From IMG/VR virus record IMGVR_UViG_3300028532_000031, positions 1 through 5,406 of that record: a stretch of 5,406 bases of DNA, one strand, 5' to 3'. The stretch's first letter is position 1, and each line of letters starts with the position of its first letter. A model generated the notes under the pieces. The model saw nothing but the letters and a program-made list of their open reading frames with translations. It was not told the DNA's origin and made no database searches. Shown here piece by piece: positions 1-5,406 of this stretch. Source of the DNA: a virus (lineage: Duplodnaviria; Heunggongvirae; Uroviricota; Caudoviricetes). The translations under genes and the position numbers were made by a program.

Positions 1-2
1 AT

Positions 3-1256
3 CCGGTACTGACGCGCCAGCTACTGATAGCAGGCGGTGCGTTGCTGGCAATGACTGCAACGATTGGCTCGTTGTCGCTGGTTATTGGGGTGCTTTACGG
101 GAAGCTGGCCACCCTGCGTCTTGGTTTTGACATTCTTACCCGGTCAATGAATGTCGTCAGGGTGTTGCCTGCGCTGTGGGGAATGCTGACGGGTTCCGTT
201 TCTTTACTGGGAGGCGCTATCGGGGCGCTGTTCAGTCCGGTTGGTCTTATCGTGGCTGCGCTTGCCGGAGCTGCTGTTCTTATCTGGAAATACTGGGATC
301 CCATCAGGGCATTTTTTGCCGGGGTGTTCAGCGGGATTATGGAAAGGCTGACCCCGTTGCGCGAAACCTTTGAACGGTTTGGTCCTGTTTTTGACGCAAT
401 CGGAAGCGGGATCAGCCAGGTGTTTAACTGGTTTAAATCGCTGCTGTCACCGATGGAGTCCAGCAAGGAAACGCTGGATAAATGTACCAGTGCTGGCGAG
501 ATATTCGGTAACGTTCTTGGTGGCGCGCTACAGCTTGTTCTGACGCCTGCAAAAATGTTGCTGGATACGCTGGCGTGGATACTTGAAAAACTCGGTGTGC
601 TTCCGGATGAAGCGGAAAGGGCGAGAAAGAAAATCGAAGACGCACAGCGTGCGGCCATTCTTCAGGACAAGGTTGCCTTGCTTCAGGGGGACCTGGCGAA
701 AATCAATCCGCCGAAGCCTGTGGAAAATAGCAATGGCACCGGAGGTGATAAACCCAAAGACAATAAACCGCTCACAGACAGCAATACCGGTACGCTGCGC
801 AGACTCAGCAAAATTGCTGATAACACAGGTAAGCTGGTTGATGAGACGAAAAAACGCATTGGCCCCGGCGATATTGTCTTTAAGAACCTGCCCCGCGCAC
901 TTGCTGTTCGTGGGGAGTGGCAGGAGCGGAAGATTGCGCAGGTCAGTAAGCCTGCCCCCGCAATTAATATCACACCCGTGGTCCCGGCTCCGCTGCCTCC
1001 GGCGCTGGTCCCTGTTGTTGCGGCCAGCTCCCGCCCGGTGGCGGAGGCCATACGATCGCCAGTGGCATCAGTTCCTGCAACTTCCCGTAACCGGGAGCCT
1101 GTTGCCTCCGGATTTGGCGGTGAAATTCATGTTCATCTGCATAACGTTGTTACGCAGAATCCCCGCGAACTGGCGAAACTGGTCGGTGAAATGGTCAGGG
1201 CAGAGGTGGAACGGCGCGCCCGTGCCGGACGTGGCAGTTTTTACGATAAAGATTGA
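3..1256 (+). CDS. Phage tail tape measure protein, C-terminal portion (5' end truncated by window edge)
   Basis: The reading frame is open from nt 3 with no in-frame stop before the window start, so the gene begins upstream; the ORF-track TTG at 42 is not a real start. Translation has long hydrophobic Gly/Ala/Leu segments (e.g. GAIGALFSPVGLIVAALAGAAVLIWKYW) and a Pro/Ala/Val-rich low-complexity stretch, as in tape measure proteins. It sits immediately upstream of a gpU-like gene, matching the P2 T-U order. Stop TGA at 1254-1256. Confidence 0.55.
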   Translation, partial: PVLTRQLLIAGGALLAMTATIGSLSLVIGVLYGKLATLRLGFDILTRSMNVVRVLPALWGMLTGSVSLLGGAIGALFSPVGLIVAALAGAAVLIWKYWDPIRAFFAGVFSGIMERLTPLRETFERFGPVFDAIGSGISQVFNWFKSLLSPMESSKETLDKCTSAGEIFGNVLGGALQLVLTPAKMLLDTLAWILEKLGVLPDEAERARKKIEDAQRAAILQDKVALLQGDLAKINPPKPVENSNGTGGDKPKDNKPLTDSNTGTLRRLSKIADNTGKLVDETKKRIGPGDIVFKNLPRALAVRGEWQERKIAQVSKPAPAINITPVVPAPLPPALVPVVAASSRPVAEAIRSPVASVPATSRNREPVASGFGGEIHVHLHNVVTQNPRELAKLVGEMVRAEVERRARAGRGSFYDKD

Positions 1257-1262
1257 GGAGTC

Positions 1263-1757
1263 ATGATCATGATGATGATCTACGGCATGTTTGTTTTTGA
1301 GCTGCGCACACTGCCGCATCAGCAGTTACAGCAAAACAAAAGCTGGCGGCATGTGAAAAATGAGCGCGTAAACCGCTCAGCAAGCTGGCAGTATATCGGT
1401 GCAGGTGATGATCGCATCGTGCTTTCTGGCGTGCTTTATCCTGAAATTACAGGTGGCGAAGTGTCGCTTTCGCTGCTGACCACGCAGGCATATACAGGAC
1501 GCCCCTGGCCTCTGATTGATGGTGTCGGGCAGATTTACGGCATGTATGTACTGACTGAAACGAATACGACCCGCTCCGAGTTTGATCGCTACGGTAAGGC
1601 GAAAAAGATAGAATTTTCACTGACTCTTGAACGCTGTGATGAGGATTTGCGGGAGCGCCTGCAATCCTCATCGTTCAGTGATATGCTGTCCGGCTTCAAA
1701 GATAAGGTCACATCATCCCTTAACAGCGCGGCCAGCTCCGTTAAAGGGCTGTTTTGA
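1263..1757 (+). CDS. P2 gpU-like phage tail protein
   Basis: 164-aa ORF with the pattern FVFELRTLPHQ...GAGDDRIVLSGVLYPEITGG...GRPWPLIDGVGQIYGMYVL, which I recognise as the phage P2 tail protein U family. GAGGAG at 1255-1260 is only 2 nt from the ATG at 1263, so the true start is more likely the ATG at 1269 or 1272. Stop TGA at 1755-1757. Confidence 0.7.
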   Translation: MIMMMIYGMFVFELRTLPHQQLQQNKSWRHVKNERVNRSASWQYIGAGDDRIVLSGVLYPEITGGEVSLSLLTTQAYTGRPWPLIDGVGQIYGMYVLTETNTTRSEFDRYGKAKKIEFSLTLERCDEDLRERLQSSSFSDMLSGFKDKVTSSLNSAASSVKGLF

Positions 1758-1764
1758 TTAACGC

Positions 1765-1794
1765 AAAACCGCTAATGGTCAGATTAGCGGTTTT
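1765..1794. terminator. Bidirectional intrinsic terminator hairpin between convergent gpU and invertase genes
   Basis: Perfect 12-bp inverted repeat AAAACCGCTAAT (1765-1776) / ATTAGCGGTTTT (1783-1794) around a 6-nt loop GGTCAG. On the plus strand it is followed by TTTTCATTTT; the A-run in the left arm gives a U-run for the minus-strand transcript. It starts 8 nt after the gpU stop and overlaps the invertase stop codon (1784-1786). Confidence 0.5.
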
Positions 1795-2383
1795 CATTTT
1801 CCTGAGTCTGCCTGGTTGTTTCTTCAGCCTGTATATCGCCTACAGGGTGATAACGATAAATCGTCGATATGCCGATGTCGTAAATGATCGCCAGTTGTTT
1901 CCTGTCATGACCGTTTTTAATCAGCCTCGCTATTTGCTCGTGTTGTTCTTTTGTCAACTTCGGGCGACGTCCGCCAATGCGTCCTTGTGCGCGTGCTGCT
2001 GCCAGTCCGGCCAGTGTACGCTCTACAATTAATTCACGTTCCATTTCGGCTAAAGCCCCCATGACGTGAAAAAAGAAACGCCCCATGGGTGTTGATGTGT
2101 CAATGCTGTCCGTCAGACTACGGAAATTAACACCTTTTTCCCGCAATTCCTCAATAAGCGTAATCAGGTGTTTCATACTTCTGCCCAGTCTGTCCAGCTT
2201 CCAGACAACCAGCGTATCTCCTTCTGATAGCGTTCTGAGCAGTTTTTTCAATCCCGGTCTGGCTGATTTCGTTCCGCTGATTTTATCTTCAAAAATCAGT
2301 TCACATCCTGCGCAGTTCAGTGCATTGCGTTGTAAATCCGTGTTCTGGTCATTTGTTGACACACGAATATAGCCAATTTGCAT
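1784..2383 (-). CDS. Serine DNA invertase (Hin/Gin/Cin/Pin family site-specific recombinase)
   Basis: 199-aa product starting MQIGYIRVSTNDQNTDLQRN, with the catalytic Ser in the RVSTNDQ motif, ...VVWKLDRLGRSMKHL..., ...SPMGRFFFHVMGALAEMERELI..., and a C-terminal helix-turn-helix (QLAIIYDIGISTIYRYHP). It is near-identical in pattern to Gin/Hin as I recall them. Start chosen at the ATG at 2383-2381 because AGAGGA (minus strand, 2397-2392) lies 8 nt upstream; the ORF-track extension to 2593 has no such support. Confidence 0.92.
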   Translation of the reverse strand: MQIGYIRVSTNDQNTDLQRNALNCAGCELIFEDKISGTKSARPGLKKLLRTLSEGDTLVVWKLDRLGRSMKHLITLIEELREKGVNFRSLTDSIDTSTPMGRFFFHVMGALAEMERELIVERTLAGLAAARAQGRIGGRRPKLTKEQHEQIARLIKNGHDRKQLAIIYDIGISTIYRYHPVGDIQAEETTRQTQENENR

Positions 2384-2397
2384 AAAAAACATCCTCT

Positions 2398-2961
2398 TTG
2401 TTTCGTGAAAAATACATAGTTGGTATAGGTAGGGATAAAAACGAAAACGTTGGTTTGGGGGAAGGCTCTGCGCTGCCCGTTGGAGTGCCCGTTCCATGGC
2501 CCTCAGCCACGCCGCCAACGGGGTGGCTGAAATGTAACGGCGCAGCATTTTCTTCTGAAGAATACCCGGAATTGGCAAAGGCTTACCCGACAAATAAATT
2601 GCCTGATTTACGCGGTGAATTTATCCGTGGCTGGGATGATGGGCGTGGTGTGGATGCGGGGAGAGCAATATTATCAGCTCAGGGCGATGCCATACGTAAT
2701 ATCTATGGTGAGTTCAGAACTGTAAATACTGAAAATTATTCAATATGGGAAGGAATGAGCACGTTTAAGGGGGCTGTGGTGCCTTTAAATCCCTCCACAA
2801 ACAATAGTTATTTCTCCTTAGTCAAAAGTATGGTGACTGAAAGGGCAGACGGCGCTGTTTACCCAAAAGTGATCGGCCTTGATGCTTCAAAAATTGTTCC
2901 AACTGCAAATGAAAATCGCCCACGCAACATTGCGTTTAATTACATCGTAAGGGCGGCATAA
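2398..2961 (+). CDS. Tail-fibre C-terminal cassette 1 (startless, promoterless alternative receptor-binding segment)
   Basis: No ATG or RBS; the ORF-track start is a TTG. Encodes a phage tail-collar-like region (PVGVPVPWPSATPPTGWLKCNGAAFSSEEYPELAKAYPTNKLPDLRGEFIRGWDDGRGVD), then a unique central segment, then the shared C-terminal end ENRPRNIAFNYIVRAA. The NIAFNYIVR-type end is one I recall from enterobacterial side tail fibre proteins. Confidence 0.75.
   Translation: MFREKYIVGIGRDKNENVGLGEGSALPVGVPVPWPSATPPTGWLKCNGAAFSSEEYPELAKAYPTNKLPDLRGEFIRGWDDGRGVDAGRAILSAQGDAIRNIYGEFRTVNTENYSIWEGMSTFKGAVVPLNPSTNNSYFSLVKSMVTERADGAVYPKVIGLDASKIVPTANENRPRNIAFNYIVRAA
2413..2440 (-). promoter_or_regulatory. 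Candidate sigma70 promoter for the invertase gene, adjacent to putative crossover site 1
   Basis: On the minus strand: -35-like TTTTAT (plus coordinates 2440-2435), 16-nt spacer, -10-like TATGTA (2418-2413), about 30 nt upstream of the invertase ATG. Both hexamers are weak matches; this is a by-eye call only. Confidence 0.25.
2444..2465 (+). other. Putative invertase crossover site (copy 1, invertase-proximal) containing the 22-bp motif AAAACGTTGGTTTGGGGGAAGG
   Basis: The motif recurs at the 5' boundary of every plus-strand cassette. Its right half GGTTTGGGGGAA is the reverse complement of TTCCCCCAAACC, which resembles the Hin/Gin half-site consensus TTnTCnAAAACC. The inner part AAAAC-G-TT-GGTTT is partly palindromic. 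Copy 1 carries an extra in-frame AAAACG immediately 5' of the motif. Confidence 0.45.
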
Positions 2962-2982
2962 AAACGTTGGTTTGGGGGAAGG
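2961..2982 (+). other. Putative invertase crossover site (copy 2), AAAACGTTGGTTTGGGGGAAGG
   Basis: Exact repeat of the 22-bp motif, 517 bp after copy 1. It overlaps the stop codon of cassette 1 and begins the cassette 2 reading frame. Confidence 0.45.
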
Positions 2983-3433
2983 CTCTGCGCTGCCCGTTGG
3001 TGTACCTGTTCCATGGCCCTCAGCCACACCGCCAACGGGGTGGCTAAAATGTAACGGAGCAGCATTTTCTTCTGAAAAATACCCCAAACTGGCAAAGGCT
3101 TACCCAACGTTAAAATTACCGGATTTACGGGGTGAGTTTATCCGTGGCTGGGATGACGGACGTGGTGTGGATGCCGGGCGACAATTATTATCTTCACAGG
3201 GGGATGCAATAAGAAATATTGAGGGGTTCGCAGATGGCGGGATCGGCATGTCTTTTGATGCAATCAGAGGGGCTTTTTACGATGCAGGAACACGATCTGC
3301 GAGAATGCCGAATAACACAACTGATATAGGCAAAACCGATGACCTTGGATTCGACGCCTCTCGTGTCGTGCCAACAGCTAATGAAAACCGTCCTCGTAAT
3401 ATTGCCTTTAATTATATCGTAAGGGCGGCATAA
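2972..3433 (+). CDS. Tail-fibre C-terminal cassette 2 (startless)
   Basis: Same architecture as cassette 1: conserved collar-like 5' part, divergent middle (…GFADGGIGMSFDAIRGAFYDAGTRSARMPNNTTDIGKTDDLGFDASR…), conserved end ENRPRNIAFNYIVRAA. Begins in frame within motif copy 2; the ORF-track start is a TTG. Confidence 0.75.
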   Translation: MGEGSALPVGVPVPWPSATPPTGWLKCNGAAFSSEKYPKLAKAYPTLKLPDLRGEFIRGWDDGRGVDAGRQLLSSQGDAIRNIEGFADGGIGMSFDAIRGAFYDAGTRSARMPNNTTDIGKTDDLGFDASRVVPTANENRPRNIAFNYIVRAA

Positions 3434-3454
3434 AAACGTTGGTTTAGGGGAAGG
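3433..3454 (+). other. Putative invertase crossover site (copy 3), AAAACGTTGGTTTAGGGGAAGG (one substitution)
   Basis: One-mismatch copy of the motif, 472 bp after copy 2, overlapping the stop codon of cassette 2 at the boundary with cassette 3. Confidence 0.4.
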
Positions 3455-3473
3455 TTCGGCGCTGCCTGTTGGT

Positions 3474-3911
3474 GTGGCCGTTCCATGGCCCTCAGCCACG
3501 CTGCCAGCGGGGTGGTTGAAATGTAACGGCGCAGCATTTTCTTCTGAAATGTACCCCAATCTGGCAAAGGCCTACCCCACCAATAAATTACCGGATTTAC
3601 GGGGCGAATTTATTCGCGGCTGGGATGACGGACGGGGCGTTGATAATGGGCGCAACCTACTGTCTGCACAGTCTGACGCTATTCAGAATATAGTTGGCAC
3701 TTTTGGGCGTACTCAGCTTTTTAAAGATGCGTTTAATTCAGGACCATTTAGTCAAACTGACTCTATATTATCAGTAGGCTTACAACCAACTGAGATCATT
3801 GAAGGATATGGTGCTTCTGTATGGACATTCGACGCCTCTCGCTCAGTTCGCACAGCATCTGAAACACGCCCCCATAACATTGCGTTTAATTACATCGTAA
3901 GGGCAGCATGA
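3474..3911 (+). CDS. Tail-fibre C-terminal cassette 3 (startless)
   Basis: Same architecture; divergent middle (…GTFGRTQLFKDAFNSGPFSQTDSILSVGLQPTEIIEGYGASVWTFDASR…); ends ETRPHNIAFNYIVRAA. The in-frame reading extends back through motif copy 3 (KNVGLGEGSALPVGV…); the ORF-track start is a GTG. Confidence 0.75.
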   Translation: MAVPWPSATLPAGWLKCNGAAFSSEMYPNLAKAYPTNKLPDLRGEFIRGWDDGRGVDNGRNLLSAQSDAIQNIVGTFGRTQLFKDAFNSGPFSQTDSILSVGLQPTEIIEGYGASVWTFDASRSVRTASETRPHNIAFNYIVRAA

Positions 3912-3932
3912 AAACGTTGGTTTGGGGGAAGG
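3911..3932 (+). other. Putative invertase crossover site (copy 4), AAAACGTTGGTTTGGGGGAAGG
   Basis: Exact copy of the motif, 478 bp after copy 3, overlapping the TGA stop of cassette 3 at the boundary with cassette 4. Confidence 0.45.
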
Positions 3933-4380
3933 CTCTGCGCTGCCCGTTGGTGTACCTGTTCCATGGCCCTTAGAAACACCGCCAACGGGGTGGCTGAAAT
4001 GTAACGGCGCAGCATTTTCTTCTGAAATGTATCCCAGACTGGCAAAGGCCTACCCCACCAATAAATTACCGGATTTACGGGGTGAATTTATTCGCGGCTG
4101 GGATGATGGGCGCGGGGTGGATGCCGGAAGGGGCATCTTAAGCATGCAGGGGTGGTTAACAGGAAGTCATTATCATAATATTCGGTCATGGGATGCGTGG
4201 GATAACACGGTACTGGTGCCAAATGACAAAGGAGGGGATAGTCTGTTGTCGACAGATAACGCCGTCCGGCAAGGTGCAATTAACGGTAGATTTACCAGTC
4301 AATACAGAACGGAATCCTCAGAGGGGAATGAAACCCGCCCACGCAATATTGCCTTCAATTATATTGTGAGAACCGCATAA
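3922..4380 (+). CDS. Tail-fibre C-terminal cassette 4 (startless), translationally coupled to the tail fibre assembly gene
   Basis: Same architecture; divergent aromatic/His-rich middle (…GWLTGSHYHNIRSWDAWDNTVLVPNDKGGDSLLSTDNAVRQGAINGRFTSQYR…); ends ETRPRNIAFNYIVRTA. Its TAA stop (4378-4380) overlaps the ATG of the next gene (TAATG). Confidence 0.75.
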   Translation: MGEGSALPVGVPVPWPLETPPTGWLKCNGAAFSSEMYPRLAKAYPTNKLPDLRGEFIRGWDDGRGVDAGRGILSMQGWLTGSHYHNIRSWDAWDNTVLVPNDKGGDSLLSTDNAVRQGAINGRFTSQYRTESSEGNETRPRNIAFNYIVRTA

Positions 4381-4991
4381 TGAATAACGCGATATTAAAT
4401 GATGACCTTATTGCCGTACAGGCAGGAAACATCGTCGTTTATAACTATGATGGTGAGACACGGGAATATATTTCCGAATCAACTGAATATCTTGCTGCGG
4501 GTGTCGGTATTCCGGCAAATTCCTGTTTAGATGCCCCGGGCGCACATAAAGCGGGCTATGCTATCCGCCGTTCGGAGAATTTAAATTCATGGGAGTATAC
4601 GCCAGATCATCGTGGTGAAACCGTCTATAGCACTGATACGGGAAACACCGAAGAAATCACGACGCTGGGTGACTACCCGAAAAATACAACCACTATCGCC
4701 CCGTTAACACCATACGATAAATGGGATGGTGAAAAATGGGTGACGGATACCGAGGCACAGCATAGCGCCGCAGTAGAAGCGGCAGAAACACAGCGCCAGT
4801 CGCTGATTGATACTGCAATGGCTTCCATTAGTCTGATTCAGTTGAAGTTGCAGGCCGGGCGGAAGTTGACGCAGGCAGAAACCACCCGGCTTAACGCCGT
4901 GCTGGATTATATAGACGCACTGAACGCAATGGATATAAACATGGCATCAGATATCAACTGGCCGGAAATACCACTGGCAGCAGCCAGTTGA
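4380..4991 (+). CDS. Tail fibre assembly protein (Tfa chaperone; P2 gpG / Mu U-like role)
   Basis: 203-aa ORF directly downstream of and overlapping a tail-fibre cassette, the classic fibre-chaperone position. The C-terminus has the Tfa-like …DINWPEIP… pattern. Family assignment is from position and recalled motif, not a search. Confidence 0.65.
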   Translation: MNNAILNDDLIAVQAGNIVVYNYDGETREYISESTEYLAAGVGIPANSCLDAPGAHKAGYAIRRSENLNSWEYTPDHRGETVYSTDTGNTEEITTLGDYPKNTTTIAPLTPYDKWDGEKWVTDTEAQHSAAVEAAETQRQSLIDTAMASISLIQLKLQAGRKLTQAETTRLNAVLDYIDALNAMDINMASDINWPEIPLAAAS

Positions 4992-4997
4992 ATATAA

Positions 4998-5406
4998 CTA
5001 AGCCGCCCTCACGATATAGTTAAATGCAATATTGCGGGGGCGGGTTTCACTACCACCTGTGTTACCAATACTTCCTCGTGAATGAAGCGTTGGTGATGGA
5101 ATCAAACTCCCTCCTGTATTTGTGGCATCAAGCCCCCTGCCTTGTGTATATGTTTTTTTGAAAATCGTGGCCAACTCCCATTCATCCTTTGTGTCATATC
5201 CATCGTTAGCTACAACAATATGGCGGTGTTTTTCCAACATCCCGGTTTGAATGCTCAATAAAGCGCGTGCTGCATCAATTCCTCGCCCATCATCCCAGCC
5301 ACGAATAAATTCACCCCGTAAATCCGGTAATTTATTGGTGGGGTAGGCCTTTGCCAGTCTGGGATACATTTCAGAAGAAAATGCTGCGCCGTTACATTTC
5401 AGCCAC
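4998..5406 (-). CDS. Tail-fibre C-terminal cassette 5, inverted orientation; 5' end continues beyond the right window edge
   Basis: The minus-strand frame is open to the window end and reads …WLKCNGAAFSSEMYPRLAKAYPTNKLPDLRGEFIRGWDDGRGID…, then a unique middle, then SETRPRNIAFNYIVRAA with stop TAG (plus 4998-5000). The ORF-track start at M5369 is internal. The first 123 nt are the reverse complement of cassette 4 (3990-4112) with one mismatch. Confidence 0.8.
   Translation of the reverse strand, partial: WLKCNGAAFSSEMYPRLAKAYPTNKLPDLRGEFIRGWDDGRGIDAARALLSIQTGMLEKHRHIVVANDGYDTKDEWELATIFKKTYTQGRGLDATNTGGSLIPSPTLHSRGSIGNTGGSETRPRNIAFNYIVRAA

Follow-up and report, generated by a model that had tools for sequence, protein, structure and literature searches.

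Convergence of the tail and fibre operons at a hairpin in a P88-like P2-family prophage with a probable inversion of the FI-U block

Why is the tail gene U of a P2-like element followed by a hairpin and an oppositely transcribed DNA invertase, and not by D? The question is raised by a stretch of 5,406 nucleotides (the window; positions 1 to 5,406 of IMG/VR record IMGVR_UViG_3300028532_000031), the features of which are listed in Table 1. The initial annotation had proposed that a host-range switch was grafted onto the end of the tail module in a mosaic prophage or an R-type tailocin cluster. Every part that it named was found, with coordinates exact or off by a few bases, and it was right that D is not the next gene after U, the hairpin and then the convergent invertase standing there. 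The reading reached here is that the window very probably spans the site at which two late transcription units converge in a complete prophage of the P2 family, P88-like and Xuanwuvirus-type, and that U faces the invertase because the FI-FII-E-E′-T-U block is inverted.

Table 1. Positions and properties of the features in the window
Feature	Position	Strand	Properties
Tape measure gene T, 3′ part	1–1256	+	Frame 3, 418 codons in the window; stop TGA 1254–1256
gpU tail gene	1263–1757	+	Pfam PF06995 Phage_P2_GpU, E 5.5e-39, full model; phrog_76, E 2e-74
Hairpin	1765–1794	both	Perfect 12-bp stem, 6-nt loop: AAAACCGCTAAT-GGTCAG-ATTAGCGGTTTT; flanked by an A run and a T run
Serine DNA invertase, Gin/Hin/Cin/Pin family	2383..1784	−	199 aa; Ser9 in MQIGYIRVSTNDQ
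Spacer, invertase start to first crossover site	2384–2443		Position only
Crossover site 1	2444–2463	+	AAAACG-TT-GGTTTGGGGGAA; opens the cassette array
Crossover sites 2–4	2961, 3433, 3911	+	Further copies of AAAACG-TT-GGTTTGGGGGAA
Four tandem silent fibre-tip cassettes	~2444–2961, 2961–3433, 3433–3911, 3911–4380	+	Repeat families D1, D2
tfa, single tail fibre assembly chaperone gene	4380–4991	+	Caudo_TAP, E 1.2e-33; phrog_105, E 1e-93
Fifth tip cassette	4998–5406, runs off the window	− (strand of fibre gene H)	Collar domain; inverted repeats I1–I5

BLASTP and profile searches bore out that the products of T and U are of P2 type. The open frame of T (3–1256, + strand) is cut by the left end of the window, leaving the C-terminal 418 amino acids; in relatives the gene is 2808 nt long. 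Its product resembles PHROG tape-measure families (phrog_28, E = 5e-43, and other tape-measure PHROGs) and was aligned with residues 583–792 of the 935-aa gpT of Fels-2 (BLASTP, E = 5e-37). A Pfam search of the T product found no domain; T is annotated as the tape measure in P88 and in the prophages of E. coli CB9615, E2348/69 and 2014C-3075. gpU, matched by PF06995 and phrog_76, shares 46% identity with its P2 counterpart and likewise 46% with that of Fels-2. Its true start is probably the ATG at 1269, 8 nt after GAGGAG at 1255–1260, as judged from Shine-Dalgarno spacing and the RefSeq annotation of relatives. In the lineage of the window gpU is the final gene of the F operon.

A terminator had been proposed 8 nt after gpU; a hairpin is there, at a spacing of 7 nt from the stop codon. 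The computed free energies are −15.6 kcal/mol for the + strand and −16.9 kcal/mol for the − strand (z-scores of −3.2 and −4.3), and none of 200 shuffled sequences folded as well on either strand. The invertase stop codon (1784–1786) lies inside the 3′ arm. The hairpin, picked out by a terminator scan, is a putative intrinsic terminator shared by two convergent transcription units. Read on the − strand it is followed by a short T run, TTTT and then GCGTT. P88 and PhiR44_2 retain the hairpin, and in distant relatives across the clade U also precedes hairpins, of unrelated, non-homologous sequence. The 30-nt hairpin had no exact match in species-representative genomes, an uninformative outcome; a locus search based on gpU was used instead.

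The invertase has the build of its family, in which an N-terminal catalytic domain (Ser9/10) is joined to a C-terminal HTH in a serine recombinase of ~190 aa. It contains Resolvase and HTH_7 domains (Pfam, E = 1.4e-51), matches the DNA invertase family phrog_125 (E = 5e-98) and, over its full length, the Mu Gin structures 3UJ3 and 4M6F (E ~1e-90), and is 81% identical to the Fels-2 invertase. The convergence described by the initial annotation was recovered: U, on the + strand, faces the invertase and the H-side cassette, both on the − strand. The spacer upstream of the invertase presumably holds its promoter, given its position; a promoter scan of 2384–2443 called no consensus promoter, and a sigma-70 scan of the window did no better than on shuffled sequence.

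Four matches to the crossover sequence were found in the window against none expected. In the CB9615, E2348/69 and 2014C-3075 prophages this sequence occurs in both orientations on the flanks of each cassette and of the H constant part, with oppositely oriented copies preceding the − strand tips and standing at the H boundary. The sites thus have the make-up of an invertase switch: half-sites round a 2-bp core, in inverted orientation and flanking the variable part of a fibre gene. The window's own − strand partner site would lie just beyond position 5406. Each of the four + strand cassettes encodes a Pfam Collar (tail-collar) domain (E = 1e-14 to 1e-16) and has a conserved RPRNIAFNYIVRAA end, and the ATG of tfa overlaps the stop codon of the fourth. 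The counterpart of the fifth cassette in the closest relative, the 2014C-3075 prophage, is silent and lies downstream of the tip fused to H. Cassette orientation and number vary among the three prophages, an indirect pointer to inversion.

The prophage context of the window is taken from these relatives, the prophages of O55:H7 CB9615, EPEC E2348/69 and 2014C-3075, which are 95–98% identical to it in DNA over the parts that align. All three contain genes for scaffold, major capsid, small and large terminase subunits, portal and head completion, as well as holin/endolysin/spanin and replication genes, contiguous with the segment resembling the window, and on this gene content the element is very probably a prophage, the first of the two alternatives initially offered. 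In each, one strand carries the genes from capsid to H together with the invertase and the other FI to U, with D and ogr beyond FI. The D homologue that the initial annotation advised looking for is present in the relatives, divergent from FI, as an intact ORF of 369 aa with 97% DNA identity to D of P88. A truncated D and a defective prophage were considered and rejected; the short product assigned to D by PGAP is a matter of the start-codon call. The insertion site is not fixed, the CB9615 and E2348/69 prophages adjoining ihfA and the 2014C-3075 prophage flk. A three-site, four-variant inversion system has been demonstrated by sequencing and PCR in a P2-like prophage of E2348/69 (PMC4272514). 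The anatomy of the aligned E2348/69 prophage fits that description (three sites, spans of ~1.6 and 2.0 kb); the strain has another P2-like prophage, and the published locus is linked to the aligned one by anatomy and not by coordinates.

The layout is widespread. Of 5426 complete E. coli genomes, 621 have the U/invertase junction (a 651-bp query across it covered to 80% or more) and 1355 (25%) the divergent D/FI junction. Species-representative genomes were surveyed with gpU as query, which finds relatives sharing short peptides with the query gpU: the inverted layout was present in 40/40 loci with gpU 55–97% identical, from ~19 genera of Enterobacterales, while U was followed by D, in P2 order, in 7/7 loci with gpU 39–46% identical. 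An invertase convergent on U within 400 nt was seen at 8 loci in 6 genera. Among phages, Shae_phiSM has both the U/invertase junction and the divergent D/FI sequence, and D is divergent from FI in Serratia phage KSP20. Phages with the layout are viable: P88 is a plaque former whose virion has a head and a contractile tail (PMC5285337), and Shae_phiSM has been described as active (PMC6456863). The arrangement is therefore no odd mosaic, as had been supposed, being fixed across a large clade of P2-like prophages of Enterobacterales; it is ordinary and already sequenced. Among the papers covered by a literature search, none commented explicitly on the flipped F operon.

The proposed course of events starts from the order of P2 and Fels-2, V-W-J-I-H-G, a variable slot (in Fels-2 the invertase) and FI-FII-E-E′-T-U-D-ogr, all on one strand. 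This order is probably ancestral, judging from its distribution among outgroups and not from a rooted tree. Relative to it, the lineage of the window has the segment running from the FI promoter to U inverted. U is thereby last in its operon, which ends at the putative hairpin terminator, and D, which would have been left behind, is divergent from FI over an intergenic region of 157 nt. The fibre operon (H, the invertible tips and the Gin-type invertase) enters the same hairpin from the opposite side, and both units would terminate there. On this account the invertase and cassette array is the ordinary host-range switch of the fibre end and keeps its customary position relative to H; recombination between oppositely oriented AAAACG-TT-GGTTTGGGGGAA sites is expected to fuse alternative C-terminal tips to the H constant part. 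That the switch was grafted onto the end of the tail module did not hold up, as Fels-2 has it at the same place, the end of the H/fibre operon, and what is inverted is FI-U.

Uncoupled from the F operon in this clade, D must, we infer, have a late promoter of its own. The only conserved TTTGTTGTCRCC box seen lies ~85–95 nt upstream of FI; in the window, matches to this box, sought as a late promoter, were no more frequent than expected by chance. Between U and the fibre end lies the variable cargo slot of the lineage, the counterpart of the fun(Z) slot of P2; its contents vary, from a remnant of the invertase 3′ end only in PhiR44_2 to a glycosyltransferase in Chuche and a serine acetyltransferase in 2012C-4227. 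Crossover-like sites were sought at both ends of the FI-U block and none was found, the sites being confined to the cassettes, nor was any inverted repeat found pairing the two ends; a flip made by the invertase was rejected for want of either.

The window alone shows just tail, fibre and invertase genes, as would a carotovoricin-like or xenorhabdicin-like R-type tailocin cluster with an invertible fibre segment and without head genes, and carotovoricin Er, as cited in PMC4272514 and PMC13280938, has invertible fibre tips. Against this, the relatives that are 95–98% identical where aligned carry head, packaging, lysis and replication genes contiguous with the segment, P88 has the same junction and is a plaque-forming virion with a head (PMC5285337), and the variable region of xenorhabdicin has been described between the sheath gene and an N-terminal fibre fragment, which is the co-directional P2 layout (PMC13280938). 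The kosakonicin paper gives nothing on gene orientation. The tailocin half of the initial proposal is thus very unlikely. A palindromic hairpin exactly at the junction of two convergent units could also point to an assembly chimera joined at ~1760–1800, since palindromes can cause misjoins, and such a join had been named at the outset as what would undo the reading. The junction proved uninterrupted: positions 1–2377 of the window form one unbroken alignment in P88, P884B11, 503458, 520873, 500465-2 and Shae_phiSM, the T-U/invertase junction is a single BLAST piece in P88 and at least seven other phage records, and the 621 complete E. coli genomes that have it were assembled independently, one being 100% identical over the 651 bp. 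A misjoin is accordingly so improbable as to be negligible.

The flip of FI-U might instead be a recent accident at strain level, for example by the invertase acting at secondary sites, which left a defective prophage. A Gin-type invertase, predicted to be active, does lie at one breakpoint, and PGAP gives D as a short product of 266 aa in three genomes; the layout is nevertheless shared by all 40 related loci of ~19 genera, by a quarter of the complete E. coli genomes and by the viable phages P88 (PMC5285337) and Shae_phiSM (PMC6456863), which makes this account highly improbable. A last alternative gives the head-on arrangement a function, late transcription from the FI promoter leaking through the hairpin into the invertible segment, where it would either provide tfa with a transcript in those states of the array that orient tfa away from H or run antisense to the invertase in lytic growth. 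It would agree with the presence of only one tfa, which in the window, as in each of the three reference assemblies, is antisense to H. Because there is no crossover site between 4991 and 4998, tfa is never co-oriented with the cassette that it abuts tail-to-tail, and promoter and TTTGTTGTCRCC box scans of the window found no other promoter for tfa. However, a strong hairpin, conserved in close relatives, separates U from the array; P88 has the flipped operon yet two chaperones, and PhiR44_2 has it without any switch, so the layout predates such coupling and does not depend on it. The two forms, taken together, are unlikely; if either were true, the head-on arrangement would be used rather than tolerated.

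With the inversion of FI-U as the preferred reading, the absence of gpD directly after gpU marks a lineage of very common enterobacterial P2-like prophages, present in about one quarter of complete E. coli genomes, and does not point to a tailocin, graft or misassembly. Cargo and host-range modules of these prophages can be sought between U and the fibre end. Beyond correct annotation the significance is small.

The nearest known systems are P88, P884B11, 503458, 520873, 500465-2 and Citrobacter phage Shae_phiSM (Peduoviridae, Xuanwuvirus), in which the T-U-hairpin-invertase segment is 91–92% identical to that of the window (P88: 92.4% over 1–2377). P88 has the gene order of the window lineage: FI-U lies on the strand opposite to the fibre operon and invertase, and D diverges from FI. 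Its invertible segment is a simple one of two tips and two chaperones; in the window there are four directly repeated sites, a single chaperone and no fewer than five tips. The E. coli relatives share with the window the same architecture and multi-tip arrays with one tfa, but tips differ in identity and in number (3 in E2348/69, 5 in CB9615 and 6 in 2014C-3075), and one window cassette (~3190–3392) has no match in 2014C-3075. Multi-site arrays of this kind resemble Min of p15B. Mu Gin, P1 Cin, e14 Pin and p15B Min belong to the same recombinase family and act on sites with two half-sites and a 2-bp core, placed at the boundary between the constant and variable parts of a fibre gene, but on another phage backbone. 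Fels-2 (Felsduovirus) likewise has a Gin-type invertase at the end of the H/G fibre genes and inverted alternative tips; there, in contrast, the invertase is followed by co-directional FI-FII-E-E′-T-U-D-ogr. P2 has the identical set of late tail genes (FI, FII, E, E′, T, U, D, ogr; V, W, J, I, H, G), but its U overlaps D in one operon, fun(Z) fills the G-FI slot, an invertase is lacking, and no block is inverted.

Chromosomal prophages of O55:H7 CB9615, EPEC E2348/69 and 2014C-3075 (the closest relative) match the whole window at 95-98% identity over the aligning parts. Each of these prophages carries, contiguous with the segment, genes for scaffold, major capsid, both terminase subunits (small and large), portal and head completion, and likewise for holin, endolysin, spanin, tail completion, the V-W-J-I baseplate, fibre H and replication. 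Phage P88, which is inducible and plaque-forming and has an icosahedral head and a contractile tail (PMC5285337), shares this layout. Read from the flanks of these relatives, the window appears to belong to a complete P2-family prophage and not to a tailocin. The initial annotation had entertained both readings and proposed looking for capsid and packaging genes; these were found beside the segment in the three aligned relatives and, with the lysis genes, bear out the prophage, while capsid, terminase and the headed, plaque-forming virions of P88 speak against the tailocin.

Features of the window and the basis of each assignment
Feature	Position	Strand	Basis
Tape measure T, 3′ part	left edge to 1256	+	open frame; tape-measure PHROGs
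gpU	1263-1757	+	PF06995, E 5.5e-39, whole model covered
Perfect hairpin at the gpU/invertase junction	1765-1794		sequence reading and folding
Serine invertase	2383..1784	-	Resolvase and HTH_7 domains
Four tandem fibre-tip ORF fragments	starts 2444, 2961, 3433, 3911	+	tail-collar; repeated sequence at each start
Tfa-type chaperone (tfa)	4380-4991	+	profile searches
Fifth tip cassette, tail-collar ORF fragment	beyond 5406 down to 4998	-	profile search

The T frame was matched to tape-measure PHROGs by profile search (phrog_28, E 5e-43) and aligned as the counterpart of the C-terminal third of Fels-2 gpT; a Pfam search of this frame gave no match. The phrog_28 and PF06995 matches confirm the identities first assigned to T and U, gpU being 46% identical to that of P2 and to that of Fels-2. 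Along its entire length the invertase matches crystal structures of Mu Gin (E about 1e-90); it has 199 aa, versus 193 aa in the Mu Gin PDB chains and 185 aa in Fels-2. Its acidic C-terminal tail (…QAEETTRQTQENENR; window 1784-1843) is coded partly inside the terminator hairpin. All parts of the originally described layout were recovered in order; the spacing from the gpU stop to the hairpin is 7 nt, one base off the earlier value. The hairpin includes the stop codon of the invertase; its folding energy is -15.6 kcal/mol for the + strand and -16.9 kcal/mol for the - strand, more stable than 200/200 shuffles on each. A chimeric join at 1760-1800, once considered, is excluded: positions 1-2377 give one unbroken alignment (91-92% identity) with Escherichia phage P88, Xuanwuvirus P884B11, 503458, 520873, 500465-2 and Citrobacter phage Shae_phiSM, which has been described as active and temperate in Citrobacter rodentium (PMC6456863), and a 651-bp query with the junction at its centre reached ≥80% coverage in 621/5426 complete E. 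coli genomes, in one of them with 100% identity.

Gene orders of P2 and Fels-2 were checked in the reference genomes. P2 carries V W J I H G, fun(Z), then FI FII E E′ T U D ogr on a single strand, with U overlapping D; Fels-2 carries I H G G′ H′, the invertase, then FI FII E E′ T U D ogr, all co-directional. The window lineage has capsid through H, tips and invertase on one strand, FI FII E E′ T U on the opposite strand, and D and ogr past FI, again on the capsid/H/invertase strand. The switch (invertase plus fibre-tip cassettes) thus lies where the fibre operon ends, as in Fels-2; its position is unchanged, and it is the block from the FI promoter through U that has been turned round. The proposal that a switch had been grafted onto the tail module is thus replaced by an inverted FI-U block, and the gpD homologue that the initial annotation sought lies beyond FI on the opposite strand. 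CB9615 D is an intact 369-aa ORF with 97% DNA identity to P88 D, and starts 157 nt from the FI start. RefSeq/PGAP calls gpD in CB9615 (locus L001, 14905-16014), E2348/69 and 2014C-3075 at 264-266 aa ("VgrG/Pvc8 family") with a spurious partial ORF adjoining; the short (266-aa) D reflects a late start call only, the 369-aa frame being intact.

A divergent D/FI junction was found in 1355/5426 complete E. coli genomes, in eight distinct phages and in Serratia phage KSP20. A gpU-based search of species-representative genomes gave 55 loci, in each of which D, FI, invertase, I, J and capsid were placed by tblastn. Where gpU was 55-97% identical to that of the window, D (-) was divergent from FI (+) and the fibre/baseplate genes were convergent on U in 40/40 informative loci (Salmonella, Citrobacter, Enterobacter, Klebsiella, Kosakonia, Kluyvera, Trabulsiella, Yokenella, Serratia, Pantoea, Mixta, Izhakiella, Symbiopectobacterium, Edwardsiella, Providencia, Morganella, Photorhabdus, Xenorhabdus and others). 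Where it was 39-46% identical, D lay directly 3′ of U, as in P2 and Fels-2, in 7/7 loci (Acinetobacter, Halomonas, Idiomarina, Chitinimonas). An invertase gene was convergent with U and within 400 nt of the U stop in eight loci from six genera. The flipped layout is a fixed clade trait and not a recent accident; we infer, solely from the outgroup distribution, that the P2 order is ancestral. In most loci U is directly followed by a hairpin, unrelated in sequence, which fits U being the operon end throughout the clade. Neither a crossover-like site nor a pairing inverted repeat was found at the two ends of the FI-U block, so nothing points to the invertase as the cause of the inversion. Published phage genomes and a quarter of complete E. 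coli genomes already show this arrangement, which is not novel; no comment on the flipped F operon was found in the literature searched, and it merits a small comparative-genomics remark at most.

One locus, L012 (NZ_JBQPOM010000071.1), is labelled Vagococcus sp. WN89Y, a Firmicute, and holds this enterobacterial prophage with gpU 97% identical, probably through contamination or a mislabelled assembly. The 157-nt divergent D/FI region of CB9615 (L001, 16015-16171) and its equivalents in L012 and three further loci (L011, L013, L025) share a conserved TTTGTTGTCRCC box, which lies about 85-95 nt before the FI start and is similar to a portion of the P2 pF activator site.

At the start of each tip stands AAAACG-TT-GGTTTGGGGGAA, which has two half-sites around a 2-bp core, like gix/hix/cix sites. 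The window has four + strand copies against zero expected, one identical site before each of four directly tandem cassettes (2444-4380); in the relatives it recurs, oppositely oriented, at the boundary of the H constant part and of the - strand tips. From this anatomy, recombination of two sites in opposite orientation would invert the DNA between them and give H another tip. For a P2-like prophage of E2348/69, sequencing and PCR have demonstrated a system of three sites and four variants (PMC4272514); three sites also occur in the E2348/69 prophage aligned here, with spans of about 1.6 and 2.0 kb, near the published 1.8/2.2 kb, a likeness by size in a strain with two P2-like prophages. Tips number three in E2348/69, five in CB9615 and six in 2014C-3075, and the window cassette at ~3190-3392 has no match in this last, closest relative. 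In 2014C-3075 the H-fused tip is frameshifted just ahead of the conserved C-terminal motif (locus L007, 24201-24330), and one G is missing from the crossover site preceding the next cassette.

Only one tfa is present, antisense to H, in the window, CB9615, E2348/69 and 2014C-3075. It lies tail-to-tail with the - strand tip cassette (window 4380-5406), 6 nt apart with no crossover site between them; therefore that tip can never be expressed with tfa downstream in the same orientation. No tfa promoter was found in the window. Transcripts of tfa could come from read-through of the flipped F operon, but this is disfavoured, since a strong hairpin intervenes, P88 has two chaperones and PhiR44_2 has no switch.

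The contents of the gap between U and the fibre operon differ from relative to relative, which makes it a variable slot. In phage PhiR44_2 (locus L006, 7758-7844) the flipped block is present together with the hairpin and 58 nt from the 3′ end of the invertase gene, followed by G and H, which suggests loss of the switch by deletion of invertase and cassettes. Phage Chuche (locus L009, 7080-7814) has a glycosyltransferase in this slot and E. coli 2012C-4227 (locus L010, 9465-10037) a serine acetyltransferase, both likely surface-modifying cargo. Compared with Fels-2, the invertase is 81% identical and gpU only 46%; therefore the switch module moves between backbones. The slot it occupies is the counterpart of the fun(Z) slot of P2.

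Follow-up and report, generated by a model that had tools for sequence, protein, structure and literature searches.

A row of startless tail-fibre cassettes beside an invertase gene raises the question of whether a single recombinase can select among many fibre tips, and by what rule. The window, the whole stretch of DNA analyzed here, comprises 5,406 nt of a Caudoviricetes virus (IMG/VR record IMGVR_UViG_3300028532_000031, positions 1 to 5,406). Its switch region (1784-5406) holds the invertase gene, four direct crossover sites, four plus-strand cassettes, one assembly gene, and a fifth, inverted cassette. Taken together, the evidence below makes it highly probable that the region is a multiple DNA-inversion module of the Min type, carried by a P88-like prophage of the P2 family.

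The carrier is an E. coli prophage resembling P88 (Xuanwuvirus, P2 family). The left part of the window provides context outside the switch: an open frame entering the window is the 3′ portion of a tail tape-measure gene (1..1256, plus strand), whose counterpart in relatives is a 935-aa PhageMin_Tail protein, and it is followed by a P2 gpU-like tail protein gene (1263..1757, plus strand; PF06995 Phage_P2_GpU, E=5.5e-39). Within the convergent gap between gpU and the invertase gene, a G+C-rich hairpin with a 12-pair stem and a T-run (1765..1794) overlaps the invertase stop codon and likely acts as a bidirectional terminator. At the other edge, the window end falls inside a repeated cassette head, and the nearest-identical isolate contig stops even sooner.

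The preliminary description assigned the recombinase to the Gin/Hin family of serine invertases, and profile searches bear this out. The gene (1784..2383, minus strand; ATG at 2383, with AGAGG upstream of the start) is intact and encodes a Min/Gin-family serine DNA invertase of 199 aa, with matches to Resolvase (PF00239, E=1.5e-51) and HTH_7 (PF02796, E=1.4e-12). It aligns with Mu Gin across 185 residues (E=3e-91), and its bit scores (307 for Gin versus 112 for gamma-delta resolvase) place it nearer to invertases than to resolvases. The protein start, MQIGYIRVSTNDQ, aligns with Gin MLIGYVRVSTNDQ, with a serine near residue 9-10 as in small serine recombinases. Two invertase-specific Fis-contact features, Q-x-x-R-L in helix 1 of the DNA-binding domain and a basic helix B, whose role has been described (PMC3798978), are present as QIARL at 149-153 (Gin QAGRL) and LKKLLR at 45-50 (Gin LKRALK). 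Situated outside the invertible segment, the gene points away from it. The exact protein is present in 7224 blocks of a public collection, and residues 1-180 are identical at 175/180 positions to the recombinase of plasmid pMCR_SCKP-LL83, with the C-terminal tail diverging after residue 181. We predict that the window's invertase catalyzes inversion, a prediction supported by natural isomers in relatives.

Invertases of this kind can depend on an enhancer, and a motif scan revealed a candidate recombinational enhancer in the invertase gene (2299..2361, minus strand). Two stretches match the Fis consensus, at coding nt 23-37 and 71-85, with a center-to-center distance of 48 bp; ~97 bp separate the nearer match from the core of crossover site 1. 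Because the Fis motif is degenerate, with ~2 chance matches expected per 260 nt, these matches are not significant alone. Their starts (coding nt 23 and 71) are identical in Mu gin, and the geometry agrees with that of the Hin enhancer, whose Fis sites lie 47 bp apart and ~100 bp from hixL (PMC3798978). The candidate enhancer is at most consistent with Fis dependence of the switch.

The crossover sites show where exchange would occur. A pattern, AAACGTTGGTTTRGGGGAAGG, opens every direct cassette (four matches, all on the plus strand; 0 in 200 shuffles) and marks 26-bp sites composed of two imperfect inverted 12-bp half-sites around a 2-bp TT core. Site 1, at the invertase-proximal end, reads AAAACGAAAACG-TT-GGTTTGGGGGAA (2438..2463, plus strand), and its outer half-site is found at the invertase end only, in every related locus including that end. 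Site 2 (2955..2980, plus strand; GGCATAAAAACG-TT-GGTTTGGGGGAA) overlaps the stop codon of cassette 1, and is followed by site 3 (3427..3452, plus strand; GGCATAAAAACG-TT-GGTTTAGGGGAA) and site 4 (3905..3930, plus strand; AGCATGAAAACG-TT-GGTTTGGGGGAA). The 12-2-12 layout and TT core agree with the EC958 Phi2 site '...ACGTT GGTTTGGGGGAA' (PMC4134206) and with published consensus sites, and the same layout occurs in Mu gix (TTATCCAAAACC-TC-GGTTTACAGGAA). Across ~45 related loci in which we typed sites and cassettes, the TT core is kept in 178/178 sites typed. One site in locus L004 is missing a core base. All sites in the window are plus-oriented; judging from relatives, a minus-oriented partner is expected ~75 nt beyond the window end, and such a site is present in every related locus reaching far enough right. 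The module has more than two sites, four in the window and at least one expected beyond; relatives carry 2 to 9.

Each direct cassette is one of four copies of a ~300-nt unit (repeat family D1; spacings of 517, 472, and 478 nt) and reads open from its site through a conserved ...NIAFNYIVR(A/T)A ending to the stop. In order, these are cassette 1 of the '171' type (2446..2961, plus strand; dN/dS ~0.16 versus orthologues), cassette 2 of the '156' type (2963..3433, plus strand; ~0.09), cassette 3 of the '158' type (3435..3911, plus strand; ~0.22), and cassette 4 of the '155' type (3913..4380, plus strand; ~0.15), which carries an SHYH motif and whose stop overlaps the start of the assembly gene (ATAATG). 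Cassette 5, of the '161' type with a KHRH motif, is inverted and runs off the window (4998..5406, minus strand; inverted repeats I1-I5). Its visible part is also open. Each of the four direct cassettes pairs with the N-terminal part of cassette 5 as an inverted repeat of 133-159 nt and 82-92% complementarity (I1-I4); the first ~25 codons and the crossover site of cassette 5 (~75 nt) lie past the window end. The complete '161' cassette of relatives spans 161 codons; its partner at the junction is either another cassette or the constant fibre gene itself (L005, L011, L019, L022). We found no ATG or ribosome-binding site at the cassette starts, and the TTG starts chosen by gene callers fall within the crossover site. 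Repeats, open frames, and Collar domains together uphold the proposed arrangement of four tandem startless direct cassettes plus one inverted cassette leaving the window, and the HMM search suggested with it found Resolvase/HTH_7, Collar, and Caudo_TAP domains alike.

All five cassettes contain a Phage Tail Collar domain (PF07484; E about 1e-14 to 1e-15 for the direct four). Cassette 4 matches the T4 gp37 tip 2XGF (E=6.5e-15) at its start (residues 8-72) and end (NIAFNYIVR), with a variable part between, as well as the short tail fibre 9CUY (E=1e-17). By these matches, the cassettes qualify as putative T4 gp37/gp12-like collar tips, in which an N-terminal segment and the extreme C-terminus flank a variable insert. 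Each tip would presumably carry its receptor specificity. For cassettes 1-4, the set analyzed, dN/dS in the variable parts is 0.09-0.22, showing that these four are under purifying selection.

Does inversion among these sites actually exchange tips? The shared cassettes differ in order and orientation from one related locus to another, with sets of 2 to 9 drawn from one pool of types, while the outer half-sites on the invertase side and on the side of the fibre gene, H, never move. Relatives that extend to the constant gene (L001, L003-L011, L014-L025; 95-99% identical) carry it on the right side and on the minus strand, where the preliminary description had predicted it. There it encodes 450-580 aa with Phage_tail_fib/Phage_fiber_2/Collar domains and meets its cassette at a site with the outer half TTCTTGATTACC. 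For the window, whose sequence has direct sites only, we infer the inverted partner site and the constant gene from these relatives. Nine main cassette types, the window's five included, are all found fused to the constant part in relatives: '158' most frequently (9 loci), '171' in L024, L044, and L045, and '156' in L025.

Several loci differ by discrete inversions. L025, 98.7-99.5% identical to the window, has exactly the same five cassette types and lies two inversions away, and L010 equals L005 plus one inversion. In every typed locus, sites left of the assembly gene tfa are plus-oriented and those right of it minus-oriented. The selection of at least five tips by inversion, as originally proposed, is supported by L025 and by the fusion of all nine types to the constant part. 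Enumeration of isomers gives four states for three sites, 48 isomers with five tips for five sites, and 240 for six.

These observations suggest the following mechanism. The constant 5′ part of H (~375 codons, minus strand) would lie just right of the window and terminate in a 26-bp site. Downstream, promoterless 3′ cassettes without an ATG would each open with an inner half-site and encode a gp37-like collar with a variable receptor-binding insert. The invertase would pair one plus-oriented with one minus-oriented site, cut at the central TT, rotate, and religate. Every inversion would span tfa, which has no adjoining site, so that cassettes left of tfa point right and those on its right point left. 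Repeated inversions would permute the cassettes, and any of them could thereby become fused in frame to the constant part; the window's five sites would yield 48 isomers and five tips. Presumably the invertase works at a low rate during lysogeny, so that induction of a population would release virions with differing adsorption specificities, and host-range bet-hedging is the probable purpose of the switch.

The assembly gene is central to this geometry. The sole copy of tfa, the tail-fibre assembly (chaperone) gene, separates cassette 4 from the inverted cassette (4380..4991, plus strand; Caudo_TAP, E=1.2e-33). It went unnamed in the preliminary description. In nearly every relative carrying both types, tfa sits between '155' and '161', in either orientation, with no intervening site. 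It is the pivot of every inversion, and as a consequence exactly half of the isomers uncouple tfa from the fibre operon. In the window orientation, tfa is convergent with H, and we found no convincing promoter upstream of tfa in the window. In isomers where tfa faces away from H, the chaperone may or may not be made. Though we consider it doubtful, the switch may set two things at once, tip choice and chaperone co-expression, in which case some tips would assemble without Tfa or such isomers would yield fibre-defective, non-infective particles. Candidate Tfa-independent tips are perhaps the types without an HxH motif, or '161', a type expressible only with tfa reversed. We know of no description of tip choice coupled to chaperone co-expression for Min-type systems. 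With one chaperone serving many tips, the layout offers a modest question on chaperone dependence that experiments could answer.

Rearrangement need not require the invertase. The cassette heads are conserved over 215-300 nt and are 82-92% similar, those of '155' and '161' in the window strain match perfectly across 105 nt, and the repeats in enteropathogenic E. coli (EPEC) were described as 215-bp inverted repeats (PMC4272514), such that RecA-dependent homologous recombination between heads, rather than invertase action at 26-bp sites, might mainly drive the rearrangements. Immediately right of the core, the window's '156' cassette has a G in place of the A of other '156' copies, suggesting some gene conversion among heads. 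Several features of the junctions nevertheless make RecA a very unlikely main driver. Across the ~45 loci, the change from location-specific to cassette-specific sequence is confined to the 7 nt TTGGTTT, and the '158'-specific GGTTTA...GGTTCG travels with its cassette whether the left half is of the invertase type, internal, or of the H type. All 178 cores are TT. Junctions produced by homologous exchange would be spread along the heads. An intact invertase, 97% identical to the enzyme of the Min region, also typically occurs with the module.

Invertase-driven switching could also have ceased, leaving cassettes that are decaying fibre-gene duplicates and genome differences that are old, fixed rearrangements. 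Damage does occur in some relatives, as cassette truncation, insertion of an IS, or splitting of the invertase (L001, L013, L016, L019-L021), and the lost core base in L004 points the same way. A frozen locus is, however, highly improbable given four complete cassettes and an open visible fifth in the window, an intact invertase, the low dN/dS of cassettes 1-4, the 98-99% identity shared by loci one inversion apart, and the coexistence of four isomers within single-colony cultures of E2348/69. Finally, the cassette order might be an artefact of how the assembler traversed repeats in a graph built from short reads or a metagenome. The window ends exactly within a repeated head, and an IMG/VR contig of identical sequence (L029) has its core flipped, with the junction inside the 105-nt perfect repeat common to the '155' and '161' heads and its own end in a repeat; L029 does not discriminate between a genuine isomer and a path picked during assembly. 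We give almost no credence to such an artefact, as the same order recurs in an independent isolate assembly (L026, GCA_032664485.1; 5098 nt, 2 mismatches, 99.96% identity), obeys the polarity rule, and lies two inversions from L025.

Such loci are very common in E. coli, with the exact invertase protein in thousands of assemblies, and they break or scramble short-read assemblies, with the result that cassette fragments are annotated as separate 'phage tail proteins'. The same module is found on P2-like prophages and P1-like phage-plasmids, providing a modular natural tip library for host-range engineering. The conceptual gain is small: fibre-tip shuffling has been known since p15B Min and was demonstrated in the same prophage family. 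Multi-site serine-invertase tip shuffling being already known, the locus exemplifies it well without being a new finding.

Among known systems, the R64 shufflon similarly selects adhesin C-termini by multi-segment inversion, but uses the tyrosine recombinase Rci, sfx sites, and the PilV pilus adhesin. We rejected an R64-type shufflon by domain search, as the only recombinase here belongs to the serine resolvase family and the cassettes encode phage Collar domains. The classical two-state segments Mu G/Gin, P1 C/Cin, and e14 P/Pin, and likewise phage P88, share the invertase family, 12-2-12 sites, swapping of fibre 3′ ends, and an invertase just outside the segment. In contrast to the window, with at least five sites and one shared tfa, they have two sites and two cassettes, each with its own assembly gene (S-U / S'-U').

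Among multi-site systems driven by a serine invertase, Min of p15B is a classical one. This kind of switch was reportedly described on this plasmid, from E. coli 15T-, around 1990, and the p15B papers are said to give 240 isomers for the six-site form, equal to our enumeration. As a stand-in for p15B min we used pMCR_SCKP-LL83 (L028), whose inversion region was reported to be 99% identical to it (PMC5786510); the window module matches this plasmid with 88% coverage and 89% nucleotide identity. Homology of both invertase and cassettes to this region confirms the earlier proposal of a Min-type switch driven by a serine, not a tyrosine, recombinase. The two share 26-bp TT-core sites including the H-side half-site TTCTTGATTACC, cassette types 156, 155, 161, 145, 158, and 170, a homologous tfa, one constant 5′ part with many 3′ ends, and enzymes within ~3% of each other. 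They differ in carrier (a P1-like plasmid prophage versus the P2 family here), in their unrelated constant fibre part and flanking genes, and in site number (nine in L028 versus five visible cassettes in the window).

With p15B Min classical and an orthologous locus in EPEC E2348/69 already shown to shuffle (PMC4272514), the preliminary description overstated the novelty of the switch. The latter, a three-site 'shufflon-like' P2 prophage locus (L014; NC_011601 1891695/1892127-1893703), undergoes two overlapping inversions, and paired-end sequencing together with PCR revealed four coexisting variants (Goldberg et al. 2014, PMC4272514), the number we enumerate for three sites. It belongs to the same prophage family (95.6% identity), with the same invertase position, 155-tfa-161' core, and sites. 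Whereas E2348/69 has three cassettes or tips and four isomers, the window has at least five cassettes and a predicted 48 isomers.

The window covers tail genes of a P2-family prophage: it opens with the end of the tape-measure gene (1-1256) and a gpU homologue (1263-1757; PF06995, E=5.5e-39). On the minus strand the invertase follows (1784-2383), a serine recombinase of 199 aa whose domains are Resolvase and HTH_7. To its right, a unit of ~300 nt recurs as four direct repeats spaced 517, 472 and 478 nt apart, each an open frame with a Phage Tail Collar domain and the C-terminus ...NIAFNYIVR(A/T)A. By type, these cassettes 1 to 4 are 171, 156, 158 and 155. Cassette 4 overlaps the start of the tail-fibre assembly gene tfa (4380-4991; Caudo_TAP, E=1.2e-33), and a fifth cassette of type 161 (4998-5406) begins 6 bases past the tfa stop on the other strand and is cut at the window end. 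The layout in the preliminary description, an invertase with four direct cassettes and one inverted cassette, was accurate, its sole omission being that the assembly gene was not placed. The two convergent genes gpU and invertase are separated by a strong hairpin (1765-1794) with a 12-bp stem, T-runs on both strands and an overlap with the stop codon of the invertase gene; likely, this is a bidirectional terminator insulating the invertase against read-through from the tail operon.

Every cassette is opened by AAACGTTGGTTTRGGGGAAGG, which matches at four places and only on the plus strand, compared with none in 200 shuffles. Written as 26 bp, the window sites have a 12-2-12 layout with a TT core. 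Site 1, which adjoins the invertase, reads AAAACGAAAACG-TT-GGTTTGGGGGAA; sites 2-4, between cassettes, read (G/A)GCAT(A/G)AAAACG-TT-GGTTT(G/A)GGGGAA, and the left half of each shares bases with the stop codon of the cassette before it. Mu gix (TTATCCAAAACC-TC-GGTTTACAGGAA) is of the same kind. Crossover sites of the E. coli EC958 prophage Phi2, TCCTCAATTACC-TT-GGTTTAGGAGAA and GAGAGATAAACG-TT-GGTTTGGGGGAA, have been published beside a consensus for the Mu, P1, e14 and p15B sites (PMC4134206). The window sites belong with the Mu gix and EC958 Phi2 type of crossover site. Just left of site 1, ahead of AAAACG-TT, the stretch GGGATAAAAACG (2432-2449) resembles the internal left half-site GGCATAAAAACG with a 6-nt shift, and may be the scar of an earlier cassette end. 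In one relative (L004, ~7534), the site ahead of the 155 cassette carries a 1-nt core deletion (AAAAACGTGGTTT, TT to T), which should lock that site. A site-like match in the tape-measure gene of relatives ('short62') lacked a recognisable outer half-site and was discarded as spurious.

Over 185 residues the invertase can be aligned with Mu Gin at E=3e-91; resolvases match it far less well. It carries the N-terminal Ser motif as well as Q-x-x-R-L and basic helix-B residues, the latter two being specific to invertases that depend on Fis and an enhancer (PMC3798978). A motif scan placed Fis-consensus matches at invertase coding positions 23-37 and 71-85, 48 bp apart and at a distance of ~97 bp from the site 1 core; they begin at identical coding positions in Mu gin. 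The Hin system has 47 bp between Fis sites, which lie ~100 bp from hixL (PMC3798978). Because the Fis motif is degenerate, we regard the geometry of this candidate enhancer as consistent with that of Hin and suggestive only.

Positions 1-2377 are matched by phage P88 and other Xuanwuvirus genomes at ~92% identity, and 20 complete E. coli genomes cover at least 80% of the window at one place; 20 further loci were added through exact-protein look-ups with Tfa and the invertase. Among complete E. coli genomes, none had the window's exact arrangement, the best match covering 87% in pieces. A constant fibre gene had been predicted past the right edge, and this is borne out in relatives that extend far enough: to the right of the module, on the minus strand, lies the fibre gene H, followed by I, J, W and V. 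H in these relatives is 450-580 aa long, with Phage_tail_fib, Phage_fiber_2 and Collar domains, and its constant part joins the cassette at TTCTTGATTACC-TT-GGTTT.... Scanning viral contigs for this H-side junction yielded 21 more, none of them from the window's sample. As judged from window 1-2383 and relatives L001 and L002, the tail operon FI-FII-E-T-U and the operon V-W-J-I-H run towards each other in this phage group, with the invertase and invertible DNA between them and gene D on the far side.

We typed every cassette in ~45 related loci, and the regularities support site-specific inversion as the process that shuffles the cassettes. In all of them, the invertase-type outer half-site stays at the left end and the H-type at the right end whichever cassette is attached, and the cassette-specific bases from 6 nt right of the core move with the cassette; the exchange point therefore lies within TTGGTTT. 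The 158 sequence GGTTTA...GGTTCG, for example, occurs behind all three kinds of left half. All 178 of the 178 typed sites have the TT core. Polarity is equally regular: cassettes left of tfa point right, and those right of tfa point left, in all typed loci. The unit 155-tfa-161′ (the prime denoting reversal) is intact in nearly every locus with both types and occurs in both orientations. Each of the nine main cassette types is fused to H in some locus; among the window's types, this holds for 158 in nine loci, 161 in five, 155 in four, 171 in three and 156 in one. Several pairs of loci are related by precisely the inversions predicted: a single inversion turns locus L005 into L010, and two inversions lead from L025, a contig 98.7-99.5% identical to the window that holds its five cassette types as a different isomer, to the window itself.

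Under the rule that each plus site may invert with each minus site, we enumerated 4 isomers and 3 tips for three sites, 48 isomers and 5 tips for five, and 240 isomers and 6 tips for six. The three-site case has an experimental counterpart. In EPEC E2348/69, Goldberg et al. found a P2-like prophage with two inversions that overlap (NC_011601 1891695-1893703 and 1892127-1893703). The locus had three repeats, PCR confirmed that four variants coexisted, and the C-terminus took three alternative forms (PMC4272514). These coordinates coincide with the three sites of our L014, which is 95.6% identical to the window and has the order invertase, 155 tfa 161′ 145′-H, and the four enumerated states agree with the published result (PMC4272514). 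Independently, Forde et al. reported alternative-orientation contigs of such prophage fibre regions in PacBio data (PMC4134206). The preliminary description, which proposed a multi-cassette tail-fibre inversion locus with a Gin/Hin-family serine invertase and at least five alternative tips, describes something real and had read it correctly.

We did not accept the viral-metagenome contig L029 (IMGVR_UViG_3300028485_000122; 4404 nt, compared with window 951-5406) as proof of coexisting isomers. All its unique sequence is identical to the window with the 155-tfa-161′ core flipped, and the join falls inside a 105-nt stretch identical (inverted) between two cassette heads, so that the orientation could reflect an assembler's path choice; both L029 and the window end inside that repeat. 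At 3961-3970 the conserved head of cassette 4 reads, in this lineage, PLETPP (cccttagaaaca), whereas all other cassettes and most relatives have PSATPP; in L029 this variant adjoins the 158 cassette end.

The four complete cassettes are open from site to stop, as is the visible part of the fifth. In cassettes 1-4, the variable and C-terminal portions, compared with their most divergent orthologues, yield dN/dS of 0.16, 0.09, 0.22 and 0.15, values that indicate purifying selection rather than decay. Both ends of cassette 4 match the receptor-binding tip of T4 gp37 (2XGF, E=6.5e-15): the collar at the start, and NIAFNYIVR at the extreme C-terminus. A short tail fibre (9CUY, E=1e-17) aligns with this cassette from end to end. 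From the gp37 structure we infer that the conserved head and tail of each cassette form a collar scaffold, with the variable middle as the receptor-binding insert.

Homologous recombination between the 215-300-nt cassette heads cannot account for outer half-sites that stay fixed, nor for exchange confined to 7 nt. It probably contributes gene conversion and, because cassette numbers range from 2 to 9 per locus among relatives L001-L050 (at least nine types make up the pool they share), probably also drives cassette gain and loss. Such turnover is evidently ongoing. One locus (L044) has duplicated types in both orientations, another (L032) a palindromic 161-tfa′/tfa-161′ arrangement, L016 an IS insertion and L013 a split invertase.

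The selection on the cassettes, the intact enzyme, the near-identical isomers and the EPEC experiment all speak against a locus that is frozen or made of pseudogenes. That the window's cassette order is an assembly artefact is likewise contradicted, by an independent isolate contig (L026, GCA_032664485.1, the closest to the window) that has the same order and is 99.96% identical over 5098 nt, ending at window position 5098. Neither L025 nor L026 is the window's source contig.

For at least five tips there is a single tfa. No crossover site lies on either side of it; every inversion therefore flips tfa, with 155-tfa-161′ as the pivot. In half of the predicted isomers, the window's included, tfa and H are convergent, and expression of the 161 tip is possible only in this reversed state of tfa. 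Hits of a promoter scan did not exceed the number expected by chance, none of them lay upstream of the plus-strand cassettes, and no promoter of tfa's own was detected; the scan therefore leaves the expression of tfa unexplained. Some tips may be chaperone-independent. Within the window, an HxH motif is confined to the cassettes flanking tfa, as SHYH in 155 (cassette 4, 4150-4175) and KHRH in 161 (cassette 5, ~5200-5215, minus strand), and is lacking in 171, 156 and 158; it resembles a metal-binding motif of the gp37 needle of T4. HxH also occurs in two types known only from relatives, 170 (DHAH) and 180 (AHRH).

Outside this phage group, 1784-5406 matches P1/P7-like phage-plasmids, the best being pMCR_SCKP-LL83 (88% coverage, 89% identity). 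The paper on this plasmid states that its 5-kb invertible segment shares 99% identity with min, the p15B region of multiple inversion (PMC5786510), and our link to Min is based on that statement and on our own alignment to pMCR_SCKP-LL83. The plasmid region (L028) shares the H-side half-site and the internal sites, with nine sites in all, cassette types 156, 155, 161, 145, 158 and 170, and a recombinase identical to the window invertase at 175 of the first 180 residues. On the plasmid match, the published identity and the shared sites, types and recombinase, the window module is a Min-type system in a different phage family. At the corresponding location P88 itself has a segment of the classical form, with two cassettes and two tfa genes, which makes the Min-type module look like an alternative swapped in there. 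In p15B, too, six sites give 240 isomers. The locus is a further member of this long-known, experimentally supported class.

Follow-up and report, generated by a model that had tools for sequence, protein, structure and literature searches.

In the 5406-nt stretch of viral DNA analysed here (the window), four copies of a 22-bp motif very probably serve as crossover sites at which multiple inversions exchange one tail-fibre tip for another in a P2-like (P88/Xuanwuvirus-type) prophage. The sites, the cassettes that follow them, an invertase gene, a homologous partner site and junctions at the site core were all observed. A system of the p15B Min type is recognized by three or more sites, overlapping segments and more than two alternative 3′ ends; the locus has all of these, with four sites in the window and one more expected beyond it by homology. 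It is an ordinary member of the Din-invertase multiple-inversion systems, a kind of system already described.

Crossover sites and tip cassettes in the window

A search of the window for the motif AAAACGTTGGTTTGGGGGAAGG gave exactly four matches on the plus strand, at 2444-2465, 2961-2982, 3433-3454 and 3911-3932, the third with a single mismatch (G to A at motif position 14). These are the four direct copies that the original prediction had read from the letters, and none of 200 dinucleotide-preserving shuffles gave any match to the 22-mer, so that the chance expectation is none. Only direct copies are present inside the window. The 22-mer is most of a 26-bp crossover site in which two 12-nt half-sites flank a TT core; this site starts 6 nt upstream of the 22-mer and stops 2 nt short of its end. 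The four sites are:

2438-2463, plus strand: crossover site 1, AAAACGAAAACG TT GGTTTGGGGGAA, core TT at 2450-2451, adjoining the invertase gene
2955-2980, plus strand: crossover site 2, GGCATAAAAACG TT GGTTTGGGGGAA, core TT at 2967-2968
3427-3452, plus strand: crossover site 3, GGCATAAAAACG TT GGTTTAGGGGAA, core TT at 3439-3440
3905-3930, plus strand: crossover site 4, AGCATGAAAACG TT GGTTTGGGGGAA, core TT at 3917-3918

The left half of site 1 recurs beside the invertase gene in 41-56 related sites, and the G to A change of site 3 is a common variant, found in 34 of 248 sites. A promoterless cassette for a Collar-domain tail-fibre tip follows each of the four sites. The cassette names used here (T1, T4-T8) are labels coined in this analysis, and H denotes the tail-fibre gene:

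2449-2961, plus strand: silent tail-fibre tip cassette T6, 170 aa, Pfam Collar (E = 1.1e-15)
2966-3433, plus strand: silent tail-fibre tip cassette T7, 155 aa, from Pfam and cassette typing; joined to the H constant part in related locus L017
3438-3911, plus strand: silent tail-fibre tip cassette T5, 157 aa; joined to the H constant part in L003, L007, L008, L010 and L011
3916-4380, plus strand: silent tail-fibre tip cassette T1, 154 aa; joined to the H constant part in L009 and L012
4380-4991, plus strand: tfa, tail-fibre assembly (chaperone) gene, 203 aa, Pfam Caudo_TAP (E = 1.2e-33), the sole tfa
4998-5406, minus strand: T4, the 3′ part of a fifth cassette cut by the window edge, its Collar domain truncated at the N-terminus

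The T1 stop codon overlaps the tfa start codon (TAATG), and the inverted repeats I1-I4 extend to the end of the window. The stop codons of the preceding cassettes, TAA at 2959-2961, TAA at 3431-3433 and TGA at 3909-3911, each end on the first A of the motif, confirming that in copies 2-4 they stand at its upstream edge; at site 2 the left half-site overlaps this stop codon. The predicted reading frame through the motif, K-N-V-G-L-G-E-G in every copy, held for N-V-G-L-G-E-G; the K did not hold for copy 1, which reads E-N-V-G-L-G-E-G (GAA AAC GTT, 2443-2451). Once a cassette is fused to H and expressed, gene H supplies the residues to the left of the crossover (D-Y-L-G-L-G-E-G), so that K-N-V does not occur in the fibre at all.

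Conservation extends beyond the 22-mer, which forms the left edge of a ∼215-nt conserved collar-coding block; in copies 2-4 it is preceded by a conserved 54-nt 3′ end of the previous cassette. The repeat unit is ∼300 nt long, with spacings of 517, 472 and 478.

Site type and invertase

For comparison, pix, cix and gix sequences were taken directly from the MG1655, P1 and Mu records. The e14 pix sites are CTCTCGAAAACC TT GGTTTGGGAGAA and TTTTCATAAACG TT GGTTTGGGAGAA, P1 cix is ...TAAACC TT GGTTTAAGAGAA and Mu gix is TTATCCAAAACC TC GGTTTACAGGAA. The right half-site GGTTTGGGGGAA agrees with pix at 11/12 positions and with gix and cix at 9/12 each. Left half-sites of copies 2-4 match the family half-site weakly (∼6/12 against the left half of pixR). 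Like pix and cix, the window sites have a TT core, whereas Mu gix has TC; in the P1 record the crossover is annotated as falling between the two T of the core. The Mu site, translated in the same frame as the window sites, gives N-L-G-L-Q-E. These comparisons assign the motif to the Din-family (Hin/Gin/Cin/Pin) crossover sites. The original description of it as a 22-bp hix/gix-like element was thus right about the family, while the length is 26 bp and the nearest relative is pix rather than hix or gix.

Beside site 1, at a distance of 55 nt, lies the gene of a matching recombinase:

1784-2383, minus strand: Din-family serine DNA invertase, 199 aa, with Ser9, His106 and Met114
2294-2365, minus strand: homologue of the annotated P1 cin recombinational enhancer (nt 19-90 of the invertase gene), a putative enhancer

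The protein has the Pfam Resolvase (E = 1.5e-51) and HTH_7 (E = 1.4e-12) domains, matches the Gin structures 3UJ3 and 4M6F at E = 1e-91, and is 82% identical to PinE, 74% to Cin and 72% to Gin, with Ser9 invariant. By homology, the enzyme is a Gin/Pin-type serine invertase of the Din family. The enhancer-homologous segment aligns without gaps with the P1 cin enhancer, at a nucleotide identity of 74-88% compared with 65-68% in the rest of the gene, and it contains more identical synonymous codons than the remainder. His106 and Met114 are kept in the window invertase, while the solved Gin chains (4M6F and 3UJ3) have Val at 114; we take positions 106 and 114 to be where Fis-independent mutants arise. 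By sequence homology, the window system may depend on Fis and the enhancer.

The e14 Pin/pix, Mu Gin/gix and P1 Cin/cix systems resemble the locus in that their site is 26 bp long, the junction is read in the same frame and the invertase gene adjoins the outermost site. They differ in having two sites, one invertible segment and two cassettes each with its own tfa, whereas the window system has a single tfa and at least five sites, counting the one expected by homology. The position of the invertase gene differs too: cixL of P1 overlaps the 3′ end of cin, whereas the window site is located upstream of the invertase gene's 5′ end.

The inverted partner in gene H and the proposed mechanism

An inverted partner site is present in gene H of every complete homologous locus; in related prophages it reads TTCTTGATTACC TT GGTTTGGGGGAA. 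Sites on both strands, one of them in H, were found in 10 of 11 homologous loci; the eleventh, L012, is truncated and has the H site only. By homology, the window's own partner should lie ∼73 nt beyond position 5406, inside gene H. This bears out the prediction of an inverted partner outside the window as seen in the homologues, the window's own copy being expected on their pattern. The further claim, that a crossover would fuse an upstream constant region in frame to any cassette, is matched in other genomes, where H was found fused to 14 or more types of cassette.

We propose that the invertase (1784-2383, minus strand) would pair one site with an oppositely oriented site, cut both at the 2-nt core, rotate and religate, leaving the intervening DNA inverted. 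The right half-site and everything downstream of it belong to a promoterless cassette encoding a Collar-domain receptor-binding C-terminus. The partner relevant for expression would lie at the constant/variable junction of H, just past the right edge of the window by homology, and inversion would place a different cassette in frame behind the H constant part. Given five sites, of which four are direct and one is inverted, nested inversions could reach 48 arrangements and five alternative fibre tips, with one shared tfa chaperone gene located after cassette T1.

The layout of locus L005 is the same as that of the window, with the H constant part joined to T4. By analogy, T4 would be the tip currently fused to H in the window, and it is probably the expressed tip.

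Natural isomers place the crossover at the core

Eleven loci with an identical tfa, together with the related CB9615 locus (L001), contain the same cassettes in varying order and orientation, and what follows the H constant part differs among these genomes, being T1, T4, T5 or T8; isomers related by nested inversions are seen among the related loci. A single inversion separates L005 from L011, two loci that share 99.7-99.96% identity. At both reciprocal junctions the change of parent occurs between −1 and +7 of the first core T, i.e. within TTGGTTT, a resolution of 7 nt rather than 2 nt, and ∼40 markers in the downstream collar block all stay with their cassette. The original prediction had named the ∼200-bp collar-coding region as a place where junctions would speak against it; those of L005 and L011 lie in the TT core region and not in the collar block. 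Comparison of natural isomers thus maps the crossover to within 7 nt from public assemblies alone.

These junctions bear on the possibility that general, RecA-type homologous recombination between the ∼215-nt collar repeats moves the cassettes, with the 22-mer merely the left edge of the homology. The motif is indeed continuous with the long conserved block, the repeats of a homologous locus have been described simply as 215-bp inverted repeats of 92% homology, with the crossover not located (PMC4272514), and an identical stretch of at least 105 nt in the T1 and T4 collars points to homogenisation. We nevertheless regard this explanation as quite improbable, as it does not account for both L005/L011 junctions falling in TTGGTTT with every collar marker kept. 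It is also opposed by 31 cassette alleles whose first 250 nt are unchanged behind two or more different left half-sites, and by the conservation of the site itself: 245 of 248 sites (69 loci) keep the TT core, and third-codon conservation is 0.94 in the core and right half against 0.79 in the rest of the block. Finally, a Gin/Pin-type invertase gene is always adjacent, and the site is homologous to annotated cix, pix and gix. Invertase-mediated exchange at the core remains the preferred reading, and the T1/T4 collar identity suggests that some homologous exchange or gene conversion may occur in the collar block as well. The G/A variant at +6 was considered as a marker of cassette type; across lineages the two do not always go together, and exact-allele comparisons were therefore used instead.

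Two contigs suggest inversion in the window's own lineage. L065 is 99.8-100% identical to the window, with the T1-tfa-T4 segment inverted and one end of the inversion at site 4; where the two switch over could not be located, the collars of T1 and T4 showing no difference for at least 105 nt. In L017, which matches the window at 98.7-99.6% identity in the segments they share, the same five cassettes are found two inversions away, and the inverted alignment of the window to it begins exactly at 2967. L065 and L017 are probably alternative isomers, or assembly breaks at the repeats; at loci of this kind, assemblies from short reads or metagenomes break and spurious contigs result. A look-up of the first-cassette ORF (187 aa) returned a sole match, a metagenome contig in a different isomer. 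Phage P88, the named phage nearest to the window's left part, was considered as a guide to the array and set aside; it is without the motif and has an unrelated two-cassette region.

Cassettes as probable parts of one fibre gene

Open reading frames with TTG or GTG starts begin at 2398, 2972, 3474 and 3922, and RefSeq labels the homologues 'phage tail protein'. The four units might on this basis be independent small tail-protein genes, tandem paralogues with internal TTG/GTG starts whose shared 5′ sequence reflects common ancestry. This is highly improbable. The TTG starts at 2972 and 3922 fall inside the recombination site and, by eye, neither has an obvious Shine-Dalgarno sequence upstream. 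The units are without the N-terminal Phage_tail_fib and Phage_fiber_2 domains present in the full H protein, and the same units are fused in frame to the H constant part in other genomes. Automatic pipelines often mis-annotate such fragments (PMC4134206). As fibre-tip cassettes, the units explain both the five half-genes in a row and the automatic 'phage tail proteins' labels. In a promoter and terminator scan of 1700-5406 the counts were not above those of shuffled sequence, and the same scan gave no promoter-like site in the spacer between invertase and cassettes; it is silent on the expression of cassettes or tfa.

That the direct repeats are instead resolution sites, excising cassettes and progressively shrinking the array, would suit their direct orientation in the window and the range of cassette number among related loci (3 to 8 or more), but is scarcely credible given direct-site arrays of up to seven that persist intact (e.g. 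L060), a recombinase of invertase type (∼190-200 aa) rather than a resolvase with res sites, and differences between close relatives that are inversions. In Hin and Gin, the invertasome formed with the enhancer and Fis disfavours deletion and strongly favours inversion. The direct orientation of the window sites would accordingly cause no cassette loss, because the Fis/enhancer-dependent complex of this enzyme family strongly favours inversion over deletion.

Relation to known inversion systems

The Min multiple-inversion system of plasmid p15B and P1-like phage-plasmids was reportedly described by Sandmeier, Iida and Arber in 1990-1994. In it, a Din-family invertase acts on several sites that bound overlapping segments carrying alternative 3′ ends of one tail-fibre gene. 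Invertase family, overlapping invertible segments and alternative fibre 3′ ends are all shared with the window system, which differs in belonging to a chromosomal P2-like prophage rather than a P1-like plasmid prophage. The P1/P7-like plasmid pMCR_SCKP-LL83 has nine sites of the same sequence type, with cassettes ∼89% identical, and the related loci have 3-8 sites and 23 cassette types. A model of the inversions gave 4 isomers for three sites, 48 for five and 240 for six, the last presumably being the number for p15B. The modelled 4 isomers agree with the four variants found in Escherichia coli E2348/69.

A close published case is the P2-like prophage 'shufflon' of the EPEC strain E2348/69. 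PCR confirmed that four variants coexist there (Goldberg et al. 2014; PMC4272514), so that inversion of a homologous E. coli prophage locus has already been shown. Its region (L013) is 95.6% identical over 85% of the window, and the published inversions, 1891695-1893703 and 1892127-1893703 (PMC4272514, Table S1), have coordinates that are exactly the three sites mapped in L013. The two systems share the invertase position, the T1-tfa-T4 core segment and the 26-bp sites; E2348/69 has three sites, three tips and four isomers, whereas the window system would have five sites, the fifth by homology, five tips and 48 isomers.

The 26-bp crossover sites reported for EC958 Phi2, TCCTCAATTACCTTGGTTTAGGAGAA and GAGAGATAAACGTTGGTTTGGGGGAA (Forde et al. 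2014; PMC4134206, Table 3), are of the same TT-core type with an identical right half GGTTTGGGGGAA, and inversion there was seen as PacBio contigs of the alternative allele (PMC4134206). In both systems a stable 5′ part (Phage_fibre_2 repeats) is joined to an invertible 3′ part (Collar domain). EC958 Phi2 differs in having two sites and one invertible segment of 2067 bp, and in its H constant-part half-site, TCCTCAATTACC versus TTCTTGATTACC in the window's relatives.

The R64 shufflon likewise generates alternative C-termini of one protein (PilV) through several inversions. It uses the Rci tyrosine recombinase and 19-bp sfx sites, acts on a pilus adhesin and is not homologous, so 'shufflon' applies to the window system only as an analogy. 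Membership of the Rci type was ruled out by the serine invertase and the 26-bp pix-like sites.

Nothing here is conceptually new, the enzyme family, the site and multi-site tail-fibre inversion having been known since the work on p15B, Mu, P1 and e14. Five receptor-binding tips from one fibre gene would constitute a device for bet-hedging on host range. A broader reading is that a high-capacity Din 'shufflon' (5-9 sites, up to thousands of isomers) is common to P2-like (Xuanwuvirus-type) prophages and P1-like plasmids, with one Tfa for every tip, T4 expressed only with tfa antisense to the fibre gene, and collars homogenised by gene conversion; as a whole we hold this to be possible though doubtful. 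If true, T4 with an antisense tfa would imply a chaperone-free fibre tip or a separately driven tfa. Among GTDB species representatives, the exact 22-mer is present in one, Escherichia sp. MOD1-EC7003.

Crossover sites of a multiple-inversion system

The repeated motifs belong, as pix-like crossover sites, to a multiple-inversion system of the Din family (Hin, Gin, Cin, Pin and Min), in which inversion would fuse alternative receptor-binding tips to H, the P2-like tail-fibre gene. The window comes from the tail region of a P2-like prophage, one of the P88/Xuanwuvirus type.

Genes of the window
to 1256, +, tape measure protein C-terminus
1263-1757, +, gpU
1784-2383, -, Resolvase and HTH_7 recombinase
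2449-4380, +, four Collar-domain units of 154-170 aa
4380-4991, +, tfa, one chaperone gene (Caudo_TAP)
4998-5406, -, fifth Collar unit, cut by the window edge

Among E. coli, the window is best matched by chromosomal prophages, 95-98% identical, including those of O55:H7 CB9615 and EPEC E2348/69, where H is a minus-strand gene that enters on the right. A 12-pair hairpin at 1765-1794, between the convergent gpU and invertase genes and bordered by an A-run and, at its opposite end, a T-run, fits a bidirectional terminator. In related loci (L001, L003-L013) the block of sheath, tube, tape measure and gpU is inverted with respect to the baseplate and fibre block, which it faces across the invertase gene and the cassettes, with gpD beyond the sheath gene. 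The gene order of this prophage type departs from the classical P2 order.

A search with the 22-mer AAAACGTTGGTTTGGGGGAAGG, allowing up to three mismatches, gave exactly four matches in the window, all on the plus strand, at 2444, 2961, 3433 (one mismatch) and 3911, whilst none of 200 dinucleotide-preserving shuffles contained a match at this threshold. The four direct copies of the original prediction were thus borne out, as was the stop codon placed at the upstream edge of copies 2-4: the preceding frames end in TAA (2959-2961), TAA (3431-3433) and TGA (3909-3911), each including the first A of the motif. Every downstream frame passes through the motif as N-V-G-L-G-E-G, but the K proposed ahead of it in all copies is E (GAA) in copy 1. 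The 22-mer is no free-standing element: it forms the left margin of a ~215-nt conserved block. Since in copies 2-4 the last 54 nt of the unit before it are conserved as well, the repeat is ~300 nt long, with spacings of 517, 472 and 478.

In homologous loci (L001 of CB9615 and L013 of E2348/69) the silent cassettes appear in RefSeq as separate 'phage tail protein' genes with TTG or GTG starts, some inside the recombination site; the corresponding ORFs of the window are 2398-2961, 2972-3433, 3474-3911 and 3922-4380. These calls are most likely annotation artefacts.

Anatomy of the 26-bp site

The functional unit is 26 bp, parsed as 12 + 2 + 12 nt. The sites used for comparison, those of e14 Pin (pix), P1 Cin (cix) and Mu Gin (gix), were taken from actual sequence records.

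Crossover sites of the window and of known systems
Site 1, 2438-2463, AAAACGAAAACG TT GGTTTGGGGGAA
Site 2, 2955-2980, GGCATAAAAACG TT GGTTTGGGGGAA
Site 3, 3427-3452, GGCATAAAAACG TT GGTTTAGGGGAA
Site 4, 3905-3930, AGCATGAAAACG TT GGTTTGGGGGAA
e14 pix, two sites, CTCTCGAAAACC TT GGTTTGGGAGAA and TTTTCATAAACG TT GGTTTGGGAGAA
P1 cix, ...TAAACC TT GGTTTAAGAGAA
Mu gix, TTATCCAAAACC TC GGTTTACAGGAA

The right half-site of the window sites is identical to e14 pix at 11/12 positions and to both P1 cix and Mu gix at 9/12. The suggested resemblance to a Hin/Gin half-site therefore holds for gix, but pix is nearer and the site is 26 bp rather than 22. The P1 record places the crossover between the two central T, and the Mu site, translated from its record, reads N-L-G-L-Q-E in the same frame as the window sites. 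On these half-site identities, crossover annotation and shared frame, the junction appears to be homologous across these inversion systems, beyond mere similarity.

The core was TT in 245 of 248 sites from 69 loci. Third-codon conservation is 0.94 in the core and right half versus 0.79 in the rest of the block, which points to constraint at the DNA level. One crossover site of a related prophage (L004, 9530-9545) is short of one T of the core (…CATAAAAAC GT GGTTTGG…), a loss that should inactivate the site and also put the cassette out of frame with the junction.

The exchange can be placed in a 7-nt stretch that holds the TT core. Loci L005 and L011 are 99.7-99.96% identical and one inversion apart, and their two parental and two recombinant junctions were aligned, counting from the first T of the core. 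Both products change parent between -1 (G versus C) and +7 (A versus G), that is, within TTGGTTT, and all of the ~40 distinguishing markers of the collar block remain with their own cassette. The original prediction had named junctions in the collar region of ~200 bp as evidence against itself; in this pair the junctions lie in TTGGTTT instead. Moreover, 31 cassette alleles (first 250 nt identical) occur behind at least two different left half-sites.

Invertase and inverted partner

The recombinase at 1784-2383 matches solved Gin structures with E = 1e-91, and shares 82% identity with PinE, 74% with Cin and 72% with Gin. In the P1 record the Cin enhancer is annotated as nt 19-90 of cin, and the equivalent segment of the window, 2294-2365, aligns with it without gaps. 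Nucleotide identity is 74-88% in this segment compared with 65-68% across the remaining invertase gene, and identical synonymous codons are more frequent there than elsewhere in the gene. This is consistent with, though no proof of, a Fis-dependent enhancer.

The window's tfa protein is found unchanged on many contigs, and ten loci that carry it were read together with the related CB9615 locus. Sites lie on both strands in 10 of the 11, the truncated L012 having the H site alone. One site is always inside H (TTCTTGATTACC TT GGTTTGGGGGAA) and one always beside the invertase gene, with left half AAAACGAAAACG. The inverted partner that the original prediction required beyond the window is present in every complete homologous locus; L005 has the layout of the window, and its H site projects to ~5479, 73 nt past the window edge, where the window's own partner in H probably lies. 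Depending on the locus, the H constant part carries cassette type T1, T4, T5 or T8. The original interpretation, with its in-frame fusion of an upstream constant region to a cassette, is correct on every essential point, and D-Y-L-G-L-G-E-G is the reading of the expressed junction. The permutations of L006-L010, with four cassettes each, are interconvertible by nested inversions. A single locus of the 69 has as many as eight sites; 23 cassette types were distinguished across the set, and no fewer than 14 of these occur joined to H.

Isomers and known systems

Probable isomers also occur in the window's own lineage. The IMG/VR contig L065 matches the window at 99.8-100% identity, with the T1-tfa-T4 segment inverted, the junction position being blurred because the T1 and T4 collars are identical there. 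The metagenome contig L017 (98.7-99.6% identical over shared segments) shares all five cassettes, has the H constant part on T7 and is two inversions from the window; its inverted alignment begins exactly at 2967, the first T of the core.

In a P2-like prophage carried by E2348/69, Goldberg et al. (2014) found a 'shufflon' that has three repeats, offers three alternative C-termini and exists as four variants side by side (PMC4272514). The inversion coordinates in Table S1 of that paper (1891695-1893703 and 1892127-1893703) fall on the three sites located here in L013 (locus positions 8451, 8012 and 6450). Under a simple inversion model, three sites allow 4 isomers, the number observed in E2348/69, five sites 48 and six sites 240. 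Forde et al. (2014) reported 26-bp crossover sites, including GAGAGATAAACGTT GGTTTGGGGGAA, in EC958 prophage Phi2, where a stable 5' part is joined to an invertible Collar-coding 3' part (PMC4134206), and a gin-dependent tail-fibre shufflon with three tips was shown in an Enterobacter phage in 2026 (PMC13418256). The window locus is larger (five sites, the fifth placed from homologues) than the E2348/69 system, which was shown to invert and whose prophage is 95.6% identical. Its novelty is low.

Nine 26-bp sites of this type lie on pMCR_SCKP-LL83 (MF510496.1; L075, 5600-10550), a P1/P7-like phage-plasmid from Klebsiella, whose H constant part contains the same half-site and whose cassettes are ~89% identical. 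Thus the whole switching module is common to P2-like prophages and P1-like plasmids, and the nine sites link it to the p15B Min system.

Over at least 105 nt (3990-4094 versus the reverse complement of 5302-5406) the T1 and T4 cassettes have one and the same 5' collar sequence. Other pairs of cassettes diverge by ~10-15%, and T1 and T4 of CB9615 differ in this stretch at the protein level. This suggests homogenisation or gene conversion between inverted repeats, on top of site-specific exchange.

The five cassettes have a single tfa between them, which lies tail-to-tail with T4. With H fused to T4, the window's presumed state, tfa would be antisense to the fibre gene. T4-type tips were fused to H at only 2 of the 35 H junctions seen across loci.

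Follow-up and report, generated by a model that had tools for sequence, protein, structure and literature searches.

Cassettes 1–5 of the window (the whole stretch of DNA analysed, 5,406 nucleotides) are exchangeable 3' ends of a tail-fibre gene in a P88-like (P2-related) prophage. They lie in a Min/Pin-type multiple-inversion region with a serine invertase, 26-bp crossover sites and one tail fibre assembly protein (Tfa) as chaperone. The explanation that we consider most probable, judged from sequence comparisons, is that each cassette encodes a split collar domain with a swappable head inserted into it, that selection at the protein level preserves the shared ends, and that Tfa acts on the collar. 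The polypeptide chain would exit the collar, build a small receptor-binding head, and return to complete the collar with its C-terminal segment. The invertase would recombine the 26-bp site bordering each cassette on its 5' side with an inverted partner in the expressed gene, and whichever cassette is chosen would thereby be fused, in frame, to a constant part of 378 codons. The conserved ends are kept by purifying selection at the protein level, head types are conserved individually and reassorted between loci, and Tfa would probably dock on the collar, so that one chaperone could serve all heads.

The invertase (199 aa, start MQIGYIRVSTNDQ) is encoded on the minus strand at positions 1784–2383 and belongs to the Hin/Gin/Cin/Pin/Min family of serine DNA invertases. 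It matches Resolvase PF00239 (E 3e-51) and HTH_7 PF02796 (E 2e-12), and its counterparts in orthologous loci are annotated as recombinase or DNA invertase. Reading of the sequence and pattern location placed four crossover sites of the form ...AAAACG TT GGTTT[AG]GGGGAA on the plus strand: site 1 at 2438–2463 (AAAACGAAAACG TT GGTTTGGGGGAA, core TT at 2450–2451), site 2 at 2955–2980 (core TT 2967–2968, including the stop codon of cassette 1), site 3 at 3427–3452 (core TT 3439–3440) and site 4 at 3905–3930 (core TT 3917–3918). All four are direct repeats in one reading phase. Comparable sites were found in 18 other invertase loci, and a range of invertase loci have the motif ahead of their first cassette. 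The inverted partner site lies just past the end of the window; in orthologues it falls at fibre residue 378, where four expressed fibres carry the junction ...VLDYL/GLGEGS.

Cassette 1 consists of a conserved N-part at 2452–2682 (predicted first half of a collar domain; PF07484, E 1.4e-15, and alignment), a variable middle at 2683–2910 and a conserved C-end, ENRPRNIAFNYIVRAA, which with its stop codon occupies 2911–2961 (alignment and PDB sequence/profile searches). Cassette 2 (2969–3433) is divided in the same way into N-part 2969–3199, middle 3200–3382, C-end 3383–3430 and stop 3431–3433, cassette 3 (3441–3911) into 3441–3671, 3672–3860, 3861–3908 and 3909–3911, and cassette 4 (3919–4380) into 3919–4149, 4150–4329, 4330–4377 and 4378–4380, all on the plus strand. 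The stop codon of cassette 4 overlaps the start codon of the single tfa gene (TAATG), which extends from 4380 to 4991 on the plus strand and encodes 203 aa (Pfam Caudo_TAP PF02413, PHROG 105). In the window and in every related locus with both genes intact, tfa lies directly 3' of cassette 4. The preliminary description confined the cassettes to 2650–4330, a range that holds four of them, but the fifth lies on the minus strand at 4998–5406 (N-part 5406–5247, middle 5246–5049, C-end 5048–5001, stop 5000–4998). It faces tfa tail-to-tail at a distance of 6 nucleotides, is interrupted by the end of the window some 26 codons into the N-part, and is matched to the N-parts of cassettes 1–4 by four inverted repeats.

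The proposal that the fibre tips are swapped was borne out by the Hin-family crossover sites with the adjacent serine invertase, by reassorted subsets of cassettes and by natural inversion isomers. Related E. coli prophages and P1-like plasmids carry differing subsets of the same discrete cassette types; relatives hold 2–9 cassettes per locus, always with one tfa, and the window holds at least five. Paired searches with the invertase and tfa, and with the invertase and reverse-complemented tfa, found tfa in one orientation with respect to the invertase in 83 complete E. coli genomes and in the other in 78. E. coli GPEC1031 is a flipped relative, in which the cassette 1 type is fused to the constant part as the expressed tip. 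In the P2-like prophage of EPEC E2348/69, inversion has been shown experimentally, with four coexisting variants detected by PCR (PMC4272514). We take this locus to be the one recorded here as L091, from matching inversion sizes and repeat number. An apparent bias in orientation, with tfa running against the fibre gene in all eight related loci, came from ascertainment by a whole-window search and was rejected because the unbiased searches gave 83 vs 78 genomes. Several transcription signals were also considered. Read-through from the tail operon into plus-orientation tfa is argued against by a bidirectional terminator-like hairpin (12-bp stem, 1765–1794) after gpU. The P2-type late-promoter dyad TGT-N12-ACA at 2399–2416 was set aside, with two matches in the window against 1.3 expected, and is kept only in near-identical relatives; a sigma-70 promoter scan gave matches no more numerous than in shuffled sequence.

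The conserved-variable-conserved pattern originally noticed by eye is real, since alignment showed the N-part and the last 16 residues to be common to all five cassettes. From WLKCNG to LSxQ, 44 of the 53 columns of the N-part are invariant, as are 13 of the 16 columns of the terminal segment, E[NT]RP[RH]NIAFNYIVR[AT]A. Counted from LSxQ, the middles of cassettes 1–5 are 76, 61, 63, 60 and 66 aa long; by the boundaries used in the preliminary description (from behind GRG[VI]D up to the final 16 residues) they span 69–85 aa, so that its estimate of roughly 70–90 aa was fair, and the middle sequences that it quoted, GSHYHNIRSWDAWDN in cassette 4 and GFADGGIGMSFDAIRGAFYDAG in cassette 2, are both present. 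The middles fall into a DAIRNI class (cassettes 1 and 2), a DAIQNI class (cassette 3) and an HxH class (cassettes 4 and 5). When they were compared pairwise using Smith–Waterman scores against 500 shuffles, nine of the ten pairs were at or near noise (z –1.0 to 2.8). The exception was the cassette 1/cassette 2 pair, at z = 8.2, due to a 13-residue edge motif, [IL]G[LF]DAS[KR].VPTAN. A second motif, GDAI[RQ]NI.G, is common to cassettes 1–3 at the other edge of the middle; because of these shared edges, the description of the middles as mutually unalignable holds for most pairs but is slightly overstated for cassettes 1–3. The same layout was found well beyond the window and is no accident of these five sequences. 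Eighty loci of other Enterobacterales, together with the window and a single E. coli locus, supplied 113 cassettes carrying the C-end, of which 110 are intact. The C-end lies exactly two residues before the stop codon in 110 of the 113. Among the 110 intact cassettes most C-end positions are at least 90% conserved, and the middles are 45–90 aa long and form 24 similarity clusters. A profile of the cassettes matched 8,339 representatives at E ≤ 1e-10, and the C-end lies three residues or fewer from the C-terminus in 117 of the 149 top cluster representatives.

Homology searches indicate that the N-part and the last 16 residues are the two halves of one collar domain (PF07484), not two separate signals. 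All five cassettes scored above threshold for Pfam Collar PF07484 (35–58 bits, cut-off 24), and PHROG 523, 'tail collar fiber protein', matched them at E 1e-58 to 1e-77. In PDB sequence/profile searches against the T4 gp37 tip (2XGF), the N-part aligned to chain positions 27–110 and the C-end to positions 224–242. We take the 242-residue chain to be gp37 residues 785–1026, with which its length fits; if so, the matched segments would be residues ~811–894 and 1008–1026 of gp37. Domain D10 of gp37, which has the gp12 collar fold, comprises residues 811–881 plus 1010–1026, and the needle domain D11 is an insertion into D10 (PMC6957217); the polypeptide doubles back to the collar (PMC12609058). 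T4 gp12 (PDB 1OCY, 1H6W, 5IV5) also matched in two pieces, at residues 340–404 and 499–524 of 527 (E about 1e-6), the latter with the C-terminal NETRPWNISLNYIIK, and its collar is residues 342–397 (PMC3004832). At the sequence level, therefore, the N-part and C-end align to both D10 segments of gp37 and to both gp12 pieces. The C-end motif stands at the very end of gp37, as the identical NIAFNYIVR, and lies three residues from the end of gp12. In 22 of 22 HxH-type middles, including those of cassettes 4 and 5, HxH stands at a fixed offset of six residues after LSxQ, in the register of the first HxH of gp37 (KAHSH). The correspondence with T4 has limits: the gp37 insert is about 128 aa long compared with 60–76 aa in the cassettes, cassettes 1–3 have no HxH, and gp37 does not serve as an inversion cassette, while gp12 has weaker sequence similarity, another head domain and no inversion. 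Monomer AlphaFold2 models were of low confidence (pLDDT 48.7 for cassette 2 with 45 sequences, 38.5 for cassette 4 with 99 sequences), and the split-domain topology consequently rests on homology to gp37 and gp12 together with the published descriptions. The best-matching PDB sequence was that of the phiTE short tail fibre (9CUY); it was rejected as a full-length template as its matching region is without structure, the model covering residues 3–92 only (PMC11972413). Return of the chain to the collar in the three-dimensional structure of the cassette proteins would follow the gp37 precedent, and receptor binding is presumably the function of the middles.

The window Tfa matches Caudo_TAP PF02413 over residues 78–198 (E 1e-33), and its N-domain is linked to the collar. 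Among loci ascertained via collar cassettes, with Tfas found by homology to that of the window, all 55 Tfas with a window-like N-domain follow collar-type tips, compared with 0 of the 14 typed-tip Tfas that share only the C-domain with it. Similarity among the N-domains tracks that of the collar N-part (r 0.50, or 0.37 as a partial correlation controlling for the Tfa C-domain; Mantel p 0.001) and does not track the middle (r –0.06); with the C-end, which varies too little for such a comparison, r is about 0.1 (p 0.05–0.09). Because the N-domain subfamily occurs only beside collar-type tips, whatever their head, Tfa probably docks on the collar, although the association could also be due to co-inheritance rather than to contact. 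The suggestion that one Tfa serves several tips through a shared element thus gained comparative support. The related suggestion that the C-end is a recognition or trimerization element was partly right, but the segment, with a motif that ends T4 gp37, is most readily accounted for as the final stretch of the collar. An alternative is that the C-end is primarily a docking peptide for the single Tfa, conserved for that interaction rather than for the fold. One Tfa for at least five tips at the locus and the strict occurrence of its N-domain family with tips ending in the motif (55 vs 0/14) are consistent with this, as is a report that TFA N-domains bind the fibre in its distal part (PMC9608196, which summarises North et al. 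2019). We nevertheless regard it as unlikely: the motif also terminates or nearly terminates the T4 fibres, its residues in gp37 are assigned to collar domain D10 (PMC6957217), in the phiTE short tail fibre it is internal (residues 290–304 of 554), and variation in the Tfa N-domain follows that of the collar N-part, but that of the C-end only weakly. Assembly of the T4 fibres bears on the same point. For folding of its gp37 and gp12 fibres, T4 relies on gp57A and gp38 and is not known to use a PF02413 Tfa, which argues against a Tfa-specific peptide. A stronger form of collar docking, to which we give somewhat less than even weight, is that the split collar is a universal socket, with one Tfa subfamily recognizing the collar (N-part plus C-terminal segment) while disregarding the receptor-binding insert. 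The same chaperone could then fold whichever head of ~45–90 aa lies between the conserved junctions, which would explain how a single tfa can suffice in loci with as many as nine heads. Expression of tfa would in that case have to be independent of orientation, as cassette 5 can never be co-oriented with it.

For the conserved ends, we asked at which level selection acts. When the window cassettes were compared with one another, the C-end had a pS of 0.68 and a pN of 0.04, and the N-part a pS of 0.49 and a pN of 0.09. Orthologous cassettes of E. coli loci gave pN/pS values of 0.06 for the N-part, 0.07 for the C-end and 0.16 for the middle. Since synonymous sites in the C-end are near saturation while replacements are almost absent, conservation of the ends acts on the protein and not on the DNA. 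It is very improbable that the ends are instead kept at the DNA level, as homology arms for gene conversion or homologous exchange, or through overlap with the next crossover site. The last two codons and the stop codon of cassettes 1–3 do lie inside the next 26-bp site, and a family of direct repeats spans the 3' ends. Orthologous cassettes are also 81–96% identical beside the crossover site, as against 97–100% in the middle and C-end, a difference that indicates exchange within the N-part repeats. Besides the synonymous saturation of the 16 C-end codons, however, cassettes 4 and 5 retain the motif with no crossover site after them, and the motif is conserved across Enterobacterales and in T4.

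Selection on the protein extends to the middles. The view that they are under diversifying selection found no support, as within-type middles are under purifying selection (pooled pN/pS 0.16, range 0–0.43), which argues against diversification by point mutation; shuffling of cassettes is supported as the source of diversity. What differs is one old, discrete type from another, rather than residues still being replaced by point substitution. Proteins labelled E. coli, Salmonella and E. albertii carry the same types at 88–99% amino-acid identity. The cassette 1 type is conserved at 88–99% in more than 120 protein clusters, the cassette 2 middle is 100% identical in Escherichia sp. MOD1-EC7003, a protein 99% identical to cassette 2 occurs on 524 contigs (P0148), and cassette 3 has orthologues in four E. 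coli loci. No truncating mutation is present, and the reading frame of all five cassettes runs uninterrupted to the conserved stop, starting at the crossover site or at the end of the window. That the silent cassettes are decaying remnants whose middles differ by neutral drift is scarcely credible: some lysogens do show decay, as in O55:H7 CB9615, where the expressed fibre stops short at 452 aa, in the heavily frameshifted 14EC047 locus and in a protein (P0121) that fuses two cassettes, but the window cassettes are intact and in phase with their sites, the within-type pN/pS is low, and the recurrence of types across species includes a P1-like plasmid from Klebsiella.

Our findings are largely explained by known biology, the collar with an inserted head being known from T4 and inversion among multiple cassettes from Min of p15B and an EPEC prophage. 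This analysis adds the exact junctions (after LSxQ and before E[NT]RPRN) that bound the natural exchange of many unrelated heads, the assignment of end conservation to protein-level rather than DNA-level selection, and comparative evidence for the association of one Tfa subfamily with the collar and not the head. If the link between Tfa and collar is true, the junctions and Tfa would form a ready-made, portable chassis for retargeting P2-like and P1-like phages and tailocins in host-range engineering.

Several of the closest known systems share the inversion machinery. The Min system of p15B, reportedly described by Sandmeier, Iida and Arber in 1992 (a paper cited in PMC4987407), and P1-like phage-plasmids likewise have a serine invertase, more than two crossover sites, alternative 3' ends and one tfa. 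P1-like plasmids are 88–89% identical to the region in nucleotide sequence and carry the same cassette types, up to nine; they differ in the replicon, a P1-like plasmid as opposed to a P2-like prophage, and in their cassette set. The R64 shufflon, in which multiple inversions choose one of several adhesin C-terminal ends of pilV, uses the tyrosine recombinase Rci and sfx sites and targets a pilus gene. The sole recombinase of the window is a serine invertase, and the locus is therefore not a member of the R64 type. The EPEC E2348/69 locus (Goldberg et al. 2014, PMC4272514) is a multi-inversion, 'shufflon-like' region in a P2-like prophage, and its presumed counterpart L091 is orthologous to the window, with 95.6% identity over 85% of the window; it contains three repeats, and its inversions measure about 1.8 and 2.2 kb. 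It has three cassettes compared with at least five here, and the published study is without analysis of cassette domain architecture (PMC4272514). The Mu G segment (Gin), the P1 C segment (Cin) and the segments of P88 and pro483 share the recombinase family and the swap of fibre 3' ends, but they have two states only, with a separate Tfa for each tip. In two-state loci, the Tfa of the non-collar partner tip has an unrelated N-domain.

Comparison of the five cassettes (c1-c5), the alternative 3' ends of the tail-fibre gene, bore out the preliminary description of a conserved-variable-conserved design. In an alignment of c1-c5, 44 of 53 columns were invariant from WLKCNG to LSxQ, within the shared start (N-part), as were 13 of 16 in the shared last residues (C-end). 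The middles between them are 76, 61, 63, 60 and 66 aa long in c1-c5, respectively, and Smith-Waterman scores of the middles against shuffles were at noise level, except for a 13-residue edge motif common to c1 and c2. At the entry edge of the middle, c1-c3 carry GDAI[RQ]NI.G, in place of which c4 (4168-4176) and c5 (5228-5220, minus strand) carry HxH. All five cassettes are open from the crossover site (or window end) to a conserved stop.

They lie in a P88-like setting. The 3' end of a tape-measure gene (42-1256) is followed by a P2 gpU-family gene (1263-1757; PF06995) and, on the minus strand, a serine DNA invertase gene (1784-2383; PF00239 and PF02796). Four tandem collar ORFs (PF07484), c1-c4, occupy the plus strand between the invertase gene and tfa, the sole tail fibre assembly gene (4380-4991; PF02413); the fifth collar ORF, c5, is on the minus strand and runs past the window end. 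P88-like E. coli prophages gave the best whole-window matches, and Escherichia phage P88 (Xuanwuvirus, Peduoviridae) is 92% identical to the left 2.4 kb. The O55:H7 CB9615 locus matches 87% of the window at 96% identity and is arranged differently.

The two conserved parts were matched separately to T4 fibre proteins. In PDB sequence and profile searches, the N-part matched the 242-residue T4 gp37 tip chain (2XGF) at positions 27-110 and the C-end matched it at 224-242, with NIAFNYIVR identical; T4 gp12 likewise gave a two-piece match, at 340-404 and 499-524 of 527. If the 2XGF chain is gp37 residues 785-1026, as we assume (the length agrees), the two matches fall at about 811-894 and 1008-1026. 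The gp37 collar domain, D10, comprises residues 811-881 and 1010-1026 and has the gp12 collar fold, with the needle, D11, as an insertion within it (PMC6957217), and the chain doubles back to the collar (PMC12609058). The two-piece matches and this published layout together argue, at the level of sequence, that the conserved-variable-conserved pattern is how a single domain interrupted by a second one appears along the chain. The most likely role of the invariant C-end is to complete a predicted split collar domain, shared with T4 fibres. The phiTE short tail fibre, which gives the best PDB match, has no model coordinates for the cassette-matching region; it holds a whole collar, insert and C-end module mid-protein (9CUY chain c, 154-304 of 554), so the C-end motif can also be internal. 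Several library proteins (P0253, P0281, P0296 and P0326) have three to four collar N-part motifs each and no C-end motif.

The same architecture is widespread. One genome per species was scanned, yielding 80 loci, mostly from Enterobacterales, with genera including Photorhabdus, Xenorhabdus, Yersinia, Pectobacterium and Pantoea. Together with the window and a single E. coli locus, they contained 110 intact cassettes whose C-end sits two residues ahead of the stop. Across the survey cassettes the consensus of the C-end is ENRPRNIAFNYIVRAA, most positions being at least 90% conserved. Survey middles range from 45 to 90 aa and form 24 similarity clusters, c1-c3 falling in the largest, loose cluster and c4 and c5 in two small ones. 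HxH was found six residues after LSxQ in all 22 HxH-type middles, from many species (cassettes of loci L001-L082); 68 of the remaining middles were of 'DAIRNI' type and 20 of neither type. The first needle HxH of T4 gp37 (KAHSH) is in the same register as the HxH of these middles, an analogy which suggests metal binding along the axis of the trimer. Among 1.84 billion cluster representatives, 8,339 matched the cassette profile at E <= 1e-10, and the motif was at the end of 117 among the top 149. Matching E. coli records number roughly 3,400. Many of the cassette copies in databases (P0008, P0086, P0182, P0203, P0209, P0229 and others) are named 'integrase' by their source, probably an annotation carried over from the adjoining invertase.

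Between the window's five cassettes, pS was 0.68 and pN 0.04 over the 16 codons of the C-end, and 0.49 and 0.09 over the N-part. High pS with low pN marks the cassette ends as ancient, and as kept by purifying selection at the protein level rather than through gene conversion or a DNA signal. For the middles, pooled pN/pS between orthologous cassettes of E. coli loci was 0.16 (range 0-0.43), computed over whole segments and so compatible with a few positively selected positions. The earlier proposal of diversifying selection is thus unsupported in the dN/dS sense. Types c1 and c2 recur at 88-99% amino acid identity in a great many proteins labelled as E. coli, Salmonella or E. albertii. The diversity thus comes from reshuffling conserved modules rather than from point mutation. 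Orthologous cassettes of the window and related loci L003, L086, L088, L090 and L092 were 81-96% identical in the 156 nt beside the crossover site versus 97-100% in the middle and C-end, and this lower identity suggests that the repeated N-parts swap sequence among cassettes.

The preliminary description was correct in taking the tips to be swapped. Crossover sites of the form ...AAAACG TT GGTTT[AG]GGGGAA lie at 2438-2463, 2955-2980, 3427-3452 and 3905-3930, all in one phase, and each site after the first takes in the stop codon of the cassette before it. The window's inverted partner site must lie about 75 nt past the window end. The expressed fibres of four orthologous loci each have a constant part of 378 residues, the junction reading ...VLDYL and then GLGEGS. 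The window locus is a Min type of system, a kind already known and reportedly described for p15B by Sandmeier et al. in 1992. Related loci have 2, 3, 4, 4, 5, 6 and 7 cassettes and a Klebsiella P1-like plasmid has 9, with a single tfa each, and the block of c4-type cassette, tfa and tail-to-tail c5-type cassette is present in all of them. In orientation-neutral searches, the tfa block lay one way in 83 complete E. coli genomes versus the other way in 78; in the flipped relative E. coli GPEC1031, the c1 type is fused to the constant part. In a P2-like prophage of EPEC E2348/69, sequencing and PCR revealed a multi-inversion locus with four coexisting variants (PMC4272514). We take this locus to be the orthologue L091, because the three sites of L091 predict inversions of the reported sizes.

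The largest set seen, nine intact collar-type cassettes with one tfaE and an adjoining pin-like invertase, is on the Klebsiella P1-like plasmid pMCR_SCKP-LL83 (L092, 4100-9000), whose name suggests that it carries mcr-1. Decay was observed in the O55:H7 CB9615 locus, where the expressed fibre ends at 452 aa, within the collar (L001, 11180-12535); in the 14EC047 locus, frameshifted throughout, tfa and tape measure included (L087, 5442-9043); and in protein P0121, a truncated c5-type cassette fused in frame to another cassette.

Cassette c5 and tfa lie tail-to-tail on opposite strands, their stops 6 nt apart (4989-5000) and with no crossover site between them; tfa is therefore antisense whenever c5 is expressible, and the two are never co-oriented. 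The start codon of tfa and the stop of c4 overlap (TAATG, 4378-4382), suggestive of c4-tfa translational coupling; no Shine-Dalgarno sequence is evident at the tfa start.

The variable N-domain of TFAs binds the distal fibre, while the conserved C-domain drives trimerisation (PMC9608196, summarising North et al. 2019). Among 50 distinct cassette-Tfa neighbour pairs, similarity of the Tfa N-domain was uncorrelated with that of the middle (r -0.06) and correlated with that of the collar N-part (r 0.50; partial r 0.37 given the Tfa C-domain; Mantel p 0.001). Certain Tfas with an N-domain 79% identical to that of the window Tfa follow middles that share only 21% identity. In the retrieved loci, a collar-type tip precedes 55 Tfas that align to the window Tfa over the N-domain. 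Fifteen others align over the C-domain only, and none of the 14 with a typable tip follows a collar-type one; several of these 14 sit as partner Tfa within the same two-state segment, which makes them internal controls. These correlative data fit a collar-dedicated Tfa subfamily that could act on whichever head is present. The comparison does not point to the C-end in particular.

Two smaller features flank the invertase gene. A dyad, TGTTTCGTGAAAAATACA, at 2399-2416, between the invertase start and the first crossover site, has the form TGT-N12-ACA, presumably the P2 late-promoter activator motif; this form has two matches in the window versus 1.3 expected, and the dyad is kept in near-identical relatives only. 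Promoter signals in the window were none above chance. The gpU and invertase genes converge on a hairpin at 1765-1794, which lies between their stops (1757 and 1784, respectively). Its stem is 12 bp (AAAACCGCTAATGGTCAGATTAGCGGTTTT), flanked by a run of A on one side and of T on the other, and it resembles an intrinsic terminator serving both genes, one from each direction.

Follow-up and report, generated by a model that had tools for sequence, protein, structure and literature searches.

A near-perfect inverted repeat in the tail-fibre switch of a P2-family Escherichia coli prophage, and its probable origin by homologous exchange between cassettes

Why should two tail-fibre cassettes lying in opposite orientations in a prophage begin with almost the same DNA, and is this shared stretch itself a site of recombination? 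The window (the whole stretch of 5,406 nt that was analysed) covers the tail genes of a P88-like prophage of the P2 family in E. coli, in which the first-pass annotation had pointed to a 123-bp inverted repeat with a single mismatch at 4095, cut by the window edge. Recomparison of the two arms gave 122 matches in 123 positions. The sole difference (C at 4095, T at 5301) falls in the third position of an arginine codon (CGC/CGT) and is synonymous. A repeat search of the window extends the pair inwards to 3990-4148 and 5248-5406 (159 nt, 91%), and the outer limit of the repeat is indeed the window edge, the right arm running to the last base.

The window holds four promoterless cassettes and an inverted fifth (Table 1), the latter available at full length in other contigs (L003-L011, L015, and L016). 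A scan for promoters and terminators in this sequence found promoter-like and terminator-like sites no commoner than in shuffled sequence. Each cassette starts with a conserved block that extends from the crossover site (offset 0, from which all offsets are counted) to about offset 200 and encodes NVGLGEG...WDDGRG, including the Collar domain. The invertase matches the Mu Gin structures 4m6f/3uj3 over residues 1-185 at E 3e-91. About 25 related loci formed the comparison set: they have a tail fibre gene H (PF12571 and PF03406, plus Collar from the fused cassette), three to six Collar cassettes in many, differing orders, one assembly gene, an invertase, gpU, and a tape measure. An exact copy of the assembly protein is present in many E. 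coli assemblies; a megablast of the cassette 4 region against complete E. coli genomes did not return the exact variant of this cassette (best 98.1%).

Table 1. Features of the window, with positions, strand, and the evidence on which each is placed.
Feature	Position	Strand	Evidence or remark
Tail tape measure gene, C-terminal part	42..1256	+	ORF; 935-aa homologue in related loci matches PF10145; tape measure annotation in E. coli genomes
P2 gpU-type tail protein gene	1263..1757	+	PF06995, E 5.5e-39
Gin/Hin/Cin/Pin/Min-type serine DNA invertase, 199 aa, start MQIGYIRV	1784..2383	-	PF00239, E 1.5e-51; PF02796, E 1.4e-12
Crossover site, cassette 1 5' end, 26 bp	2438..2463	+	Core TT 2450-2451; motif match, isomer comparison
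Cassette 1, promoterless tail-fibre C-terminal cassette	2446..2961	+	ORF; Collar domain (PF07484) in homologues
Crossover site, cassette 2	2955..2980	+	Left half contains cassette 1 stop codon
Cassette 2	2963..3433	+	5' block equals that of another cassette type (c6) in relatives
Crossover site, cassette 3	3427..3452	+	Motif match
Cassette 3	3435..3911	+	ORF, cassette comparison
Crossover site, cassette 4	3905..3930	+	Core TT 3917-3918; true recombination point for left arm
Cassette 4	3913..4380	+	Residues 13-60 = tail-collar domain, PF07484, E 1.2e-14
Repeat left arm	3990..4112	+	Within conserved 5' block 3912-4112 of cassette 4; direct comparison with reverse complement of right arm
Tail fibre assembly (chaperone) gene, single, between cassettes 4 and 5	4380..4991	+	PF02413, E 1.2e-33
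Cassette 5, inverted	4998..5406	-	5' end cut by window edge at offset 78 from predicted site
Repeat right arm	5284..5406	-	Repeat search and direct comparison

Pairwise comparison of the five 5' regions over the 123 nt places cassettes 4 and 5 closest, with 1 mismatch (99.2%), against 7 between cassettes 3 and 4 (94.3%), 8 between 3 and 5 (93.5%), and 15-19 (84.6-87.8%) for any pair that includes cassette 1 or 2. Cassettes 1-3, which had been judged by eye more diverged from cassette 4, are so by measurement (87.0, 86.2, and 94.3% identity), nor are they as identical to cassette 5 as cassette 4 is. Given the divergence of the next-closest pair (7 mismatches expected), the Poisson probability of at most one mismatch is about 0.007, and given divergence like that of cassettes 1 and 2 (16 expected) it is about 2e-6. 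The identity between cassettes 4 and 5 is not explicable by constraint on the protein, because the encoded peptide is nearly unchanged across all five cassettes and the synonymous sites differ: over 40 codons, differences from cassette 4 in synonymous codon pairs amount to 11 nt in cassettes 1 and 2, 5 in cassette 3, and 1 in cassette 5. Synonymous sites have been homogenised between cassettes 4 and 5 only. Beyond the window's right edge, from the site to offset 77, we infer the identity of the arms from L015, which contains the full cassette 5 arm and the cassette 4 arm only from offset 64.

The crossover motif AAACG-TT-GGTTTGGGGGAAGG occurs four times in the window, always on the plus strand, and the inverted partner site that is present in all related loci is predicted for cassette 5 at about 5466-5491, beyond the window. 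In ten related loci, the left flanks of the same cassette vary, and everything from offset 5 onwards moves with the cassette. One cassette can be found behind three left flanks, ...GATTACC (the constant part of H), ...CGAAAACG (the invertase-proximal end), and ...GCAT[A/G]AAAACG (the end of another cassette), and the junction in all three is TT-GGTTTGGGGGAAGG. In the relatives, the H gene runs in frame through the site, giving products of 521-578 aa that carry PF12571, PF03406, and Collar. The site at this junction, TTCTTGATTACC-TT-GGTTTGGGGGAA, resembles hixL, and is also similar to the published e14 and Mu repeats. In the part of it that the window shows, the repeat starts 72 nt inwards from the exchange point of cassette 4, and the site of this cassette coincides with the published start of the E2348/69 inverted repeat. 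Judging from these flanks, the 26-bp hix/gix-like sites, and not the long repeat, are the recombination sites. We considered and rejected a further site for the invertase where the block ends on its inner side (around offset 200), because the letters at that place (GGCTGGGATGATGGGCG) do not look like the crossover motif.

Two metagenome contigs show the module the other way round. L015 is at 100% the reverse complement of window 3976-5406 and L016 that of 4023-5406, and the remainder of each (from 2450 and from 2508, respectively) matches the window to 4112 with one mismatch; they therefore represent the flipped isomer, with the order cassette 3, cassette 5, assembly gene, cassette 4. Cassette orders also differ among the ten relatives. 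Hence, both orientations of the module exist, as read from related contigs rather than from the source strain. Among the contigs found by exact-protein look-up (with the assembly protein, cassette 4, and cassette 2), none has the cassette 5 arm oriented as in the window and continuing into its outer flank, and the near-identical isolate contig (L013/L014) stops at the equivalent of window 5098.

What made the two blocks so similar? The best reading is homologous exchange of 5' blocks, most simply gene conversion, and several observations point to it. First, cassette 4 of the window bears, at offsets 42-66, the signature PWPLETPP, which is absent from cassette 4 of all ten close relatives (L003-L012), where PWPSATPP is the ordinary form, and present on eight of nine of their cassette 5 copies. 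Second, the window and its nearest relative, L013, differ at 2 positions in 5098 nt, 3954 and 3957, and at both the window's cassette 4 carries the cassette 5 state of the relatives. Third, the polymorphisms at offsets 96 and 183 are common to both paralogues across genomes. Fourth, in the unrelated strain L024 cassettes 4 and 5 have a different haplotype in common, with 1 mismatch. Fifth, the near-identical pair varies by locus, being another cassette with cassette 5 (L022), cassettes 1 and 4 (L023), or cassette 7 with an unclassified cassette (L026). Finally, the 5' block of the window's cassette 2 is identical to that of cassette 6 in L005 over offsets 5-194, where cassette 2 orthologues differ at 15-25 sites. 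Near-identity of cassettes 4 and 5 is not peculiar to the window genome: their distance is 1-3 nt in most close relatives and 1 nt in L024, against 7-13 nt in others.

The signature on cassette 4 could be partly an assembly chimera, since 116 identical nt separate offsets 42-66 from the sequence specific to cassette 4 or 5 (at offset 183 or beyond) and a short-read phase could be mis-joined over this distance; L015 (k = 141) links the A at offset 66 to the cassette 4-specific part. The first-pass annotation had suggested either recent gene conversion or that cassettes 4 and 5 were the partners most recently exchanged. The signature, the two positions that separate the window from L013, and the shared polymorphisms argue for the former. 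The latter does not hold as a cause: serine invertases of the Hin/Gin family carry out conservative strand exchange at a 2-bp core, and because this exchange is conservative and takes place at a TT core outside the repeat, it cannot produce the near-identity.

We consider it likely that the arms are the 5' blocks of alternative tail-fibre tips in a switch of the Min/Gin type, near-identical through homologous exchange. In this scheme 1) cassettes 4 and 5 are alternative C-terminal cassettes of the tail fibre, their 5' blocks encoding most of the tail-collar domain; 2) they lie head-outward around the single assembly gene, and the module that they bound is the innermost of those that can invert in this multi-cassette switch; 3) the adjoining serine invertase recombines the 26-bp hix/gix-like sites with which the cassettes begin at their very 5' ends; 4) a single cassette at a time is thereby joined to the invariant portion of the tail-fibre gene, found on the minus strand past the window's right edge; 5) the long repeat is coding homology just inside the sites; and 6) RecA-type exchange, most simply non-reciprocal gene conversion, would have made the 5' blocks of cassettes 4 and 5 near-perfect copies in this lineage, and the same process would shuffle 5' blocks among cassettes throughout this family of tail-fibre loci.

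The sequences show the anatomy, the point of exchange, the two orientations of the module, and the mosaic patterns. We infer that the mosaics arose from gene conversion inside the locus rather than from recombination between co-resident phages; prophages or phage-plasmids with the same cassette family (as in L026) could, by recombining in one cell, give similar mosaics without conversion within the locus. It is a more tentative suggestion, and one that we doubt more than we believe, that block exchange goes on alongside invertase flipping as a further source of diversity and switching, often enough to differ between near-clonal genomes such as the window and L013, whose two differences both fall in the cassette 4 block. 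It would give rise to new chimeras of block and tip, such as the window's cassette 2 with its cassette 6 block. Since cassettes 4 and 5 are permanently inverted and near-identical, such exchange might include inversion of their module driven by RecA and independent of the invertase.

We think it unlikely that the repeat is in itself a second, invertase-independent switch, in which RecA crossovers invert the module of cassette 4, assembly gene, and cassette 5 at a biologically relevant rate. The inverted repeat, 137 nt long or more and with a single mismatch, is longer than the minimal homology that RecA needs, making inversion through it plausible on its sequence; a crossover inside the repeat would also shift the upstream signature between cassettes, which is one reading of the window's cassette 4. 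However, no isomer examined needs such a crossover, the upstream signatures stay with their cassettes in ten relatives, and the A at offset 66 in both arms of L015 fits non-reciprocal conversion better than reciprocal exchange. Moreover, flipping of the homologous module by the invertase is already fast enough for mixed cultures.

A recent duplication, with 5' blocks that have not yet diverged and no gene conversion, is less probable again. Over offsets 67-200, cassettes 4 and 5 are near-identical in most close relatives, so a good part of the likeness seen here is inherited and not newly made. But duplication without conversion predicts equal distances within and between genomes, and cassettes 4 and 5 stood 6.2 mismatches apart within and 7.75 between genomes (permutation P = 0.015, a weak test, as the genomes are not independent), a result supportive of concerted evolution and not decisive. 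Duplication also sits badly with the separate haplotype of L024, with the segregation of offsets 96 and 183 in both paralogues, with a cassette 5-type signature on cassette 4 in the window lineage only and tract ends that differ between the window and L013, and with the different near-identical pairs of other loci.

An assembly artefact, i.e., a collapsed or chimeric repeat giving falsely identical arms, is very improbable. Mixed isomers in culture make this a hard region to assemble, the window's own edge falls 123 nt into the repeat, and related draft contigs break inside one arm (L012 at offset 66, L015 at 64, L016 at 111), which bears out the earlier warning about short-read assemblies. 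Against an artefact, L015 and L016, assembled independently, contain both arms at 100%, the C/T difference included, and the cassette 4 arm is also in the near-identical isolate assembly (L013); the repeat is therefore no one-off product of assembly. Complete genomes also share the architecture, and the repeat of L024 is roughly 196 nt long with 2 mismatches. The window edge, which may be a contig end, lies exactly 127 nt from a cassette 5-specific base (offset 204) and L015, with k = 141, ends exactly 141 nt from the same offset; L016 shows no such fit.

There is equally little chance that the invertase made or keeps the repeat identical, with cassettes 4 and 5 as its latest partners, or that the repeat is an extended functional recombination site: it does abut the crossover sites and the two cassettes are the ends of the smallest invertible module, but, besides the conservative nature of the exchange, the flank switches exactly at TT, cassette-specific markers from offset 12 onwards stay with their cassette in all isomers, cassettes 1 and 2 have equally good sites with block identity of only 86-88%, and the E2348/69 locus inverts with arms only 92% identical.

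The system is of a known kind, a DNA-flipping host-range switch, and the repeat is real but ordinary. Its value is practical rather than conceptual, and current understanding is unchanged. Short-read assemblies fragment at these loci, any one assembly represents one of many isomers, and annotation pipelines label silent cassettes as 'phage tail protein' genes. What the comparison adds is that cassettes have time and again exchanged, and made alike, the collar-domain block beside the crossover sites, so that homologous exchange, and not site-specific inversion alone, shapes the evolution of the set of receptor-binding tips. The point is relevant to host-range prediction for P2-like and P1-like phages and for the tailocins built from them.

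Among the systems that invite comparison, the R64 shufflon (Rci) also has several cassettes and gives one protein alternative C-termini by overlapping inversions, but with a tyrosine recombinase, 19-bp sfx sites, and a pilus adhesin gene; the locus of the window is not a shufflon of this type, because its recombinase is of the serine type. The G segment of Mu (Gin/gix) and the C segment of P1 (Cin/cix) have alternative tail-fibre C-termini and assembly genes on an invertible segment. The P1 C segment has inverted repeats of 0.6 kb with cix at their outer ends, and shares with the window a long repeat inside the crossover sites that encodes the common start of the variable parts. In contrast, P1 and Mu have two sites, two states, and an assembly gene for each, whereas here at least five cassettes share a single assembly gene and the repeat measures about 200 nt. 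The Min multiple-inversion system of plasmid p15B, which Sandmeier, Iida, and Arber are said to have worked out in 1990-92, reportedly has several crossover sites in the tail-fibre gene. By its description, it resembles the window in having a serine (Din-family) invertase adjoining overlapping invertible segments, and differs in replicon and phage backbone, being a P1-like plasmid and not a P2-family prophage; the same cassette family occurs on a P1-like phage-plasmid with nine cassettes (L026) and on many other E. coli plasmids.

The nearest counterpart is the 'shufflon' that a P2-like prophage of EPEC E2348/69 carries (NC_011601.1 1891695/1892127-1893703). Its module at 1892127-1893703 inverts, as sequencing and PCR have demonstrated, with four isomers confirmed by PCR, and its inverted repeats are described as 215 bp long with 92% identity (Goldberg et al. 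2014, Genome Med 6:112). These coordinates agree with the sites that we found in the homologous locus (L021, about 96% identical), which has the same invertase, module of cassette 4, assembly gene, and cassette 5, and crossover motif as the window, and likewise inverted repeats of roughly 215 bp that begin at ACCTTGGTTTGGGGGAAGG. It differs in having three cassettes instead of at least five, and 7 mismatches instead of 1 in the 123-nt stretch. Din-family systems have a Fis-dependent recombinational enhancer in cis, usually within the invertase gene, where conservation of the coding sequence would blur a signal read from sequence alone. As read from its sequence, the window combines the features of the Din family, a small serine invertase (N-terminal resolvase catalytic domain, C-terminal HTH) adjoining invertible DNA and imperfectly palindromic 26-bp sites with a 2-bp core, with that of a Min-type system, three or more crossover sites through which alternative 3' cassettes are joined to the constant 5' part of one tail-fibre gene, here serving five cassettes.

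Direct comparison of window positions 3990-4112 with the reverse complement of 5284-5406 gives 122 matches in 123 positions, the sole mismatch being a C at 4095 against a T at 5301 (CGC versus CGT, a synonymous third-position difference). The first-pass annotation had thus described this inverted repeat between the tail-fibre cassettes c4 and c5 correctly in every particular. It had also held c1-c3 to be more diverged from c4, and pairwise comparison of all five cassettes over the homologous 123 nt agrees: c4 and c5 differ by 1 mismatch, c3 differs from c4 by 7 and from c5 by 8, and pairs including c1 or c2 differ by 15-19, so that none of c1-c3 is as close to c5 as c4 is. The 40 encoded residues are nearly invariant across the five cassettes, yet nucleotide differences from c4 in synonymous codon pairs number 11 for c1 and c2, 5 for c3 and 1 for c5. 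Because the peptide is shared by all and the synonymous differences are fewest in c5, the identity of c4 and c5 is a DNA-level phenomenon, of which protein constraint is not the cause. A repeat search of the window pairs 3990-4148 with 5248-5406 (159 nt) at only 91%, and identity therefore drops inward past 4112/5284; the outer limit is simply the window edge. A second, weaker inverted repeat (4319-4379 / 4999-5059; 61 nt at 79%) spans the 3' ends of the cassettes and encodes a conserved C-terminal motif, ETRPRNIAFNYIVR, common to all cassettes.

Features of the window, with domain matches and remarks
Feature	Positions	Strand	Remarks
Tape-measure gene, end	42-1256	+	
P2 gpU	1263-1757	+	PF06995
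Serine invertase	1784-2383	-	199 aa, convergent; PF00239 + PF02796; Mu Gin structures, E 3e-91
c1-c4		+	promoterless, tightly packed ORFs, each with a phage tail-collar domain
c4 crossover site	3905-3930	+	core 72 nt upstream of 3990
Tail fibre assembly gene (tfa)	4380-4991	+	PF02413
c5	4998-5406	-	fifth collar-domain ORF, truncated by window edge

By megablast, the window falls among E. coli P2-family prophages. Phage P88 (Xuanwuvirus) shares 92% identity with it over the tape measure, gpU and invertase part, and prophages in E. coli O55:H7 CB9615, E2348/69 and others share 95-98% with the whole. In the related E. coli genomes, the tail-fibre gene, H, is located rightward on the opposite strand, as are the baseplate genes. 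A single tfa is present for five or more cassettes, and it is invariably in the direction of c4 and antisense to c5; where c5 is co-oriented with H (e.g., the related loci L005 and L007), this chaperone gene and the fibre operon converge. A scan for promoters and terminators yielded no more candidate sites than shuffled sequence did. Where the gpU and invertase genes converge, 1765-1794 forms a perfect 12-bp stem (AAAACCGCTAAT / ATTAGCGGTTTT, 6-nt loop). One side of it is A-rich and the other T-rich, and it resembles an intrinsic terminator acting in both directions.

Every cassette starts with AAACG-TT-GGTTTGGGGGAAGG (2445, 2962, 3434 and 3912 in the window, these four on the + strand). In ten close relatives (L003-L012), retrieved by exact look-up of the assembly protein, cassette order and orientation vary widely, and in each of them exactly one cassette is fused to H, with the junction motif TTACC-TT-GGTTTGGGGGAAGG. 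The left flank of c4 is the H constant part in L009 and L012, the invertase-proximal end in L007, and another cassette's end in all others. Because the left flank changes while the cassette is constant from offset 5 on (offsets being nucleotides from the crossover site), strand exchange takes place at or adjoining the TT dinucleotide of a 26-bp hix/gix-like site. Its H-junction form, TTCTTGATTACC-TT-GGTTTGGGGGAA, is nearly the same as the e14 and Mu repeats given in the supplement of Goldberg et al. 2014. For c5, the partner site is predicted to lie beyond the window, at about 5466-5491. The four in-window sites are all in direct orientation and can recombine with inverted partners only, as in the Min system. 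Cassette stop codons (GCATAA or GCATGA) fall within the next site's left half-site (2955-2961, 3427-3433, 3905-3911); every cassette end doubles as half a recombination site, in an array without spacer DNA. In L004 (9530-9545), the c4 site reads AAAAACG-T-GGTTT, one T of the core being absent relative to L005. If real, this would imply a frameshifted fusion and crippled recombination there; an assembly error could likewise account for it.

Two metagenome contigs, L015 and L016, identified through exact matches to the c2 protein, carry c4-tfa-c5 in the other orientation. L015 1-1663 equals window 2450-4112 with one mismatch, L015 1541-2971 is 100% identical to window 3976-5406 in reverse complement, and L016 has the same pattern. 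Both are the flipped isomer, c1-c2-c3-c5(+)-tfa(-)-c4(-). Because the offset-183 C/T marker remains attached to its own 3' part, the flip crossover lay upstream of it, at the crossover site or inside the repeat. A putative RecA-driven inversion via the repeat is plausible. Offset 66 is an A in both L015 arms, a state more in keeping with non-reciprocal conversion than with a reciprocal crossover. The c5 arm is complete in L015 (site to offset 200) and matches the window c4 arm except at offset 183, and the c4 arm there is visible from offset 64 only; these arms give an inverted repeat of at least 137 nt with one mismatch in the window's lineage, and the full repeat most probably measures about 200 nt, extending to the crossover sites.

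What made c4 and c5 nearly identical? They had been proposed to be the partners most recently exchanged, a reading not borne out, since sequence lying inside the sites cannot be made uniform by the invertase. The comparisons between loci favour homologous exchange instead. At offsets 42-66, c4 reads G..C...C..CC..G (PWPSATPP) in all ten close relatives and c5 reads A..T...T..AA..A (PWPLETPP) in 8 of the 9 relatives bearing it; the window c4 has the c5-type signature. The nearest relative, the isolate contig L013, departs from the window at only 2 of 5098 positions, 3954 and 3957 (6033 and 6036 in L013). They lie 3 nt apart in the c4 5' block, at offsets 42 and 45, and at each the window carries the c5 base; these are thus two near-clonal genomes with different tract ends. 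Across genomes, c4 and c5 share polymorphisms at offsets 96 and 183, and locus L024 has a c4/c5 haplotype of its own, with one mismatch each in offsets 67-200 and 5-66. In L001, L007/8, L019, L021, L022 and L026, c4 and c5 have 7-13 mismatches in the 123-nt stretch. Some loci have a different near-identical pair: another cassette and c5 in L022, c1 and c4 in L023, c7 and an unclassified cassette in L026. The c4-c5 distance is smaller within genomes (6.2) than between them (7.75; P = 0.015), weak evidence given that the genomes are related. Over offsets 5-194, the window c2 block (2962-3160) is exactly the c6 block of L005 (7627-7825), a type absent from the window; c2 orthologues (L003, L005) differ from the window at 15-25 positions in the block and at 0-1 beyond offset 204. 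Window c2 is a mosaic of a c6-type 5' block and a c2 3' part. Exchanged stretches stop where homology runs out, at about offset 195-204. Exchange of 5' blocks among cassettes is thus patchy and recurrent, and the gene conversion first suggested for c4 and c5 is supported in this broader form, given the signatures, tract ends and mosaics. Only c4 and c5 are always inverted and always about 1.2 kb apart, with no site between, so crossovers between them would be harmless inversions, not deletions; this may be why, in most loci, no other pair is as close.

Conversion-like mosaics could also come from recombination with other resident elements bearing the same cassettes. Alternatively, a short-read mis-join in a mixed-isomer culture could have set the phase of offsets 42-66 relative to 183 onward, across 116 identical nt, but L015, a k = 141 contig, joins the A at offset 66 to the c4-specific part. 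All this evidence comes from the comparison of assembled sequences, not from read-level observation. The caution that the repeat would disturb short-read assembly was justified: three related draft contigs stop within one arm (L012 at c5 offset 66, L015 at c4 offset 64, L016 at c4 offset 111). The window stops at c5 offset 78, and its edge may be a contig end of the same kind. The L013/L014 contig (GCA_032664485.1 ABNUCR010000001.1) ends at the equivalent of window 5098, in the unique part of c5, not in a repeat.

The repeat is real and belongs to a type of tail-fibre inversion switch that is already known and documented by experiment; the 215-bp inverted repeats of a homologue are published. 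By sequencing and PCR, Goldberg et al. 2014 (PMC4272514) described a "shufflon" in a P2-like prophage of E2348/69, with three partially homologous inverted repeats, four coexisting isomers and three alternative C-termini. Their Table S1 gives its coordinates (NC_011601.1 1892127-1893703 and 1891695-1893703) and repeats of 215 bp each with 92% homology, beginning ACCTTGGTTTGGGGGAAGG; the small inversion varied strongly between colonies (49 +/- 37% forward). In L021, the window's homologue in E2348/69, the c4, c5 and c6 sites fall at these same coordinates, and the small inversion is exactly the c4-tfa-c5 module. Nine cassettes of the same family adjoin a cin/pin-type gene in a P1-like phage-plasmid, L026, and there are many further plasmid matches. 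L026 is the mcr-carrying Klebsiella pneumoniae plasmid pMCR_SCKP-LL83 (MF510496.1 56286-68316); its cassette types include c2, c3, c4, c5, c6 and c7, and its assembly gene is the same as the window's. Because L026 carries the same cassette family and assembly gene, receptor-binding tips are common to P2-like prophages and P1-like plasmids across different genera, and the cassette family on such phage-plasmids (cf. pJIE250-3) ties the window's locus to the Min system of p15B.

Follow-up and report, generated by a model that had tools for sequence, protein, structure and literature searches.

A predicted multiple-inversion tail-fibre switch with a single tail fibre assembly gene in a P2-like Escherichia coli prophage

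Related invertible tail-fibre loci

The Min system of plasmid p15B, described by Sandmeier, Iida, Arber and co-workers in 1990-1992, can reportedly adopt 240 isomers, the number that the block model described below gives for six sites. It resembles the locus studied here, a 5,406-bp stretch of phage DNA (the window, Table 1), in using a serine invertase of the Din family and in the collar-type 3' cassettes that are joined in turn to a single constant fibre gene, their 5' ends being marked by many 26-bp crossover sites. In p15B Min and its copies on P1/P7-like phage-plasmids, one tfaE-like gene also lies in a two-ended block that starts with a cassette of the same type as cassette 4 of the window (c4). 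Plasmid pMCR_SCKP-LL83, reportedly 99% identical to p15B min, has the layout INV c2 c4 TFA / cC c5 cF cD c3 cA H:cB, with a single tfa. With this plasmid as a proxy, the window was found to be homologous to p15B min (85-92% alignment, 87% for c4-tfa, and about 90% nucleotide identity between the invertase gene and the plasmid pin). The window differs, however, in lying in a P2-like chromosomal prophage with converging tail operons, whereas p15B-type elements belong to a P1-like plasmid prophage in which min adjoins a pseudo-cin. The two also differ in cassette number and in the convergent partner of the block, which is cassette 5 (c5) behind a 6-bp spacer in the window (as in 18 P2-like loci) and cC or cA behind a 5-bp spacer in the P1-like elements.

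The "shufflon" of a P2-like prophage of EPEC E2348/69 is essentially the same locus, 96% identical over the shared parts and with the layout inv, c4, tfa, c5, H:cD. Its inversion was shown by PCR and whole-genome sequencing, which revealed three inverted repeats, three alternative C-termini and four coexisting variants; the chaperone gene and its orientation were not discussed (Goldberg et al. 2014, PMC4272514). Four variants is the block-model count for three sites. EPEC E2348/69 has three cassettes, whereas the window has at least five.

The Mu G, P1 C and P88 segments likewise join a constant 5' fibre part to an invertible 3' part beside a Gin/Cin-type invertase, and carry a chaperone gene directly downstream of the variable part. 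They are symmetric (Sv-U / U'-Sv'), with two chaperones for two fibre types, whereas the window has an asymmetric block, one chaperone, one structural type of tip and extra single-ended cassettes. Two chaperones are present in P88 and in 48 more distant loci, and the first-pass annotation was right that Mu and P1 carry two; in the window and its close relatives, one tfa was found in place of two tips each with its own chaperone. The e14 element combines a single invertible segment with a pair of tfa genes (tfaE and tfaP). The window shares with it a Pin-like invertase, and its tfa is about 84-86% identical in nucleotides to genes annotated as tfaE over bases 1-539, but the 3' 70 nt diverge from tfaE.

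Two more distant systems share single features with the locus. T4 gp37 with its chaperone gp38 is, like lambda Stf with Tfa, a comparable pair of tip and chaperone, and the N-terminal part and last 20 or so residues of the cassettes (NIAFNYIVR.A) align to the gp37 structure 2XGF, with the variable part between them. The variable insert is, however, much shorter in the window, gp38 is not a Caudo_TAP protein, and T4 works without DNA inversion. In the R64 shufflon, multiple inversions similarly place one or another of several 3' cassettes behind a single constant 5' gene part, but that system (pilV) uses the tyrosine recombinase Rci and sfx sites and varies a pilus adhesin without a chaperone gene, whereas the recombinase of the window is a serine resolvase/invertase.

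Table 1. Features of the window
Feature	Position	Strand	Remarks
Tape measure protein, C-terminal part	42..1256	+	annotated so in relatives
P2 gpU-like tail protein	1263..1757	+	Pfam Phage_P2_GpU, E=5.5e-39
Hairpin between convergent gpU and invertase genes, likely bidirectional intrinsic terminator	1765..1794		12-bp stem, then T-run
Serine DNA invertase (Hin/Gin/Cin/Pin/Min family)	1784..2383	-	199 aa; Pfam Resolvase + HTH_7
Crossover site 1	2438..2463	+	core TT 2450-2451; fixed boundary, invertase side
Cassette 1, single-ended silent fibre-tip cassette	2452..2961	+	Pfam Collar; alignment
Crossover site 2	2955..2980	+	core TT 2967-2968; left half holds cassette 1 stop codon
Cassette 2	2969..3433	+	Pfam Collar; alignment
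Crossover site 3	3427..3452	+	core TT 3439-3440
Cassette 3	3441..3911	+	Pfam Collar; alignment
Crossover site 4	3905..3930	+	12-2-12, core TT 3917-3918; left edge of c4-tfa-c5 block
Cassette 4 (c4 type)	3919..4380	+	Pfam Collar; tip always coupled to tfa by TAATG
tfa, tail fibre assembly chaperone gene, the only one of the locus	4380..4991	+	203 aa; Pfam Caudo_TAP
Spacer between convergent tfa and cassette 5 stops	4992..4997		6 bp, ATATAA, read from sequence
Cassette 5 (c5 type), 3' part + conserved collar region	4998..5406	-	Pfam Collar; frame open to window edge

Gene content and the inverting block

The invertase gene adjoins crossover site 1 and its product matches Pfam Resolvase (E=1.4e-51) and HTH_7 (E=1.4e-12), so that, as in the Din family, a small serine recombinase with a C-terminal HTH is encoded beside invertible DNA. 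The crossover sequence AAAACGTTGGTTTGGGGGAA occurs four times in the window against 0 expected; these copies have the 26-bp build of Din-family sites, two 12-bp half-sites (..AAAC / GGTTT..) flanking a 2-bp core, in the form AAAACG-TT-GGTTTGGGGGAA. Site 4 matches the 26-bp crossover site published for prophage Phi2 of EC958, GAGAGATAAACGTTGGTTTGGGGGAA, and the sites of the window are near-identical to the consensus quoted in PMC4134206. No crossover site was found in 3931-5406. Upstream, gpU closes an FI-FII-E-T-U tail operon, which runs towards the inversion region (gene order in two related loci), and the hairpin between gpU and the invertase gene has a predicted energy of -15.6 kcal/mol (z = -3.15).

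All five cassettes match Pfam Collar (PF07484), as expected of collar-type fibre tips (T4 gp37 / gp12-like). The tips are about 150 aa long and consist of a conserved N-terminal part of about 80 aa and a conserved C-terminal part of about 16 aa flanking a variable insert; the segments WLKCNGAAFSSE..LPDLRGEFIRGWDDGRG (N-terminal) and RP.NIAFNYIVR.A (C-terminal) are invariant among the five. Alignment to the T4 gp37 tip 2XGF covers both conserved segments (E=6e-15), the full-length cassette aligns to the short tail fibre 9CUY, and cassette 4 matches both by sequence. The NIAFNYIV motif reportedly returns to the collar domain in the 2XGF structure. The window ends inside cassette 5, whose 5' end and predicted crossover site would lie about 75 bp past the right edge. 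The constant part of the fibre gene is also outside the window, and the junction state of c5 in the window molecule is out of view.

The product of ORF 4380-4991 matches PF02413 Caudo_TAP over residues 78-198 (E=1.2e-33, 116.5 bits against a cutoff of 22.1), which places it in the family of lambda Tfa, P2 gpG, Mu U and e14 TfaE. PF28596 Caudo_TAP_N is on record for an identical protein in precomputed annotation, while a sequence search of the PDB gave no match to a solved Tfa structure. The gene has a dN/dS of 0.26. The cassette 4 stop codon TAA (4378-4380) overlaps the tfa start codon ATG (4380-4382), so that tfa directly follows the end of a fibre gene, as is usual in this family; this TAATG junction is kept in 27 of 29 related loci. 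Together with a weak SD (GAGA) as the tfa ribosome-binding site, it suggests translational coupling of tfa to c4. On the other side, the tfa stop codon TGA (4989-4991) faces that of cassette 5 (CTA at 4998-5000, TAG on the minus strand). The positions and relative orientations given in the first-pass annotation hold, as do the coupling of tfa to cassette 4 and its convergence on cassette 5 across 6 bp. Its statement that five tips share at most one chaperone agrees with a profile HMM built from diverse Tfa proteins, which picked out a single tfa ORF in the window.

Region 4380-5000 lies at the middle of the sole two-ended segment of the locus, in which c4 and tfa converge on c5. In 28 of 29 single-tfa loci the cassette ahead of tfa is of the c4 type, and the c5 type is the convergent partner of tfa in nearly all P2-like relatives (about 25 loci). 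The serine invertase recombines the 26-bp sites at the 5' end of every cassette. The layout always runs from the invertase side through k forward single cassettes, the block and reversed single cassettes to the constant fibre gene. All of more than 40 related loci fit it, including 10 contigs with a 100% identical Tfa. Since the block has no internal crossover site, c4, tfa and c5 flip together, and exactly half of the isomers therefore have tfa pointing the same way as the fibre operon. When the isomers allowed by the model are enumerated, 3, 5 and 6 sites yield 4, 48 and 240 of them, half with tfa in sense: always when c4 is fused to the constant part, never when c5 is, and in half of the isomers for each other cassette. 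Among the 30 related loci with a visible constant region, tfa was in sense in 15 and antisense in 15.

That such inversions take place is seen in an IMG/VR contig (L003) which is an inversion isomer of the window: 4042-5406 align to it in the forward direction with 100% identity, and 951-4124 in the reverse direction with 99.84%. Many other isomers occur among the contigs with an identical Tfa. The tips seen fused to the constant part in relatives are c1, c3, c4, c5, cA, cB, cD, cE and cF. Fusions of a single cassette with tfa antisense were seen for c1 (one locus), c3 (two loci) and cA (two loci), and c5 was fused in four loci, one of which (L094) is a minimal two-cassette version consisting of c4, tfa and c5 only. 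With four sites and five cassettes in the window, and the constant part seen in relatives, the locus has more than two sites, as Min-type systems do. Judged from its sequence, it is a Min/Pin-type multiple-inversion tail-fibre switch of a P2-like (P88/Xuanwuvirus-like) E. coli prophage.

These results bear on the transcription proposed in the first-pass annotation. It had tfa transcribed together with any of cassettes 1-4 that is joined to the constant region, but the block flips independently of c1-c3, so that these single cassettes have tfa antisense in half of the isomers. That tfa is antisense whenever c5 is expressed was correct, as the two are always convergent. The question of how tfa is then expressed is real, and it concerns half of all isomers, not c5 alone.

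A probable shared chaperone for many tips

The company kept by Tfa in other prophages strongly argues that the single Tfa of the locus is a generic chaperone for all cassettes. In three loci, a Tfa 80% identical to that of the window comes directly after c5-type variable regions (99-100% identical), which contradicts the earlier view that cassette 5 has no cognate chaperone. Altogether 18 tip types, c5 and 17 others, were found coupled to the Tfa family of the window, all of them with the T4-gp37-like collar scaffold, and eleven pairs of Tfas are at least 97% identical yet coupled to different tip types. Since the same scaffold and the same Tfa family go with all these tips, one chaperone per tip would be unnecessary. 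The similarity of the Tfa N-terminal domain was 0.936 for Tfas of the same tip type versus 0.865, and this slight difference could reflect some tip specificity instead of linkage.

Cassette 5 had also been proposed to be a low-fitness state. Its dN/dS is 0.09 for the whole cassette and 0.11 for the variable part, at a pS of 0.27 (16 unique sequences), and it is intact in 21 of 21 typed copies. Because of this strong purifying selection, we strongly infer that c5 is a working tip maintained by selection and not a decaying state, although part of the selection may be imported from other prophages in which tfa lies downstream of c5.

Two other accounts of c5 were considered. Cassette 5, or collar-type tips generally, might fold without a chaperone, tfa being needed only for c4; the tips are indeed short, about 150 aa, and no P2-like locus has c5 upstream of tfa. 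This is very unlikely, however, since a tfa homologue is coupled directly to c5-type tips in five other prophages and also to 17 further tip types, a coupling that would be pointless if the tips were chaperone-independent, and since T4 gp37, with the same collar scaffold, needs chaperones. As the window stops inside c5 with the flank out of view, a second, cognate chaperone gene might instead lie just past the right edge or in an overlooked frame, the places where the first-pass annotation proposed to look. In at least 17 related loci extending 5-9 kb, however, c5 is followed only by cassettes or the constant fibre gene and then by gpI and gpJ. The Tfa-profile HMM gave one match per locus, with no second tfa in the window or within about 5-10 kb on either side in seven relatives, and no minus-strand ORF longer than 51 aa was found downstream of c5, in 4380-4997. 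The ORF scan, the HMM and the related loci effectively refute a second tfa, and we regard its existence as extremely improbable.

Supply of Tfa in the two orientations

The best explanation of the locus, to which we give a probability of roughly 0.55, joins flipping of the block, a generic Tfa and a supply of Tfa that does not depend on block orientation. Since c5 and the other cassettes are conserved despite tfa being antisense in half of the isomers, Tfa would be supplied independently of the orientation of the block. The likeliest routes would be transcription independent of the fibre operon, starting at a weak promoter either within c4 or on the segment's invertase side, and use of the weak ribosome-binding site of tfa itself for translation. 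The TAATG coupling counts against independent supply, since it works only with c4 fused to the constant region.

Several promoter candidates were considered. A sigma-70 consensus scan of the window gave 5 sites against 6.7 expected, none of them in 3700-4380. The motif (T/C)TGGCA-N17-TAAATT recurs in each cassette, but it lies in the conserved region coding for LAKAYPTNKLP, and conservation of the protein accounts for it. An Ogr-type late promoter dyad, TGT-N12-ACA, at 2399-2416 in the gap between the invertase gene and c1 was attributed to chance (2 matches against 1.4 expected) and rejected because its spacing to any -10 is wrong on both strands. Third-codon-position and synonymous diversity over the block in 24 loci, scanned for a regulatory element embedded in the coding sequence, showed weak dips only, upstream of tfa at 4140-4230 and 4350-4380. 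Read-through into tfa from the converging FI-FII-E-T-U operon is disfavoured because of the hairpin at 1765-1794 and because P1-like relatives are without an inward-reading operon on the invertase side.

A more specific version of orientation-independent supply, which we put forward only tentatively and consider unlikely as it stands, is that two inward-reading sources bracket the invertible region and express tfa in both block orientations. One source would be the V-W-J-I-H fibre operon and the other a promoter at the invertase-cassette junction (2384-2450), which is conserved, or inside c4. In one orientation tfa would be read from the fibre operon, and in the other through the "forward" silent cassettes, which always run in the same direction as c4-tfa.

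Alternatively, in a generalised form of the main idea of the first-pass annotation, Tfa may be made only if tfa is transcribed together with the fibre operon, every antisense isomer, those expressing c5 among them, giving un- or poorly assembled fibres as a tolerated bet-hedging cost. This is consistent with the scans of the window, which detected no independent promoter, with the conservation of both the TAATG coupling and the 6-bp convergent junction, and with the absence of a second tfa; the isomer frequencies of prophages are moreover determined during lysogeny, when no selection acts on fibre function, in line with the 15:15 tally. It would mean, however, that c5 is never functional in P2-like hosts, in spite of its low dN/dS and its intact copies, and that L094 wastes half of its states. 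The stability of the single-tfa architecture across P2-like prophages and hundreds of P1-like plasmids also speaks against it, and we hold such a cost to be improbable, if worth keeping in mind. Still less likely is a supply in trans, in antisense isomers, from related tfa genes of co-resident prophages such as an e14-type tfaE. DNA at least about 80% identical to the window tfa is present in 1847 of 5426 complete E. coli genomes, in up to 6 copies each, many of the tfa-like copies being annotated as tfaE. Almost identical Tfas also go with different tip types, and Tfa-family chaperones cross-function, lambda Tfa substituting for T4 gp38. The median, however, is 1 place per matching genome, usually the prophage's own copy; the late genes of a helper prophage would not normally be expressed while the phage of the window is induced; and a supply in trans is unavailable after infection of a naive host.

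Taken as a whole, the arrangement is ordinary, because one chaperone appears to fit all tips, and the locus belongs to the known prophage inversion switches that exchange fibre tips and is no new kind of system. The locus is of the textbook type of host-range switch. A single Tfa of this family appears, from the tips to which it is coupled, to be sufficient for many collar-type tips, and new tips could then be swapped in without a matched chaperone, which is of practical use for phage and tailocin engineering and for the reading of prophage annotations. Whether half of the isomers bear an assembly cost or the chaperone is expressed independently of orientation is decided by tfa expression in the antisense half, a modest and directly testable question. 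If two inward-reading sources do bracket the region, an orientation-proof supply and a tip-independent chaperone would allow Min-type switches to expand to 5-9 tips around a single tfa, in contrast to Mu and P1, where each tip requires a chaperone of its own.

A cassette block with one chaperone gene

The window comes from a P2-type prophage of the P88/Xuanwuvirus-like kind, and the region occurs at 94-98% identity in 20 complete E. coli genomes. All five of its fibre-tip cassettes (c1 to c5) have a Pfam Collar domain, and in the cassettes a variable insert is flanked by invariant segments of ~80 aa (N-terminal) and ~16 aa (C-terminal, RP.NIAFNYIVR.A). The crossover sites (four seen, none expected by chance) agree with published 26-bp invertase crossover sites, and each is the start of a cassette. 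The left half-site at 2955-2966, 3427-3438 and 3905-3916 is formed by the last codons and stop of the preceding single cassette (GCA TAA AAA CG); c4 ends in GTG AGA ACC GCA TAA TG and c5 in GCG GCT TAG, with no crossover site after either. A motif search found no site throughout 3931-5406, therefore c4, tfa and c5 form a single inseparable block, whose second crossover site is predicted ~75 bp past the right edge of the window.

Features of the window
Feature	Position	Strand	Remarks
Tape measure protein C-terminus	42-1256	+	
gpU	1263-1757	+	
Hairpin after gpU	1765-1794		-15.6 kcal/mol
Serine invertase	1784-2383	-	Resolvase plus HTH_7
Four crossover sites of identical type	2444, 2961, 3433, 3911	all +	AAAACG-TT-GGTTTGGGGGAA
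c4	3919-4380	+	
tfa, tail fibre assembly protein	4380-4991	+	203 aa; Caudo_TAP PF02413, E=1.2e-33
c5	4998-5406	-	runs off right edge

The features described in the first-pass annotation are all present in the sequence, and its interpretation is in part upheld. Both junctions of tfa were read as it had given them: the tfa ATG (4380-4382) overlaps the c4 TAA (4378-4380) as TAATG, and 6 bp separate the tfa TGA (4989-4991) from the minus-strand c5 TAG (4998-5000). A protein identical to this Tfa also carries PF28596 (Caudo_TAP_N) in precomputed annotation. The claim of a single tfa stood as well. A search with a profile made from diverse Tfa proteins detected exactly one in the window, and annotated relatives and an HMM search revealed one per locus and no second copy within about 5-10 kb on each side, the exception being locus L007 with its duplicated block. 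The second gene proposed for a search beyond the right edge or in another frame was likewise absent from the relatives, and an ORF scan of the window found no minus-strand ORF >51 aa downstream of c5. A 61-nt inverted repeat (4319-4379 and 4999-5059, 79% complementary) flanks tfa; its arms are the stretches of c4 and c5 that encode their conserved C-termini, and in a transcript across the block it could form a long-range stem.

Inversion isomers and related systems

The locus is a Din-family inversion system of the Min type, an already known kind. More than 40 related loci were mapped (IMG/VR contigs, RefSeq chromosomes, P1-like plasmids and ten contigs with a 100% identical Tfa), all sharing one layout: from the invertase side onwards come single cassettes in forward orientation, the block of c4, tfa and convergent c5, single cassettes in reverse and the constant fibre gene (gpH-like, H), with gpI, gpJ and more beyond it. 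In P1-like elements, tip type cC or cA takes the place of c5 in the block. The 4.4-kb contig L003 (IMGVR_UViG_3300028485_000122) is an inversion isomer of the window with the block flipped (4042-5406 matching forward at 100% and 951-4124 in reverse at 99.84%), showing that the block flips as one unit. Both contigs end within the repeated collar region, so that the window is probably a metagenome contig truncated by this repeat.

When the permitted inversions between inverted sites were enumerated, three, five and six sites yielded 4, 48 and 240 isomers, respectively, and exactly half of these had tfa in sense to the fibre gene. The p15B Min system has 240 isomers, as enumerated for six sites. 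Under this model, fusion of c4 to the constant region always leaves tfa co-oriented with the fibre gene, fusion of c5 never does, and fusion of any single cassette does so in half of the cases. Where the constant region was visible, 15 loci had tfa in sense and 15 in antisense; c5 was fused in L005, L012, L088 and L094, and tfa was antisense with c1, c3 or cA fused in L017, L002, L090, L011 and L015. Therefore, the proposed co-transcription of tfa with any of cassettes 1-4 that is joined applies only to c4 and to isomers a single inversion away from the present one. The fusion state of c5 in the window's own molecule is not visible from the window; in L084, the closest complete genome with its left-hand layout, c5 is separated from the constant region by an extra cassette.

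Several loci depart from the common composition. L094 (GCA_018431705.1 contig, 5332-8692) contains only invertase, c4, tfa and H fused to c5, i.e. two cassettes, one chaperone and no singles, and offers the cleanest natural test of whether c5 depends on a co-oriented tfa. In L007 (6500-9100) there are two copies of the block, facing opposite ways (H:cD c5 <TFA <c4 c4> TFA> <c5), with a tfa each way; the duplication may be real, or two isomers may have been assembled together. In the P1-like Min loci L022, L023 and L085, tips of the c5 type occur as ordinary single cassettes, have their own downstream crossover site and can be co-oriented with tfa; this tip thus occurs both as block member and as movable cassette. 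Truncated or frameshifted cassettes, fused or other, were seen in several complete genomes (L001 14180-14330, L084 8078-8303, L002 11455-11971), for example a frameshifted cB in 2014C-3075 and, in CB9615, an H ending in ...GVDMGEHY and a stop; decay is therefore under way in some prophages of this kind.

Plasmid pMCR_SCKP-LL83 (L085), which aligns to the window at 85-92%, has one tfaE-like gene, the same block and nine cassettes; its reported identity to p15B min is 99%. The prophage shufflon of EPEC E2348/69 (L083) is 96% identical and essentially the same locus. Four coexisting variants with three alternative C-termini were shown there experimentally (PMC4272514), and for EC958 comparable inversions of tail-fibre genes with 3' parts of the collar type have been described. 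The EPEC variant count equals the 4 isomers enumerated for three sites. Two chaperone genes in the classical symmetric arrangement occur in phage P88 (L082) and 48 more distant relatives. A Mu/P1-type segment, which would have two chaperones, was excluded, as was an R64-type shufflon, the recombinase being a serine enzyme. In the literature on related switches, which did not extend to the original p15B descriptions, no discussion of the chaperone asymmetry was found.

Tip specificity of Tfa and constraint on c5

The suggestion that c5 has no cognate chaperone does not hold as to specificity. In two-chaperone relatives, a tfa homologue (~80% identical) with overlapping start is directly coupled to 18 collar-tip types, including c5-type tips with variable regions 99-100% identical (L043, L065, L076) and the c1, c3, cA, cC and cF types. 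Eleven Tfa pairs at least 97% identical each sit on different tip types, and mean Tfa identity was 0.945 for the same tip type versus 0.909 for different ones. The conserved N-terminal segment and last ~20 residues of the cassette align to the T4 gp37 tip (2XGF), and the whole cassette to a short tail fibre of solved structure (9CUY), so that every tip consists of the same collar scaffold plus a variable insert. From this we infer that a scaffold-recognising chaperone can serve all tips and that tip-independent specificity accounts for the lone chaperone. In Mu Tfa, the N-terminal domain was reported to bind the fibre and the conserved C-terminal domain to trimerise.

Among 16 unique sequences, c5 had a dN/dS of 0.09 (0.11 in the variable part; pS 0.27), compared with 0.15 and 0.18 for c4 and 0.26 for tfa. 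Cassette 5 is thus at least as constrained as both, which speaks against its being a low-fitness or decaying state.

Supply of Tfa in antisense isomers

Since tfa is antisense to the fibre operon in half of the isomers, a situation general to this class of inversion systems, Tfa, if needed, must be made there too. The TAATG overlap and a weak Shine-Dalgarno sequence suggest coupling to c4 translation, which would work only when H is fused to c4. Transcripts of the converging tail operon are predicted to stop at the good terminator hairpin after gpU, and this operon is absent in the P1-like context. In L001 (3905-10757) and P88 (1382-8215), the P2 order is inverted for the FI-FII-E-T-U tail operon, which therefore runs towards the invertase and fibre operon; gene D lies apart on the other strand, beside ogr and a hok/gef toxin gene. 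About one in three E. coli genomes carries related tfa genes elsewhere, which makes supply in trans possible, but not dependable. Promoter scans and a synonymous-diversity scan found no convincing independent tfa promoter. Mainly because c5 is conserved and the single-tfa design is evolutionarily stable, including in the minimal L094, we favour orientation-independent expression of tfa, which would start from a weak, unrecognised promoter.

A sigma-70-like motif, (T/C)TGGCA-N16/17-TAAAxT, lies in the sense direction in the LAKAYPTNKLP coding region of every cassette (2572-2600, 3089-3116 and equivalent places in c3 and c4; TAAATT in c1, c3 and c4, TAAAAT in c2), at a scan count not above chance and confounded by protein conservation. 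The sequence between invertase and first crossover site (2384-2443), which must hold the invertase promoter, is highly conserved in all single-tfa loci, P2-like and P1-like (L001-L028 and L083-L095 compared), and wholly different in two-chaperone relatives.
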